A DNA stretch of 64,000 nucleotides, taken from assembly GCA_963800285.1 (NCBI GenBank), contig CAWDAL010000013.1, positions 227,395 to 291,394 of the forward strand, in the 5' to 3' direction. Shown piece by piece: positions 1 to 64,000 of this stretch; position 1 is the stretch's first letter, and each line of letters begins with the position of its first letter. This stretch comes from an uncultured Solirubrobacterales bacterium (GTDB taxonomy: Bacteria; Actinomycetota; Thermoleophilia; Solirubrobacterales; 70-9). The position numbers and the translations under genes were made by a program. The notes under the pieces are model-generated. The model saw nothing but the letters and a program-made list of their open reading frames with translations, was not told where the DNA came from and searched no databases.

Positions 1-2
1 AC

Positions 3-359
3 GTGGTCGGGACCGCGCAGTTCTCATCGACGGTGAACCTCTACTCGGATTCGGCCTGCCACACGCTGATCGGAAGCGGCACCTCCGACGAGTTCGCCTT
101 CCCGGGCATCCAGGTGCAGGTCCTCGACAACACGGCCACCGAGATCTATGCCAATGACGCTGTCGCCGGCATCAACTCGACCTGCACGCCGACGCCGCTC
201 ACCTATCTCCAGGAGACCCCGGCCGGGGTCCATGGGAAGGGCTTCAACCTGAAGGCGGCCAAGCGCCGCTGCAGGCGGAAGTTCCACGGCAAGGCGCGCC
301 GCAAGGCGCGCCACCGGTGCCTCAAGCGCGCGGTCAGCAAGTCGCGGAAGCTGGGCTAG
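3..359 (+). CDS. 3' end of a gene entering from upstream of the window; hypothetical (probably exported) protein ending in a polybasic Cys-containing tail
   Basis: Frame is open from the window edge, with strong G/C third-position bias and a stop at 357-359. Tail is KRRCRRKFHGKARRKARHRCLKRAVSKSRKLG. No family recognised. Confidence 0.45.
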   Translation: MVGTAQFSSTVNLYSDSACHTLIGSGTSDEFAFPGIQVQVLDNTATEIYANDAVAGINSTCTPTPLTYLQETPAGVHGKGFNLKAAKRRCRRKFHGKARRKARHRCLKRAVSKSRKLG

Positions 360-1366
360 TCCCTGGCTCCGGCGTGGGCCGGGGCGCTGCGGGCGCGGGC
401 CCGTGTCGCCAGCTCGGCCTCCATCGCCTGGTGGCGCTCGATCTCGTCGCCGTGTGAGGCCACCCGCCTCATCCACTCCTGCTCGGCGGGGTCGTGCTCA
501 ACCTCCTTGCGCAGGGCGATCTGGACGGCGAAGAGCGCGGCGATCGCCAGGCTCGCGCCGCCGACGACCCAGGGAACGAGGTCCGTGTTCGCCTTGTTCA
601 TGATCGTGATCCCGGCCCCGATCAGGACGACGCCGAGCGCGTAGCGCAGCGCCCCCTGCGGCCACTTCACGGAGAGGTTGGATCCCAGGATCACTCCCGG
701 CACGGAGCCGACCATGATGTTGGCGGCCAGCCCGAAGTCGACGTTGCCGCCGATGATGTGGGCGACCGACGCGGCCCAGAGCAGGATCGCCGCGTGCACG
801 ACGTCGGTGCCGACGACCCGCTTCGGGGTCAGGCGGTAGACGGCGATCAGCATGATCCCGATCAGCGTGCCGCTGCCGGCCGAGCTCAGGCCGATCACGA
901 ACCCGGTGGTCGCGCCGATGGCGACCGCGGCGACCTTGTGGCGGGTGTGCATCTCGAAGCTGTCGCGCTCCTCGATCTTCTTGGCGAGGAAGAGGCTGCG
1001 GAGCAGAGTCGCGGCGCCCACCACCAGCAGACACCCGGCGAGGATCGCGAAGATGGTCTCGTCGAGGTTTTCGCCGAGCTGGCGCTTCAGGTAGTCGAGG
1101 AACCAGACTCCGAGCAGGGCGGAGGGGACGCTGCCGATCGCCATCCAGTAGACGAGCGGCAGGTACACCGTCTTCAGCTTCAGGTGCCGCCACGTCCCTG
1201 CGCTCTTGGTCACCGCCGCGTAGAAGATGTCGGTGCCGATCGCGGTCGTCGGCTTGATCCCGAAGATCAGGACGAGCAGGGGCGTCATCAGGGAACCACC
1301 GCCCATCCCGGTCATTCCGACCAGGAAGCCCACGCCGAGACCGAAGAAGATGATTGCCGGATCCAT
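356..1366 (-). CDS. TauE/SafE (DUF81) family anion exporter-like membrane protein with a charged C-terminal extension
   Basis: N-terminus is MDPAIIFFGLGVGFLVGMTGMGGGSLMTPLL. Multiple Gly-rich TM helices are typical of TauE/SafE. Located next to the sulfate-assimilation genes. Confidence 0.85.
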   Translation of the reverse strand: MDPAIIFFGLGVGFLVGMTGMGGGSLMTPLLVLIFGIKPTTAIGTDIFYAAVTKSAGTWRHLKLKTVYLPLVYWMAIGSVPSALLGVWFLDYLKRQLGENLDETIFAILAGCLLVVGAATLLRSLFLAKKIEERDSFEMHTRHKVAAVAIGATTGFVIGLSSAGSGTLIGIMLIAVYRLTPKRVVGTDVVHAAILLWAASVAHIIGGNVDFGLAANIMVGSVPGVILGSNLSVKWPQGALRYALGVVLIGAGITIMNKANTDLVPWVVGGASLAIAALFAVQIALRKEVEHDPAEQEWMRRVASHGDEIERHQAMEAELATRARARSAPAHAGARD

Positions 1367-1593
1367 TGTCAGTCTGAGGAGGCGGCGCTTGGACGAGGCC
1401 GCTTTCCCACCTTGTTCCCTTTCTTGACCGAAAGAGTCCTAAACGAGGGCGGCACCATAGCGGAACCCCGCGTTTCCCCCTAATAGCTGGGGTTTCTAGT
1501 GACGAATGGCGCAATCGGCTGCGCCCTTCATGCGAGGTCGGCGTAAGCGCGACCCCCTATATGCCTATATGCAAGGAGCGGCCTGGGGGGCCG

Positions 1594-2049
1594 CTAGCGG
1601 GTGATCCGGGCGCCCTCGTCCCGGGTGAGCTCCAGGACGTCGGCCGGGATCTTTCCGTCGCGGAGGTCCGCGATCGTCACGTGCTCCAGGACCCGGCGCA
1701 GGGAGGCGCGGACCGCGATCCAGACCTCGCTGAGCTGCTCGGCGTTGCCCGGATAGCTGGTCTGCTCGGGTGCCTGGTCCTGGATGTTGGCAAGCGGTCC
1801 CTCGACCGCGCGGATCACGTTCGCAAGCGTGATCTGCTCCGGCGGCTTGGCGAGCCAGTAGCCGCCGCGGGCGCCGCGGCGCGCCCGCACCAGGCGAGCG
1901 TGCTTGAGCTCCAGCAGGATGTGCTCGAGGAACTGCAGCGGAATGTCCTGCGCCTCGGCGAGCTTCTCGCCCTTCACGGGCTCATCGCCGGCGGCGGCCA
2001 TCTCGACCGCGGCTCTGACTGCGTAGTCGGCTTTGGCGGAGATCCTCAT
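1594..2049 (-). CDS. Rrf2 family transcriptional regulator
   Basis: MRISAKADYAVRAAVEMAAAG...GGYWLAKPPEQITLANVIRAVEGP is the canonical Rrf2 wHTH N-terminus. Length is 151 aa. Confidence 0.85.
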   Translation of the reverse strand: MRISAKADYAVRAAVEMAAAGDEPVKGEKLAEAQDIPLQFLEHILLELKHARLVRARRGARGGYWLAKPPEQITLANVIRAVEGPLANIQDQAPEQTSYPGNAEQLSEVWIAVRASLRRVLEHVTIADLRDGKIPADVLELTRDEGARITR

Positions 2050-2063
2050 ATGCTCAACCGCCG

Positions 2064-2873
2064 ATGATGGATCTTCAGAGCCATTCCACGTACTCGGACG
2101 GCGAGCTGTCGCCCGCCGAGGTGGTCGCGGCCGCCGTGGAGGCGGGCGTCACGACCCTGGCGCTCACCGACCACGACGGAGTCGACGGAGTGGCCGAGGC
2201 GGCCGAGGCCGCGGGCGCGGCGGGCATCGTGCTCATCCCCGCGACCGAGATGTCGTGTGTGCACGGCTCGATCGATGACATGCACATGCTCGGCTACTGG
2301 GTGGACACGGGCGCCATCGCGTCGGCCTGCGAGCGAGCCCAGCGCGAGCGGGTCACCCGGGCCGAGGAGATCGTCGAGCGCCTCAACTCCCAGGGAGTGC
2401 CGGTCAGCTTCGAGGACGCGATCGCGGTGGCGGGCGACGCCTCGTCCGTCGGCCGGCCCCACATCGCAAAGGCCGCCGGCGTGAAGCCCGAGGGCATGAG
2501 CGCCTTCTTCGAGGAGTGGCTCGTGCCCGGCGCCAAGGCCTTCGTCTCCCGCCGCTGGCCGGACGCGGCGGAGGCCACCGAGATCATCCACGGCGCCGGA
2601 GGCTCCGCCGTCCTCGCCCATCCCTTCTGGGACATGGACGACCCCAACGAGGTCGCGGCGCTGATCGAAGACCTCGACCTCGACGGGGTCGAGTGCTTCT
2701 ACCCGGCGCATGACCGGGCGCAGACCAAGTTCCTGCTGGAGGTCTGCAGGGATCGAGGGCTTGCGGCGACCGCTTCCTCTGACTTTCACGGCCCCAACCA
2801 CAAGATGTTCGACTCCTTCTTGAGCTATCCGACGTATGACCTCGGCGAGCCCGAGCTGCCGCCCGCTCCCTAA
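2064..2873 (+). CDS. PHP-domain metal-dependent phosphoesterase (candidate 3',5'-bisphosphate nucleotidase)
   Basis: DLQSHSTYSDG...LALTDHD...VLAHP motifs of the PHP (polymerase/histidinol phosphatase) fold. Divergent from the Rrf2 gene and adjacent to cysC. Confidence 0.8.
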   Translation: MMDLQSHSTYSDGELSPAEVVAAAVEAGVTTLALTDHDGVDGVAEAAEAAGAAGIVLIPATEMSCVHGSIDDMHMLGYWVDTGAIASACERAQRERVTRAEEIVERLNSQGVPVSFEDAIAVAGDASSVGRPHIAKAAGVKPEGMSAFFEEWLVPGAKAFVSRRWPDAAEATEIIHGAGGSAVLAHPFWDMDDPNEVAALIEDLDLDGVECFYPAHDRAQTKFLLEVCRDRGLAATASSDFHGPNHKMFDSFLSYPTYDLGEPELPPAP

Positions 2874-2909
2874 CACGGGTTGCGCCTGGCGGCGCACCCT
2901 CGCGTCAAC

Positions 2910-3461
2910 TTAGGCAGGCTGCGCCGCCGGGATCAGCTGGCGCTCCTCGAGGAGGGCCAGGATCTTCGTGGCCGACTCCTCGGCGGACTCGTGCTCGGTG
3001 TCGAGGGTGAGCTCAGGATTGAGCGGCGGCTCATACGGGTCGGAGACGCCGGTGAACTCCTTGATCTCGCCCTTGAACGCCTTCTCGTAGAGGCCCTTCA
3101 CGTCGCGCTCGGCGCAGACCTCGACCGAGGCCTTGACGAAGACCTCGATGAAGCGGTCGCCCATCGTCTCGCGAGCCTCGTCGCGGATCTCGCGGTAGGG
3201 CGAGATCGCGGCCGTGATCACCGGGACGCCGTTGCGGGAGAGCAGGTCAGCCACGAAGGCGATCCGGCGGATGTTGGTATCGCGGTCCTCCTTCGAGAAA
3301 CCGAGCCCCTTGGAGAGGTTCTCGCGCACGACGTCGCCGTCGAGCACCTCGATCCGCGAGCCGCGGTCGCGCAGCTCGCTCTCCACGAGGTGGGAGATCG
3401 TCGTCTTGCCCGCGCCCGAAAGCCCGGTGAACCAGAGGGTGAAGCCCTTCTCGTCAGCCAT
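2910..3461 (-). CDS. cysC: adenylylsulfate (APS) kinase
   Basis: P-loop [11 protein letters not shown] and [11 protein letters not shown] motifs, 183 aa. Overlaps the sat stop by 8 nt, which suggests translational coupling. Confidence 0.92.
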
Positions 3462-4539
3462 TTGACTGCTGCTCCTTTGCGTATTCGTCGATCAAGATCT
3501 GAGCCACCTCGGGGCGGCTGAACTCCTGCGGCGGCTTTTCGCCGTTGCCGAGCATCTCCCGCACCTTCGTGCCGGACAGGAACACGTGGTCGTCGGGGCC
3601 GTGCGGGCAGGTCTTGCCCGACGCCATCCCCTCGCACTTGTTGCACCAGAAGGTGTGCTCGAAGAAGAGGGGCTGGATGCCGAGCTTGTCGATGTCCAGG
3701 TCGTCGAAGATCTTCTGCGCGTCGTAGGTGCCGTAGTAGTCACCGACGCCGGCGTGGTCGCGGCCCACGATGAAGTGGGTGCAGCCGTAGTTCCGGCGGG
3801 CGATCGCGTGGAGGACCGCCTCGCGCGGGCCGGCGTAGTGCATCTTCGAGGGGAAGACGTTGAGGATCACCCGGTCGTCGGGGTAGTAGTCCTCCATCAG
3901 CACCTCGTAGCAGCGCATCCGCACCTCAGCCGGGATGTCGCCCGCCTTGGTCTTGCCGATCAGCGGGTGGATCATCAGACCGTCCGTGATCTCCAGAGCC
4001 GTCTTGGTGACGTGCTCGTGGGCGCGATGGATCGGGTTGCGGGTCTGGAAGGCGACGATGCGCTTCCAGCCGCGGTCCGCGAAGGCCTTCTTGGACTCCT
4101 CGGGGGAGAGATAGCGCTTGGTGAATGCCTCCTCGTGGTCGGGGAGCTCGTCGACCTCGTAGGTGCCGGCGATGCAGCGCGCGCCCTCCTCGAAGATGGC
4201 GGCGACGCCGGGATGCTCCTTGTCGCCGGTGCCGTAGACGTTCTCGGCCTCGGCGTCGAGGTCCCGCTCGAAGATCTCGGTGACGTTGAGCCGGCCCAGG
4301 GGCTTGCCCTCGTCGCTGGAGACCTCCACCGTGTCGCCCTCGGAGACGTCGAGGCCGGTCGCGAGGGTGATCGGGATCGGCCAGTACTCGCCGCTGGTGA
4401 GCGTCATGTTCTCCACGACGCTCTTCCAGTCCTCGGAGCCCTGGGGGCCGGTGAGCGGGGCGAAGCCGCCGTTGCCGATCATCTCGAAGTCGGCGGTCTG
4501 GCGGTCGGTCAGTTGGAGCTTGAGAGCGGTCTGGGTCAT
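3454..4539 (-). CDS. sat: sulfate adenylyltransferase (ATP sulfurylase)
   Basis: [12 protein letters not shown] and [11 protein letters not shown] signature motifs, 361 aa. Confidence 0.92.
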
Positions 4540-4608
4540 GGCGTCCTTGAGTGGATAAAGGTGATCAGGTCGGTCAGGAAGCGGGGAAGGGTAGCGAAGG
4601 TTGCCCTG

Positions 4609-5352
4609 CTACCCATGCAGTCCGCACTCGGTCTTGTCGAGGCCGGCCCAGCGGCCGGCGCGGTCATCCTCGCCGGCACCCGGCTTACGGGTGCAGTGGG
4701 TGCAGCCGATCGAGGGATAGCCCTGATCGTGCAGCGGGTTGTAGGGGATGTCGTGCTCGCTGATGTAGGACCAGACCTCCTTCTCGGACCAGTCCGCGAG
4801 CGGATTGAGCTTCCAGAGGCCGAAGCGGTTGTCCCAGCCGAACTTCGGCGCCCCGGCTCGGGTCTGTGCGTCGGAGCGGCGGATGCCCGAGACCCAGAGG
4901 TCGACGGCGGCGAGCGCCGAGCGCATCGGCTCGACCTTGCGGATCCCGCAGCACGCGTCCGGGTCGCGGCTCCAGAGCTCGTCTCCGTAGAGGCCCTTCT
5001 GCTGCTCGAGGGTGATCGAGCTGTAGCGGTGGAAGTTGATCCCGTAGCGCTCCTCGAGCCGGGTCTTGGTCTCGTAGGTCTCCGAGAAGAGCACATCGGT
5101 GTCCAGGTAGAAGAAGCGCGCATCGGGGTTGATCGAGTGCGCCATGTGGACCGTCACCGAGCTCGTCTTCTGAAACGAGCAGGCGATGTAAATCCGCGGG
5201 CTGAAGGTGTCGAGCGCCCAGCGGAGCGCCTCCTCGGCGCCGGCGCCCTCGAGGTCGGCGGCGATCTCCTCCGGATCGAAGCCGAGGGAGCCCAGGTCAG
5301 CCGTGGGGACCGACGCATGTTCGGTCGCGGGCGTCGCCACTAGACCGCGCAC
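4609..5352 (-). CDS. cysH: adenylyl-/phosphoadenylyl-sulfate reductase (thioredoxin-dependent), Fe-S type
   Basis: C-terminal KTECGLHG catalytic motif. CC...CxxC cluster ligands (DPDACCGIRK, GCTHCT) as in APS reductases. Overlaps the sir stop by 13 nt. Confidence 0.9.
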   Translation of the reverse strand: MRGLVATPATEHASVPTADLGSLGFDPEEIAADLEGAGAEEALRWALDTFSPRIYIACSFQKTSSVTVHMAHSINPDARFFYLDTDVLFSETYETKTRLEERYGINFHRYSSITLEQQKGLYGDELWSRDPDACCGIRKVEPMRSALAAVDLWVSGIRRSDAQTRAGAPKFGWDNRFGLWKLNPLADWSEKEVWSYISEHDIPYNPLHDQGYPSIGCTHCTRKPGAGEDDRAGRWAGLDKTECGLHG

Positions 5353-7266
5353 TCACCCTCGCCGCGCTCGACCTTGTAGGGCTCCGAGCGGTTCCAGTCG
5401 ATGAAGAAGAGGAGGTTGTCGGCGCTGAACTCGACCGGGAGCTTCAGGTCCGAGATCAGCTCCTCGAACTGGTCGAAGCCGGTGCGATCGACGAAGGAGT
5501 TGAAGTCCTCGCCGTCTTTGCGCTTCTCCTCGTAGTTCCGGATCCAGCGCTCGACCGCCTCGGGAACGCGCTTCGCCGGCAGCCGTGCCTTCAGCCGGTG
5601 GCCGAAGACGACGTCGCCGCCCTCGAAGTTGCCTGCGATGTGAGGGATGTATGCGGGAATGGTGTGCTCGCCGACCTTGATGGAGGCCCCATAGAAGCCG
5701 ATCGTGGCGATGTGGTGCTGTGAGCAGCCGTTGGGGCAGCCGCTCATCTTGATGTGGATCTGCTTGGTGAGCGGGTCGGTGATCTCCATCTCCTCGAGCC
5801 GCTTCTGGAGCTCGGCGTTCAGGCCCATCGAGGCGGTGATGCCGAGCTTGCAGCTGTCGGTGCCGGGGCAGCTGACCACGTCGGTGATGCCGAAGGCACC
5901 GGAATCGCCGAGGCCGAGGTCCTTCAGCCGGACCCAGATGTCGTAGAGGGACTCACGCCGGATCCAGCGCAGGACGACGTTCTGCTGGACCGTGGTGCGG
6001 GCGTAGCCGCCGGTGAAGTCACGCATGATCTGGGCCAGGCCCCGGAACTGCTCCGGGGTGAGGTCGCCGCGGGTGACCTTGACGGTCGCGGTGACGAAGC
6101 CCTCCTGGCGCTGAGGGCCGACGTTGGAGTCGACCCAGGCGTCGAACTCGGACCTGTCGCCGTTCGGAGAGCCGTAGCTCTCCGGCACGGCCGGGGCGTT
6201 GGCCTCCTCGTCATGGACGAAGAGCAGGTGGTCGATGCAGAAGTCGCGCTCGTCGACCCAGTCGCCGCGGAGCTCCTCGTCGACCAGCTCGCGGAAGGCG
6301 TCCATGCCGATCTTGTCGACCAGCACCTTGATCCGGGCGCGCATGCGGTTCTCGCGCAGCCACTCCTGGCGATCGAAGATGCGCAGCGCGGCCTCGGTGA
6401 CCTTCAGGTAGTCGCCGTTGTCGAGCTCGACGAACTCGTAGAGGGTGGGGGCGACGCGGGGCTGGATGGAGGTGCCGCCGCCGATCTTGACCTCGACTCC
6501 GCGCACCTCCCTGCCGTCGACCTCCTTCACCCTTGGGATGAAGCCGACGTCGTGGATCTCGGTGATCGCGCGGTCGGCGTCGCTGGCGCTGAAGGCCGTC
6601 TTCACCTTGCGGGGCATCAGCTGCGTGGTCGGGTGGCGGACGAAGTAGCGCGCGTACGCCGCGGCGTAGGGGCGTGATGTCGAACGGCTCGTCGTCCGCG
6701 ACGCCGGCCCAGGGGTCGCCCGTGACGTTGCGCATCGTGTTGCCGCAGCCCTCTCGCGAGGAGAGCCCGGCCTGGCTGATCTGCCGGATGAACTCCGCGG
6801 CGTCCGCCAGCGGCACGTGGTGGATCTGGATGTTCTGGCGCGTCGTGATGTGGCCCTTGTTGAGCGGCGCCATCTCCTCGACCGCGTCCGCGAAGGCCTC
6901 CATCTGCTCCGGGCTGACGCCGCCGTACGGAAGCTTCACGCGGATCATCTGCACGTCGGGCTGGCGCTGGCCGTAGACGCCCTGCTTGAGGCGGAAGCCG
7001 ATGAACTGCTCCTCGGTCTGCTCGCCTCGCAGGAAGCTGGCGGCCTCGGTGTCGAAGTCGTCGAACTCGCGCTCGAGGATCGGGATCACATGCCCCGGGA
7101 CGTCGTCGTAGACCTCCGGGTTCTCGAGCGAACCGACCTTCCCCTTGCCGTGCTGCTTCTTGCCCGGGTCCTGCTTGAGGGTCGAGGGGTCGGCGAGCTT
7201 CTTGGCCGGCACGGGTGTGCCGTTGGTGGACTTGGCGCCCCTCGCGGGGGCGGAGACAGGCTCCAT
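5340..7266 (-). pseudogene. sir: ferredoxin-type sulfite reductase (NirA/Sir family); frame broken by one extra nucleotide in a G4/C4 run at 6669-6672
   Basis: The N-part ends ...GCGNTMRNVTGDPWAGVADDEPFDITP. The next frame continues YAAAYARYFVRHPTTQLMPRKVKTAFS.... Siroheme/4Fe-4S Cys motifs SCPGTDSCKLG and SGCPNGCSQH are present. ACG CCC C TAC becomes T-P-Y if one C is removed. Confidence 0.85.
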
Positions 7267-7466
7267 GGAACAGGCTTCCTTTCGTCGACGTAGCCTTGCC
7301 CGGCGTGTAAGGCGAGCCCAATCTAGCAAACCTGATCGAATTTAAGGTGATTATCCCGGGGCGGCTGCGCGTGGATGACTGCGCATCGGCTCGCTCAGCA
7401 GCCTCGCCGAGCAGTTTTCGCGCCGTTCGTCTCCTGGCCCGGCTCCCCGCGGGCGCGGAGCCGTAC

Positions 7467-8354
7467 CTAGCCCTTCTTGCGCTTCTTCCGCAGCTTGATG
7501 TTCTCGTGCTGCGTCGCGAGGGTTCCGCCGGTGGGCGTGAACCGGACGTTGAAGCCGACCCGGGCCTTGCCCTTCTTGTCGAGCTTCCTGCGGACGTTCG
7601 CCTTTGGCTTGATCACCAGCTGCACCTCGCCCGGCGCCGAGACCGTCGGCGGTCCGACGACCTTGATCCCCTTGTGCGTGTAGAGGAGCGTCCCGGGGTT
7701 GGGGACGGTCATCGTCACGATCGCCTTCCCCTTCTTCTTGTTCTTCTTCACCTTCCCGAAGGTGATCGCGTTGGCGGGCTCGATCGTGGCCTGGACGAGG
7801 GCCTCGCGAGCGCCGTCCGTGCCTTCGACGTGCCGCGGGGCGCCATCGGCGAGCGGGGGCAAGTTCCAGTAGCCCATCGTCGCGCCCGGGTTGACTCCGA
7901 GCACGAGGTTGGCGTTCGGGCTCTGCAACCCCACGGTGTCACCCAGCGCGATCGGAACCAAGGTGAGAATGGGCGGCGTCGCCTCGGGCGGCGAAACCGG
8001 GGTGTAGTTGCTCGGAGCGCTGCCTCCGGTCCCAATGAAGGTGCCGGCGCCGGCTGGGCGCAGGATCCGGAGCTGGATACCGACCGCGGTGTTGCCGGCT
8101 CCGAAGCGCCAGCTCGTCACCGTGCCGTTGACCGGGGAGACCAGTCCGCCCGCCGCGACGTTCGCAGCGGGCATGCCGATGTTGACGACGGTGCACGGGA
8201 CCGTGCATTCGCCCGCGCTCCCGTTGTTGTCGCTGGCGGGCGTCGACAGGTTGCTCCCGATCGTCACCGACGCCTGGGCCGTGCCGGCGAAGAGAAGCCC
8301 TGTGACCGCGATGGCGGCCACCATTGCGAGGTGTTTTCTCCTCCCCTGCTTCAT
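7467..8354 (-). CDS. exported hypothetical protein with Lys-rich C-terminus
   Basis: Signal peptide MKQGRRKHLAMVAAIAVTGLLFAGTAQA. High GC3. Ends ...NIKLRKKRKKG. No family recognised. Confidence 0.6.
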   Translation of the reverse strand: MKQGRRKHLAMVAAIAVTGLLFAGTAQASVTIGSNLSTPASDNNGSAGECTVPCTVVNIGMPAANVAAGGLVSPVNGTVTSWRFGAGNTAVGIQLRILRPAGAGTFIGTGGSAPSNYTPVSPPEATPPILTLVPIALGDTVGLQSPNANLVLGVNPGATMGYWNLPPLADGAPRHVEGTDGAREALVQATIEPANAITFGKVKKNKKKGKAIVTMTVPNPGTLLYTHKGIKVVGPPTVSAPGEVQLVIKPKANVRRKLDKKGKARVGFNVRFTPTGGTLATQHENIKLRKKRKKG

Positions 8355-8413
8355 CTCGATGACCCTAAACCCACCGGCAGTCGACTTGTTGCTGTGATCG
8401 CGAGAATCGGCGG

Positions 8414-9361
8414 ATGACCCAGATTCCGGTGATCTCCGGCCAGGCTGTGCTCGAGGCGATCGATCCGCTGACCGCGATCGATCGCACCCGCGAGGCCTTC
8501 GAGCGCTACGCGCGCGGCGATTGGGAGATGCCCGCGAAGGTCTATCTCGACAGCCCGCCGTATGGCGACTTCAGGGCAATGCCGGCCCGCGGCGACGGGA
8601 TGGCCCTGCTCAAGTGGGTGACCTCGTTTCCGGGCAACAGCTCGAAGGGCCTGCCGGTGGTCCGCGGCGAGGTGCTCCTCTCCGACGCCGAGACGGGAGA
8701 GGAGCTCGCCGTGATCGAGTGCTCGTCGGTCACCTCCCTGCGGACCGGAGCGGCGGCGGCCGTATCGGCTCAGGTGCTGGCCCTGGACGACGCGAGCTCG
8801 GTCGGCATCGTCGGCTGCGGCGTGAACGGCGCCTGGTCCGCGCGGTGCCTCGCCGCCGCCGGCTACGAGGAGGGTGTCTGCGCCGACGTCCGCCCCGAGA
8901 TCGCGAGCGCGCTGGCCGAGGAGCTCGGCTGGCGGGTCGGCGACCGGGCGGAGGCGGCCGCCCAGGACGTGGTGGTGACCGTCACGCCGGGGAACGAGCC
9001 GGTGATCCTGGCGGGCGAGCTCTCGCCCGGCCAGCACCTCGCCGTGCTCGGCGCCGACGCTCACGGAAAGCAGGAGGTCCAGCTCGACGCGATCAGCCGC
9101 TGCACCCTGTTCTGCGACGAGTGGGAGCAGGCGAGCGCCGGCGGCGAGCTCGCGAACGGCGTCGAGGCGGGGACCATCTCGCGCGCCGACGTCACTCAGA
9201 TCGGGGAGGTGCTGACCGGGGAGTCGACCTGGACGCGTTCCGACGGCGAGATCACCCTGTTCGACTCGACCGGGCTCGCGATCCAGGATCTGGCCATCTG
9301 CCGGGCGGTCTACGAGCGCTGGCGAGAGGGCGACGTCGAGGCCGCGATGGTCATCCTCTGA
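8414..9361 (+). CDS. ornithine cyclodeaminase / mu-crystallin family protein
   Basis: DFRAMPA...LLKWVTSFPGN and Rossmann GIVGCGVNGAW motifs typical of the OCD/mu-crystallin family, 315 aa. Confidence 0.85.
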   Translation: MTQIPVISGQAVLEAIDPLTAIDRTREAFERYARGDWEMPAKVYLDSPPYGDFRAMPARGDGMALLKWVTSFPGNSSKGLPVVRGEVLLSDAETGEELAVIECSSVTSLRTGAAAAVSAQVLALDDASSVGIVGCGVNGAWSARCLAAAGYEEGVCADVRPEIASALAEELGWRVGDRAEAAAQDVVVTVTPGNEPVILAGELSPGQHLAVLGADAHGKQEVQLDAISRCTLFCDEWEQASAGGELANGVEAGTISRADVTQIGEVLTGESTWTRSDGEITLFDSTGLAIQDLAICRAVYERWREGDVEAAMVIL

Positions 9362-10205
9362 GGGCCAGAGCGGCCGCTCGCTTCTTGTGCTTCTTCTTGT
9401 GCTTCTTCTTGCACTTCTTTCCGTGCTTCCCCTTCTTCTTGGCCGTCGCGGCGTGGTGCTTCTTCTTGTGCTTCTTGCACTTCCTCCGGGGCTGGCGAGC
9501 AGGGGGCGGGGTCGGGGTCGGGGCCGGGGGCGGAGCATCGGTGATCGTGACGTTGTCGAGGTCGTAGGTCTCGCCGGTGCGATCCGGCCCGACATCCACC
9601 ATCACGGCCACCATGTCGCTCGCTGAGATCAGGGTCTTGAACTGCTGCTGCGTCGGTGGGGTGCAGCTCCCACCGAGGTAGGGGCAGATCGCCCACGCCG
9701 GATCCAGTCCGTTCCTCGCCGTTTCGGTCAAGGGGATCGAGAGGTGGTGATAGGTGGTCCCCGATACCTCCGGAATGAGTCCATCGAGATACGCGGAGCC
9801 CGGCGGCAGCAGCAGCAACTCGGCGCCGAACATCGGACTGACGTCCGGAGAGCGGAGATCGAACGAGCCGGTGCCGCCGTAGTTCGCGGCCATCGGCGAG
9901 ACAAAGGGGCTGTAGAGGTAGAGGAGATTGCAGGGCCCGGTGCCGCCCCGGCATCCAGACTCGCCCCCGGTGTCCTTGGTCGTCAGGCGGCCACCTGGAT
10001 TGCCGCCGCTGGGGGAGAAGCCGGCGGGGCTGAAAGTCGCGCCGTTGTCCTGGCTCTGCTGCCAGCCCTGGTTGCCGCCGCTGAACGTGTACGCGAGCGG
10101 CGTCGCGTTCGCAGATCCGGCAAAGGCGAGCACCGCGGCCGCTGCCAGCAGCGCGGTGAAGCCGATCCTCCTGATCGTTCCCTGCGTGCGGGTCCATCCG
10201 CACAT
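9351..10205 (-). CDS. exported hypothetical protein with Pro-rich linker and long K/H/C polybasic tail
   Basis: Signal peptide MCGWTRTQGTIRRIGFTALLAAAAVLAFAGSANA. C-terminus is PPPAPTPTPPPARQPRRKCKKHKKKHHAATAKKKGKHGKKCKKKHKKKHKKR. Overlaps the 3' end of the convergent OCD gene by 11 nt. Confidence 0.6.
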   Translation of the reverse strand: MCGWTRTQGTIRRIGFTALLAAAAVLAFAGSANATPLAYTFSGGNQGWQQSQDNGATFSPAGFSPSGGNPGGRLTTKDTGGESGCRGGTGPCNLLYLYSPFVSPMAANYGGTGSFDLRSPDVSPMFGAELLLLPPGSAYLDGLIPEVSGTTYHHLSIPLTETARNGLDPAWAICPYLGGSCTPPTQQQFKTLISASDMVAVMVDVGPDRTGETYDLDNVTITDAPPPAPTPTPPPARQPRRKCKKHKKKHHAATAKKKGKHGKKCKKKHKKKHKKRAAALALRG

Positions 10206-10343
10206 GGCTCAACCCCCTGGTCGGTTGTCGGCCAGGGTAGGCCGCGTGGGCGACCGATTCAACCCGCGCGGCCGTCCAGGTGACGAGTCAAGGGGCGGCG
10301 GGCGCCGCCCCGCCGCCGCCCGCCGCCACCTCTCCTCCCAAGC

Positions 10344-10553
10344 TCAGTCGACGTCAGAGCCCTCGACCAGGAACGCGACCCGGACGTGGGCACGCCACTC
10401 GTCGAGGTTCTCACCGCGCAGCCCCGTCGAGACGACGTCGATCGCGCGGATGTTCCGAAGCTTGCCCTGCGCCTGCTTCAGCGCCTGCTGTGCGGCGTCA
10501 TCCGAGGACTTCTTGGAGCTTCCGACCAACTCGATGATCTTTACGACGGCCAC
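10344..10553 (-). CDS. dodecin family flavin-binding protein
   Basis: A 69-aa protein, MAVVKIIELVGSSKKSSDDAAQQALKQA...VAFLVE, with typical dodecin size and sequence pattern. Confidence 0.85.
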   Translation of the reverse strand: MAVVKIIELVGSSKKSSDDAAQQALKQAQGKLRNIRAIDVVSTGLRGENLDEWRAHVRVAFLVEGSDVD

Positions 10554-10632
10554 GGGCCCTCCTCTTCGTCAGGCAAGCGATGGGTTTGCGGCAAGTGTTC
10601 TATTGCACTTGCGCGCCGCGCACAAGCCCGGC

Positions 10633-10869
10633 TCAGGCGCCGGGCGCGATCCCCCAGCCGCCGCCGAGGCCCAGGCGCGCGCTGACCCCCTCGCGCAGGG
10701 CCGCCTGCTGCCAGCGGCTCACCTCCGCCGGGCGGGGGCCCGGAGCCGTCTCCCAGAGGAAGCGCTCGAGCGCGGCTGCGATTGCGGCGGCCTCGTCGGG
10801 CCGGGCTGCCGCGCTCTCGATCTCGATCTGGGGGCGCGGCGGCTGCCGCCTGCCGTTGCCATCGGGCAT
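10633..10869 (-). CDS. small hypothetical protein (weak resemblance to acyl-CoA carboxylase epsilon subunits)
   Basis: 78-aa ORF with good GC3 bias. The DEAAAIAAALERF...SRW pattern is only loosely ACC-epsilon-like. No strong support. Confidence 0.3.
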   Translation of the reverse strand: MPDGNGRRQPPRPQIEIESAAARPDEAAAIAAALERFLWETAPGPRPAEVSRWQQAALREGVSARLGLGGGWGIAPGA

Positions 10870-10967
10870 GCGGAGAGGATAGTTCGGCTGGACCGAGCGC
10901 CGTCGGAAACGCTGAAGGCCGGGGAAGCGTGAGGATCGCGTGAGCGTTCGCCGCTATTCCTCGTGCC

Positions 10968-12559
10968 ATGAACCGCAGGCCCAGGTGGAGCCACGTGGTG
11001 ATCTCGCCGATGCGGATCAGGGTCGCGCTGGGCCTCGTCGCGCTGGCCATCGCTCTGGTGCCGGTGGCCTCGGCGCAGGCGGCCTCCGGCACCTGGGAGC
11101 GAGCCTGGGGACAGAACGTCGACGGCGCCGCGCCCGGATTGGGCTTCGAGATCTGCACCGTGGCGGCCCGATGCCAGGCGACGAATCCGGCCACCGGCGA
11201 TCTGGGTGGCGAGATGGACCACTCCTCCGCGATCGCGGTGGACGGCACCGGCAACGTCTATGTGGCCAATTCCAACTTCAACCGGATCGACAAGTTCGAC
11301 TCCTCCGGAAACTTCATCCGCGCCTGGGGCAGGGACGTCAATGAGAGCAACGTCTTCACCGGCTTCGAGAGCTGCGTCGCCGGCGTGGACACCTGCCAGG
11401 CCGGGACGACCGGAACCGGCAATGGGATGATGAGCTCGCCTGCGGGCATCGCCGTCGGCCCGAATGGGGAGGTCTACGTCTCTGACGCGGGCAACACCCG
11501 GATCCAGGAGTTCACCGCGAACGGGAACTTCATCCGCATGTGGGGCAAGGACGTGGTCCTCAGCGGCATCGAGAACAGCGGCACCGGCTTCGAGATCTGC
11601 CAGATCAGCACCTGCAAGGCGGGGGCGGCATCGACCGGGCTGATCGGCGAGATGTCCACCCCGTTCGGGCTGGCGACCGGACCCGGCGGAAACGTCTATG
11701 TCGCCGACGCCTCCAACAACCGGATCCAGAAGTTCGATGAGGAGGGGGTGCCGATCCGGGCCTGGGGCAAGGACGTCGTCAGCACCGGGCCCGACGACAA
11801 GGCAACCAGCTTCGAGGTCTGCCGCGCCGGAATCGACACCTGCAAGGCGGGGATCACCGGAGGACTCGAGGGGGAAATGAACCTCCCGGCCGCGGTCGCG
11901 GTGGACGGCGGCGGATCCGTGTACGTGACCGACGGGAACAACAACCGGGTCCAGAAGTTCTCCCCCTCGGGTGCGTTCCAGCTGATGTGGGGCAAGGACG
12001 TGATCAACGGCGGAGGCATCAACTTCGAGATCTGCCACGAGGAGACCGATATCTGCAAGACGGGCGATGGCTCGGGACACCTCGGGGGCGAGCTCAACTT
12101 CCCGGTCGGCGTCGCGGCCGACGCAGCGGGAAACGTCTACATCGGCGAGGAGGACAATTCCCGCATCGACAAGTTCGGGTCGGACGGGAGCTTCCAGACG
12201 CTCTGGGGAGAGGACGTGGACGCCGTCGGCCCGGGCACCGGCTTCGAGATCTGCACGGTCGCGGCGGACTGCAAGGCGGGTCCGAACCTCGCACCCGTTC
12301 CTCGGGCGGCGAGGTCGTCCTGCCTGATGGCCTCGCCGCGGACGCCGCCGGCAGCCTCTACGTCGCCGACCGCTTCAACAATCGAGTCGAGAAGTTCGCC
12401 GACCTGCCTCCGACGAGTGTGCCTCCGCCGAGCGCCGCTCCGCCGGCGCCCACTCCGAGTACCCCGGCGCCGAAGAAGAAGAAGTGCAAGAAGAAGAAGC
12501 ACAAGCACAGCGCCTCGGCGACCGCCAGGAAGAAGTGCAAGAAGAAGCGGAGGCGGTAG
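10968..12559 (+). pseudogene. exported six-repeat NHL beta-propeller protein with polybasic tail; frame broken by a 1-nt deletion near 12280-12312
   Basis: Signal peptide ...ALVPVASAQA. Six ~72-aa repeats (..WG.DV...GFE.C....C.AG....GE......A.D..GNVYV.D..N.R..KF). The last repeat continues in the frame of ORF 11987..12559 (SGGEVVLPDGLAADAAGSLYVADRFNNRVEKF...KKKKCKKKKHKH...KKCKKKRRR). Confidence 0.75.
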
Positions 12560-12586
12560 ACGGCTTCGCCGTCAGATCGCGGCCGC
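12559..12586 (+). repeat. 28-nt fragment matching the 5' end of the 87-nt repeat family, lying exactly between two convergent stop codons
   Basis: gacggcttcgccGtcagatcgcggc matches gacggcttcgccAtcagatcgcggc at 56346. It contains the hairpin GACGGC-ttc-GCCGTC. Confidence 0.55.
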
Positions 12587-14154
12587 TAGAGCGGGATGTT
12601 CCCGTGCTTGCGCTTCGGTCCCTCGACCCGCTTGGTCTGCAGGGTGCGCAGGGCGCGGATCAGCTTCGGGCGTGTCTGGTGGGGCTCGATCACGTCGTCG
12701 ATGTAGCCGCGCTCGGCAGCCGAGTAGGGGTTGGCGAAGTGCGCCTTGTAGTCGTCGATCAGCTTTGAGCGGCGCTCGTCCGGAGTCGGCGACTTCGCCA
12801 GGTCGCGGCGGTAGATGATGTTGACCGCGCCCTCCGGCCCCATCACGGCGACCTCCGCGGTCGGCCAGGCGAAGTTGAAGTCGGCCAGCATGTGCTTGGA
12901 GTTCATGACGTCGTAGGCGCCGCCGTAGGCCTTCCGGGTGACGACCGTGAGCTTGGGAACGGTCGCCTCGGTGAAGGCGTAGAGCAGCTTCGCGCCGTGG
13001 CGGATGATCCCGCCCCACTCCTGCGAGGTGCCGGGCAGGAAGCCGGGCACGTCCGTGAAGGTGAGCAGCGGGACGTTGAAGGCGTCGCAGGTGCGGACGA
13101 AGCGGGCCGCCTTCTCGGATGCCTCGATGTCGAGCACCCCGGCGAGGAACGCCGGCTGGTTGCCGACGATGCCGACCGGGTGGCCGTCGAGACGGGAGAA
13201 GCCGCAGATGATGTTCTTGGCGAAGTGCTCGTGGACCTCGAAGAACTCGCCGTCGTCCACGATCCGCGCGACCACCTCGCGCATGTCGTAGGGCTTCTGC
13301 GGGTCGTCCGGGACGAGCGTGTCGAGCTCCGGGTCCTCGCGGTCGGGGTCGTCGGTGGGCTCGACGCGCGGCGGCAGCTCGAGGTTGTTGAGCGGCAGGA
13401 AGCTCATCAGGTAGCGGACGTCCTCCAGGCACTGCTCCTCGTCGTCGGCGGCGAAGTGGGCGACGCCGGACTTGGAGTTGTGGCTCATCGCGCCGCCGAG
13501 CTCCTCGAACTCGACCTCCTCACCGGTCACCGTCTTGATCACCTCGGGACCGGTGATGAACATGTGCGAGGTCTCCTTGACCATGAAGATGAAGTCGGTC
13601 ATCGCGGGGGAGTAGACGGCGCCGCCCGCGCAGGGGCCCATGATCAGGCTGATCTGGGGAATCACGCCGGAGCACTGGACGTTGCGGACGAACACGTCGC
13701 CGTAGGCGCCCAGTGAGACCACGCCCTCCTGGATCCGCGCGCCGCCCGAGTCGTTGATGCCGATCACCGGCGCCCCGACCCTGGCGGCCAGGTCCATGAC
13801 CTTGACCATCTTCTCGGCCATCACCTCACCGAGCGACCCGCCGAAGACCGTGAAGTCCTGGGAGAAGACGAACACCGTGCGGCCGTCGATCGTCCCGTAG
13901 CCGGTCACCACCGCGTCGCCGTAGGGACGGCGCTTGTCCATCTCGAACTCGTGGGTGCGGTGGCGGACGAAGGTGTCGAGCTCCTCGAACGAGCCCGGGT
14001 CGAGCAGCTTCTCGATCCGTTCGCGGGCGGTGAGCTTGCCCTTGGCGTGCTGCTTCTCGACCGCCTCCTCGGAGCCGGCGTGAACCGCCTCGTCGCGGAG
14101 CTCGCGGAGGTAGGCGAGCTTCTCCTCGTGGGTGATCGGGTTCTTCTCTCTCAT
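12586..14154 (-). CDS. pccB: acyl-CoA carboxylase carboxyltransferase (propionyl-CoA carboxylase beta chain / methylmalonyl-CoA carboxyltransferase)
   Basis: Full-length CT domain, e.g. [64 protein letters not shown] at 14154 chosen from the conserved N-terminus. Confidence 0.92.
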
Positions 14155-14164
14155 GGGGAGGACC

Positions 14165-15883
14165 CTAGAAGAACGCGCCGCCGCGGTACTCGCCGAAGAC
14201 GTCGCGCATCGCGTTGCAGACGTCGCCGATCGAGCCGCCGGCGCGCAGCGCCTCCTTGATCGGAGGCAGCAGGTTGCCGTCGCCCTGCGCGACATCGCGG
14301 AGAGACTGCAGCTTCTGGTCGAGCTCGGCCTGGTCCCGGGACTCCTTGAACTTCTTCAGTCGCGCGAGCTGGCGCTTCTCGGCCTCGGGATCGACCTTGA
14401 GGATGTCGACGTCGTCGACCACATCGGTGACGTACTTGTTGACGCCGACGATGATGTCCTGACCGGTGCGGTAGCGCTCGTGGTAGCTGGCGGCCGATTC
14501 CTCGATCTCGCGCTGCATGAATTCGAGGGCGTTGACCGAGCCGCCGAGGTCCTCGACCTTCTGCATCAGCTCCCAGGAGCGCGCCTCGATCTCGTCGGTG
14601 AGCGACTCGATGAAGTAGGAGCCGGCGAATGGGTCTACCGTGTCCGCAACGCCTGACTCGTGAGCCAGCACCTGTTGGGTGCGGAGCGCGATGCGGGCGG
14701 AACGCTCTGTGGGGAGGGCGAGGGCCTCATCGAAGCCGTTGGTGTGGAGGGACTGGGTCCCACCGGCGACGGCGGCGAAGCCCTGCAGCGCCACGCGGAT
14801 GATGTTCACCTCGGGCTGCTGGGCCTGGAGGGTGACCCCGCCGGTCTGGGTGTGGAAGCGGATCATCTGGGCCTTCTCGTTGGTGGCCCCGAAGCGCTCC
14901 TTCATGATGTTCGCCCACATCCGCCTGACGGCCCGGAACTTGGCGATCTCCTGGAAGACGTTGTTGTGGCCGTTGAAGAAGAAGGCGAGCCGCTGGCCGA
15001 ACTTGTTCACGTCGAGCCCGGCGTTGATGCCCGCCTCCACGTAGGCGATCGCGTTGGCGAGAGTGAAGGCGACCTCCTGCACGGCCGAGCAGCCCTTCTC
15101 GCGGATGTGGTACCCGCTGATCGAGATCGTGTTCCACTTCGGCACGTTCTCGTTGCAGTACTCGAAGATGTTGGTGGTGAGCCGCATGGTCGGCTCGGGC
15201 GGGTAGATGTAGTTGCCGCGCGAGATGTACTCCTTGAGCACGTCGTTCTGGACGGTGCCGCGCAGCTCCTTGGAGTCGACGCCCTGCTCCTCGCCGACCA
15301 GCTCGTAGAGCAGCAGCAGGATCGCGGCGGGGGCATTGATCGTCATCGAGGTCGAGACGTCGGACAGCGAGATCTGGTCGAAGCAGATCCGCATGTCCTC
15401 GATCGTGTCGATCGGGACGCCGGTCCGGCCGACCTCGCCCTGGCAGAGCGGGTCGTCCGAGTCGCGCCCGAGCTGCGTGGGCAGGTCGAAGGCCATGGAG
15501 AGGCCGGTCGAGCCGTGCTCGGTCAGGTAGCGATAGCGCTCGTTCGTGTCCTCCGGGCTGGCGAAGCCGGCGTACTGGCGCATCGTCCAGAGCCGGTCGC
15601 GGTACATGCCCTTGTGGATCCCGCGGGTGAACGGATACTCGCCGGGCTCGCCGAGCCGCTCCTCGAGCCCGGGCTTGACGTCGTCCTCCTCGTAGAGGCG
15701 CTTGATCTCGATCCCGGAGTCGGTGATCTCGTGGTCCTCGCGCTCCTCCTCCGGGAGCACGGGGGCGATGTAGCGATGGAGGTCCTCGTCGACCGCGGCC
15801 TTCTGCTCGGCCTCGGGCGCGCCGTTCGACGGCGGGCCGTCGGTCCCCTCGGTCTTCGCCTCGCCCTTTGGCCTGGTGGCCAT
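14165..15883 (-). CDS. methylmalonyl-CoA mutase family, catalytic (large) subunit without a fused B12-binding domain
   Basis: [56 protein letters not shown] and [11 protein letters not shown] motifs. Tyr and Arg at the positions that distinguish MCM from isobutyryl-CoA mutase. Ends at ~572 aa before any DxHxxG B12 domain. Confidence 0.9.
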
Positions 15884-15917
15884 GGCGCAAGGATAGATAC
15901 GGAGGTGAGGGAGAGCG

Positions 15918-16490
15918 CTACGGGGCAACCGCGACGTTCGATTCGACCCTCTCGCGCAGGACCTCGAGCTGCACATGTGCGAACAGGCCGTAGGAGGGAG
16001 GCGGGTCGAGCTGGTCGATGTAGTCCGCCACCCAGAAGCCGAGCTCCCCGTGGAGCAGTCGTGCGCACTGCAACGGCGAGACGGGCTTGAAGGACGACTC
16101 GCGGAGCTCGGCTGCCGCGGCGTCGACGTAATCGAGAACGGGCTCGAGCCGCTCCGCGTCCCATTCGGACCAGTCGCCCTCCCGGATGCCGTGAGAGGTT
16201 CCGTCGCAGTGGGCGACGAAGCCGCAGTCGGCGAGCTCGCGCGCTCGCTTCTTCTCGGCGCGGCAGGCGGTCTTCGAGCCCTTGAACGACCCGAGGTCCT
16301 CGTAGAGGTCCGGGCGAAGCCGCAGCGCGTGGCGCTTCACGATCCGGGCGGACTTGTATCCGCGCTGGTGCTGGTCGAAGCGCTCCTCCGGGCTGCGGGC
16401 GCTCGACCCGACGTAGACCCAGGGGATCCGGGGGTCACGCCGTCGACCCGCCGAGCGATCGAGCTCGATCACGTAGACGCGGGAGGGCAC
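15918..16490 (-). CDS. hypothetical protein with N-terminal GIY-YIG-like nuclease motif
   Basis: VYVIEL...WVYVGSS...PEERFDQH resembles the GIY/YIG/R core. The rest is unrecognised. Good GC3. Confidence 0.5.
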   Translation of the reverse strand: MPSRVYVIELDRSAGRRRDPRIPWVYVGSSARSPEERFDQHQRGYKSARIVKRHALRLRPDLYEDLGSFKGSKTACRAEKKRARELADCGFVAHCDGTSHGIREGDWSEWDAERLEPVLDYVDAAAAELRESSFKPVSPLQCARLLHGELGFWVADYIDQLDPPPSYGLFAHVQLEVLRERVESNVAVAP

Positions 16491-16507
16491 GGCCCCTCAG
16501 TCGCTGC

Positions 16508-17038
16508 TCAGAAGCCGAAGAAGCGGCGGCGTTTCTTCTTCTTGGGCTCGGGCGCGGGCGGCTCCGGCTCCGCCGGCGCCTCCTCCACCACCGCCACCAC
16601 GGGCTCGGGCTGCTCGGGCTCGATCTCCTCGGGCTCCGGCTCCGGCTGCGGCTCGGGCTCCGGCTCGGGCTCAGCCTCCAACACGGGTACCTCGGGTTCC
16701 CGCGCCTCGCTCATGCCCTCGAAGGGACGCTTCGTGGGTGTGGCCAGCTCGTCGATCACGGCATCGAGCCAGCCCTCGAGCTTGGTCGGCTCGGTGCCGC
16801 TCTCGGCGGTGACGCTGACGTTCGTGCCCCAGCCCTTCTCGCCGATCTCGACCTTGATCCAGGCGTCGTCGGGAATGGCTTTCCAGGCGAGCGTGGACTC
16901 CTCCTCACGCTCGGTCACGCTGACCTCGGTCGCGTGCCCGACCAGGGCGCACATCAGGCCCTGCATGCGGCCGGGATGATCGAGCTGCTCCCAGACCTCA
17001 GGCGGCGACTTCACCAGGGTGCGGCTTGCGGTCTTCAT
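16508..17038 (-). CDS. SRPBCC/START-like small protein with acidic (EP)n repeat and KKKKRRRFFGF C-terminus
   Basis: The N-terminal ~110 aa resemble the polyketide cyclase/SRPBCC fold. The tail is EPEPEPEPQPEPEPEE...PEPKKKKRRRFFGF. Confidence 0.55.
   Translation of the reverse strand: MKTASRTLVKSPPEVWEQLDHPGRMQGLMCALVGHATEVSVTEREEESTLAWKAIPDDAWIKVEIGEKGWGTNVSVTAESGTEPTKLEGWLDAVIDELATPTKRPFEGMSEAREPEVPVLEAEPEPEPEPQPEPEPEEIEPEQPEPVVAVVEEAPAEPEPPAPEPKKKKRRRFFGF
16631..16672. repeat. imperfect hexanucleotide microsatellite (GGCTCS)n encoding (Glu-Pro)n
   Basis: gggctccggctccggctgcggctcgggctccggctcgggctc, lying inside CDS 16508..17038. Confidence 0.7.
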
Positions 17039-17105
17039 GGTGCGGGCATTCGTCCGTGACCCGACGCCTCCTGCACGCTTACGAGATTTGGGCGAAAGCG
17101 CCCGT

Positions 17106-18197
17106 TCAGCGGCCGAGGAACGACTCGATCGCGGCGGCCGCGCGCGGGCCCGCCTGCCCGTCCCAGAGCGGGATCTCGGGCGGCTGCTCCGGCACCTCGG
17201 CCGCCAGGGAGCGCTCCGCGGCGTCGCGCAGCGCGTCCGGGTCGACGCCGACCAGCTCGTTCGTGCCCAGCTCGACCGTGATCGGCCGCTCGGTGGTCGT
17301 CCGGTAGGTGAGGCAGGGAGTGCCGAGCACGCTCGTCTCCTCCTGCACGCCGCCGGAGTCGGTGATCACCAGCCGCGCCTCGGCCTCGAGCGCGATGAAG
17401 TCGTCGTAGTCCATCGGCGGGGTGAGGATCACCTTGCCCCAGCCGGCGCCCGACCCGGCCAGGCGCTCCCGCGTGCGGGGATGGACCGGGAAGATCACCG
17501 GCATCGAGCCGGCGAGGCCGGCGAGCACCTCCATCGTCGGGCCCAGCTTCTCGGGATCGTCGACCAGCGCGGGCCGGTGCAGGGTGACGAGGACGAACTC
17601 CCTGCTCTTCACAGCGTTGCGGCCGAGCACGGCCGGCCGGTTCACCCCCTCGAGCAGCCGGAAGAGGCTGTCGATCATCGTGTTGCCGACGAGCTGGACG
17701 CCATCCCCGGAGATGCCCTCGCCGGCGAGGTTCTCGACGGCGTCCGCCGACGTGCAGAGCAGCACGTCCGACACCCGGTCGGTGAGGACGCGATTGACTT
17801 CCTCGGGCATCTGCCAGTCCCGGGAGCGCAGCCCCGACTCGATGTGCGCGACCGCGACGTGGAGCTTGGCGGCGGCCAGCGCGGCTGCGAGTGTGGAGTT
17901 GACGTCGCCCGCGACGAGGACGAGGTCGGCGGGATGCTCCAGCAGGTCGGCCTCGATCCCGGTCAGCGCCGCCGCGGTCTGCTCGGCGTGGGACCCGGAG
18001 CCGACGCCCAGGTTGGCGTCGGGCTCGCGCATCCCGAGCCGCTCGATGAACCCGCCCGAGAGGGCGCGGTCGTAGTGCTGGCCCGTGTGCAGCAGGCGGA
18101 CCGAGACGTCGTCCGAGCCCTCCAGGGCGGCGATCACCGGAGCCGACTTCACGAAGTTGGGTCGCGCGCCGACGACGGCGAGCACCGAGGCGGTCAC
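17106..18197 (-). CDS. wecB: UDP-N-acetylglucosamine 2-epimerase (non-hydrolysing)
   Basis: VVGARPNFVKSAPV, HTGQHYD, GDVNSTLA and ITDSGGVQEE motifs. GTG start at 18197 is inferred; the longer tool ORF is an upstream read-through. Confidence 0.88.
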   Translation of the reverse strand: MTASVLAVVGARPNFVKSAPVIAALEGSDDVSVRLLHTGQHYDRALSGGFIERLGMREPDANLGVGSGSHAEQTAAALTGIEADLLEHPADLVLVAGDVNSTLAAALAAAKLHVAVAHIESGLRSRDWQMPEEVNRVLTDRVSDVLLCTSADAVENLAGEGISGDGVQLVGNTMIDSLFRLLEGVNRPAVLGRNAVKSREFVLVTLHRPALVDDPEKLGPTMEVLAGLAGSMPVIFPVHPRTRERLAGSGAGWGKVILTPPMDYDDFIALEAEARLVITDSGGVQEETSVLGTPCLTYRTTTERPITVELGTNELVGVDPDALRDAAERSLAAEVPEQPPEIPLWDGQAGPRAAAAIESFLGR

Positions 18198-18245
18198 AGC
18201 GGAGCAAGCTAGCGGCTGGATCGGCTCCGGTACTGTCCGGGCACG

Positions 18246-19124
18246 ATGGCCGGCAACGAAAGTGGCGCGGTCGTGGTCACGGGGGCCTCGACCGGAATCG
18301 GGCGCTCGACCGCGCTCCTCCTGGACGAGAGGGGGTACCGCGTCTTCGCCGGCGTGCGCAAGCAGGCCGATGCCGAGTCGCTGGCGGAGGAGGGCTCCGA
18401 CAACCTCACGCCGATCACGCTCGACGTGACCGAGCAGCGCTCGATCACGGCGGCCAAGGACAAGGTTCAGCGAGCCGTCGGCGAGGACGGCCTCGTCGGG
18501 CTCGTCAACAACGCCGGAGTGGGCGACGGCGGTCCGGTGGAGACCATGGACCTCGAAGTCCTGCGCAACGTCCTCGAGGTCAACCTCGTCGGCCAGGTCG
18601 CGGTCACGCAGGCGTTCCTGCCCCTGATCCGCAAGGCGCCCGGCACGATCGTGTTCATCGCCTCGATCGGCGGCCGGATCGCGAGCCCGTTCATGTCTCC
18701 CTACAACACGTCGAAGTTCGCGATCGAGGCGCTCGGCGAGTCGCTGCGCCAGGAGCTGGCTCCCTGGGACATCGACGTGGTCGTCGTGGAGCCGGGCAGC
18801 ATCGACACCCCGATCTGGAAGAAGGGGGCGGAGACGATCGACGAGCAGTTCTCGAAGATGCCGCCGAACACCAAGCGCCTCTACGGCAAGCAGCTCAAGC
18901 GAATGGACGAGGTCCTGAGCGAGACCGCGAGTCGCGGCATCCCGCCGGAGAAGGTCGCCAAGGTGATCCACGCCGCCATCAGCTCGGAGAAGCCGAAGCA
19001 CCGGTACCTGGTCGGCAGGGACGCCAAGATCGCCGCGCGCCTCAAGGGAACGCTCCCGGATCGCACCTTCACGAAGCTGATCTCCCGGCAGGTGAAGATG
19101 CCGACCGACGTCCCGTCGGAGTAG
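18246..19124 (+). CDS. SDR family oxidoreductase
   Basis: TGASTGIGRS cofactor motif, NNAG, and the YNTSK catalytic tetrad region. Confidence 0.88.
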   Translation: MAGNESGAVVVTGASTGIGRSTALLLDERGYRVFAGVRKQADAESLAEEGSDNLTPITLDVTEQRSITAAKDKVQRAVGEDGLVGLVNNAGVGDGGPVETMDLEVLRNVLEVNLVGQVAVTQAFLPLIRKAPGTIVFIASIGGRIASPFMSPYNTSKFAIEALGESLRQELAPWDIDVVVVEPGSIDTPIWKKGAETIDEQFSKMPPNTKRLYGKQLKRMDEVLSETASRGIPPEKVAKVIHAAISSEKPKHRYLVGRDAKIAARLKGTLPDRTFTKLISRQVKMPTDVPSE

Positions 19125-19130
19125 CGCCGG

Positions 19131-19928
19131 CTAGAGCCACTCCTTGACCCGGCCCGGGGTGGCCGTTCCGGAGAAGTCGCCCTGGTCGATGATCCGCTCG
19201 GCCGCCTCGATCAGAGCGTCGGTGGCCGCCCAGGTGAGCCCGCCGCCGACGCTGACCCGCTGCGCCCCGGCCTCCGCGATCTCGGCGAAGCTCAGGCCGA
19301 GGCGGCTGAAGGCGAGGACGTTGACCGGCCTCTCGACCGCATCGCAGACGGTCTTGATCTCCTCGGCGCTGATCAGCCCCGGTGCATAGAGCACGTCGGC
19401 GCCCGCCTCCGCATACGAGCTCAGCCGGGCGATCGTGTCGTCGATGTCGGGGTTGCCGCGCAGGTGGTTCTCGGCCCGGGCGGTGAGCACGAAGGGCGCG
19501 TCCACGGCGCGGGCGGCCTCCGCGGCCGCGGCGATGCGCTCGGTCGCCTCCGCCTGCTCGTAGAGCCGCTGCTCGTCACGGTCGTAGTCCTCGATCGAGC
19601 CACCGACCGCGCCGGCGTTGCCCGCGGTGGCGAGGGCGCGGGCCGCGTCCTCGGGGGCCGGCCCGTAGCCGTTCTCGAGATCCGCCGAGACCGGCAGTTC
19701 GGTGGCCTCGGCGAGCGCGGTGATGTGCGCCGCCTTCTCCTCCAGGGTGACGCGCCCGTCCGCGCGCCCCAGGGTGAACGCGAAGCCGCTGCTGGTCGTG
19801 GCGAGCGCCTTGAAGCCGAGCCCCGCCATGACCTTGGCCGAGCCGGCATCCCACGGATTGGGGATTACGAATGGTTCGCCCTGATGAAGGGCGCGGAACG
19901 CATCGCCCTTCTCCTGCTGCGTCGCCAT
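19131..19928 (-). CDS. isocitrate lyase / PEP mutase family protein (methylisocitrate lyase-like)
   Basis: FVIPNPWDAGSAKVMAGLGFKALATTS...DLENGYG...GGSIED pattern of the ICL/PEPM superfamily. Confidence 0.85.
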   Translation of the reverse strand: MATQQEKGDAFRALHQGEPFVIPNPWDAGSAKVMAGLGFKALATTSSGFAFTLGRADGRVTLEEKAAHITALAEATELPVSADLENGYGPAPEDAARALATAGNAGAVGGSIEDYDRDEQRLYEQAEATERIAAAAEAARAVDAPFVLTARAENHLRGNPDIDDTIARLSSYAEAGADVLYAPGLISAEEIKTVCDAVERPVNVLAFSRLGLSFAEIAEAGAQRVSVGGGLTWAATDALIEAAERIIDQGDFSGTATPGRVKEWL

Positions 19929-19935
19929 ACGGCGA

Positions 19936-20406
19936 TCATCGCATCTCGCGCAACCGGTCCAGGTGGTGGCGAGTGACGTCGTTCGTGGTGCGCAGGAACT
20001 CCTCGAAGCCGTCGAGCTGTGCGCCGCTGAGGCGCTCCAGTGCGGCCGCCCAATCCGCGGCGACGGGGCCCCAGATCCTCTCGGCGCGGGAGTAGAACAC
20101 TTTTGTCACCTCGACCTTGACCCGCCGGCGGTCGGCGGGATCCGAGACGCGCCGCGCGAATCCCTTCTTCTCGAGGCGGTCGATCACCCCCGTAACCGCA
20201 CCCGTCGTCAGGCCGGACTCGGCGGCGAGCTCGCCCGCGGTCACGCCCCCGGCGTTCTCGATGATGTTCAGGCAGTGCAGGTCGGTCTCGCTCACTCCGA
20301 GCCGCTGCGCCGCCAGGTTGTCGAAGGCGTCGTCCAGGTTGCCGCTGACCCGGAACTCCCGGATCAGCTCACCCACTTGCTCGCTCTTCTTGCGTTTCCC
20401 GGCCAC
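19936..20406 (-). CDS. MarR family transcriptional regulator
   Basis: wHTH core ...GVTAGELAAESGLTTGAVTGVIDRLEKKGFARRVSDPADRRRV. GTG start. Confidence 0.88.
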   Translation of the reverse strand: MAGKRKKSEQVGELIREFRVSGNLDDAFDNLAAQRLGVSETDLHCLNIIENAGGVTAGELAAESGLTTGAVTGVIDRLEKKGFARRVSDPADRRRVKVEVTKVFYSRAERIWGPVAADWAAALERLSGAQLDGFEEFLRTTNDVTRHHLDRLREMR

Positions 20407-20416
20407 TGTGATAATC

Positions 20417-20431
20417 TCTTAGTTACTAAGA
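20417..20431. promoter_or_regulatory. perfect 15-nt palindrome TCTTAGT-T-ACTAAGA in the AT-rich MarR/VOC divergent intergenic region (candidate MarR operator)
   Basis: Read directly from the sequence. It sits 11 nt upstream of the MarR start codon in a locally low-GC stretch. Confidence 0.5.
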
Positions 20432-20502
20432 TATTTAGCAGGTAAGTAACTGAGCAGGCAAGGGGAAGCTTAGACCCCCGCGCCGACCGAAAGGAGATCG
20501 AG

Positions 20503-20873
20503 ATGGCGAACGACATGCGGCTCGAACTGGTCAACGTCCCCGTATCCGATGTGGACCGCTCCATCGACTTCTATGTGAACAGGGCAGGGTTCAGCCTCGA
20601 CCACGACCACACTCCGACCGACGACATCCGGTTCGTCCAGCTGACGCCGCCGGGATCGCCCGCCTCGATCTCGATCGGCAGGGGCCTGCCGAACGACGAG
20701 CCCGGATCCGTCAAGGGTCTTCAGCTTGTCGTCGATGACATCGAGGGCACGACCGCCGAGCTCAGCGAGAACGGCGTCGAGGTCAGCGAGATCGACGAGC
20801 AGCCCTGGGGCCGTTTCGCCTACTTCGCCGATCCGGACGGCAACGGCTGGGTGCTGCAGCTGAACTCGAAGCT

Positions 20874-20877
<4 letters not shown>
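20503..20877 (+). CDS. VOC (glyoxalase/bleomycin-resistance/dioxygenase) family protein
   Basis: A 124-aa protein with [17 protein letters not shown]...FADPDGNGW motifs. GGAG Shine-Dalgarno lies 8 nt upstream. Confidence 0.85.
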
Positions 20878-21821
<944 letters not shown>

Positions 21822-21873
21822 GGACGGGCGAGGATAGCCAGGCGGCAAACGAGCGGCGCCAGATGAGTCGCAG

Positions 21874-22419
21874 CTACCGGAGGCGTTGCACCGTCGCTCG
21901 CGCGAAGCCGAAGCTCTCGCGCCTGACGTGCCTGATCCTGGAGGTGCCCTGGACGTCGATGTGGATCCGCTGCTGGTCGGCGAAGGTCACCGGCGTGCGG
22001 ATCTTCGGGTTGAAGGGATCGGTCTCCAGGAAGTAGGTGTCCGGAGTGATGAAGGTGAGCACCGCTCGGCCCTTGGCATTCGCCTTGAATGGCGGGGACC
22101 CCGGCGCCGGCGAGACCGGCGCGACGTCGCAGAAGTAGAACTCGCCGCACTGCAGCGTGGTGGGAGGCGGCTCGATGAAGACGGCGATCTTCGCCTTCGG
22201 CGCCATCCGAGAGATCGAGATGGTCTCGGGCTGGCCCGGGGTGACGAAGCCGTCGGAGCCGACCTTCGCCTTCAGGAAGATGAACTTGGTCTTCGGCTTG
22301 GATTTGGAGGAGACGTCGGCTCGGGGACTGCCCGCGGCGCCGGTCACCGGCAGGATCGCGGCGCACGCCAGCGCGACGAATCCCGTGACGAATCTGTGGT
22401 TTCCCCTCCCCGTAGGCAC
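21874..22419 (-). CDS. exported hypothetical protein, divergent from the ECF sigma gene
   Basis: GTG start followed by signal-like [26 protein letters not shown]3 bias. No family recognised. Start is uncertain. Confidence 0.45.
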
Positions 22420-22489
22420 GGCGGTGACTATCGCAGGACATCGGCGGCACGGCAAGCGCGGTTCAGACTCCCAGTTCTGGGTGCGCCGA

Positions 22490-22538
22490 ATTCGCAAATT
22501 GCGGCGGATTTGGGAACCCGTCTCCGCAAATTGCGAAT
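22490..22538. promoter_or_regulatory. inverted pair of 15-mers (ATTCGCAAATTGCGG / CCGCAAATTGCGAAT) flanking a GGAAC -35-like motif, upstream of the ECF sigma gene
   Basis: Copies lie at 22490-22504 and 22524-22538. Each contains the internal palindrome CGCAA-A-TTGCG. GGAAC is at 22513-22517. Confidence 0.45.
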
Positions 22539-22590
22539 GTGGCCGCTGGCCAAACGGGGCGAATAGTGGCAGGTTTCGACTCACCCGGAT

Positions 22591-23967
22591 GTGTCGGAGG
22601 TGAGCCGTCTGGGTCAGTTGGGAGGAACAACCGGTCGAGCCGGGGCCGACGCTCGATCCGCAGACGAGGCCGCTGAGGCAGTCGCCTCGCCGGACTCGCG
22701 CCGCCGCGCGGCGAGCGCGCTGATCGAGACTCATGACGCCGTCTTTCGGCGAACGGCGCGGCGCTATTCCATCTGCGCCGACGACGCCGAGGATGCCTAT
22801 CAGCGGGCCCTCGAGATTCTCCTTACGAAAGCCCCTCCCATCGAGGGCGACTCGCTGGTGCGGTGGATGCAGACGGTCACCAAGCGCGAGGCGCTGGCGG
22901 TGCGTCGCCAGAGGGAGCGCCTCCTCGGCTCGCATCGGACCGCGACGTCGGAGGGGGACGACGACCGGGATCCGCTCGACTCCCTGGCGTCTGAGAGCCC
23001 AGGACCGAACGATCGCCTCGCCAGGCGCGAGCGAGTCATCCGCAGCGGCGAGGCGCTCAATGCTCTGAAGCCGCAGGAGGTCCGAGCCCTGACCCTCAAG
23101 GCCCAGGGCTACTCGTACGCCGAGATCGGAGAGATCACGGGCTGGTCCTATACGAAGATCAACCGCTGCATGGCGGAGGGCCGGAAGCGGTTCCTGGAAG
23201 TCTTCGCCGAGATCGAGGACGGCCGTCGCTGCGATCAGCTCGCCGACGCGCTCTCTCAGATGGCCGATGGAGAGAGCGCCAACGGCTCGACGGATGCACT
23301 CGAGTTCCATTTGAGGAGCTGTGCAGCCTGTCGCGCGAAGCTGCGCGCCTACCGGGCGATCCCGGACAAGGTCTTCGAGCTCATGCCCGCCGGACCCCTG
23401 CTGGACCAGTCGATGGGCGGCCATCCGCACCAATGGCTTGCCGAGCGCGCTGGCGCGATGGTGGACAAGGTCCGAGAAGCCGGCTACTCGCTGATTTCGC
23501 GGGGAGGTGGCGGGAGCGGAAACGCCGCGTCAGTTGCGGCGGCCGGCGGCTCTCGCGGAGCTGGAATGGCTGCGGTCGCGAAGGTGCTGGCGATCTGCGG
23601 CGCGACCGCGGCGGGCGGAGCCACCTGTGTGGCCACGGGTGTCATTGACCCCGGGGCGATCGCCGGCGGCTATGACCACGACCAGGCAGCGTTGGAGAGA
23701 CCGGCGCATCCGACGGCAACCACTGTGCCCGAGATTCGGACGACTCCGACGCCGACCGCCCCAGAGCCTTCCCCGACCAAGTCGGTGGAAGCCACGAGCC
23801 CGCCGCCGCCCACTCCGACCCAACAGAAGACGCGCCAATTCGGAGTTGAGGCTGCGGGCTCCGGCTCCTCATCCGGGAGCAGCAGCGGGGAGTTCGGCGG
23901 CCCCTCTCCCGGAGGAAGCGCCCCCTCTGGCGGCGGCGGCTCGGGCGGGGGATTCGGAATCGAATGA
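22591..23967 (+). CDS. ECF (sigma-70 family) sigma factor fused in one ORF to a zf-HC2 (ZAS) anti-sigma domain, one TM helix and a Pro/Thr- then Gly/Ser-rich extracytoplasmic tail
   Basis: Region 2 DAEDAYQRALEILL. Region 4 LKPQEVRALTLKAQGYSYAEIGEITGWSYTKINRCMAEGRKRF. This is directly followed by CDQLADALSQMADGE...HLRSCAACRAKL. TM is AAVAKVLAICGATAAGGATCVATGV. Confidence 0.75.
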   Translation: MSEVSRLGQLGGTTGRAGADARSADEAAEAVASPDSRRRAASALIETHDAVFRRTARRYSICADDAEDAYQRALEILLTKAPPIEGDSLVRWMQTVTKREALAVRRQRERLLGSHRTATSEGDDDRDPLDSLASESPGPNDRLARRERVIRSGEALNALKPQEVRALTLKAQGYSYAEIGEITGWSYTKINRCMAEGRKRFLEVFAEIEDGRRCDQLADALSQMADGESANGSTDALEFHLRSCAACRAKLRAYRAIPDKVFELMPAGPLLDQSMGGHPHQWLAERAGAMVDKVREAGYSLISRGGGGSGNAASVAAAGGSRGAGMAAVAKVLAICGATAAGGATCVATGVIDPGAIAGGYDHDQAALERPAHPTATTVPEIRTTPTPTAPEPSPTKSVEATSPPPPTPTQQKTRQFGVEAAGSGSSSGSSSGEFGGPSPGGSAPSGGGGSGGGFGIE

Positions 23968-24048
23968 TGCTCAGCGTTGGGAGGGCAGAGCTTTCGGAGC
24001 GAGGTCCTTATTGGGGAGATGACTTTCGGTGAGGCAGAGGAGGAGACG

Positions 24049-25609
24049 ATGACCCGACTCGGACCGTTCCCTGGGATCCGCAGCTGGATCGCCACGGTTG
24101 CAGTGCTGCTGGTCCTGGCTGTCGCCGCGCTAGCGGCCCTGTTTCCGGCCACCGCAGAGGCTGACTACAGCGTTGTGCAGTGTGTCCCACCGGCCGTGCC
24201 TTACACGGACGCTGGCAAGGTGGCGGTCGGCGCCTACAGCATCTGGGGCACAAACGAATGTGGAAGCGGCACCTTCTATGGGTTGAGGCTGTATACGGGC
24301 CGCGACACTGGCTGGACGGCGAACGGAGCGGAGTTGGCCTGGCGCTTTAGCGCCCCGCCCGCGACCGGTTTCAGTACAGCGAGCGCCACCGTTCACTACG
24401 GCAATGACGGCGGTTTTGCCGCCGCGTCCTTCAGCAACGGGCAGCCGGCGTTCAACGTTTCTGCGACCTGCGGCACGCCGGCGAGCTGTTGGACGACCGC
24501 CTCGGCGAATGGGGCGACGCATCTTCGAGGTCCGCCTGCAGTGCTTCAAGTCGCCCAACTGCCACAGCGACTGGGCCTACGCCTGGATCACGAACTTCAA
24601 CGCCACCGTCCACGACGCCTTCGCCCCCGGCATCTCCGCCGCCGGCTCGTTGCTGAGCGGCTCGGTCGTACATGGTGTTCAGAATCTGCGGGCGGTCGCA
24701 ACAGATCAGGGCGGTGGAGTGCGGGCCGTCGACCTGTACGTGAACGGGATCCACTCTCGCGGGGTTGACCTCTGCCCCCCGTCATCCGATGGGCACTACA
24801 CGTTGCTCCGACCTTGCCCTCTGTCCTCGACCCAGCATCTCGCGGCCGACACCGAGAGGGATCCGGGCTGGACCAACGGCCCCAACGACGTCCTGATCTG
24901 TGCACGCGACGTGAGCGGCAACACGTCGTCGCCCTGCCTGCGCAGGACCGTCTACGCGGACAACACCTGTCCGGCATCCGGCGGCAGGGCGGCAGCCGAG
25001 CTCGACGCCGGGGCGGACGTGGGTGGCCGGCTCAGCGAGAGGGCGGCTGTGACCTCGAAGGCCGAACCGGTGATCCGAGGCACGCTGGAGGACGGCGCGG
25101 GCCAGCCGGTCTCCGGCGCGACCGTCTGCGTCTACGAGACGGTTGATCTACCGGATGCGTCGAGGGATCTCGTCGGTTCCGCCACCACCCAGGGCAATGG
25201 CCGCTTCGCCACCCGGCTCGACGCGGGCCCCTCTCGCCGCGTGGACTTTGTCTACCGCTACAACGACCGGGTACTCGGCGACCGAGTCCAGCTCGACTCG
25301 CGCGTGGTTCCGGCGCTGCGAATCAACCGGAAGAGCTTGACGAACGGTCAGGCGGCGCGCTTCCGTGGTCACGTCCCAGGACCGAACGCAGACGCACGCG
25401 CCGTAGCGATGCAGGCGCGGGTCGGTCGCAAATGGCGCACCTTCAAGCAACTGCGCACCGACTCCGAGGGGCGGTTTCGCGGCAAGTACCGCTTCACGCA
25501 GACCGTGGGTCGAGTCCGTTACGTCTTCCGGGCGCTGGTGAAGCGCCAGGGCGGCTATCCCTATGAGCCAGGGGGCTCCCATCGGCGCCGGATCCTTGTG
25601 CGCGGCTGA
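24049..25609 (+). pseudogene. exported/anchored hypothetical protein with C-terminal carboxypeptidase-regulatory-like domain; frame broken by an extra G in the G4 run at 24511-24514
   Basis: ATG is preceded by GAGGAGGAG. Signal/anchor is IRSWIATVAVLLVLAVAALAALFPATAEA. ...CWTTASANG continues in the next frame as RRIFEVRLQCFKSPNCHSDW.... IRGTLEDGAGQPVSGATVCVYE...GNGRF is the CarboxypepD_reg-like motif. Confidence 0.6.
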
Positions 25610-25616
25610 GCGGGCT

Positions 25617-26007
25617 CTATTTGCCCGGCTTGGCCCGTAAGCACAGTGCGTAGGCTGCGACCGTGCTGTCCCCTGGCCCAGCTCCTTGCTGCACAAACCA
25701 CCCGTCTAACCCCGGGCGGGATGCGCCTAAGGGACCGCCTGGCGAAACCACGGTTCCTCCTCCACCGAAAAGCCGTTCGCCGCGCTTGCATGGCGCAAAG
25801 GCGCTGAACTGCCCCGTCTTCCTGGGCGACCCGTACGCCCGCGAGGTCGCTGGCGGTGACGTTATGAGGCTTGATTGAACTACTGGTCACGCTGTTCTTC
25901 GGCGCGTTGCTCCCCGCGATCGCCGTGGCGCCGCCCGCTACGGCGATGATCAAGGCCAGAGTTGCCGTCACGTTGGCGTAGTTGAGGTGCCTTCTAAGCC
26001 GATGCAT
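25617..26007 (-). pseudogene. small N-terminally anchored hypothetical protein; frame broken by an extra C/G in the run at 25812-25815
   Basis: MHRLRRHLNYANVTATLALIIAVAGGATAIAGSNAPKNSV...VRVAQEDG, then QFSAFAPCKRGERLFGGGGTVV...STVAAYALCLRAKPGK in the adjacent frame after removing one G. The continuation was hand translated. Confidence 0.5.
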
Positions 26008-26100
26008 GGGTCTTCCCTCCTGTAGCTACTCCTTGAACCCGGCTCGGGCGTCCTTGTTGCTGACCCTATCGCTCAATTCAAAACTGAAAGTCTCTCCACC

Positions 26101-27150
26101 GTGACTCGTAGGGAGCAAGGCTTTCTCGCGGCGACAGCTGCGATCACAGCGATCGCAGGCGTCCTCCGATACTCCAACGCGACCGCGGTGCTCGCCTTTG
26201 CTGCTGCCACCCTGGCGCTCGCCGGGCTCGCTTGGGTCGTGGCCCTCGCCACGGAGCAGGTCGGCCTTCGCTTCGGTCCCGCGGTCACCGGCTTCATGCA
26301 GTCCACCCTCGGCAACCTGCCCGAGTTCTTCATCGTCCTGTTCGCGCTCGGGTCGGGCGAGGTGGTGGTCGCGCAGACCTCCCTGATCGGCTCGATCTTC
26401 GCCAATGCGCTGCTGGTGCTCGGGCTGGTGATCGTCACGGGGACTCTCCAAGCCGACGGGGGCTGCATGCGCTTCCGGCAGCGGCTGCCGCAGGACACGG
26501 CGACGCTCCTGCTCGTCTCGCTCTTCGTGATCGTGATCATCGGCCTCTCGATCGCCTCCTCGGACAAGGCGAGCCACCACATCGAGGGGCTCTCGAACGT
26601 GGGGGCGATCTGTCTGCTCGTCGTCTACGGGGCGTGGATCTGGGGCTACCTGCGCTCTGACCCGCAGCGCGGCGAGGAGGAGGCCGCACCGCGCCTGTCG
26701 ATGACCTTCGCGGTCGTGCTGCTGGCGATCGCTGGCACCGGCGCCGCCTTCGTCTCGGACTGGTTCATCCACGCCCTCGACCCAGCGGTGGAGTCGCTCG
26801 GCATCTCCAAGGCGTTCGCCGGCCTCGTGATCGTTGCCGTCGCCGGCAACGCGGTCGAGAACTTCACCGGCATCTTCCTCGCGGCGAAGGGCAAGTCGGA
26901 CCTGGCGATCTCGGTGGTGAAGAACTCGGTCGCCCAGATCGCCGCCTTCCTCTTCCCGGCCCTGGTGCTGACCTCGTTGCTCTTCACCACGCACCTGACC
27001 TTCGCGCTCGCGCCGGTCTACATCGGCGCGCTCTTCCTCACCGCGCTCGCGATCTGGCAGATCACCGGGGACGGCGAGGCCCAGATGTTCGAGGGAATCG
27101 CGCTGATCGCGATCTACGTGGTGCTGGCGGCGTTCGCGCTGTACGACTGA
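26101..27150 (+). CDS. cax: Ca2+/H+ antiporter (CaCA/CAX family)
   Basis: Two alpha-repeat motifs (GNLPEFF and GNAVENF), ~11 TM segments, 349 aa. Confidence 0.88.
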   Translation: MTRREQGFLAATAAITAIAGVLRYSNATAVLAFAAATLALAGLAWVVALATEQVGLRFGPAVTGFMQSTLGNLPEFFIVLFALGSGEVVVAQTSLIGSIFANALLVLGLVIVTGTLQADGGCMRFRQRLPQDTATLLLVSLFVIVIIGLSIASSDKASHHIEGLSNVGAICLLVVYGAWIWGYLRSDPQRGEEEAAPRLSMTFAVVLLAIAGTGAAFVSDWFIHALDPAVESLGISKAFAGLVIVAVAGNAVENFTGIFLAAKGKSDLAISVVKNSVAQIAAFLFPALVLTSLLFTTHLTFALAPVYIGALFLTALAIWQITGDGEAQMFEGIALIAIYVVLAAFALYD

Positions 27151-27159
27151 GTTCGCTTA

Positions 27160-28451
27160 CTAGGCCGCGTCCTCCGCCAGGTCGTCCGCGAGCCCCTCGA
27201 CGATCCGCGGGTCGAACTGCTTGCCCGCGTTGCGCCTCAGCTCGGCCAGGGCCTCGTCCTCGGTGAGGGGACGCTGGTTGGGGAGCTTGGCGGTGAGGAC
27301 GACGTACTCGACGCAGACGGCGAGGATGCGGGAGCCGAGGGGGATGCGGTCGCCGGCCAGGCCGTCCGGGTAGCCGCTGCCGTCGTAGTTCTCGTGGCTC
27401 GAGCGGACCAGCTTCGCGACCGGGGCGAGGGCCGGGGCCGAGGCGATGATCTCGGCGGCGGCGCCGGGGAGGTCACGGAGCAGGATGGACTCGGAGGCCG
27501 GGAGATGGCTCTGGCTCTCGATGGCCGAGTCGGGGACGGAGAGCATGCCGACGTGCTGGAGGCGGGCGGCGAAGACCAGGTCGTCGAGCTGCTCGCGGCT
27601 CAGCCCCAGGGACCGGCCGAGCGACTGCACGTGGAACGAGACGGCGCGCAGGTGCGAGCCCATCTCGGGGTGGCGCTTGTTGAGGATCGCGAGCAGGGTG
27701 TCGTGGGCCTGGTGCTTCGCCGACTCGCGCTGGTGGCGGCGGTCGGCGGCCAGGCGGCGGCCCGCGATTTGGAGTGCCTCCTCCGCGGTGGTCGCGTCGT
27801 CGGGGAGGATCACGACGCCGTGGGCACGGCCAATCGTCGACTCCGCGCCGGGCTCATCGACGCCGGAGAGGAAGATCGCCATCGCGACCTCGTTCGGATC
27901 GCGCTCATACGCCGGGACGAGGGCGCAGAACTGGCCGCCCTCGATCCGGTAGGGGTGTCCCTCGAGCCCTGCGACGATCTCGGAGAGCTCCTTTCCGAAG
28001 GCGCGCAGGAGCCGGTCGCCGGCTCGGAAGCCGAGGCGGTCGCGGTAGTCGGCGACGCCCTCGAGCTCGAGCAGGACCAGGACCTGCGGCGCGCGTCGGA
28101 GGGCTTGAGGATCTCCTCGAGGTCGTGGCTGAGCTGCAGCCGGTTGGGGAGGCCGGTGGTGGTGTCCACCCGGGCGCGGCGGTGGTTGTTCTGGACGAGC
28201 CAGGTGAAGACTGCTCCGAGGAGAGCGAGGCCGAGCCAGAAGACGAGGTCGGTGACCTCGCCCTGGACGTGGTTGTAGACCAGCAGCGTGGCCGCGAGGC
28301 TGGCGAAGAGCGCGGGGCCGGCGACCGACCACTCGCGCTCGAAGGCGCGCGCCCGCTTCCAGGCGCGGCGCAGGCGAGATGGCCGCTTGTCGCTCGGCCG
28401 GTAGGCGCGGCGGGCCCGCGCGGAGGTTTTCCCAAGCGTGTGGGCTTCCAT
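27160..28451 (-). pseudogene. membrane-anchored degenerate-GGDEF / HD-GYP protein; frame broken by a 1-nt deletion near 28080-28100
   Basis: The N-part has two TM helices and DTTTGLPNRLQL...KPSDAR. It continues in the other frame as QVLVLLELEGVADYRDRLGF...RIEGGQFCAL. The HD-GYP part is HENYDGSGYPDGL. Start could be 28451 or 28508. Confidence 0.75.
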
Positions 28452-28647
28452 TGGTCTAACTATCGGCCGCTCGGCTGGCCCGACTGTCGAGATTGGAAGT
28501 TTGGTCATTCCGCTCGCCTGGCCATGCCTGGACGGCTCACGCCTGGCTCGTTTGATTTCCCCGGAACGGCTGTACGGGGGACTAGTGATCCGCCACGCGG
28601 CGTTCCGTCCGGCGCCGCTGGACCCAGCCCCGTTGAGGGCGAGACGC

Positions 28648-28836
28648 CTAGGGGTTGCCGCGGACATGCGGCTGGTCGTTTGCCGGCCTGTCCGCCGGAT
28701 GCTTCGCGACCAGCGTGGCGTGCCGGCGCGGCGGTGCTGACCGGTGCGGGGAGCCGCCGAACGAGGGGAACATCGAGGCCGCCGCGAGCACGGCCAGGAC
28801 GACCACCAACCAGCGCCGGATCTGGGCCCGGTCCAT
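28648..28836 (-). CDS. possible small membrane protein (very tentative)
   Basis: A 62-aa ORF, MDRAQIRRWLVVVLAVLAAASMFPSF..., with good GC3. No homology recognised. It lies in an otherwise unassigned 425-nt gap. Confidence 0.25.
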   Translation of the reverse strand: MDRAQIRRWLVVVLAVLAAASMFPSFGGSPHRSAPPRRHATLVAKHPADRPANDQPHVRGNP

Positions 28837-28876
28837 TCCGGTTTTCTGCCCGAACGCCCGCGCGTAAACGCTGGCC

Positions 28877-29161
28877 TCAGGAGGAGACGAGCCGACCGAC
28901 GGCGCCCATCAGCTCCTGCACCTGCTCCTCGCTCGCGCCCTTGCCGCCGCGCATGCAGTGGCGGACGTGGTCGTCGACCAGGGCGAGCGCGATCTTGTTG
29001 AGGGCGGCCTGCGCCGCCTCGATCTGGGTGAGGACGTCGATGCAGTAGCGGTCCTCCTCGACCATCCGCTTGACGCCGCCGACCTGGCCCTCGACGCGCG
29101 CCAGCCTCTTGAGCAGGTCGTCCTTCGACGACGTGTATCCGGGAATCTTCGTGTCGCTCAT
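28877..29161 (-). CDS. csoR: CsoR-family metal-sensing transcriptional repressor (Cu(I)-type C-H-C ligand set)
   Basis: LKRLARVEGQVGGVKRMVEEDRYCIDVLTQ...VDDHVRHC, with Cys, His and Cys in CsoR positions, 94 aa. Confidence 0.88.
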   Translation of the reverse strand: MSDTKIPGYTSSKDDLLKRLARVEGQVGGVKRMVEEDRYCIDVLTQIEAAQAALNKIALALVDDHVRHCMRGGKGASEEQVQELMGAVGRLVSS

Positions 29162-29170
29162 GTTCGCAGC

Positions 29171-29187
29171 ATACCCCTATGGGGTAT
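29171..29187. promoter_or_regulatory. candidate CsoR operator ATACCCC-TAT-GGGGTAT
   Basis: Perfect 7-bp arms with C4/G4 tracts in the 37-nt csoR/permease divergent spacer. Known CsoR operators are GC-tract pseudo-palindromes of this style. Confidence 0.65.
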
Positions 29188-29198
29188 AGTCGTCAACC

Positions 29199-30461
29199 AT
29201 GGCGGATGTGATCTCGACGATCGGCGAGGGCTTCAAGCAGTCCTTCCTGATGGGATACGAGGTCTGGTGGGCCCTCGTGCTCGGCTTCGCGATCTCGGCG
29301 ATCGTCCAGGCCTGGGTCCCGCGCGAGAAGGTCGAGTCCGCGCTCTCTGGGAGCGGCTTCCGCCCGCTGGCCAAGGCGACCGGGCTCGGCGCGGCCTCCT
29401 CGTCCTGCTCCTACGCGGCGATCGCGATCGCGAAGTCGCTCTTCCAGAAGGGCGCCTCAGCCGCGACGTCCCTCGCCTTCCAGTTCGCCTCGACCAATCT
29501 GGTCTGGGAGCTCGGCCTGGTCATCTGGATCCTGATCGGCTGGCAGTTCACCCTCGCCGAGTTCGTCGGCGGGGCCGTGCTGATCGCGTTCATGGCGATC
29601 CTGCTCCGCTTCTTCGTCTCGCCGAAGCTCGAGGAGCGGGCCCGCGAGCACGCCCGGCACGCGCAGGTCGACCACCAGCACCACGCGGTCGGGGAGCGGA
29701 TGAGCTGGCGCCAGCGGCTCACCTCCGTCCGGGCCTGGTCCGACGTCGCCCACAACTTCCGCGGCGACTGGCAGATGCTCTGGAAGGAGATCTCGATCGG
29801 GTTCCTGCTCGCCGGCTTCATCGGTCTGCTCGGCGACGACTTCTTCAACGCGCTCTTCATCAAGGACGCGCCGCCGGTCCTGAAGACGCTCGAGAACGTG
29901 ATCGTCGGGCCGATCATCGCCGTACTCAGCTTCGTCTGCTCGGTCGGCAACGCGCCGCTCGCCGCCGTGCTCTGGTCCGGCGGAATCGGCTTCGCCGGCG
30001 TAATCGCGTTCATCTTCGCCGACCTGATCGTCCTGCCGATCGTGGCCGCCTACATCAAGTACTACGGGCGGGAGTACGCGCTGCGGATCACGGCGCTGAT
30101 GTTCGTCACCATCGTGCTCTCGGCGCTCCTGGTCGACCTGCTCTTCGGAGCCGTCGGACTGATCCCCGACACGCGGCCGTCGCGCTCGGACATCTTCGGC
30201 TCGATCGAGCTCGACTACAAGCTCGCCCTCAACGTCCTCGGGCTGATCATCTTCTCGGCCCTCTTCTATCTGACGGCCCGGCGCGGGTCGACCGATCCCG
30301 TCTGCGGGATGAAGGTGGATCGCTCCAAGGCGCTGCAGGCGGTGCACGGCGGGCGCACCTACTACTTCTGCTCCGAGCACTGCCGCTCGCAGTTCGAAGC
30401 CGACCCCGAGGGGTACACGCGGAAGGGAAATGGAAGCCTCCAGCCAGATCCAGTCGCCTGA
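29199..30461 (+). CDS. COG0701/ArsP-like permease fused to a C-terminal YHS/TRASH metal-binding domain
   Basis: Multi-TM permease with conserved SSCSYAA and CSVGNAPLAA segments. C-terminus DPVCGMKVD...YYFCSEHC is the YHS/TRASH signature. Confidence 0.85.
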   Translation: MADVISTIGEGFKQSFLMGYEVWWALVLGFAISAIVQAWVPREKVESALSGSGFRPLAKATGLGAASSSCSYAAIAIAKSLFQKGASAATSLAFQFASTNLVWELGLVIWILIGWQFTLAEFVGGAVLIAFMAILLRFFVSPKLEERAREHARHAQVDHQHHAVGERMSWRQRLTSVRAWSDVAHNFRGDWQMLWKEISIGFLLAGFIGLLGDDFFNALFIKDAPPVLKTLENVIVGPIIAVLSFVCSVGNAPLAAVLWSGGIGFAGVIAFIFADLIVLPIVAAYIKYYGREYALRITALMFVTIVLSALLVDLLFGAVGLIPDTRPSRSDIFGSIELDYKLALNVLGLIIFSALFYLTARRGSTDPVCGMKVDRSKALQAVHGGRTYYFCSEHCRSQFEADPEGYTRKGNGSLQPDPVA

Positions 30462-30906
30462 CCGATCGGAGCTGAACGGGCTCGCGATCGCCGCGACGAC
30501 GCACTGCCTGATCGGCTGCGCGATCGGCGAGGTCTTGGGGATGGCGATTGCGACCGCGTTCGGCTGGGGCAATTTCCCGCAGGTGGTCCTGGCGGTCGGG
30601 CTCGCGTACGTCTTCGGCTTCGGTCTGACCTCGCTGCCGCTGATCCGCGCCCGGCTCGCACCGCGCACGATCGTCTCGACCGCGCTCGCCGCCGACACCG
30701 TCTCGATCACGATCATGGAGCTGATCGACAACCTCACCGTGATCCTGATCCCGAGCGCCCTCGCGGCCGGCCTCGGCGACCCGCTCTTCTACGGCAGCAT
30801 CGCCGCCGGCTTCGCGATCGCCTATCCGTTCGCCTTCCTCGCCAACCGGTACCTGATCGCGCGCGGCCGCGGTCACGCCGTCGTTCACCAGCACCATGCG
30901 CACTGA
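30430..30906 (+). CDS. DUF4396-like membrane protein with THCxxGCxxGE motif and His-rich C-terminus
   Basis: AATTHCLIGCAIGEVLGM plus 4 TM segments. Ends HAVVHQHHAH. Overlaps the permease gene by 32 nt. Confidence 0.75.
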   Translation: MEASSQIQSPDRSELNGLAIAATTHCLIGCAIGEVLGMAIATAFGWGNFPQVVLAVGLAYVFGFGLTSLPLIRARLAPRTIVSTALAADTVSITIMELIDNLTVILIPSALAAGLGDPLFYGSIAAGFAIAYPFAFLANRYLIARGRGHAVVHQHHAH

Positions 30907-31549
30907 GCCACGCGGGTACCTGCCGGCGCTTCGCTTCCCGGCGCTCACGCGCCTCTACGACCCCGTCGTCGCGCTGACCACCAGGGAGCGGCGGTTCAAG
31001 GAGCTCCTCATCGACCAGGCGGCGCCGGCGCCCGCCCAGCGCATCCTCGACCTCGGCTGCGGGACCGGCACCCTCGCGATTCAGGTCAAGCAGCGGGAGC
31101 CGGACGCCGAGGTGGTCGGCCTCGATGCCGATCCCGAGATGCTGAGCCAGGCCCGCGCCAAGGCGGAGCGGGCGGGGGTTGAGCTGAAGCTCGTCGAGGG
31201 CATGTCCGACAAGCTGCCCTTCGAGGCGGCGAGCTTCGACCGGGTCCTCTCGACTCTCTTCTTCCACCATCTCGATCCGGAGCCGAAGCGCCGGACCGCG
31301 CGAGAGATCGCCCGCGTCCTGCGCAGAGGCGGCGAGCTGCACGTCGCGGACTGGGGGGCGCCCGCCGACCCGCTGATGTCGGCGGCCTTCCTGTCGATCC
31401 GGATGCTCGACGGATTCGAGAACACGGCCGACAACGTCAACGGGGAGCTGCCGCGGATCTTCGAGGAGGCCGGGCTCGAGAACGCGGAGCAGACGGACCG
31501 GCTCCGCACGGTCTTCGGCACGATGGCGCTCTACCGGGCCGAGCGCTGA
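30896..31549 (+). CDS. class I SAM-dependent methyltransferase
   Basis: ILDLGCGTGTL motif I, VVGLDADPEML, and the FDRVLSTLFFHHL pattern. Confidence 0.85.
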   Translation: MRTEPRGYLPALRFPALTRLYDPVVALTTRERRFKELLIDQAAPAPAQRILDLGCGTGTLAIQVKQREPDAEVVGLDADPEMLSQARAKAERAGVELKLVEGMSDKLPFEAASFDRVLSTLFFHHLDPEPKRRTAREIARVLRRGGELHVADWGAPADPLMSAAFLSIRMLDGFENTADNVNGELPRIFEEAGLENAEQTDRLRTVFGTMALYRAER

Positions 31550-31601
31550 TTCCGTGCTGAGCACGGATGCCAGCCGAGACGGCTCGGCCTAGCTTCTACC
31601 C

Positions 31602-31868
31602 ATGAACCTGGCTCTGCTGGTTGCGGACACCTGGGGGATGCACGACAGCGACATCGGAACGGGGTGGTGGATTGTGATGATGCTCGGAATGGTTCTCTTC
31701 TGGGGTCTGGTGATCCTCGGGGTGATCTGGCTGGTCCGCGAGATGGGCAGTCCGCACCACCGCGGAAGCGCACCTGACGATCCGCTCGCAATCCTCGACC
31801 GGCGCTTCGCCGAGGGCGACATCACGGTCAAGGAGTACCAGCAGCGGCGCAAGATCCTCACCGGTTGA
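31602..31868 (+). CDS. SHOCT-domain small membrane protein
   Basis: One TM (WWIVMMLGMVLFWGLVILGVIWLV), then LDRRFAEGDITVKEYQQRRKIL, which is the SHOCT motif. Confidence 0.75.
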   Translation: MNLALLVADTWGMHDSDIGTGWWIVMMLGMVLFWGLVILGVIWLVREMGSPHHRGSAPDDPLAILDRRFAEGDITVKEYQQRRKILTG

Positions 31869-32713
31869 ACGCCGCCGAGTCGAGCACCTTCGTCTTCGCC
31901 GACCTCGCCGGCTTCACCGCGCTGACCGAGGCGCACGGGGATCAGGAGGCGATCGAGATCGCCGTCCGGTTCGCGGATCGCGTCAGGGAGCTGCTGCCGG
32001 ATTACGGGGCCGAGGAGGTCAAGTCGATCGGCGACGAGCTGATGATTCGCGTCGAGGATCCAGTCGGTGCGGTCCGGCTCGGGATACGGATCGTCGACGA
32101 GCTGGCGCTTCATGGCTCACCGCCGGTCAGGGTGGGCATGCACTCGGGGTGGGCCACCCCGCTGGGTGGCGACTGGTACGGCGCCACCGTCAACCTCGCC
32201 TCGCGCGTCGTGGACGCCGCGCGGCCGGGGGAGGTGCTGATCACGGCGGAGACCCGGCGAGAGGTGCAGGATCGTGACGGGTTCGAGATCGAGGAGCGGG
32301 GCACGCGCCGTTTCAAGCACGTCGTCGAGCCGATCCCGGTCTTCGAGGCGCTGGCCGCCGGCGGCCGGACGAGACGCCTCGAGATCGACCCCGTCTGCCG
32401 CATGGCCGTGGACCCGAGCCGGGCCGCCTCGAGCAGGCGCCGGCTCGGCCTCTCCTACTACTTCTGCTCCGCGGATTGCCGGGAGAAATTCGATGCCGCT
32501 CCGAAGAGCTACATCGCCACGACCGCCGGGGCGCGGGCGGCGCGCATGGGGTTCCTGATCAACCTCTCCGCCTTCGTGGTCGTCGGCGGCGTGCACCTGA
32601 TCTCCTGGGCGGCACGCGGCTTCACCGCGGATTCGCCGGGGATGTTCGTGCTCTTCTCCATATGGGCCGCGGCGCTGGTCTTCCACTACCGCACGGTCCG
32701 CGGGGTCCTCTGA
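31865..32713 (+). CDS. class III adenylate/guanylate cyclase domain fused to a YHS/TRASH domain and a C-terminal 2-TM module
   Basis: FVFADLAGFT and KSIGDELM (metal Asp residues). GATVNLASRV (Asn/Arg). Then DPVCRMAVD...YYFCSADC. Then two hydrophobic helices. The TTG start overlaps the SHOCT stop. Confidence 0.8.
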   Translation: MNAAESSTFVFADLAGFTALTEAHGDQEAIEIAVRFADRVRELLPDYGAEEVKSIGDELMIRVEDPVGAVRLGIRIVDELALHGSPPVRVGMHSGWATPLGGDWYGATVNLASRVVDAARPGEVLITAETRREVQDRDGFEIEERGTRRFKHVVEPIPVFEALAAGGRTRRLEIDPVCRMAVDPSRAASSRRRLGLSYYFCSADCREKFDAAPKSYIATTAGARAARMGFLINLSAFVVVGGVHLISWAARGFTADSPGMFVLFSIWAAALVFHYRTVRGVL

Positions 32714-32739
32714 CCGCGAGGCGCGCAGGCGTAGAGAAC

Positions 32740-32793
32740 GGCGCCCCCGAGCGCCGGGCCCGAACCGGGACGGGCCCGGCGCTCCGAGGCGCC
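32740..32793. terminator. strong GC hairpin between convergent genes (candidate bidirectional terminator)
   Basis: GAGCGCCGGGCCC (32749-32761) pairs with GGGCCCGGCGCTC (32772-32784) as a 13-bp perfect stem around a 10-nt loop. It is extended by outer GGCGCC/GGCGCC arms. No U-tract. Confidence 0.55.
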
Positions 32794-32827
32794 GCCCTAT
32801 ACGGCTACCCCGCAGTTCTCATTCTTA

Positions 32828-33448
32828 CTACTCGAGCGAGAAGGGCGGGTACCTGTCGGTGACGAGGAGGAACGCGTAGGCCGCGACCCGCAGCGCCCAG
32901 CGCTGTACGCCCATGACGAAGTCGAACAGCGACCGCGGATACCGCCCCGTGAACAGGATCGCGAACCAGGCGAAGATCACGGCGAAGAACGCTCCGATCG
33001 CCAGGAAGAACAGCACGATGTAGTGCGGGATCGCCAGGAACCACTTGATCAGCGGCATCCCGCGCGAGAGATCGGTCTCGACGTTCGGGTACTCGATCTC
33101 CAGCCGGACCCACTGCTCTTCGTCCGTTGACGGGTACTGGTCGTTCATCAGCACCATGTAGGTGTGGACTCGGGCGAAGAAGCGGACCAGTTCCCGGTTC
33201 CAGTCGAACCACCAGCGCGGGTACTTCTGCCGGAACAGGATCATCAGCAGCGGACCCAGCACCAGGACCCCGCCGGCGCCGGCGTAGGTCGCCTCGTTGT
33301 TGCCCCAGCCCCCGAACACGTAGTGGTTCACGGTCGCGAGCACGATCGCAATCGGGATCACCGCGAAGATCCGGAAGAACGTGCTCAATCGGTTGAGCTC
33401 GCGGTCCGGGTACTCCACCGAGTACGTCAGGGGATAGCTCTCGTCCAT
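32828..33448 (-). CDS. DUF4389-like membrane protein
   Basis: LSTFFRIFAVIPIAIVL...IKWFLAIPHYIVLFFL...AWFAILFTGRYP pattern characteristic of DUF4389. Confidence 0.8.
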   Translation of the reverse strand: MDESYPLTYSVEYPDRELNRLSTFFRIFAVIPIAIVLATVNHYVFGGWGNNEATYAGAGGVLVLGPLLMILFRQKYPRWWFDWNRELVRFFARVHTYMVLMNDQYPSTDEEQWVRLEIEYPNVETDLSRGMPLIKWFLAIPHYIVLFFLAIGAFFAVIFAWFAILFTGRYPRSLFDFVMGVQRWALRVAAYAFLLVTDRYPPFSLE

Positions 33449-33533
33449 TTCTCTCTCCCTCGTTGGTTTGCCGTCCCACGGAGGACCGTACGCCCGCCGC
33501 CGGACCGCGCCGCAGGATCGCCATCATCCGGGT

Positions 33534-34388
33534 ATGGCCCACCGGATCACCTGGCTCGACGTCTTCGCCGAGCGCCCCCTCGCGGGGAATGGGCTGGCCG
33601 TGGTCGACGACGCCGACGGCGTCAGCGACGAGACCATGCTCGCCCTCGCGCAGGAGACGCGACTCTCCGAGACCACCTTCGTGCAGTCCGCCACGGCCGA
33701 TGGCGCCGACTACCGCAACCGGATCTGGGACCCGCACGAGGAGCTTCCCTTCGCGGGCCACCCCTCCCTGGGGACCGCAGTGGCCGTCGCGCGCTGGCGC
33801 GGTCTCGACGAGGCGAGCTTCGTGCAGGAGACCGGCGCCGGGCTGCAGCCGATCGACGTCCGCAAGCCGAACGGGCGCTGGGAGGCGTCGATGCTCCAGA
33901 ACGAGGCGGAGTTCGGCCAGGAGCTGGAGCGTGACGCGGTCATGGCGGCCGTCGGGTTGCGGGCCGAGGACGCGCACCCCGAGCTGCCACCTCAGGTCGT
34001 CTCCACGGGGATGCCCCACGTGATGGCGCCCGTCGCGGAGCATCAGGCCCTGGCCCGCGCGCTGCCCGACTACTCGACGATCTTCGAGCTCTCGGAGCCG
34101 CACGGCTCGATCGTCATCTACCTAGCCTGGCTCGACCCGGACGGTGAGACGGTTCGCGCGCGCTCCTTCACGCGCACGGCGGAGATGGGGGAGGACCCGG
34201 CGACCGGGTCAGCGGCCGGGCCGCTCGGCGCCTACCTGCACCAGCGCACGGACCGCGAGCGGCTGCGGATCCGCCAGGGGGAGGAGATGGGTCGCCCGAG
34301 CGTGCTCGAGGTCGAGATGACCGACGGCCGGCCGCGGGTCTCCGGCGGCGTGATCCCGGTGATCGACGGAGAGGTCAGCCTGCCTTAG
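33534..34388 (+). CDS. PhzF family isomerase-like protein
   Basis: WLDVFAERPLAGNGLAVV...LSETTFV...ELPFAGHPSLG motifs. ATG at 33534 chosen from the conserved N-terminus. Confidence 0.85.
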   Translation: MAHRITWLDVFAERPLAGNGLAVVDDADGVSDETMLALAQETRLSETTFVQSATADGADYRNRIWDPHEELPFAGHPSLGTAVAVARWRGLDEASFVQETGAGLQPIDVRKPNGRWEASMLQNEAEFGQELERDAVMAAVGLRAEDAHPELPPQVVSTGMPHVMAPVAEHQALARALPDYSTIFELSEPHGSIVIYLAWLDPDGETVRARSFTRTAEMGEDPATGSAAGPLGAYLHQRTDRERLRIRQGEEMGRPSVLEVEMTDGRPRVSGGVIPVIDGEVSLP

Positions 34389-34839
34389 CTCGGCCGCCGC
34401 GCTTGCGCGCCAGGGCGCGCAGCCTGTCCCGGACGCGGCGGCGCTTCGTCTCCAGCTCGCGGCGGAGCGCATCGATCTCATCACGGCGGCGCCGGACGAG
34501 CTCCAGCTGGTTCTCGATGTGCCCGAGCGACTGCTCGAGCACCTCGCGCCGGCGGACCGGGTCCTCGATTCCCTCGAACCACTCCCGGCGCAGCGCAGCG
34601 CGCGCGGTCTCGGCGGCGGCCAGCTCCCCGAGCTCCTCGAGCGAGACGCCGAGCAGCTCTCGCAGCCGCAGCAGCTCGCGGAGACGCTCGAGGTCCTCCT
34701 CGCCGTAGGTCCGGTGCGCCCCGGGCTCGCGGGGGTGCTCGGAGGCGAGCAGCCCGATCTCCTCGTAGTAGCGGATCGTCCTGGGCGTCGTGCCCGTGAG
34801 CTTCGCCATGTCGCCGATGCGGAGCCGTCGCTCGCTCAT
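34375..34839 (-). CDS. MerR family transcriptional regulator
   Basis: LRIGDMAKLTGTTPRTIRYYEEIGLL HTH plus a coiled-coil C-terminus. The ATG overlaps the MFS stop (ATGA). Confidence 0.88.
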   Translation of the reverse strand: MSERRLRIGDMAKLTGTTPRTIRYYEEIGLLASEHPREPGAHRTYGEEDLERLRELLRLRELLGVSLEELGELAAAETARAALRREWFEGIEDPVRRREVLEQSLGHIENQLELVRRRRDEIDALRRELETKRRRVRDRLRALARKRGGRAKAG

Positions 34840-36353
34840 GCGGCGATCCGTTCCGAGGCCGGGAGCGCGTCCGCGACCGGGTGCTTGACGTGGCGGGGCC
34901 GCAGCAGCGAGACGCCGGCGCCGATCAGCGAGGTGGCCGCCAGCACCCAGAGGGCGGTGTGCATGTTCTGGATGAAGGCCTCGAGCTGGGCGGTCGGCAG
35001 GCCGGATGCGAGGCCCGAGAAGATCTTGAAGAGGACCTCCTTGGGAACGCCGGAGGTCACCACCGCGATCACGAAGGCGATCGAGAGGACCGCGCCGGTG
35101 TTCTGCAGCATCATCCGGGCGCCCGCCGCGATGCCGCGGCGGTGCGGCGGGACGGTTCCCATCATCGCCGCCGTGTTCGGCGAGTTGAACATGCCGGAGC
35201 CGATTCCGACGATCCCGAGCCAGAGCGTGGTCTCCCAGTAGGGGGTGTCCGGCTCGAGCGTGGTCATCGCCGCGAGGGCGGCGGCGGAGACGAGCATGCC
35301 GAGCGCCGCCAGGGCCCGCGAGCCGCGGCGGTCGGCCCAGATGCCGGCGAGTGGCGAGGCGATCAGCATCCCGATCGCCATCGGGGAGAGCTTGATCCCG
35401 GCGGTGATGGGGTCGTCGCCCTGCACCCCCTGGAAGTAGAAGACGAAGATGAAGAGCAGTGCGAAGCGGGAGAGGCCGTTGATGAAGGCCGCGCCGGTCG
35501 CGGCCGCGAACATCCGGTTCTGGAAGATGGTCAGGTCGAGCATCGGGGCGCTCGCCCGCCGCTCGATCAGCACGAAGAGCGGCAGCAGCACCACGGCGAC
35601 CGCCAGCGAGACGATCACGATGGGCTCGTTCCACCCGGAGATGCCGCCCTTCGAGACGCCGTAGACGAGCCCGGTCAGGCCGACGAGGAAGACGCTCGTA
35701 CCGAGCAGGTCGAGGCCCCGCTGCGTGTCCGGCTTCGCGAGCTCGTGGAGGATGAGCGCGCCCCAGACCGCGCCGGCGACGCCGAGGGGGATGTTGAACC
35801 AGAAGACCCATTGCCAGCCGATCGAGACGAGCGCCCCGCCGAGCACCGGCCCGATCACCAGCCCGATCGCGGCGACCATCGTGTTGGTTCCCATCGCCAC
35901 GCCGAGCTGCTCTTTCGGGAAGGCGTCGGTCACGAGAGCCGCCGCGTTGGCGAAGAGGAAGGCGGCGCCGACGCCCTGGAAGATCCGCCACAGGATGAGC
36001 TCGGTCCCGGTGCCCGCGAAGCCGGCGCCGAAGGAGGCCAAGGTGAAGAGGATGAAGCCCCCGACGTAGGCCTTCTTGCGGCCGAACAGGTCCGAGAGCC
36101 GGCCGGCCGTCAGCACCAGGACGGTCGAGGAGATCATGTAGGCGAGGATCACCCAGACGAGCTCCAGCAGGCTGGTGCCGAGTGAGCGTTCGAGGTCGGG
36201 CAGGGCGATGATCAGCGTGCCCGAGTTGATCGTCGCGAGGAGCATCCCGAGACTTGTGCAGCTGAGCGCCCACCACTTGTAGTTGCGGTGGCCGGCGTGA
36301 ACTCCCGGCCGGAATCTGCTCCGTGGCTTGTCCTCCCCAATTCTTACGTTCAC
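34836..36353 (-). CDS. MFS transporter, DHA2 (EmrB/QacA-like, 14-TM) family
   Basis: LSDLFGRKK motif and the 14 hydrophobic segments. The start is uncertain: the only in-frame canonical start upstream of TM1 is GTG at 36353, inside the dyad. Confidence 0.8.
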   Translation of the reverse strand: MNVRIGEDKPRSRFRPGVHAGHRNYKWWALSCTSLGMLLATINSGTLIIALPDLERSLGTSLLELVWVILAYMISSTVLVLTAGRLSDLFGRKKAYVGGFILFTLASFGAGFAGTGTELILWRIFQGVGAAFLFANAAALVTDAFPKEQLGVAMGTNTMVAAIGLVIGPVLGGALVSIGWQWVFWFNIPLGVAGAVWGALILHELAKPDTQRGLDLLGTSVFLVGLTGLVYGVSKGGISGWNEPIVIVSLAVAVVLLPLFVLIERRASAPMLDLTIFQNRMFAAATGAAFINGLSRFALLFIFVFYFQGVQGDDPITAGIKLSPMAIGMLIASPLAGIWADRRGSRALAALGMLVSAAALAAMTTLEPDTPYWETTLWLGIVGIGSGMFNSPNTAAMMGTVPPHRRGIAAGARMMLQNTGAVLSIAFVIAVVTSGVPKEVLFKIFSGLASGLPTAQLEAFIQNMHTALWVLAATSLIGAGVSLLRPRHVKHPVADALPASERIAA

Positions 36354-36361
36354 GTAAGGAT
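36340..36361. promoter_or_regulatory. 22-nt near-perfect dyad ATTCTTACGT-tc-ACGTAAGGAT in an AT-rich divergent promoter region (candidate MerR operator)
   Basis: 9 of 10 arm positions are complementary. It is followed by TAATAT (36362-36367), 7 nt before the ATG at 36375. Confidence 0.45.
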
Positions 36362-36374
36362 TAATATTAGCGGC

Positions 36375-36758
36375 ATGGATTCGACCTTCTGGCAGGCGGT
36401 TCTCTATCTGCACCTGGTCGCGATGGCGTTCTTCCTCGGCGGCCAGCTCCTGCTCGCCGCCGCGGTGGTCCCCGCGCTTCGCGGTGAGGAGAACCGCGAG
36501 CAGCTGCGGGCCGTCGCCCGGCGCTTCGGCTGGGGCTCGCTGATCGCGCTCGGCGTCCTGATCGCGACGGGTGCCGCCATGGCGAGCCATCTCGACCTCT
36601 GGAGCGACGGCACGCTGCACGTGAAGCTCACCCTGGTCGCGGTCGCGCTGATCCTGGTCGGCGTGCACCTGCGCTACTCGCGGGCGCACCTGCTGCAGGC
36701 CGCGATCTTCCTCGTCACCCTCGCGATCGTCTGGGAGGCCGTACGGTTGGCGTCCTGA
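36375..36758 (+). CDS. small 4-TM membrane protein of unknown function
   Basis: MDSTFWQAVLYLHLVAMAFFLGGQLLLAAAVVP... Four hydrophobic helices. The stop overlaps the next ATG (TGATG). Confidence 0.6.
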   Translation: MDSTFWQAVLYLHLVAMAFFLGGQLLLAAAVVPALRGEENREQLRAVARRFGWGSLIALGVLIATGAAMASHLDLWSDGTLHVKLTLVAVALILVGVHLRYSRAHLLQAAIFLVTLAIVWEAVRLAS

Positions 36759-38107
36759 TGGACCGCGACCGGCTCACCCCCCTGATCGAGGCGGAGCGTG
36801 AGCGCTTCGCCAGCCGGCACCCGGGATCCCGCGCCCTCTTCGAGGAGGCCCGGGGAAATCTGCTCGCCGGCGTCCCGATGAGCTGGATGGCGCGCTGGCC
36901 GGGAGGCCATCCGATCTTCGCCGCGGAGGCCTCGGGCGCGCGGATCACCGATGTCGACGGAATCGACTACGTCGATCTGTGCCTCGGCGACACCGGCGCG
37001 ATGGCCGGGCACGCGCCGGCCCCGACCGCGGAGGCGGTGGCCGAGCGCTACGCCCAGGGGTCCACCCTGATGCTGCCCACCGAGGACTCGATCTGGGTCG
37101 CCGGGGAGCTCGCCCGCCGCTTCGGGCTGCCGAAGTGGCAGCTCACCCTCTCGGCCACCGATGCCAACCGTTTCGCGATCCGAATGGCGCGGCAGATCAC
37201 CGGTCGCAGGCGGATCCTGGTGTTCAGCTACTGCTACCACGGCACGGTCGACGAGAGCTTCATCGTCGTCGGACCCGACGGCCGCCCGGTCTCGAGGGAA
37301 GGCAATGTCGGCCCTCCGGTCGATCCGACGGAGACGACCTCGGTGGTCGAGTTCAACGACGCCGAGGCGCTCGAGCGGGTCCTGCAGGAGGGGGAGATCG
37401 CCTGCGTGATGACCGAGCCGGCGCTCACCAACATCGGGATCGTCCTGCCGGAGCCGGGTTTCCACGACGCCCTTCGCAAGCTCACCCGGGACACGGGCAC
37501 CCTCCTCCTGATCGACGAGACGCACACCTTCAGCGCCGGTCCCGGCGGCTACACCGGCGCGCACGGGCTCGAACCCGACCTGCTCACCATCGGCAAGGCG
37601 ATCGCCGGTGGGGTGCCGGCCGGCGCCTTCGGGATGAGCGAGGAGGTCGCGGAGCGGGTGGGCGGCGAGGCCGACGCCGACTACGAGGACACCGGCGGCG
37701 TGGGCGGCACCCTGGCGGGCAACGCGCTCTCGGCGGCGGCGATTCGCGCCACGCTCGACCGGGTCCTGACGGCCGAGGCCTTCGAGCGGATGATCGAGCT
37801 GGCCGGACGGTTCACAGAGGGCGTGCAGGGCGTGATCGATGAGAGCGGGCTGTCCTGGCACGTGGTCCAGCTCGGCGCCAGGGCCGAGTACGGGTTCCTC
37901 CCCGAGCCGCCGGCAAGCGGCGGACAGGCGGCAGCCGGCTCGGACCCGGAGCTCGAGGAGTACCTCCACCTCTTCCTGCTCAACCGCGGCGTGCTGATCA
38001 CCCCGTTCCACAACATGGCGCTGATGTCGCCGGCCACCGAGGCGGAGGACGTCGATCGCCACACCGAGGCCTTCGCCGAGGCTTGCGAGCCGCTCGCCGC
38101 GGGTTGA
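36758..38107 (+). CDS. class III aminotransferase (glutamate-1-semialdehyde aminomutase-like)
   Basis: YHGTVDE, LLIDETHTF and TIGKAIAGG (PLP Lys) motifs, 449 aa. Confidence 0.85.
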   Translation: MDRDRLTPLIEAERERFASRHPGSRALFEEARGNLLAGVPMSWMARWPGGHPIFAAEASGARITDVDGIDYVDLCLGDTGAMAGHAPAPTAEAVAERYAQGSTLMLPTEDSIWVAGELARRFGLPKWQLTLSATDANRFAIRMARQITGRRRILVFSYCYHGTVDESFIVVGPDGRPVSREGNVGPPVDPTETTSVVEFNDAEALERVLQEGEIACVMTEPALTNIGIVLPEPGFHDALRKLTRDTGTLLLIDETHTFSAGPGGYTGAHGLEPDLLTIGKAIAGGVPAGAFGMSEEVAERVGGEADADYEDTGGVGGTLAGNALSAAAIRATLDRVLTAEAFERMIELAGRFTEGVQGVIDESGLSWHVVQLGARAEYGFLPEPPASGGQAAAGSDPELEEYLHLFLLNRGVLITPFHNMALMSPATEAEDVDRHTEAFAEACEPLAAG

Positions 38108-38125
38108 GGCGCGATACTCCAGGCG

Positions 38126-39529
38126 ATGCATGACTGCGACGTCGTAGTTGTCGGAGCGGGACTCGCCGGGCTGACGGCGGCGCGCGAGATCGCCGGAGCC
38201 GGGATGGACGTTCAGGTCCTCGAGGCCCGCGACCGCGTGGGCGGCCGCAACCTGAGCCAATCGGTCGGGGATCACCCGGAGGACGTCGTCGAGCTCGGCG
38301 GCCAGTGGGTGGGGCCGACGCAGCACGAGGTGATGGCACTGGCGGAGGAGCTCGGCATCGGCATCTATCCGACCCACGTCGAGGGAAAGAACCTCTTCGA
38401 GACCGATCGGGGCAAGCTGAAGCGCTACCGCGGCACGATCCCGATGCTCGGCCCGCTGGTGATGGTCGACTACGGCCGCGCCGACCTGAAGCTGAAGCGG
38501 CTGATCAAGCGGGTCTCGGCCGAGACGCCCTGGGAAGCCGAGGACGCGGAGCGGCTGGACGAGCAGAGCTTCGCGACCTGGATCCGCCGCGCGGCTCGGA
38601 CCAACACGGCGCGCGAGGCGCTCGCCACCGCCTGCCGGGCCGTCTTCTCGGTGGAGCCGGCCGACGTCTCCCTGCTGCATGTCCTCTTCTATGCCGCCGC
38701 CGCGGGTGGCTGGGACGACCTCCTCGACACGGAGGGCGGCGCCCAGCAGGACCGGCTCGCGGGCGGTACCCAGCAGCTCTCGATCCGGATGGCCGAGGAG
38801 CTCGGCGACAGGGTGTCGCTCTCGGCACCGGTCATGACGATCCGGACCGAGGCTGACGGAGTGGTGGCGGGCGAGGTGAGAGCCCGCCGGGCGATCGTGG
38901 CCGTGCCGCCCGCCCTGGCGGGGCGGATCGAGTACGACCCACCGCTGCCCGCTCTGCGCGACCAGCTCACCCAGCGGATGCCGATGGGCTCGGTGATCAA
39001 GTGCATGGCCGTCTATGAGGAGCCCTTCTGGCGCGACGACGGCCTCAGCGGGCAGGCGGTCAGCCTGCCCGGCCCGGCCCAGGTCGTGTTCGACAACACG
39101 CCGCCGAACGGCAGCCCCGGGCTGATCGGTTTTCTCGAGGGCCGCGAGGCGCGTGAGCTCGGAGCCGTATCGGTGGCCGAGCGCCGCGACGCCGTGCTCA
39201 AGGGCTTCCAGCGGCTCTTCGGCCGCCGTGCCGGTCACCCGACCCTTTATGTGGAGAAGGACTGGAGCACCGAGCCCTACTCCCGCGGTTGCTACGCGGG
39301 CGTGCTCGGTCCCGGCGCCTGGACCGCCTACGGGCGCGCCCTGCGCGAGCCCGTCGACCGCATCCACTGGGCCGGCACCGAGACGGCGACCCGCTGGATG
39401 GGATACATGGACGGCGCGATCCAGTCGGGCAAGCGCGCGGCCGCGGAGGTCATGCGCACGGAGGGATCGGCCCTGGCCGCGTCCGCCGGGGCTCGCGCCG
39501 CGCAGGCCTCGCGCGTCGTCCCCGGATGA
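38126..39529 (+). CDS. flavin-containing amine oxidase (putrescine/monoamine oxidase-like)
   Basis: DVVVVGAGLAGLTAAREI...VLEARDRVGGR FAD fingerprint. C-terminal WAGTETA...GYMDGAIQSG. Confidence 0.88.
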   Translation: MHDCDVVVVGAGLAGLTAAREIAGAGMDVQVLEARDRVGGRNLSQSVGDHPEDVVELGGQWVGPTQHEVMALAEELGIGIYPTHVEGKNLFETDRGKLKRYRGTIPMLGPLVMVDYGRADLKLKRLIKRVSAETPWEAEDAERLDEQSFATWIRRAARTNTAREALATACRAVFSVEPADVSLLHVLFYAAAAGGWDDLLDTEGGAQQDRLAGGTQQLSIRMAEELGDRVSLSAPVMTIRTEADGVVAGEVRARRAIVAVPPALAGRIEYDPPLPALRDQLTQRMPMGSVIKCMAVYEEPFWRDDGLSGQAVSLPGPAQVVFDNTPPNGSPGLIGFLEGREARELGAVSVAERRDAVLKGFQRLFGRRAGHPTLYVEKDWSTEPYSRGCYAGVLGPGAWTAYGRALREPVDRIHWAGTETATRWMGYMDGAIQSGKRAAAEVMRTEGSALAASAGARAAQASRVVPG

Positions 39530-40359
39530 ACCTGATCGACGTCCGCCACCTCGGCCGTGAGCGGGTGATCGGCTGCTGGGAGCTCGAGGGCGTGCTGATC
39601 GATCCCGGGCCGACCAGCTCGATGGACACCCTGATCGAGGCGCTCGGTGGCGAGCAGCCGCGGGCGCTCCTGCTCACCCACATCCACCTCGACCACGCCG
39701 GGGCCACGGGCAACCTGGTGCGGCGCTGGCCCGAGCTCCCCGTCTACGTGCACGAGCGCGGCGCTCGGCACCTGGCCGACCCGGCGAAGCTGCTGACGAG
39801 CGCCGAGCGGCTCTACGGCGATCGGATGGATCGGCTCTGGGGCGAGGTCGCGCCGGTGCCCGAGCCGAACCTTCATCCGCTCAGCGGCGGGGAGGAGGTG
39901 CTCGGCTTCAAGGTCGCCTACACGCCCGGCCACGCCTCCCATCACGTCAGCTACTTCCATCCGCCGAGCGGCCGCGCCTTCGTCGGCGACGTTGCGGCGG
40001 TGCGCATCCCGCCCAGCGACTTCGTCATGCCGCCGACGCCCCCGCCCGACATCGACCTCGAGGTCTGGGAGGACTCGATCGACCGGATCCTCGACTGGGA
40101 GCCGGCCAGCCTGGGCCTGACCCACTTCGGGGCGATCGATGAGCCGGAGGCTCACCTCGACCTCGTCCGCGAGCGGCTGCGCGAGCAGGGCCGCCTGGCC
40201 CGCGAGCTCCCGGCCGAGGAGTTCGAGGAGCGGATCCGCCAGCAGGTCGCGGGCCGCACCGATGAGGAGACGGCCGAGGCCCTGCTTCAGGCCGTGCCGC
40301 CGGAGCAGCAGTGGTGGGGCCTCGATCGCTACTGGGGCAAGCGGGGCGCACGCACGTAG
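39526..40359 (+). CDS. MBL-fold metallo-hydrolase
   Basis: LLLTHIHLDHAG (HxHxDH) motif. The ATG overlaps the amine-oxidase stop (ATGA). Confidence 0.85.
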   Translation: MNLIDVRHLGRERVIGCWELEGVLIDPGPTSSMDTLIEALGGEQPRALLLTHIHLDHAGATGNLVRRWPELPVYVHERGARHLADPAKLLTSAERLYGDRMDRLWGEVAPVPEPNLHPLSGGEEVLGFKVAYTPGHASHHVSYFHPPSGRAFVGDVAAVRIPPSDFVMPPTPPPDIDLEVWEDSIDRILDWEPASLGLTHFGAIDEPEAHLDLVRERLREQGRLARELPAEEFEERIRQQVAGRTDEETAEALLQAVPPEQQWWGLDRYWGKRGART

Positions 40360-40393
40360 CTCGGGTCGGCACCACCTTTGCGGAAAAGTGCGG

Positions 40394-41478
40394 ATGCGCA
40401 CTCGCGGGGGGTGGACGATTGTGAATCTCGTGTCCGCGTTGCGCTCGTACTTCGCTCGCACGCCCGATCCCTACGCGGGCGGCGATCTCGACAACGCCCA
40501 GCGAATCGGGTCGGTCCTCTTCGGCCTGCAGGTACTGCTGGCTCTCGTGCTGCTCCCGCTCAGCCCGCCGACACACGCCGTCGGCAACCTCGGCTGGGTG
40601 GTGGCCGCCGTGGTCGTCGGCGCGGGTGTCGTCGTCACCTACGGAATGCACCGGCGTCGCTTGGCCAACTGGACGGTGCTGCTGCTCGCCTCCTACGGGG
40701 CAGTTGCCGCCCTGGAGGTCATGCAGTGGCTCGGCGGGGGCATCGATGCTCCCTACGAGCGAGCGATCCTGCTGCCGGTGTTCTTCGTCGCCGCGATCCA
40801 GCCCCCGCGCCGCATCGCCGGCCTTCTCGCTTCGTCGGTCTCGCCCTGATCGTCCCCTTCACCTACGGCGGCTGGGACGCGCAGGCGGCCGGCGCCTCAC
40901 TGGTCAGCCTGATCATCTACGCCGGGCTGTCGCTCGGCGTGAACGTCCCGATGAGCGCGATCCGCGCCCAGCGCCTGGCCCACGCCCGCGAGGAGGCGCA
41001 GGCGCGGGAGGAGGCCCGGATCGACGACCTCACCGGCCTGCACAATCGCCGCGCCTTCAACGAGGCGCTCGGCGACGAGGTCAAGCTGGCGCGGCGGGTG
41101 GGGATCCCGCTGAGCGTGGCGATGATCGACATCGTCAACTTCAAGGAGATCAACGACCGCTGGAGCCCCGCCGAGGGCGATCGCTGCCTGCGGGCGGTGG
41201 CGGAGGCCCTCTCGGCCTCCCTCCGGGATCCCGATCAGGTCTTTCGCTGGGGCGGGGACGAGTTCGCCCTGATCCTCACCGGCACCGCCGCGAGGGACGC
41301 GGGCCGGCTGCGCGACCGCCTCAGGCTGATCGTCTCATCCGCGTGCGTGCGCCCTGACGAGGAGCCGATCGAGATCCGGTTCGCGGTCGCGGAGGTCAAG
41401 GACGGCGAGGCGCCCGAGGACGTGGTCGAGATGGCGGGGCTGGCGATGACCGCCGCCAAGATGGACCGCACCGCCTAG
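40394..41478 (+). pseudogene. membrane-bound diguanylate cyclase (GGDEF); frame broken by a 1-nt deletion near 40820-40840
   Basis: The N-terminal TM part in the frame of ORF 40139..40849 ends ...RIAGLLA. It continues as FVGLALIVPFTYGG... in the frame of ORF 40378..41478. DDLTGLHNRRAF and RWGGDEFALIL are present. Confidence 0.7.
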
Positions 41479-41499
41479 CCGGCGACGGACGGACCTCCT

Positions 41500-42534
<1,035 letters not shown>

Positions 42535-42673
42535 GCTCGCGTCGATGAATGCCTGAAGGGCGCGCTGCCCTCGCCGCCGTAGCACTGCCGCGAACGTACC
42601 CCGGTATTGGGGGGCGGAACAAGCCCCTTTGTTGGTAATCGGACCAAATCGCGCGCCAGTAGCCTCGCGGGTG

Positions 42674-43219
42674 ATGCCCCGGACGCTCCTGATCATCGAC
42701 ATCCAGCGCGACTACTTTCCCGGCGGCGCCTATCCGCTGGTCGAGCCTGAGGCCGCCGCCGAGTCCGCGCGCAGGGTGCTGGAGCGGTTCCGCGAGGCCG
42801 GGGATCCGGTCGTTCACATGAGGCACGTCTGGGACGCGCCGGACGCCGAGTTCATGCGCCCCGGGACCGAGGGGATCGAGATCCATCCGGCGGTGGCGCC
42901 GGCCGAGGGCGAGCTCGTGCTCGAGAAGGAGAATCCGAACTCCTTCCTCGAGACGCCGCTGGAGGAGGAGCTGCGCCGTCGCGGCGGGGATGACCTCGTC
43001 GTCGCCGGGATGATGAGCTCGATGTGCGTCGACGCGACCGTGCGGGCCGCCGCCGACCTGGGGTTCTCACCGACCGTCGTTCACGACGCGTGCGCGGCCC
43101 CCGACCTGGAGTTCGGCGGGGTCCAGGTCCCGGGGGCCGCGGTGCACGCGGCGTTCATGGCCGCGCTCGCCGACGGGTATGCCGAGCTGACGAGCGCAGC
43201 CGACCTGCTCGACGCCTAG
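42674..43219 (+). CDS. isochorismatase-family cysteine hydrolase
   Basis: LLIIDIQRDYF...VVAGMMSSMCVDATVR, i.e. the catalytic D-K-C pattern. Confidence 0.85.
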   Translation: MPRTLLIIDIQRDYFPGGAYPLVEPEAAAESARRVLERFREAGDPVVHMRHVWDAPDAEFMRPGTEGIEIHPAVAPAEGELVLEKENPNSFLETPLEEELRRRGGDDLVVAGMMSSMCVDATVRAAADLGFSPTVVHDACAAPDLEFGGVQVPGAAVHAAFMAALADGYAELTSAADLLDA

Positions 43220-43803
43220 TAGCCGTACCCGCCGGACGATCCACCCGATGAGCTCGAGCTGTTGCTCGTCGTGGCGGTGCCGGACGGAGCCGCGCCGGTC
43301 GAGCCGGAGCTCGCCGCCGTGTCGGCCATCGCCGCGCTCCAGGTGAACGATGTTCCACCGAAGCTGTCGGTGACTCCGTTCCCAGTCGCCTGACCGGGGC
43401 TGTCCTGAACGAACGTGTACAGGGGCTTGCCGTCGAAGGTGACCTGCCCGTTCGCGACGGCGAGCTTCGCCTGTACCGACGAGTCCGACGAGGTCGGCTG
43501 TCCGCCTGAGGCCGTCAGTGGCGGCCAGATGGCCTGGCACGAAGCCGTGCACGCCATCTTCGAGCTGGTGTCCTGATTGTTGGTGTAGAGCACGTTGCCC
43601 TTCGAGTCGACGAGCACGGTCCCGACGCCGCTGACCGACATCGTCGAGACGGTGTCGGATCCGGAGCTGGTCAGCGCCGGCGTTGAGCTGGCTGCGTTCG
43701 AGGAGCCGTTGTCGGAGTTGCTGCTCCCGCCGCACGCCGCGAGCCCGACTGCGAGCACCGGCACGGCGATCAGCGCGAGATATCCACGTTTGAATTTCAT
43801 CAC
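43216..43803 (-). CDS. lipoprotein with two Yx(FWY)xxD repeats (COG4315-type)
   Basis: Lipobox VGLAAC. GNVLYTNNQD and GKPLYTFVQD repeats. Ser/Gly-rich tail. Confidence 0.75.
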   Translation of the reverse strand: MMKFKRGYLALIAVPVLAVGLAACGGSSNSDNGSSNAASSTPALTSSGSDTVSTMSVSGVGTVLVDSKGNVLYTNNQDTSSKMACTASCQAIWPPLTASGGQPTSSDSSVQAKLAVANGQVTFDGKPLYTFVQDSPGQATGNGVTDSFGGTSFTWSAAMADTAASSGSTGAAPSGTATTSNSSSSSGGSSGGYGY

Positions 43804-43903
43804 TTGCCCTTCTTTGCGCGTAACCCCATCTGTTCCCAGCGGGTACTACGCCGGTGCCCTCCCGCGGGATTGGCCGGAACATCGCCGGTAGGCTCGCTGG
43901 CGG

Positions 43904-44365
43904 ATGCCCTCGCTGACCGACTTCGCGAGTAAGCGTGGCTGGTACCTGGGGAAGCGGTCGACGCCGGCGCACGTCTGGCTCTACCGGCGCAGCGGCGGAC
44001 GTCTCGGGGGGCGTTACCCAGGCAGGAAGGACTGCCGAATCGCGCTCGTCGATCACAAGGGGGCCAAGAGCGGCGTGGTGCGAACCTCGCCGATCATTTA
44101 CCTCGCCGACGGCCCCAACATCGTCGTCGTGGCGTCCAAGGCCGGTCAGCCGACCAACCCGTCGTGGTTCCACAACCTGGTGGCGAACCCCGAGACGACC
44201 GTTCAGGTGGGGCGCGAGGTGCGCGAGGTGCGGGCGCGTGTCGCAGACGACGCCGAGCGCGAACGGCTATGGCCCCGACTCACCGCGATGTTCCCGGCCT
44301 ACGAGATCTACGAGCGCAACGCGAGGCCGCGCCGGCTGCCGATCGTGATCCTGGAGCCCCGCTAG
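43904..44365 (+). CDS. deazaflavin (F420)-dependent nitroreductase-family oxidoreductase (Ddn/DUF385-like)
   Basis: VVASKAGQPTNPSWFHNLVANPETTVQVG...RLWPRL pattern of the F420H2-dependent Ddn family. Confidence 0.8.
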   Translation: MPSLTDFASKRGWYLGKRSTPAHVWLYRRSGGRLGGRYPGRKDCRIALVDHKGAKSGVVRTSPIIYLADGPNIVVVASKAGQPTNPSWFHNLVANPETTVQVGREVREVRARVADDAERERLWPRLTAMFPAYEIYERNARPRRLPIVILEPR

Positions 44366-47205
44366 CCGCAGCCGGTGTTGTTGCCGCAGCTCGGGCACGT
44401 GTAGCAGGAGCCCGTGCGCTGCATCATGCCTCCGCACTGGTCGCAGGCCGGGCCGAGCTCGAGGTCGGCTCCGATCCTCGCCGGGACGACCGGCGGGGTA
44501 TCGGTCAGAGCCGCCGTCGCCGGCTTCGGCTCCGACTTCGGCTCCGCGGAGCCGTTCGCAGCCTTCGCCTCGCCGTTCGAGGACCCGTTGCCGTTCCCGC
44601 CGTTGGACGGCGCGGCGGTGTCCTCGATCGGGAAGGCCTGCTGGGCCTCCTTCTTGGCGCGGACGTCGTCGGTGAGGATGCCGAGCTGCTCGAGGTAGCC
44701 GGTGTCCTCGACGAAGCGGCTGGCGAGCCAGCGCATGATGTAGTCGGGCATCGACTTGGCGAACGGGATCTCCGGGTTGGTCGTGATCCCCTCCGGCTCG
44801 AAGCGGACGTAGCTGAACTTGTTGACGAACACCTCGAGCGGCACGCCGTACTGCAGGCCGATCGAGATCGCGGTCGCGAACGCGTTCATCAGGCCCTTGA
44901 TCGTCGAGCCCTCCTTGCCGATGTCGGTGAGGAAGATCTCGCCGACCGACCCGTCCGGGTACTTGCCGGCGGTGATGTAGCCCTCCTGCATCCCGATCCG
45001 GAACTTGTGGGTGATCGACTCGCGCTCCTGCGGCATGCGGGTGCGCTGCGGCTCCGGCGGGGCGCCCTCGAGGTTGGTGGCCTCGGCGGGCTCCGACTTC
45101 TTCTCGCCGGCGTCGGTCTTCAGCGCCTGCGCGGTCTTGGACCCGTCGCGATAGATCGCCAGGGCCTTGAGGCCCTTCCTCCAGCCGTCCGAGTAGGCGT
45201 CGGCGATGTCGGAGATCGTCGCCGACTCCGGCAGGTTGACCGTCTTCGAGATCGCGCCCGAGAGGAACGGCTGAGCCGCCGCCATCATGTCGATGTGGCC
45301 GGTGTGCGAGATCGAGCGCTCGCCGACCGCCACGTCGAAGACCTCGAGGTGCTCGTCCTTGAAGCCGGGCGCCCCGATGATCGTGTTGTGCTCGCTGATG
45401 TAGGCGTCGATCTGCTCGATCTCGGAGGGCGAGTAGCCGAGCGTCTTCAGCGCCAGGTTGACGCAGCCGTTGACGATCTTCATCTGCCCGCCGCCGACCA
45501 GCTCCTTGAACTTGACCAGCGAGAAGTCCGGCTCGATGCCGGTCGTGTCGCAGTCCATCAGGAAGCTGATCGTCCCCGTCGGTGCGAGGACGGTCGCCTG
45601 CGCGTTGCGGTAGCCGTGCTGCTCGCCCAGCGCCACGGCCTCGTCCCATGACTCGCGGGCGGCGTGGAGCAGAGGCTCCTCGACCAGCTCGTCCTCGATC
45701 TCGTAGGCCGCGGACTGGTGCATCCGCATCACCTGGTTGTGCGGCTCGCGGTTCACCTGGTAGCCGTCGTACGGCCCCATCGTGCCCGCGATCTCGGCGG
45801 ACATCTTGTAGCCGCGGCCCGTCATCAGCGCGGTGATCGAGCCGGCGAGGGCGCGGCCCTCGTCCGAGTCGTAGGCGAGGCCGTTGGACATCAGCAGCGC
45901 GCCGAGGTTGGCGTAGCCGAGCCCGAGCTGGCGGAACGCCCTGGCGTTCTGCGTGATCTGCTCGGTCGGGTAGCTGGAGAAGCCGACCAGGATCTCCTGC
46001 GCGAGGAAGACGATGTCCACCGCGTGGGTGAAGTCGTCGACGTCGAAGGTCCCGTCCTCGTTGCGGAACTTCATGAGGTTGAGCGAAGCGAGGTTGCAGG
46101 CCGAGTCGTCGATCGACATGTACTCGGAGCAGGGATTCGACGCGGTGATCGGCCCGGTGTTGGGATCCGTGTGCCACTTGTTGATCGTCGTGTCGTACTG
46201 GATGCCCGGGTCCGCGCACTGCCAGGCGGCGTCCGCGATCTGGTCCATCAGCGCACGCGCCTTGACGGTCTTGACCGGCGTGCCGTCGACGCGGCCGATC
46301 AGGTCCCAGTCCTCGTCGTTCTCGACCGCCCGCATGAACTCGTCGGTGACGCGAACCGAGTTGTTGGCGTTCTGGAACTGGACCGAGGCGAAGGCGTCGG
46401 AGTCCAGCCGCATGTCGAAGTCGGCGGCCTTCAGCGCGGCGGCCTTCTTCTCCTCGTCGGCCTTGCACCAGATGAACTTCTCGATGTCCGGGTGGTCGAC
46501 GTCGAGCACGACCATCTTGGCCGCGCGGCGCGTGCCGCCGCCGGACTTGATCGCGCCCGCCCAGGAGTCCGCGCCGCGCATGAAGCTGACCGGGCCGGAG
46601 GCGATCCCGCCCTTCGAGAGGTGCTCCATCGAGCCGCGGATCTTGGAGAGGTTGATGCCGGAGCCGGAGCCGCCCTTGAAGATGATCCCCTCCTTGGTGT
46701 TCCAGGAGAGGATGGAGTCCATGTCGTCCTCGACCGAGAGGATGAAGCAGGCGGAGGCCTGCTCCTGCCCGGGCTCCTTCCAGCCGACGTTGAACCAGAC
46801 CGGGCTGTTGAAGGCGGCCTTCTGGTTGACCAGGATTGAGGTGAGCTCGGCGTCGAAGGCGTCGGCGTCCTCGTCGGTCGCGAAGTAGCCCTGCTCGCGC
46901 CCGACCTCGGTGATCCGGTCGGCGACGCGGCTGACCATCTGCTTGACGGAAGTCTCACGCTCGGGGGAGCCGGGCTGGCCGCGGAAGTACTTCTGGGCGA
47001 CGATGTTCGTCGCGTTCTGCGACCAGCTGGTCGGGAACTCGACCCGGCGCTGCTCGAAGGCGGGCTTCGCCGGATCGCCGATGATCGCGTCGCGCGTCTC
47101 CCACTCGAGCTCGTCGTAGGGATGCGTCCCGGCGGAGGTGAACCGGCGTTCGATGACGAGGCCCTTCTCGGTCGTGATCGCTGCCTTAGAAGTGGCCCTC
47201 GGCAT
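44362..47205 (-). CDS. nrdJ: adenosylcobalamin-dependent (class II) ribonucleotide reductase
   Basis: 947 aa. SNPCSEY active-site region. C-terminal CxxC...CxxC tail CDQCGGMMQRTGSCYTCPSCG. Directly downstream of nrdR. Confidence 0.93.
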   Translation of the reverse strand: MPRATSKAAITTEKGLVIERRFTSAGTHPYDELEWETRDAIIGDPAKPAFEQRRVEFPTSWSQNATNIVAQKYFRGQPGSPERETSVKQMVSRVADRITEVGREQGYFATDEDADAFDAELTSILVNQKAAFNSPVWFNVGWKEPGQEQASACFILSVEDDMDSILSWNTKEGIIFKGGSGSGINLSKIRGSMEHLSKGGIASGPVSFMRGADSWAGAIKSGGGTRRAAKMVVLDVDHPDIEKFIWCKADEEKKAAALKAADFDMRLDSDAFASVQFQNANNSVRVTDEFMRAVENDEDWDLIGRVDGTPVKTVKARALMDQIADAAWQCADPGIQYDTTINKWHTDPNTGPITASNPCSEYMSIDDSACNLASLNLMKFRNEDGTFDVDDFTHAVDIVFLAQEILVGFSSYPTEQITQNARAFRQLGLGYANLGALLMSNGLAYDSDEGRALAGSITALMTGRGYKMSAEIAGTMGPYDGYQVNREPHNQVMRMHQSAAYEIEDELVEEPLLHAARESWDEAVALGEQHGYRNAQATVLAPTGTISFLMDCDTTGIEPDFSLVKFKELVGGGQMKIVNGCVNLALKTLGYSPSEIEQIDAYISEHNTIIGAPGFKDEHLEVFDVAVGERSISHTGHIDMMAAAQPFLSGAISKTVNLPESATISDIADAYSDGWRKGLKALAIYRDGSKTAQALKTDAGEKKSEPAEATNLEGAPPEPQRTRMPQERESITHKFRIGMQEGYITAGKYPDGSVGEIFLTDIGKEGSTIKGLMNAFATAISIGLQYGVPLEVFVNKFSYVRFEPEGITTNPEIPFAKSMPDYIMRWLASRFVEDTGYLEQLGILTDDVRAKKEAQQAFPIEDTAAPSNGGNGNGSSNGEAKAANGSAEPKSEPKPATAALTDTPPVVPARIGADLELGPACDQCGGMMQRTGSCYTCPSCGNNTGCG

Positions 47206-47305
47206 CAGTTTTCTCCTCTCGCTCGGCTATTGGGGTGAGCACCGCAGCATCCTCCGCGGTTCGGACGGAACCCAGGGCTCGCTAGTTCGTTATTTGCGGG
47301 GATTT

Positions 47306-47719
47306 TCACGAGGCGCTCCGAGCGGCGTCCGGCAGAGTTCCCGCAAACTGCAGATAGGCGCCGCGGTCGATCTTCTCCAGCCCGTCGAGGCAGAGCTCGC
47401 CGATCCGGGCGGCCTCCAGCTCGCCGCCCGACCGGCGGATCTCTCCTTCAACCCCGTCAACGAGGAGAACCAGCTGCCGCGGATCGAGTGGACGCTTGTG
47501 CGCGGCTCGGTTCAGGCTCGCCAGGAGCTTGTCGCGGTCGAACGGCTGGCGCTTGCCGTTGCGCTTGATCACTTCGAGCACCTCGGGGACCGCCCGCTCG
47601 TAGGTCGTGAAGCGGTGCCCGCAGGACGAGCACTCGCGGCGGCGGCGAAGGGCGGCGCCGCCCTCGGCCTTGCGGGTTTCGAGGATGGAAGTGGGCTGCT
47701 CGCAGCGGGGGCAGTTCAC
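47306..47719 (-). CDS. nrdR: transcriptional repressor NrdR
   Basis: Zn-ribbon MNCPRCEQ...CSSCGHRFTTYE followed by an ATP-cone. GTG start. Confidence 0.92.
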   Translation of the reverse strand: MNCPRCEQPTSILETRKAEGGAALRRRRECSSCGHRFTTYERAVPEVLEVIKRNGKRQPFDRDKLLASLNRAAHKRPLDPRQLVLLVDGVEGEIRRSGGELEAARIGELCLDGLEKIDRGAYLQFAGTLPDAARSAS

Positions 47720-47772
47720 CTCTCAGAGTCTAGCGGGGCCTAGTGTCCGAGCAACACCGGCAAGGAGGCAGC

Positions 47773-47788
47773 GCACTAGATGTAGTGC
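47773..47788. promoter_or_regulatory. NrdR-box-like palindrome GCACTAGATGTAGTGC upstream of nrdR
   Basis: 12 of 16 positions match the published acaCwAtATaTwGtgt consensus by hand. It lies 54 nt upstream of the nrdR start. Only one box was found. Confidence 0.55.
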
Positions 47789-47808
47789 AGGGTCCCGGCC
47801 CGGATCGA

Positions 47809-47854
47809 GTTTTGGTCAGTTTGCACCGCTATAGCGGTCCGAAGTGACCAAAAC
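47809..47854. promoter_or_regulatory. nested dyad: GTTTTGGTCA ... ACCGCTATAGCGGT ... TGACCAAAAC
   Basis: 10-bp perfect outer arms (47809-47818 / 47845-47854) enclose a perfect 14-nt palindrome (47825-47838). It lies in the intergenic region between nrdR and the MFS gene. Confidence 0.4.
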
Positions 47855-48006
47855 TCCCGCGACGCCTGGCGGCGCTCGGGTCGGCCGCCCTTCATTGCCG
47901 GTGTCCGGCCTGTCGGTCTCGGCCTCGGGGCGGTGGCCGCCACGCAGCGGCGTCGGTGCCGGGCACGGATGTGGATCCGCCCGCTCCGGTCTAAGTTCGG
48001 GAACGG

Positions 48007-49611
48007 ATGGCGACCCGACAACTTCCCGAGCTGCGCCCGCGGCGACCCACGGGAGGGCGGCCTCCCGCTCCCGCGCAGACGCCGGGGCGACGCGGGTCCA
48101 AGCCGCCGGATCGCAGTCGCTGGGCGATCCTGGCCGTCCTCTGCGTCGCCGTCCTCGTGGTCAACATCGACGGCACGATCCTCAACGTGGCGCTCCCGAC
48201 GCTGGTCCGGGAGCTGCACGCGAGCTCGAGCGAGCTGCAGTGGATCGTCGACATGTACGCGATGGTGTTCGCGGGGCTGCTGCTGGTGGGTGGCAGCCTG
48301 GCGGACCGCTTCGGCCGAAAGCGCCTCTTCATGCTCGGCTTTCTGACCTTTGGACTCGGCTCCCTGGGCGCGGCATTCTCCGGGTCGGTCGACGTCCTGA
48401 TCGCCTGGCGCGGAGTGATGGGCGCCGGCGCCGCGCTGACGATCCCCGCGGGCCTCTCGACCCTCGACAACGTGTTCCGCGATCCCGACGAGCGGGCCCG
48501 CGCCGTGGGCATCTGGGGCGGGGCGATGGGCGTCGGGCTTGCGCTGGGCCCCCTCGCCGGTGGGCTGCTGCTGGCCAGCTTCTGGTGGGGCTCGGTCTTC
48601 TTCGTCAACGTGCCGGTGCTGATCGCAGGCGGCATCGCTGCGCTTCGCCTGCTGCCCGAGTCGAGGGACGTCGACGCGCCGAGGCCCGACCCGGTCGGCG
48701 CGCTGCTCTCGATCCTGGGCCTTGGGCTGGTGCTCTGGGCGATCATCGAGGCTCCGACCAAGGGCTGGACGTCGGACGCCGTGGTCGCGGTCGGCGCGAC
48801 GGGCCTCGCGGTCCTCGCGGCGTTCATCTACTGGGAGGCGCACAGCAGCCACCCGATGCTGAACCTCTCCCTCTTCCGCTCCCGGCGGTTCTCCGTCGCC
48901 GTCTCTGCCGTCGCCCTCGGCCTCTTCGCCCTATTCGGGGCGGTCTTCATCCTCACCCAATTCCTGCAGTTCGATCTGGGCTTCACCCCGCTTCAGGCGG
49001 GCGTCCGGATCCTGCCGACGGCGGCGCTGCTCGCCGCGACGGCGCCGCTCTCGACCCTGATCGTCCGGCGGATCGGCAGCAAGCTGACCGCGTTCGCCGG
49101 GCTGGTCGCGATCGCGGGCGGCCTCTGGCAGATCTCGGCGGTTTCGACTGCGGGGGCGACCTACGGCGACGTCCTGCCGGGGATGCTTCTCCTCGGGTTC
49201 GGCTCGGGGCTGCTGATGCCCACCGCGGCGGACGCGGTGCTGGGCTCGATGCCGAGGAGGCACGCCGGCGTCGGCTCGGCCACCTACGTCGTTGCGATCC
49301 AGGTGGGCGGGGCGCTCGGCGTGGCCGTGATCGGCAGCTTGCTCAACACCCGGTACGACGACCGGCTCACCGCCGTCCTCGCCTCCCACGACGTCGCGCC
49401 GGGCATCCTGCACACGATCACCGGATCGCTCGGAGGGGCGCTCGGAGTCGCCTCGGCCGTCGGTGGGAGCACCGGCTCGGGTCTCGCCGAAGCCGCACGC
49501 TCCGCTTTCATGAGCGGGACCCAGGTCTCGCTCGCCGCGGGTGCGGTCGTCGCAGCTGTGGCCGGCCTCCTGGTCCTGGTCGCCCTGCCCTCCAGGGCCC
49601 CGAAGGGCTGA
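48007..49611 (+). CDS. MFS transporter, DHA2 family
   Basis: WAILAVLCVAVLVVNIDGTILNVALP, LADRFGRKR, and 14 TM segments. Confidence 0.85.
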   Translation: MATRQLPELRPRRPTGGRPPAPAQTPGRRGSKPPDRSRWAILAVLCVAVLVVNIDGTILNVALPTLVRELHASSSELQWIVDMYAMVFAGLLLVGGSLADRFGRKRLFMLGFLTFGLGSLGAAFSGSVDVLIAWRGVMGAGAALTIPAGLSTLDNVFRDPDERARAVGIWGGAMGVGLALGPLAGGLLLASFWWGSVFFVNVPVLIAGGIAALRLLPESRDVDAPRPDPVGALLSILGLGLVLWAIIEAPTKGWTSDAVVAVGATGLAVLAAFIYWEAHSSHPMLNLSLFRSRRFSVAVSAVALGLFALFGAVFILTQFLQFDLGFTPLQAGVRILPTAALLAATAPLSTLIVRRIGSKLTAFAGLVAIAGGLWQISAVSTAGATYGDVLPGMLLLGFGSGLLMPTAADAVLGSMPRRHAGVGSATYVVAIQVGGALGVAVIGSLLNTRYDDRLTAVLASHDVAPGILHTITGSLGGALGVASAVGGSTGSGLAEAARSAFMSGTQVSLAAGAVVAAVAGLLVLVALPSRAPKG

Positions 49612-49617
49612 GCGGAT

Positions 49618-50610
49618 CTAGCGCGACCGCTCGGCGAGCAGCTCGGCGAGCTTCTTCGGCGTGTTCGCCTGCGGTGAAGGCGAGTAGAGGACGAGCCGCT
49701 GCTCAGGGCTCTCCTGCGGCCGGAAGACCGCGTGCTCGAAGACGAGCTTGCCCGCGGTCGGGTGCCGCAGCACCTTGCGCCCGACGCCGCTGGTGGCGAC
49801 CTCGTGCAGGTCCCACCACTCGCGGAACTCCGGACTGCGCTCCTGCAGCGCCGAGATCAGATCGTCGAAGTCCGGGTCGCCGATGTGGCGAGCGGCCTCG
49901 CTGCGGAAGCGGGCCACGATCCGGCGCGCCCCCTCCTCCCAATCCGGATGAAGCTTCCGGCGGGCGGGGTCCGTGAACAGGCACCAGAGCAGGTTCCGTT
50001 CCCCGTCCGGCATCTCGGCTGGGTCGCCGAAGACGACAGCGTGGGCGCGGTTCCAGGCGAGGAAGTCGAAGCGGCGGCCCGTGAGGCAGCTCGGGCCATC
50101 GCCGAGGTTTTCCACGAGCAGCTTGATCGTCGGGTTGACGATCTCCTTCGGGGCTCGACCCGGTACGACCTCCTCGCCGCGGCCGAGCAGCATCAGGTGG
50201 GCGTGCTCGGCGGGGGTCAGCTCCAGAGCGCCGGAAATCGCCTCCAGGACCGATGCGGACGCCCGGACGTCGCGTCCCTGCTCGAGCCAGGTGTACCAGG
50301 TGGTTCCCACGCCGGCGAGCTGCGCCACCTCCTCGCGGCGCAACCCGGGCGTCCGCCGCCGGCCGCCGCCGGGTAGCCCGACCTCCTCGGGGCGCAGGGC
50401 CTCGCGGCGGTTCCGCAGGAAGTCCGCGAGCTCGGCGCGCCGGGGGGCGCCGTCGCCCTTTGCCAGAGCCGCGGTGCCGTTCCCTCTGCCGTTCGAAGTC
50501 TTCTTGCGTGGTGCTTTCGATACCAGGATAAACCCCTCTCTTGTACCTGGATTCACAGCGTCGCACACTGTCCCACAGATGGCAAGCGAATCCGCCCAGA
50601 CCGATCTCAC
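49618..50610 (-). CDS. MmyB-like helix-turn-helix (XRE-type) transcriptional regulator
   Basis: LADFLRNRREALRPEEVGLP...RRTPGLRREEVAQLAGVGTTWYTWLEQGR plus the C-terminal MmyB-like ligand domain. Start is uncertain. Confidence 0.8.
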   Translation of the reverse strand: MRSVWADSLAICGTVCDAVNPGTREGFILVSKAPRKKTSNGRGNGTAALAKGDGAPRRAELADFLRNRREALRPEEVGLPGGGRRRTPGLRREEVAQLAGVGTTWYTWLEQGRDVRASASVLEAISGALELTPAEHAHLMLLGRGEEVVPGRAPKEIVNPTIKLLVENLGDGPSCLTGRRFDFLAWNRAHAVVFGDPAEMPDGERNLLWCLFTDPARRKLHPDWEEGARRIVARFRSEAARHIGDPDFDDLISALQERSPEFREWWDLHEVATSGVGRKVLRHPTAGKLVFEHAVFRPQESPEQRLVLYSPSPQANTPKKLAELLAERSR

Positions 50611-50641
50611 GGACCACAGGGGGTCACCGTTGAACTCACAG

Positions 50642-52099
50642 ATGAAGGACGCGCAGCCCGTACCGAAGCCGGCTCATCGCAGCCCGTGGCTGCTGCCGGT
50701 GCTCTTCGCCCCGGTCTTCATGGTTCTCCTCGACGTCTTCATCGTCAACGTGACGGCGCCCTCGCTGCGCGCCGATCTCGGGGCGAGCGACTCCGACCTG
50801 CAGTGGGTCGTCGCCGCCTACCTGCTCACCTACGCGCTCTCGCTGATCACGGGCGGACGGCTCGGGGACGTCTTCGGGCGGCGGCGCATGTTCAAGCTCG
50901 GCATCGCGGGCTTCACGGTCGCCTCGGCGCTCTGCGCCGCGGCGCCGAGCCCGACCGCGCTGATCGTCGCGCGCCTGCTTCAGGGCTTCGGCGGCGCGGC
51001 GATGTGGCCGCAGGTCCTCTCCATCATCCAGGTCGAGTTCTCGCCGGCCGAGCGGCCGAAGGCCCTCGGCTTCCAGGGGCTCGTCCAGGGACTGGCCGCG
51101 ATCTCCGGGCAGATCGTCGGCGGCGGGCTGATCGCGCTCGACATCCTCGGGCTCGGCTGGCGCTCGGTCTTCCTGATCAACATCCCCGTCGGGGTGATCG
51201 CCCTGCTCATGGCCGACAGGCTGATCCCGGAGTCACGCTCCGAGACCGCCCGCAGACTCGACCTGGTCGGCGCGGGGCTCGCCACGCTCACCCTGAGCCT
51301 GGTGATGATCCCGGCGGTCGAGGGCCGTGAGCTCGGCTGGCCGGCCTGGACGTTCGCCGCGTTCGCCGCCGCACCACTCGCCGCGGCGCTCTTCGTCGCC
51401 GCCGAGCGGCGGATCACCGCCCGCGGCGGCTCACCGCTGGTCGAGCTCCGGCTGTTCGAGACGAGCGGCTTCCGGATCGGCCTCGTCTCGGCGACCAGCC
51501 TCTACTTCGCGATCTCCTTCTTCTTCCTGCTCGGCATCTATCTGCAGGAGGGGCTGGGGCTGAGCCCGCTCGAGTCCGGCCTCGCCTTCACGCCGATCGC
51601 GGTCGCCTTCGTCACGGCGTCGCTGACCGGCCCGCGCCTGGCCGACGGCGTGCGCGAGTACCTGCCCCAGATCGGTGCGACGGTCGCCGGCATCGGCCTG
51701 ATCACGACGATGATCGCGGTCCAGGCGACCGGGAACGGGTCGGTCTCGGCCTGGTTGCTCCTCGCGATGGTGCCGTTCGGCGCCGGGATGGGCACCGCGA
51801 TTCCCCCGCTCATTCACCTGGTCCTGCGGGCGGTGCCGACCACGGACGCGGGCGCTGCCTCGGGGACGATGGTCACCGCTCAGCAGATCGGCAACGCGCT
51901 GGGCGTCGCGATCGTCGGAACCGTCTTCTTCTCCCAGCTCGGCTCCGGGACGAGTGCCGGCTCGTTCGGCGACGCCTTCACGGTCGCCATGGCGGTGCAG
52001 GCGGGGTTCGCACTGACGGCCGCCGCGTTGGTCTCCCGAGCTCGCCGGACCTCGACCGAGGGGGTCCCGGCCGGGATGCCGGCGGGCGAGGGCGCCTAG
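50642..52099 (+). CDS. MFS transporter, DHA2 family
   Basis: LLPVLFAPVFMVLLDVFIVNVTAPSL, GRLGDVFGRRR, and 14 TM segments. An alternative ATG lies at 50579. Confidence 0.85.
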   Translation: MKDAQPVPKPAHRSPWLLPVLFAPVFMVLLDVFIVNVTAPSLRADLGASDSDLQWVVAAYLLTYALSLITGGRLGDVFGRRRMFKLGIAGFTVASALCAAAPSPTALIVARLLQGFGGAAMWPQVLSIIQVEFSPAERPKALGFQGLVQGLAAISGQIVGGGLIALDILGLGWRSVFLINIPVGVIALLMADRLIPESRSETARRLDLVGAGLATLTLSLVMIPAVEGRELGWPAWTFAAFAAAPLAAALFVAAERRITARGGSPLVELRLFETSGFRIGLVSATSLYFAISFFFLLGIYLQEGLGLSPLESGLAFTPIAVAFVTASLTGPRLADGVREYLPQIGATVAGIGLITTMIAVQATGNGSVSAWLLLAMVPFGAGMGTAIPPLIHLVLRAVPTTDAGAASGTMVTAQQIGNALGVAIVGTVFFSQLGSGTSAGSFGDAFTVAMAVQAGFALTAAALVSRARRTSTEGVPAGMPAGEGA

Positions 52100-52159
52100 C
52101 CCTTCAGGTCCCGAAAGAGCGCCACGCGTGCGCGAGACAGGCGTCCGCCGCTGCTTCCG

Positions 52160-53008
52160 GTGGCTATGGTTGGCAGCGTGACGGGCGACGAGACTCAGCC
52201 CGGCCCCGATCCGCTGGGGGCCGCGCGAAACGCCGCCGAGTCGGCGGGCGAGCGCCTGGGCAGCGCCCGGGCGGAGGCGGGCGAGCGCTTCGGCGCCGCG
52301 CGCGATGCCGCGAGCAAGCAGGTGGCGGCCGCGCGCGAGACCGCCGCCATGGCGGCGCACGCAGCGGCGCACAAGCTCTCCCAGAAGCCGCGGCTGCGCG
52401 GCGTCTCGCACCAGTGGGCGTTCTTCGCCTCCCTGGGCGCGGGGGTGGCGCTGATCCTCGCCGCCAGCGGCACCACCGCGGTGATCGCCATGTCGGTCTA
52501 CGCGTTCTCGCTCTCGGCGATGCTCGGCACGAGCGCCCTCTATCACCGAGTCACCTGGACGCCGGAGGTGAGGCAGTGGATGCGCCGTCTCGATCACACG
52601 ATGATCTTCGTCTTCATCGCCGGCACCTACACGCCCTTCGCGCTGCTGGTGATGCACGGCACCCTGGCGAACGCGGTCCTGATCGTGGTCTGGGCCACCG
52701 CGCTTGGCGGCCTGATCCTCAACCTGGTCTGGATCGACGCGCCCTACTGGGTCACCTCGGTCATCTACCTGAGCACGGGCTGGGTCGCGGTCGTCAGCCT
52801 GCCGCAGCTCTGGAACGAGATCGGGCCGGTCGGCGTGGGGTTGATCGCGCTCGGCGGCGTCCTCTACTCGGCCGGCGCGGTCGTGTACGCGCGCCGCAAG
52901 CCCGATCCGCGGCCGCAGGTCTTCGGCTACCACGAGATTTTCCACGTGCTGGTGATCGCGGCTGCGGCCGTCCAGTACACCGCGGTGGCGGTGTACGCGC
53001 TGCCATAG
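52160..53008 (+). CDS. hemolysin III / PAQR family membrane protein with Ala-rich N-terminal extension
   Basis: RGVSHQWAFF...SALYHR...LDHTMIFVFIAGTYTPF...HEIFHVLV motifs. 7 TM. Confidence 0.85.
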   Translation: MAMVGSVTGDETQPGPDPLGAARNAAESAGERLGSARAEAGERFGAARDAASKQVAAARETAAMAAHAAAHKLSQKPRLRGVSHQWAFFASLGAGVALILAASGTTAVIAMSVYAFSLSAMLGTSALYHRVTWTPEVRQWMRRLDHTMIFVFIAGTYTPFALLVMHGTLANAVLIVVWATALGGLILNLVWIDAPYWVTSVIYLSTGWVAVVSLPQLWNEIGPVGVGLIALGGVLYSAGAVVYARRKPDPRPQVFGYHEIFHVLVIAAAAVQYTAVAVYALP

Positions 53009-53017
53009 CGGTCACCA

Positions 53018-53104
53018 GGCCGCTCCACTTTGGAGCGAAGCGCGAAGCGCGTAGCGACTTAGGTGGGGCGGCCGCCTGTGACTGCGATCTGATGGCGAAG
53101 CCGT
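53018..53104 (-). repeat. 87-nt intergenic repeat element, copy A (inverted relative to the copies at 56.3 kb)
   Basis: Its reverse complement aligns without gaps to 56347-56433, with 75 of 87 positions identical by hand count. It contains the hairpin CGCTCCA-aag-TGGAGCG and the GGCGGCCGCC palindrome. Confidence 0.8.
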
Positions 53105-53119
53105 AGAGTCCGCCCGAAT

Positions 53120-54013
53120 TTGGCCGCCGTCGAGATCAGGGGGATCAGCAAGCGCTTCGGCTCCGTGCAGGCGGTGTCCGACCTCTCCTTCGACGTCGCG
53201 GCCGGCCGGGTCACCGGATTTCTCGGGCCGAACGGAGCCGGCAAGAGCACCACCCTGAGGATCCTGCTCGGCCTGGTCCACGCCGACGGCGGCACCGCCG
53301 GCTTCTCGGGCCGCCGCTACGGGGAGCTCGACCACCCCAGCCAGGAGGTCGGGGCCGTGCTGGAGGACGCCAGCTTCCATCCGGGCCGAAGCGGCCGCAA
53401 CCACCTCCGGATCCTGGCCGCCGCCGGCGAGCACCCGCCGGAGCGCGTCGACAAGGTCCTCGACGAGGTCGGCCTGTCCGGCGCCGCCAACCGGCGGGTC
53501 AAGGGCTACTCGATGGGGATGCGCCAGCGGCTGGCGATCGCGGCCGCGCTGCTCGGCGACCCGCAGGTCCTGATCCTGGACGAGCCCGCGAACGGCCTCG
53601 ACCCGCCGGGAATCCGCTGGATCCGGGGCCTGCTCCGATCACAGGCCGGGCAGGGCCGAGCGGTGCTCGTCTCCAGCCACCTGCTCTCCGAGGTCGCGCA
53701 GAGCGTCGACGACGTGGTCGTCATCTCGCATGGCGTGATGCGCGCCGGCGGGCCGCTGGAGAAGGTGCTCGGGGCTCCGGAGGGCCCCGTCACCCGGGTC
53801 CGGTCAGCCGACGACGACCGGCTCGCCGCGGCGCTCGATCAGGGTGGACTCAAGGTCAGCCGGGAGCCGGCGGGCGGGCTGCTCGTGCACGGAGCCTCCG
53901 GGGAGGCGGTCGGCGGGATCGCGAACCAGCAGCGGATCGCGCTCACCGAGCTCGGGGCCGTCTCACGCTCGCTCGAGGAGGCCTTCTTCGAGCTCACCGA
54001 GGGAGGCGAATGA
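53120..54013 (+). CDS. ABC transporter ATP-binding protein (ABC-2 exporter type)
   Basis: Walker A GPNGAGKST, signature YSMGMRQRL, Walker B ILILDEP. TTG start. Confidence 0.9.
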   Translation: MAAVEIRGISKRFGSVQAVSDLSFDVAAGRVTGFLGPNGAGKSTTLRILLGLVHADGGTAGFSGRRYGELDHPSQEVGAVLEDASFHPGRSGRNHLRILAAAGEHPPERVDKVLDEVGLSGAANRRVKGYSMGMRQRLAIAAALLGDPQVLILDEPANGLDPPGIRWIRGLLRSQAGQGRAVLVSSHLLSEVAQSVDDVVVISHGVMRAGGPLEKVLGAPEGPVTRVRSADDDRLAAALDQGGLKVSREPAGGLLVHGASGEAVGGIANQQRIALTELGAVSRSLEEAFFELTEGGE

Positions 54014-54753
54014 GACCGCTGCTCGAGGCGGAGCTGATCAAGCTTCGCACCACCAGGACCTTCATCGCCCTGGCGGGGGTGGCGATCGGGACCTCGCTCC
54101 TGCTCACCGTGGTGGTCGCACTGCTCGGCACGCCGACCAAGGAGACGGTGCTGGCGGACGTGTTCCAGTCCGACACCAGCGCCTTCTTCATCACCATTCT
54201 CGCGATCGTCGGCATCACCGGGGAGTGGCGGCACCGCACGATCACGTCATCTCTGCTCGCGGCGCCCGACCGGTTCCGCTTCCTGGCCGCCAAGACGCTC
54301 GCCTTCACGGTCGCCGGCCTGGCCCTGTCGCTGGCGATCTCGCTCACGATCACGATCGTCGGCTACGTGATCCTCAACGCCCGCGATCTTCCGGTCCCCG
54401 AGGCGGGCGACCTGCTGACCCAGATCGCCCGGAATGCCCTTGTCGCCGCGCTGCTCGGCGGCCTCGGAGTCGGAATCGGATCAGTTGTCCGCAACCAGGC
54501 GGTTGCGGTCGTCGCGGTCCTCATCGTCGGCTTCGCGATCGAGCCGATCCTGCTCGGCGTGGCGTCCAACGTCGCCAAGTTCGGTCCCTTCATCGCGCTG
54601 CCGAGCGCCATCGCGACGAACGATCCGACCGCGAACGGCTTCGATCCGGGTCAGCTGCTCAGCCGCTGGGCGGCGGTGGGGGCGATGCTGGCCTGGATCG
54701 GGCTCTTCTTCGCGGGCGGCGCGGCTCTGCTGCTCGAGCGGGACGTCGAGTGA
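54010..54753 (+). CDS. ABC-2 type transporter permease
   Basis: Six TM segments. The ATG overlaps the ATPase stop (ATGA). Confidence 0.8.
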   Translation: MRPLLEAELIKLRTTRTFIALAGVAIGTSLLLTVVVALLGTPTKETVLADVFQSDTSAFFITILAIVGITGEWRHRTITSSLLAAPDRFRFLAAKTLAFTVAGLALSLAISLTITIVGYVILNARDLPVPEAGDLLTQIARNALVAALLGGLGVGIGSVVRNQAVAVVAVLIVGFAIEPILLGVASNVAKFGPFIALPSAIATNDPTANGFDPGQLLSRWAAVGAMLAWIGLFFAGGAALLLERDVE

Positions 54754-55414
54754 CACCGGCGAAGGGGCTGAGACCGAACCAGTCCCGGAAGGCCCGCCGA
54801 GCAGCGTCTTGGCCTTCGAGCTGGATCTCACCTCCCTCCAGAGCCGTTGCGAGCGTGGTATCGCCGGCCAGGACCCGGGCGAGCGCCACGGGCTCGCTGT
54901 GGACTGTCAGGTCCACCTCGAAGCCCGGATCGGTGATGCAAAGATCGGACGCCGGCCGCTGCAGCACGAGCCACCAATAGCGCTTCGCATCGACGGCGGT
55001 GGGGAAACGGAAGTGGACCACCGCGCGCTCCTCGGGCAATGAGTCGAGGCGAACCGTTCCGCGGATCGCCCACATCAGGTGGGCCGGATCGGCGTCCTCG
55101 CGAGTGATCTCGCGGCGCAGCCAGCGCTCGCCCCAGACGCCCATCGCCTCGACGATCGGGCGCAGCTCGCTCCCGGCGGGGGTCAGCACGTACTCGACCC
55201 CGTTCTCGCCTCGCTCGCGCCGCACGATGCCGGCGTCCTCGAGGGTGCGCAGCCGCTTGCTGAGCAACGACGAGGACATCAGCGGCACTCCACGCTGGAT
55301 CTCGTTGAACCGCCGCCCGCCGTAGACGAGCTCCCTGACCACCAGGGGCGTCCAGCGCTCGGCCAGGACCTCGGAGGCCTGGGCGATCGGGCAGAACTGG
55401 CCGTAGGTGGCGAT
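54659..55414 (-). CDS. HxlR family transcriptional regulator with C-terminal extension; no canonical start codon before the conserved N-terminus
   Basis: ATYGQFCPIAQASEVLAERWTPLVVRELVYGGRRFNEIQ is the HxlR wHTH core. The first ATG/GTG/TTG is at 55342, inside the HTH. The frame opens after TAA at 55424-55426, with ATC at 55412-55414. Confidence 0.7.
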   Translation of the reverse strand: MATYGQFCPIAQASEVLAERWTPLVVRELVYGGRRFNEIQRGVPLMSSSLLSKRLRTLEDAGIVRRERGENGVEYVLTPAGSELRPIVEAMGVWGERWLRREITREDADPAHLMWAIRGTVRLDSLPEERAVVHFRFPTAVDAKRYWWLVLQRPASDLCITDPGFEVDLTVHSEPVALARVLAGDTTLATALEGGEIQLEGQDAARRAFRDWFGLSPFAGVTRRPARAAEPRRPRRRARSRPASPPPPPSG

Positions 55415-55532
55415 GGCCTGACCTTACGCCGAACCTCTCCGCCTCGCGCTTCAGATTCTGCAGTTGACTCCCCCGAACGCATTCCATAGAACTCGGCGCG
55501 CAGCGAGACAAACCGGACGAAAGGGGAGAGGG

Positions 55533-56339
55533 ATGACCGAGTTGACCGACGTGCAAGAACAAGCGCGAAAGCTCTGGTCGTCGGGTGACTACGCGTCGGC
55601 GATGCACGTGATCGAGAGCGTCGGGCCGAAGGTCGTCGCGGCAGGGGGGGTGAGCGGGGACGACACCGTCCTCGACGTCGCCTGCGGCAACGGCAACGCG
55701 ACCATTCCAGCGGCGAAGACCGGCGCCAGCGTGACCGGCATCGACCTGACGCCGTCCCTGCTCGACGCCGGCGAGGCCGCCGCCGCCGAGGCGGGCGTGG
55801 AGATCGACTGGATCGAGGGCGATGCCCAGAAGCTCCCCTTCGACGACGGCAGCTTCGACGTCGTCCTCTCCGTGTTCGGCTGCATGTTCGTGCCGGACCA
55901 GCGCACAGAGGCCGAGGAGATCGCCCGGGTCCTGAAGCCGGGCGGCCGCCTGGCGATCGCCGCCTGGACCCCCGAGGGCAACGTCGGGAAGATGTTCATC
56001 ACGACCGTGCAGCACCGCCCGCCGCCCCCGGAGGGCTTCCAGCCGCCGATCCTCTGGGGCAACGAGGACTACGTGCGGGGCCTCTTCGAGGGGACCGGGG
56101 TCGAGCTGGACATCGAGCGGACGACCGTCGACTTCGAGTCGGACTCCGCCGAGGAGCACCTGGCCGAGGTGGAGCGGGACCTGCCCCCGGTGGTTGCCGC
56201 GAAGGCTCTGCTCGAGCCCGAGGGGAAATGGGACGCCCTGCGAGCCGACCTGCTGGCGCTCTACAACGAGGCCAACCTCGCCGACGAGGGCTACCGCTCG
56301 ACCAACGAGTACCTGCTGATCAAGGGGCGGAAGACCTAG
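55533..56339 (+). CDS. class I SAM-dependent methyltransferase
   Basis: VLDVACGNGNATI motif I and FDVVLSVFGCMF. GGGGAGAGGG Shine-Dalgarno lies upstream of the ATG at 55533. Confidence 0.85.
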   Translation: MTELTDVQEQARKLWSSGDYASAMHVIESVGPKVVAAGGVSGDDTVLDVACGNGNATIPAAKTGASVTGIDLTPSLLDAGEAAAAEAGVEIDWIEGDAQKLPFDDGSFDVVLSVFGCMFVPDQRTEAEEIARVLKPGGRLAIAAWTPEGNVGKMFITTVQHRPPPPEGFQPPILWGNEDYVRGLFEGTGVELDIERTTVDFESDSAEEHLAEVERDLPPVVAAKALLEPEGKWDALRADLLALYNEANLADEGYRSTNEYLLIKGRKT

Positions 56340-56354
56340 CTGGCAGACGGCTTC

Positions 56355-56528
56355 GCCATCAGATCGCGGCTGTCGGCGGCCGCCCCGCCTAAGTCGCTTC
56401 GGCCTTCGGCCTTCGCTCCAAAGTGGAGCGGCCTTGCAGCCGCCATCAGATCGCGGCTGTCGGCGGCCGCCCCGCCTAAGTCGCTTCGGCCTTCGGCCTT
56501 CGCTCCAAAGTGGAGCGGCCTTGCAGCC
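56355..56528 (+). repeat. two perfectly identical tandem 87-nt copies of the repeat element
   Basis: 56355-56441 equals 56442-56528 base for base by hand check. Copy 2 supplies the last codons and the stop of the minus-strand gene ending at 56476. Confidence 0.85.
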
Positions 56529-57165
56529 GCTTCGCCGCCTCGATCAGGCGCTGGACCTCGTCCTCTCGCCCCTGCTTGATCAGCTCGATCGGGTCGGGGT
56601 CGCCGTTGACGATGCCCTCGAAGAACTCCTTGCGGTCCTGATACGTGGGGAGGGTCCCCTTGGCCCAGCCGCGATGGTCGTTGAGGATCACGGCCAGGCG
56701 CGCGTACGGCTCGCCGTAGGAAGCGGCGATCTCCCGCTTCATCCGCTTGGCCAGGGCCGGGGAGGCCCCCGCGGTCGAGATCGCGATCGCGAGCGGGCCC
56801 GAGCGCTCGATCGCGGGCAGGATGAAGTTGCAGAGCGGCGGCACGTCGACGACGTTCACCAGCATCGCCCGGCGCTCGGCCCCCTCCGAGATCGAGATGT
56901 TGACGTCCGTGTCGTTGGTTGCGGCGATCGCGAGGAAGGCGCCGTCGAGGTCTCCGTCGACGAAGATGCGCTCATCCCAGGTGATCGAGCCCTCCGCGGC
57001 GTAGGTGGCGAGCTCGGGGATGACCTGGGGGGCGACGACGTGGACGTCGCCGTCGCAGAGCAGCAGCCCGTCGACCTTCTCGAGCGCGACGTCGCCTCCG
57101 CCGACCACCAGGCAGCGGCGGCCCTTGAGCTTCAGGCAGGCCATGTAGAACGGCGTCTCGAGCAT
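56476..57165 (-). CDS. precorrin-2 dehydrogenase / sirohydrochlorin ferrochelatase (siroheme synthase N-terminal-domain type)
   Basis: [19 protein letters not shown] Rossmann motif and [16 protein letters not shown] motif. The last ~17 codons are encoded by the repeat element. Confidence 0.8.
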
Positions 57166-57262
57166 GTCCCGCACGCAGGTCTGGTCGCAGATCCCGCGCT
57201 TGAACTGACAGACGCATTCCTTGCCCTGGAAGGCCGCTGCAGGCATGGGCCAAGGGTAAAGG

Positions 57263-59629
57263 TCAGGCCTGCTTGCGCCGGTGCTTGTGATGGTGCTTGT
57301 GCGCGGCGCGGACCTTGAACGGCTTCGTCCCGCAGCGGAAGAAGTAGGGCAGCGCGCCCAGCGGGGCGGGGACGGTGGCGGTGCCCGGTCCGGCGAACCG
57401 CTGTCCGCTGGGCTCGTGCACCCAGCAGCCGCGCGGGAGCGCCACCGAGCGCGAGGTATCGCCCTTGGTGACCACGGGCGCCACCAGCACGTCGGCCCCG
57501 AGCATCCACTCCTGGTCGCGGCCGGAGACGGGCGCCTCCGGCGCGCTCAGCCAGAGGGGGCGGGTGACCGGCATCCCGGTCCTGCGCCCCTTCTTCCACA
57601 GCCTCCGCATCAGCGGCAGCGCCCGCTCGTGCAGGTCCGCCATCGCCTTCCAGCGGGCGAGGGTGGCGTCACCGTAGGCCCAGGGCATGCGGACGCCGGT
57701 GGAGGACGAGTTGTGAACGCGGAAGTACGGCGTGAGGGCGGCCCATTCGCTCCAGCGGTCGTACAGCTCCTCGCTGGGCGGCCCGGTCAGGGTGTCGATG
57801 TAGCCCCCGATGTCGGTCGTGTAGCCGAAGGCGCCGCCGACCGCCCGATTGAGCATGTCGGGGGCCAGCGATCGCAGCCCGGAGGCGGCTTCCCAGTCGA
57901 CCGTCTCGTCGCCTGGGAAGTTGCCCATCTCGGAGGCCGCGCTGCCGGGCCGGCCGCTGTAGCCCGCTCGGGTGAAGAACCAGATCGGATCGTGCCTTGG
58001 GTGCTTCGCTCCCCAGTGATCGAGGATGCGACGTGAGACCCGGTGGTAGAGAACCGGATAGCGGTTGTGCATCGCCGCCCCGGTGCTGCCGTTGGCGAAG
58101 TGCATGCCGTCCTGGACCTGCTCGCCGAAGTCCTGCATGAACCCGTCGGCCCCGAGCCCGATCAGCAGATTGAGTCGCCGCCGCCACCAGGCCACCGTGG
58201 CCGGCTTGGTGAAGTCGAGCAGCGTCGCGGGGGAGTCGCCGTTGCCGCCGAACTCGTAGGGCGCACCGCTCGCGGTCGTCGCGACCAGCCCGAGCCGCCT
58301 GGTCTCCTCGAAGTCGCCGGGCGGCTGGGTGGCGAGTGCGTCGTCGGAGACGTAGGCGCGGACATAGAGGATCGCGTGGATCCCCATCGCGTGCAGGCGC
58401 GCGATCACCGAGCGGACATACCCGAGGTCGAGCATCCCCCAGCCCTCGAACCCGTAGGCGGAGATGTGCATGTCGTAGCGGCGGATGTCGGCCAGGTCCT
58501 GCTCGATCTTGGCCCGGTAGGTGTCGGGGTTCTCGGACGGCGGAGCCCCCGGGAGGGCCGGGGACTTGACGGCCCGCGACAGCGTCGGCCCCTCGGCCCA
58601 GCTCGGCGGCAGGCGATGGCGGCCCGTCACCGAGGTCAGCTCCCGGATCGCGCGGCGGCGGCCGCGCGCCGGGAACACCGTGTAGTCGAGGTGGCCGGAG
58701 CTCGCCTGAACCTGCCAGGCGTCGGGCCGGTCGTTCGCCATCCGCCAGCGCGAGCGCTCGCTCTGGTTGAGGAGGAAGCCGTAGCCGCGGGATGAGACGA
58801 ACTCCGCCTGCGGGTAGTAGGCGGCGTTCATGCCGTTCGGGAAGAGGTAGCGCTCGAAGCCTCCGGGCAGCTCGGTGGGGCTCGGGATCCCGCCCAGGTC
58901 GGCGATGCTGTACGAGGTGCCGGAGCCGACCAGCAGCGGGAACAGCGCCAGGCCCGGCACCAGCGTCTCCGAGCCGCCGAGGTTCTCCTGGACCACGTCG
59001 CCGTAGAGCTTCTCGCCGCGCTTGTCCGTGGTCCCGTGCCTGCCGCCGAACCCGTGGAAGCCCTCGCCGGGCGCGGTGGCGAAGGAATCGCCGAGCGTGA
59101 TCACCCCCGCAGGGGAGCTGGGACGCACACGGACGCGGATGCCGCTTGCGCGGTCGGGCTCGATCCGGGCGATCAACCGCCGGCCGGGCTCGTCGGTGGC
59201 CAAGGTGAGCCGAACGCCCTTGCCGCGCCGCTTCGCGGAGATCGCCCGCCGGGCCGCGTAGACCGTCCCGGAGCGGCGATCGAAGAGGGTGTTCCCGTTC
59301 CAGAGCCCGGACTCCCACTGCGGGTGCAGCTCCGTCCCGACCTCGTAGGTGAGCGGGGCGTAGACGGCGTTGTCGGGGTGGCGCTCGAGCGTGAAGGGCT
59401 CGGGATCGTCGGTGCTGGGAAGCGCCGCCGGAGTCGTCGATGCCGGCGCGCGCAGCTCGCGAAGGACGGTGTGTCCGCGCGACCGGAAGACGAGCCGGAA
59501 GGGCGCCCGGTCGATCACGGCGCGGGCGGCGCCGTTGGTGACCACGATCCGCTTCCCGGTCAGCTTGACCGCCGCACCGGCGGTCGCCGGAATGGCGACC
59601 GCGGCGATCGCAAGCAGCGACGCCGCCAA
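57263..59629 (-). CDS. exported glycoside hydrolase family 31 (alpha-glucosidase/xylosidase-like) with K/H-rich C-terminal tail
   Basis: [11 protein letters not shown] (catalytic region). YNRYP-type segment MHNRYPVLY. Signal-like [18 protein letters not shown]. Ends [17 protein letters not shown]. The TTG start is doubtful (see findings). Confidence 0.85.
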
Positions 59630-59677
59630 AGCGCCCCATGACCCGGTGAGTCCGATCCGCCTTCCGATGCGCGGATC

Positions 59678-60622
59678 CTAAGACGCCTCAGCCGCGAGCG
59701 TCTCCTCGAGTCCGGAATCGATCGTGCGCTTCGCCCGCCAGCCGAGACGCTCGGCGGCGAGCGTGGTGTCGAGCACGGTGCGGTCGATCTCCCCGGCGCG
59801 GGCGGGAGCCGGCTCCGGCTCGAAGTCGCCGCGGCCCGCCAGCCGCCCGATCTGCTCGGCGAGCTCGAGCACGGTCGTCTCGACCCCGGTGCCCGCGTTG
59901 ATCGGCCCGCTCTCGCCGCTCCCCTCCATCGCGAGCAGGCCGTCGACGACGTCGGCCACGTGGATGTAGTCGCGGGTCTGCTTGCCCGTGCCGAAGACCG
60001 TGGGCCGCCCGCCGTCGCGGGCCAGGGCGCAGAAGATCGCGACCACGCCCGCCTCCGTCGCCGGGTCCTGCCGCGGGCCGTAGACGTTGCCGAGGCGAAG
60101 CGTCCCCGCCGAGAGCTCGCGCGTGCGCGAATAGAGACCGAGGTAGCCCTCCGCGGCCAGCTTGCTCTGCCCGTACACGGAGAACGGCTCGCAGGGCGCC
60201 GTCTCGGCGAAGGGAAGCTCGTCTGGCCGATCGGCTCCCTCTCCATATATGGCGCCCCCGGTCGAGGTGAAGACGAGGCGAGATGACCCGCCGCGGACCG
60301 CCGCCTCAAGCACGTTCACCGTGCCCACCACGTTGAGGCGGGCGTCGAAGCCCGGATCCGCCATCGAGCGCCGCACGTCGATCTGGGCGGCGAGATGGAA
60401 GATGCTGTCGGGCGCGAAGCCCTCGATCGCCTCGAAGACGGCCTGGGCGTCGGCTACGTCGAGCTCGGTGAGCCGCACCCCCGCCTCGAGCGCGCCCGCA
60501 AGGTTCTCCCGCTTGCCGCTCGAGAGGTCGTCCAGCACCAGGACCTCGTCTCCACGCGCGGCCAAAGCATCCACCAGGTGCGAGCCGATGAAGCCCGCGC
60601 CGCCTGTCACCGCAGATTTCAC
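59678..60622 (-). CDS. NAD-dependent epimerase/dehydratase (UDP-glucose 4-epimerase-like)
   Basis: VTGGAGFIGSHL, FTSTGGAIYG and YGQSK motifs. Confidence 0.88.
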   Translation of the reverse strand: MKSAVTGGAGFIGSHLVDALAARGDEVLVLDDLSSGKRENLAGALEAGVRLTELDVADAQAVFEAIEGFAPDSIFHLAAQIDVRRSMADPGFDARLNVVGTVNVLEAAVRGGSSRLVFTSTGGAIYGEGADRPDELPFAETAPCEPFSVYGQSKLAAEGYLGLYSRTRELSAGTLRLGNVYGPRQDPATEAGVVAIFCALARDGGRPTVFGTGKQTRDYIHVADVVDGLLAMEGSGESGPINAGTGVETTVLELAEQIGRLAGRGDFEPEPAPARAGEIDRTVLDTTLAAERLGWRAKRTIDSGLEETLAAEAS

Positions 60623-60750
60623 GCAGGAGAGACTACGGGCGGAACGTAATAGGCAGCCGAGGACCCCCTGCTACTCTCGCCGACCGCATCGGCCCCTTTC
60701 GACGTATATGTAGGGGCATCCATGGTCGCGGCTACCGTGAAGGGCCAGAT

Positions 60751-63210
60751 ATGCGACTGATAGTCACCGAGAAGAACAACAGCGCGAAGAAGATCGCCGA
60801 GATTCTGAGCGGCGGAACCGCCAAGGAGGGCGCTTCCTACAAGACGCCCTACTACGAGTGGTCCGACGATCACGGCAATCACATGACGATCGGTCTCAAG
60901 GGCCACGTCCTCAATCCCGCCTTCCCGGAGTCCTACAACAACTGGCAGGAGACGAATCCGCGCGACCTGATCGACGCGGACCTGATCAAGGAGCCGACCG
61001 ACAAGAACGTCGTGCGGGCCCTGAAGAAGGTGGCCGCCGATGCCGACGACCTCATCATCGCGACGGACTACGACCGCGAGGGCGAGCTGATCGGGCTCGA
61101 GGCCCTGCAGGAGATCGTCGAGGCGAACCCAGATCTGGCGACCGCCGAGGGCGTCCACGACGACGGCACCCCCGTGAAGCGCGCCCGCTACTCCGCACTC
61201 ACCAAGGACGAGATCGAGCGCGCCTTCAACAACCTCGACGAGCTCTCGATGCCGCTTGCGAACGCCGGCGCGGCGCGCCAGGACATGGACCTGATCTGGG
61301 GCGCGACGCTGACCCGCTCGGTCTCGATGGCCACACGGCGCTTCGGGTCCAACTTCCTCTCGGTCGGCCGTGTGCAGAGTCCCACCCTCGGCCTGATCGT
61401 CCAGCGCGAGCTCGAGCGCCGCGCGCACGTGCCCGTCCCCTTCTGGGAGGTGACGGCGACCTTCGCTTACATCCCATCAACGGCCGCCACAAGCACCGCG
61501 GCCGAATCATTCGTCGCCGAGCACACCACCGACAAGTTCTGGGAGGAGAAGGAGGCCGAGGCCGCGGTCGCCAACTCACAATCTCCTGGCACGGTTGTGG
61601 AGATCACGGCGCGGAAGAACACCCGCAAGCCGCCCACTCCCCTCAACACCACCGCCTTCACCACCGACGCGTCCAGCCGCCTGGGCATCACCCCCTCGCG
61701 CGCGATGCGGATCGCCGAGGACCTCTACATGGACGGCTACATCTCCTATCCGCGAACCGACAACACCGTCTACCCGAGCTCGCTCGACACGAAGGAGCTC
61801 GTGAAGCAGCTGGTGGCGGTGGACGACTTCAAGGCGGCCGAGTTCCTGCTCGATGGGCGGACGCTGGAGGCGACCCGCGGCAAGAAGGAGACGACGGACC
61901 ACCCGCCGATCTACCCGACGCAGGCGGTCAACCCGAAGCGGCTCGAGGCCCGATCCGAGGCCCATCGCCGGGTCTACGAGCTGGTCGCACGCCGCTTCCT
62001 CGCCACGTTCTCGCCGCCGATGATTAGTGAGGGGACCAGGGCGAACATCGTCACGGCCAAGGGCGAGGCTTCGGCCGAATCGGGAGAGACCTACTTCGTC
62101 CGCGGATCCGTCGTGGTCGACCCGGGCTTCGCCGCGATCTACACCTACGCCCGCTCCGCCGACACCGAGATCCCGAAGCTCGAGGAGGGTCAGGAGCTCA
62201 CCATCGAGAGCGTCGACCTGGAGGGCAAGGAGACGCCCCCGCCGCCCCGGATCAGCCAGGGCAAGCTGATCGAGATGATGGAGGAGGCCGGCCTCGGCAC
62301 CAAGGCGACTCGCGCGGACATCATTCAGAAGCTCTACGACCGCGGCTACGTCTTCAACAACCCGCCGGAGCCCTCGGAGACCGGCATCGCGATGTCGAAG
62401 GCGTTCGAGAACTACGTCCCGCGGATGGCGACGCCCGACATGACCGCCGAGATGGAGGCGGAGATGGATCAGATCGCCGCCGGCGAGATGACCAAGGACG
62501 ATGTTCTGCGGGACAGCCGCGACATGCTTCGCTCGGCCTTCGACGAGATGGGCGACGACGTCAAGACCGAGGACGAGGACGCCAAGTGGCGCAAGTTCGC
62601 CCGCGAGGTGTGGGCCGGGATGGACCAGGACCGAATCCTCGGCCCCTGCATCGTCTGCGAGGAGGCCGGCCGCAAACAGGAGGACGGCTCCCCGAACCTG
62701 CTGCGGATCATCAAGGCGCGCAAGTCGGGCAAGCGCTTCGTCGGCTGCTCCGGCTGGGACGGCGACAATCCGGACTCGCCCGATTCCTGCGACCAGACCT
62801 TCCCACTGCCGCAGCGCGTGCGCGGCCTCTACAAGATCGAGGAGGTCTGCTCGGTCTGCGGCCGGACGCCGCGACTGCAGGTGGTGCCCTGGCGCGGGCG
62901 CCCCTGGAAGCTCTGCCTGAACGACGAGTGCCCCTCGATGGCGGAGATGAAGCGCCGCCGCGCCGAGCGCGAGGCCGCCAAGGCCGCGAAAGAAGCCGCC
63001 GAGGCCGCCGAGAAGGATGGGGCGGCGAAGGACGCTGAGGTCGATCCCGACGAGGCCGCGAAGGAGGCGGAGAAGATCGCCGGTCAGGCGTCGGCCACGA
63101 AGGTCAAGCGCGCTACGCGAGGCAACGGCGCGAAGGCCAAGAACGGCGCGAAGAAGAACGGCGCCAAGTCGGGCAACGGCTCGAAGGCCAAGCCCCGCGC
63201 GAAGAGCTAG
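60751..63210 (+). CDS. type IA DNA topoisomerase of the Topo III / archaeal TopA style, with C-terminal zinc ribbons and Lys/Ala-rich tail
   Basis: TOPRIM MRLIVTEKNNSAKKIAEIL...IIATDYDREGE. Active-site GYISYPRTDN. CIVCEE...FVGCSGW, CSVCG...CLNDEC. Tail is AKAKNGAKKNGAKSGNGSKAKPRAKS. Confidence 0.9.
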   Translation: MRLIVTEKNNSAKKIAEILSGGTAKEGASYKTPYYEWSDDHGNHMTIGLKGHVLNPAFPESYNNWQETNPRDLIDADLIKEPTDKNVVRALKKVAADADDLIIATDYDREGELIGLEALQEIVEANPDLATAEGVHDDGTPVKRARYSALTKDEIERAFNNLDELSMPLANAGAARQDMDLIWGATLTRSVSMATRRFGSNFLSVGRVQSPTLGLIVQRELERRAHVPVPFWEVTATFAYIPSTAATSTAAESFVAEHTTDKFWEEKEAEAAVANSQSPGTVVEITARKNTRKPPTPLNTTAFTTDASSRLGITPSRAMRIAEDLYMDGYISYPRTDNTVYPSSLDTKELVKQLVAVDDFKAAEFLLDGRTLEATRGKKETTDHPPIYPTQAVNPKRLEARSEAHRRVYELVARRFLATFSPPMISEGTRANIVTAKGEASAESGETYFVRGSVVVDPGFAAIYTYARSADTEIPKLEEGQELTIESVDLEGKETPPPPRISQGKLIEMMEEAGLGTKATRADIIQKLYDRGYVFNNPPEPSETGIAMSKAFENYVPRMATPDMTAEMEAEMDQIAAGEMTKDDVLRDSRDMLRSAFDEMGDDVKTEDEDAKWRKFAREVWAGMDQDRILGPCIVCEEAGRKQEDGSPNLLRIIKARKSGKRFVGCSGWDGDNPDSPDSCDQTFPLPQRVRGLYKIEEVCSVCGRTPRLQVVPWRGRPWKLCLNDECPSMAEMKRRRAEREAAKAAKEAAEAAEKDGAAKDAEVDPDEAAKEAEKIAGQASATKVKRATRGNGAKAKNGAKKNGAKSGNGSKAKPRAKS

Positions 63211-63222
63211 CCCGATCGTGGG

Positions 63223-64000
63223 CTAGCCGGTCGCCTGGATCGACCGGGGCCCGGTGGAGGTGCAGCTGGCGATCACGCTCCCGCTCGGGTCCGTCCTGCA
63301 GGTCCAGTCGCCGATCGTCGTGCCGCCGCCCTGGAGGGCCGAGAGCAGGACCGAGTGGGCCTCGCCGCAGCCGGCCGGATCCCCGTCCTTCGCCGAGGAG
63401 GTGACGTCGTAGGTCGTGCCGCTGTTCGCGGTGCCGCTGCCGATGATCGGGTCGCACTTGGATCTGCGGACGACCGGCTTCGCCGCCGGGGTCGCCGCCG
63501 ACGGGGAGGTCACCGCCGGCGCGGTGGCGGTTGGAGTCGCGGCGGGTGCCGTCGTCGCCGTCGCCGGGGTGGTGTCCGCGACGGTTGCGTTGTTGTCGTC
63601 TCCGCTTCCGCCCGAGATCAGCACGATCACCACGACGACTGCGGCGAGCAGCGCGGCGACGGCGGCCCAGCGGCCATAGGAGCGGCGCCTGCCGGGGCGC
63701 AGGCTCGGCGCGGTCGCGGCCGCCTTCGCGGCGGCAGCGGTCCTGGCGGACTCCTCCACCTCGGGGACGGCGGCGGCCGCGGCTCTCGCCTCGGCCTTCG
63801 AGCCCGACTTCGGGGCGGTCTTGCGGACGGTCTTGACCGGTGTCTTGCGCGCCGACGCAGTTGTCTTGCGCTTCGCGGGAGCCTTACGCGTGGACCCTCC
63901 CGAGGGCTTCGCCGGGTGCTTCCCGGTCGAGCCGGCCGGCTTGGCCGAGGAGGCGGAGGTCCGCTTGGCCGCCGACTTCTTCCGGGCGGAGCTCGAGCGG
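63223..64000 (-). CDS. 5'-truncated (runs off window) single-pass membrane protein with Lys/Ala/Pro/Ser-rich (histone-H1-like) cytoplasmic N-region and Cys-containing extracytoplasmic domain
   Basis: The frame is open to the window edge with high GC3 and no in-frame start upstream of 63759 (...ARKKSAAKRTSASSAKPAGSTGKHPAKPSGGSTRKAPAKRKTTASARKTPVKTVRKTAPK...). TM is WAAVAALLAAVVVVIVLI. Confidence 0.55.
   Translation of the reverse strand, partial: RSSSARKKSAAKRTSASSAKPAGSTGKHPAKPSGGSTRKAPAKRKTTASARKTPVKTVRKTAPKSGSKAEARAAAAAVPEVEESARTAAAAKAAATAPSLRPGRRRSYGRWAAVAALLAAVVVVIVLISGGSGDDNNATVADTTPATATTAPAATPTATAPAVTSPSAATPAAKPVVRRSKCDPIIGSGTANSGTTYDVTSSAKDGDPAGCGEAHSVLLSALQGGGTTIGDWTCRTDPSGSVIASCTSTGPRSIQATG

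Follow-up and report, generated by a model that had tools for sequence, protein, structure and literature searches.

A predicted CsoR/RicR-type copper operon ending in a putative copper-switched, membrane-anchored adenylyl cyclase of the cyclase-YHS family

Does a bacterial protein that joins a class III nucleotide cyclase to a YHS/TRASH metal domain couple metal status to cyclic nucleotide synthesis, and do the genes encoded beside it take part? These questions are raised by an open reading frame in a 64,000-nucleotide stretch of DNA (the window) from an uncultured Solirubrobacterales bacterium. A sequence-only reading of the window had proposed such a link and had known of no characterized example. 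The first proposal is the best-supported reading of the protein, given its domains, its conserved residues and its homology to MpAC. The second does not hold: MpAC, a cyclase-YHS enzyme from Mycobacterium (Mycolicibacterium) phlei, is already characterized and is activated by Cu2+ via its YHS domain (PMC4626032). From the analyses below we consider it likely that the window protein is a copper-switched class IIIc adenylyl cyclase of this same family, anchored to the membrane and encoded at the end of a CsoR/RicR-type copper operon.

Domain architecture of the cyclase gene product

The open reading frame and its parts are:

31865 to 32713, + strand: cyclase-YHS-2TM protein of 282 aa with a TTG start (ORF list, Pfam, AlphaFold2)
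31874 to 32308, + strand: class IIIc cyclase homology domain, aa 4-148 (Pfam Guanylate_cyc, PF00211, 53.1 bits; cut-off 21.9)
32384 to 32515, + strand: YHS domain, aa 174-217, with predicted copper ligands D175, C178, C201 and C205 (Pfam YHS, 39.2 bits; cut-off 30.3)
32525 to 32707, + strand: C-terminal two-helix hydrophobic hairpin, aa 221-281 (AlphaFold2 helices 221-250 and 258-281)

Both domains of the proposed fusion score above their curated Pfam cut-offs, and the motifs by which they had been recognized are all present, in the cyclase (FADLAGFT, aa 11-18; KSIGDELM, 53-60; GATVNLASRV, 106-115) as well as in the YHS domain (DPVCRMAVD, aa 175-183; YYFCSADC, 198-205). The full-length architecture recurs in more than 120 clusters of database sequences, and the order found in the window protein (one cyclase domain, a short linker and one YHS domain) is the same in more than 120 homologues; the arrangement is therefore not due to chance. 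From the preceding in-frame stop up to the first catalytic Asp, TTG is the sole canonical start codon, and the N-terminus that it defines is identical in homologues with 91-93% identity.

Two C-terminal transmembrane helices had also been noticed, and AlphaFold2 duly predicts two helices beyond the YHS domain, both hydrophobic, with the conserved motif AR.GF.IN...F...W...W...L..HYR.VR; on this model, the hairpin is predicted to anchor the cyclase at the cytoplasmic face of the membrane. Searched alone against Pfam, the window tail has no match, with 2TM (PF13239) absent even at an E value of 10; the homologous tail of the relative P0106 matches 2TM at 25.1 bits (cut-off 24.8), and a literature search on PF13239 found nothing. 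Owing to these ∼65 additional residues (aa 218-282), the YHS domain does not lie at the C-terminal end, unlike in the family described by Linder 2015, and the extra hairpin makes the window protein a variant of that family. The tail is limited to one narrow Solirubrobacterales clade, comprising 1 cluster at 50% identity versus about 170 tail-less clusters, and 170 of the 171 strong representatives do not have it. Plasmid-borne relatives covering at least 80% of the query were not found. What is newly added here to the known family is a predicted membrane-anchored form.

The predicted copper operon and the neighbors of the cyclase

Upstream of the cyclase gene, and immediately beyond it, the window contains:

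28877 to 29161, − strand: gene for a CsoR/RicR-family copper-sensing repressor, divergent from the operon (Pfam Trns_repr_metal, 100.1 bits)
29163 to 29196, no strand assigned: divergent promoter-like hexamers overlapping the operator (consensus matches only)
29171 to 29187, no strand assigned: predicted CsoR/RicR operator ATACCCCTATGGGGTAT (TACCC-N5-GGGTA; motif scan)
29199 to 30461, + strand: ArsP_1-family permease with a C-terminal YHS domain, first operon gene (Pfam ArsP_1, 193.6 bits; YHS, 51.4 bits)
30430 to 30906, + strand: DUF4396 membrane protein (Pfam DUF4396, 105.8 bits), overlapping the permease gene by 32 nt
30896 to 31549, + strand: class I SAM-dependent methyltransferase (Pfam Methyltransf_25, 92.9 bits), overlapping the DUF4396 gene by 11 nt
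31550 to 31601, + strand: 52-nt gap between the methyltransferase and SHOCT genes, with two short GC hairpins (−22.3 kcal/mol, z −2.8)
31602 to 31868, + strand: small bitopic membrane protein of 88 aa, TM-SHOCT (Pfam SHOCT, PF09851, 26.8 bits; cut-off 27)
32739 to 32794, no strand assigned: long GC-rich hairpin without a T-run, between the convergent cyclase and DUF4389 genes (folding)

These genes are predicted to form a five-gene operon (permease-YHS, DUF4396, SAM methyltransferase, TM-SHOCT and cyclase) with a CsoR/RicR-type operator upstream. That the cyclase is transcribed together with the operator-proximal genes is suggested by the overlapping or abutting genes and by the lack of terminator-like sites above chance in 29199-32713. 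In the 52-nt gap no promoter-like or terminator-like site was called in a scan with an E. coli-type promoter consensus; the gap and its hairpins may conceal a promoter inside the operon or a site of processing. The segment 32714-32827 folds with a minimum free energy of −67.6 kcal/mol (z −4.7), equaled by 0 of 200 shuffles, and its long hairpin is likely the terminator-like end of the operon. The cyclase had been placed immediately downstream of the CsoR module, which is correct in that it is the last gene of the same predicted operon, but csoR itself lies 2.7 kb upstream.

The top NCBIfam match of the csoR product is RicR (95 bits, under the cut-off of that model). The operator motif has a single match in the window, in the 37-bp csoR/permease intergenic region, placing a cognate repressor gene and an operator together at the operon promoter. 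Its arms are those of the operator at the M. tuberculosis ricR promoter (PMC3944814), and the RicR regulon shares the Pfam family of the repressor, the ATACCCC/GGGGTA arms and the overlap of the operator with divergent promoters. A scan with an E. coli-type consensus gave two promoter-like sites in the window against 0.3 expected: TTCGCA-16-TATAGT (29163-29190, + strand) and TTGACG-17-TATGCT (29196-29168, − strand). RicR targets named in the same paper include mymT, lpqS, mmcO (which encodes a multicopper oxidase) and a gene for a permease; a literature search restricted to "copper" returned only incidental co-mentions of a CsoR regulon and a cyclase-YHS gene, and no link between them. The permease is weakly similar to the SO_0444 Cu/Zn efflux family and is predicted from its sequence to serve in copper efflux or transport. 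Its YHS domain is the other of the two in the window, so that the copy in the cyclase is indeed the second, as had been reported. On copper-transporting P-type ATPases and ArsP_1 permeases this same Cys-rich metal module is attached to a transporter, whereas in the window cyclase it is attached to a signaling enzyme as a predicted regulator.

Across 80 related loci (1.29 Mb), the operator motif occurs in 36 copies in 27 loci, versus 0.07 expected. Copper markers comprise CsoR (24 loci), ArsP-YHS (17), CopA-like (14) and MCO-like (8) genes; at least one marker, gene or operator, is found in 41 of the 80 loci and in 30 of the 60 tail-less ones, and half of the related loci have no copper marker in the DNA examined. 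The order operator-csoR-cyclase recurs in three loci (L066, L068, L079), and in L016 the operator stands directly upstream of the cyclase; the closest relative of the window, L001, has no exact operator match. The DUF4396 gene is syntenic in seven loci (L001-L004, L009, L012, L023). In R. etli, a plasmid-borne cyclase-YHS gene is flanked by a copper island and by a gene for a cNMP-binding protein. Control by CsoR is not family-wide, as the MpAC gene lies beside ArsR/SmtB and P-type ATPase genes.

The TTG start of the cyclase (31865-31867) and the TGA stop of the SHOCT frame (31866-31868; ...ACC GGT TGA) share a 4-nt TTGA overlap, in which translational coupling had been seen. The overlap is real; overlap-mediated coupling as a conserved trait is ruled out, since only the window and L001 have an overlap and the other orthologous pairs are separated by 25-46 nt. 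Adjacency is conserved and the overlap is not. A frameshift or fusion between the two genes in the window is also excluded, as the frames differ, both are intact and their homologues are annotated separately. The TM-SHOCT protein has a conserved N-terminal segment (LLAD.W.MH..DIG.GWW), one transmembrane helix and a cytoplasmic SHOCT domain, which scores 29.0 bits against Pfam SHOCT in the L008 orthologue.

The TM-SHOCT protein and the methyltransferase are probably functional partners of the cyclase, given that other lineages have cyclase-YHS proteins to which SHOCT-like DUF1707 or methyltransferase domains are fused. Fusions of cyclase, YHS and DUF1707 form four separate 50%-identity clusters and are present in four loci. 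The methyltransferase half of the fused cyclase-YHS-methyltransferase P0138 is 37% identical to the window enzyme over 215 aa (E 1e-36), a far better match than the methyltransferase adjoining MpAC, for which 35% identity is confined to a 125-aa SAM core. Matches of the window methyltransferase in PDB and NCBIfam, searched for its substrate, are generic class I and every one is below cut-off.

Alternatively, the SHOCT and methyltransferase genes could be further passengers of a copper or metal island, placed next to the cyclase by inherited synteny and not by partnership, an explanation that we regard as quite possible though doubtful. In 10 of the 80 loci the gene immediately upstream of the cyclase is a SHOCT homologue, in 8 of 11 with a tailed cyclase versus 2 of 60 without, a comparison between phylogenetically non-independent sets since the tailed cyclases are a single lineage. 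Also in favor of this alternative are the restriction of the 4-nt overlap to the window and L001, the absence of an upstream SHOCT gene from the tailed loci L004 and L007, and the finding that in L036 and L051 TM-SHOCT genes stand 3-4 kb away from the cyclase, each with an operator of its own; in addition, the sole experimental test of SHOCT as an oligomerization domain was negative (PMC3581485), and the MpAC-adjacent methyltransferase resembles that of the window across the SAM-binding core alone. However, the SHOCT-cyclase pair is kept outside a copper operon in L005 and L008 and occurs with tail-less cyclases in L029 and L050, the SHOCT protein has an unusually well conserved transmembrane helix, and fusion to cyclase-YHS has joined DUF1707 in at least four divergent clusters and a window-type methyltransferase in one. 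Of the functional partnership, a more specific form, in which TM-SHOCT, the cyclase hairpin and possibly the methyltransferase would make up a membrane signaling complex with SHOCT as a regulatory adaptor (in trans here, in cis in the DUF1707 fusions), is unlikely.

Predicted copper sensing and catalytic competence

For the cyclase itself, the closest guide is MpAC, which was recovered by its accession (EID14989.1); the alignment of the two proteins spans both domains (204 aa, 33% identity, E 5e-32). The two proteins are alike in their class IIIc cyclase domain with a 7-residue arm, six catalytic residues, short linker and Asp/Cys/Cys/Cys YHS domain, and their genes in a metal-resistance neighborhood with adjoining SAM methyltransferases. 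They differ in that MpAC (233 aa) is soluble and ends soon after the YHS domain, whereas the window protein continues into a further 60-residue two-helix membrane hairpin. The ars island with the ArsR/SmtB and P-type ATPase genes beside MpAC has neither a CsoR nor a SHOCT gene, and in the window, unlike there, the cyclase gene has a CsoR operator, the gene for a YHS-permease and that for TM-SHOCT upstream of it.

Linder 2015 showed that purified MpAC is activated by 1-10 μM Cu2+ with Mg2+, that Zn, Fe, Cr, Co and Ni do not activate it, that the isolated cyclase domain is not activated, and that activation is reversed by EDTA (PMC4626032); the reversal argues against cysteine oxidation. The predicted copper ligands of the window protein are invariant among 121 sequences and align with D178, C181, C204 and C208 of MpAC. 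By analogy with this 33%-identity homologue, from which activation is transferred, the window protein is probably a copper-activated adenylyl cyclase. Zn(II), offered earlier as an alternative effector, is disfavored by the unresponsiveness of MpAC to Zn and by the copper genomic context. The principle that a YHS domain can sense copper and turn it into a cAMP signal has been known in vitro since 2015, and nothing here overturns that knowledge.

It is rather improbable that the YHS domain instead senses another ligand (Ag+, Zn2+, Cd2+ or cysteine redox state) or is a structural metal ribbon and no copper sensor. TRASH/YHS domains do bind Cd/Zn in ribosomal protein L24e and are metal-free in toluene-4-monooxygenase (PMC4626032), and CsoR-family repressors include Ni/Co and formaldehyde sensors; moreover, the ars and P-type ATPase island of MpAC is under ArsR/SmtB regulators, which are not specific to copper, and the surroundings of a plasmid copy in M. 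crocinum are similar. Against this, MpAC responded solely to Cu2+, and reversibly so, the D/C/C/C ligand set is identical in the two proteins, the window repressor is nearest to RicR/CsoR with an operator bearing RicR arms, and MCO-like and CopA-like genes are repeatedly neighbors of the family.

The residues expected for catalysis are all present, with D13 and D57 for metal binding, K53 and D103 for adenine, and N110 and R114 for the transition state. They align with those of Rv1264 and MpAC and, on proper alignment, are invariant among 20 homologues and invariant or ≥90% conserved among 121. Class IIIc is defined by a shortened dimerization arm (Linder and Schultz 2003, as used in PMC4626032); here the arm is 7 residues long (W96-G102, between G95 and D103), aligns with MpAC without gaps, and the nearest structures are all class IIIc, to which the protein belongs. 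In the AlphaFold2 monomer model (pLDDT 92.2) the cyclase strands extend to about aa 164, and Foldseek places it nearest to Rv1264, Ma1120 and Rv1900c, all of class IIIc, with an rmsd of about 1.5 Å over ∼165 residues (probability 1.00 and 1.5 Å to both 1y11 and 5d0h); phmmer gave E 5e-20 for the same group of cyclases. Rv1264 (the pH-sensing M. tuberculosis enzyme; PDB 1y10/1y11), Ma1120 and Rv1900c share the subclass and fold of the window cyclase, whereas their regulatory domain is N-terminal (Ad_Cy_reg or alpha/beta-hydrolase) or missing, and they have neither YHS domain nor hairpin.

From these residues and the homology to MpAC, the protein is probably a catalytically competent, ATP-specific adenylyl cyclase. 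That it should be a guanylyl cyclase, or a dead pseudo-cyclase and merely a membrane copper-binding protein, is very improbable: the Pfam family spans adenylyl and guanylyl cyclases alike, but the ATP-specifying K53/D103 pair and the four other catalytic residues remain invariant, under purifying selection, among homologues of 53-93% identity, and MpAC produces cAMP.

For the copper-activated adenylyl cyclase, the mechanism would be as follows. The cyclase domains would pair into a head-to-tail homodimer, as in the family, tethered by the predicted hairpin to the cytoplasmic face of the membrane. Copper bound at the Asp-Cys-Cys-Cys site of the YHS domain would, as homology to MpAC suggests, shift the dimer to its active state, from which cAMP would be formed. 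Copper would then act twice, de-repressing the cyclase gene through the CsoR/RicR-type operator and activating the enzyme.

Implications for the cyclase-YHS family

The physiological role of the M. phlei enzyme was left "open to speculation" (PLoS One 10:e0141843; PMC4626032). For the downstream side of the signal, tblastn searches of the window and of all loci with E. coli CRP and the R. etli cNMP-binding protein as queries, a weak test, returned no cAMP receptor in the window.

The comparative data place the cyclase-YHS family in copper-homeostasis loci in at least two phyla and, in Thermoleophilia, under predicted CsoR control. They also suggest recurring partners, namely modules of the SHOCT type, a SAM methyltransferase and, in Rhizobium, a cNMP-binding protein encoded next to the cyclase, and together the copper and partner contexts provide testable hypotheses on the purpose of the cAMP signal. 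The window protein extends a small and little-studied family and may offer a way to find out what SHOCT domains do. Were the membrane signaling complex to prove true, it would couple membrane copper handling to cAMP output, involve a methyltransferase in copper-cAMP signaling, and give the widespread, uncharacterized SHOCT/DUF1707 domains their first defined function.

Domain architecture and precedent of the cyclase

ORF calling placed the SHOCT gene at 31602..31868 (+, 88 aa) and the cyclase gene at 31865..32713 (+, 282 aa), as the sequence-only reading had them, and confirmed that the TTG start of the cyclase (31865-31867) overlaps the SHOCT stop (TGA, 31866-31868) in a 4-base overlap at the junction ACC GGT TGA AAC. 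Upstream of the first catalytic aspartate the reading frame has no other canonical start as far back as its preceding stop codon, and the N-terminus has the same layout in database homologues of 91-93% identity. The cyclase and YHS domains both score over the Pfam curated cut-offs (Guanylate_cyc, 53.1 bits, aa 4-148; YHS, 39.2 bits, aa 174-217). The SHOCT ORF scores 26.8 bits against a cut-off of 27; its orthologue at locus L008 exceeds the cut-off (29.0 bits). The isolated C-terminal tail matched nothing in Pfam. AlphaFold2 predicts it, in a confident model (pLDDT 92.2, pTM 0.82), to fold as a pair of hydrophobic helices (221-250 and 258-281), and the homologous tail of the database representative P0106 narrowly exceeds the cut-off of a 2TM family (25.1 versus 24.8 bits). 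The reported cyclase-YHS-2TM architecture is real and was accurately described in its ORFs, both domains and predicted two-helix tail.

Alignments of 20 and then 121 full-length homologues (53-93% identity) showed the metal-binding aspartates (D13 and D57), the ATP-specifying pair (K53 and D103) and the transition-state residues (N110 and R114) to be invariant or at least 90% conserved, and the YHS ligands D175, C178, C201 and C205 to be invariant in 121/121 sequences. Among solved structures, the mycobacterial class IIIc cyclases Rv1264, Ma1120 and Rv1900c come nearest in both sequence and fold (phmmer E 5e-20; Foldseek rmsd about 1.5 Å over about 165 residues). The spacer from G95 to D103 comprises seven residues (W96-G102), a short dimerisation arm as in MpAC, the YHS-domain adenylyl cyclase of Mycobacterium phlei, for which Linder based the class IIIc placement on this arm.

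The suggestion that no characterised example was known is contradicted by MpAC itself, found through a full-text search (Linder 2015, PLoS One 10:e0141843, PMC4626032); the cyclase-YHS combination is previously known and biochemically characterised. MpAC (233 residues) consists of a class IIIc cyclase domain, a short linker and a C-terminal YHS domain, for which D178, C181, C204 and C208 are the proposed ligands. It is inactive with Mg2+ alone and is switched on by 1-10 μM Cu2+; with Mn2+ the stimulation by Cu2+ is six-fold. Zn, Fe, Cr, Co and Ni have no effect, the cyclase domain alone is not activated by Cu2+, and the Cu2+ effect is reversible by EDTA (PMC4626032). Searching the database with a Mycolicibacterium plasmid homologue as seed recovered several 233-aa proteins matching the MpAC fingerprint (D178, C181, C204, C208 and Trp at 201 and 202 only), and cluster look-up gave one of them, P0395, the accession EID14989.1, identifying it as MpAC. 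It aligns with window residues 7-209 (33% identity, E 5e-32) with all catalytic and ligand residues in register, the alignment stopping short of the tail. The 90%-identity cluster of MpAC further contains 212-aa PEMT/ICMT methyltransferases, probably a clustering artefact because the MpAC and methyltransferase genes overlap by 23 nt.

Copper context in the window and in relatives

The cyclase is the last gene of a plus-strand run divergent from a csoR-like gene.

Genes of the predicted copper operon and its regulator
28877..29161 (−): csoR-like gene, divergent from the five-gene run
29199..30461 (+): ArsP_1 permease with YHS, first gene of the run
30430..30906 (+): DUF4396 gene, 32-nt overlap with the permease gene
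30896..31549 (+): SAM methyltransferase, 11-nt overlap with the DUF4396 gene
31602..31868 (+): TM-SHOCT (small membrane protein), 52-nt gap after the methyltransferase
31865..32713 (+): cyclase, 4-nt overlap with TM-SHOCT

The 37-bp csoR/permease intergenic region includes ATACCCCTATGGGGTAT, the sole match in 64 kb to the predicted operator TACCC-N5-GGGTA with one mismatch permitted, and each strand carries promoter-like hexamers that overlap this site. The N5 consensus reportedly comes from Festa et al. 2011. The arms of the window operator match those of the M. tuberculosis ricR promoter operator as given in PMC3944814 in its passages on primers and mutagenesis; in the same text, the printed wild-type sequence has four central bases (N4), and the mutagenic primer, once its two altered bases are reverted, implies five (N5). 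No terminator-like sites above chance were found inside the five-gene run, and a very stable GC hairpin (32739-32794; −67.6 kcal/mol for 32714-32827, z −4.7) separates the cyclase gene from the convergent DUF4389 gene. We infer from gene spacing, the operator, the promoter-like hexamers, the absence of terminator-like sites and the downstream hairpin that the five genes probably form one CsoR-controlled operon. Two small hairpins (z −2.8) in the methyltransferase-SHOCT gap (31550-31601) may indicate a site of internal processing or attenuation.

Nearby, a GGDEF and HD_5 (HD-GYP-like) protein is encoded at 27160-28332 (−), about 0.5 kb from csoR on the side away from the operon; this c-di-GMP-related gene beside a cAMP-related copper operon is present in the nearest relative, L001, too. 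By eye, from the ORF list, the translation of 34375-36689 (−) starts with a MerR-like HTH (MSERRLRIGDMAKLTGTTPRTIRYYEEIGLL) and adjoins an apparent MFS-type transporter.

Across 80 loci (1.29 Mb), the operator motif occurs 36 times, in 27/80 loci, compared with 0.07 occurrences expected from Markov-1 simulations. Copper markers counted per locus with tblastn comprised CsoR (24/80), the ArsP_1-YHS permease (17/80), a CopA-like ATPase (14/80), DUF4396 (12/80) and a multicopper-oxidase-like protein (8/80), alongside the operator box (27/80). At least one marker is present in 41/80 loci, and in 30/60 tail-less loci, which lie outside the syntenic clade of the window. In L066, L068 and L079 the box is followed by csoR and the cyclase, in L016 immediately by the cyclase, and in L050 by SHOCT and then the cyclase. 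On plasmid pRetIE4803a of the alphaproteobacterium R. etli (L081, 836-7286), the cyclase-YHS gene AJC81829.1 has a copper island (CusF-like, multicopper oxidase and outer-membrane efflux genes) on one side and, on the other, the convergent gene for a cyclic-nucleotide-binding protein (AJC81830.1) that is a candidate for the local cAMP receptor. MpAC, unlike the window cyclase with its CsoR, is accompanied by an ArsR/SmtB regulator, a P-type ATPase and ars genes; therefore, metal context is general to the cyclase-YHS family, and CsoR control is lineage-specific.

Family architectures and recurring partners

Searched exhaustively with HMMER, 1.84 billion representatives yielded 171 matches at E ≤ 1e-30. 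Among the best 150 of these, only P0054 covers the tail (query 4-282), so the tailed form is a single cluster at 50% identity; the others stop by about residue 227, mostly at 216-221. Plasmid-borne relatives (Rhizobium, Rhodococcus, Mycolicibacterium and others) share 30-38% identity over residues 1-216; none covers at least 80% of the query and thus none has the tail. The 80 loci come from genomes of GTDB species, and almost all belong to Thermoleophilia (Solirubrobacterales or Gaiellales MAGs); the nearest is L001, from a Solirubrobacterales MAG (93% identical). Among them, ten complete cyclase genes encode the 2-TM tail, 60 cyclases end within 15 residues after YHS, four have a DUF1707-type tail (L062, L069, L071 and L075, genes at about 10001) and two another, 131-aa membrane tail. 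DUF1707, a SHOCT-like domain, was confirmed by Pfam in L062 and L071, the two scanned. The cyclase genes L010 10001-10940 and L023 10001-10710 lose the YHS or tail reading frame and may be frameshifted pseudogenes or assembly errors.

Architectures of longer representatives (Pfam)
P0129, P0135, P0139, P0155: cyclase, YHS, DUF1707
P0138: cyclase, YHS, class I SAM methyltransferase
P0164: MFS_1, cyclase, YHS
P0230: MerR_1, Ad_Cy_reg (Rv1264-type regulatory domain), cyclase, YHS

DUF1707 fusions usually end in a short hydrophobic or basic C-terminus, P0129 has an additional weak LiaF-like_C match, and P0180 carries four tandem YHS domains.

In TM-SHOCT, conservation is strong across the N-terminal segment and the TM helix (LLAD.W.MH..D.G.GWWIVMM.GM..FWGL). 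The gene immediately precedes the cyclase in 8/11 tailed versus 2/60 tail-less loci (Fisher's exact p = 6e-7, a figure that treats the loci as more independent than they are, since the tailed cyclases form a single lineage). A real partnership of the two proteins is suggested by retention of the pair in L005/L083 and L008, where copper genes are absent, and by fusion of SHOCT-like DUF1707 to cyclase-YHS in several divergent clusters, fusions that seem to provide in cis what the window encodes as a separate gene. However, the SHOCT gene is absent upstream of the cyclase in L004 and L007, the 4-nt overlap is restricted to the window and L001, TM-SHOCT genes with their own operator lie kilobases away from the cyclase in L036 and L051, and in the sole experiment on the question SHOCT did not behave as an oligomerisation domain (PMC3581485). 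A TACCC-N5-GGGTA box directly precedes window-homologous TM-SHOCT genes at L036 6092-6432, L051 6791-7124 and L050 9600-9942, which suggests that the protein belongs to the CsoR regulon independently of the cyclase. A Met-rich membrane ORF of 50-52 aa (…ACAAMMGMMVWMMVRH; L083 7784-7936, L005 9772-9930) separates the SHOCT gene from the cyclase at a locus with no other copper genes.

For the methyltransferase, the window protein matches the methyltransferase half of P0138 over its full length (215 aa, 37% identity, E 1e-36), and this fusion provides good Rosetta-stone evidence of a functional link. Class I SAM methyltransferases recur with cyclase-YHS (window 30896-31549; P0138, fused; L084 6385-8343), among others with MpAC, which is flanked on both sides by methyltransferases with overlapping stops and starts.

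A proposed two-level copper response

By homology to the assayed enzyme, the window protein would be an ATP-specific class IIIc cyclase whose activity is turned on when copper binds the YHS domain next to it. The tail, with basic residues flanking both helices, would form an in-in helical hairpin that tethers the cyclase to the cytoplasmic membrane face. Copper would de-repress transcription via CsoR, giving a two-level response in which it may both induce the cyclase gene and activate the enzyme. A cAMP receptor was not found within the 64-kb window, a weak test. New here are a cyclase-YHS subfamily, predicted to be membrane-anchored and confined to one Solirubrobacterales clade, the predicted CsoR-regulon membership of a cyclase-YHS gene, and the recurring SHOCT-like and methyltransferase partners of cyclase-YHS.
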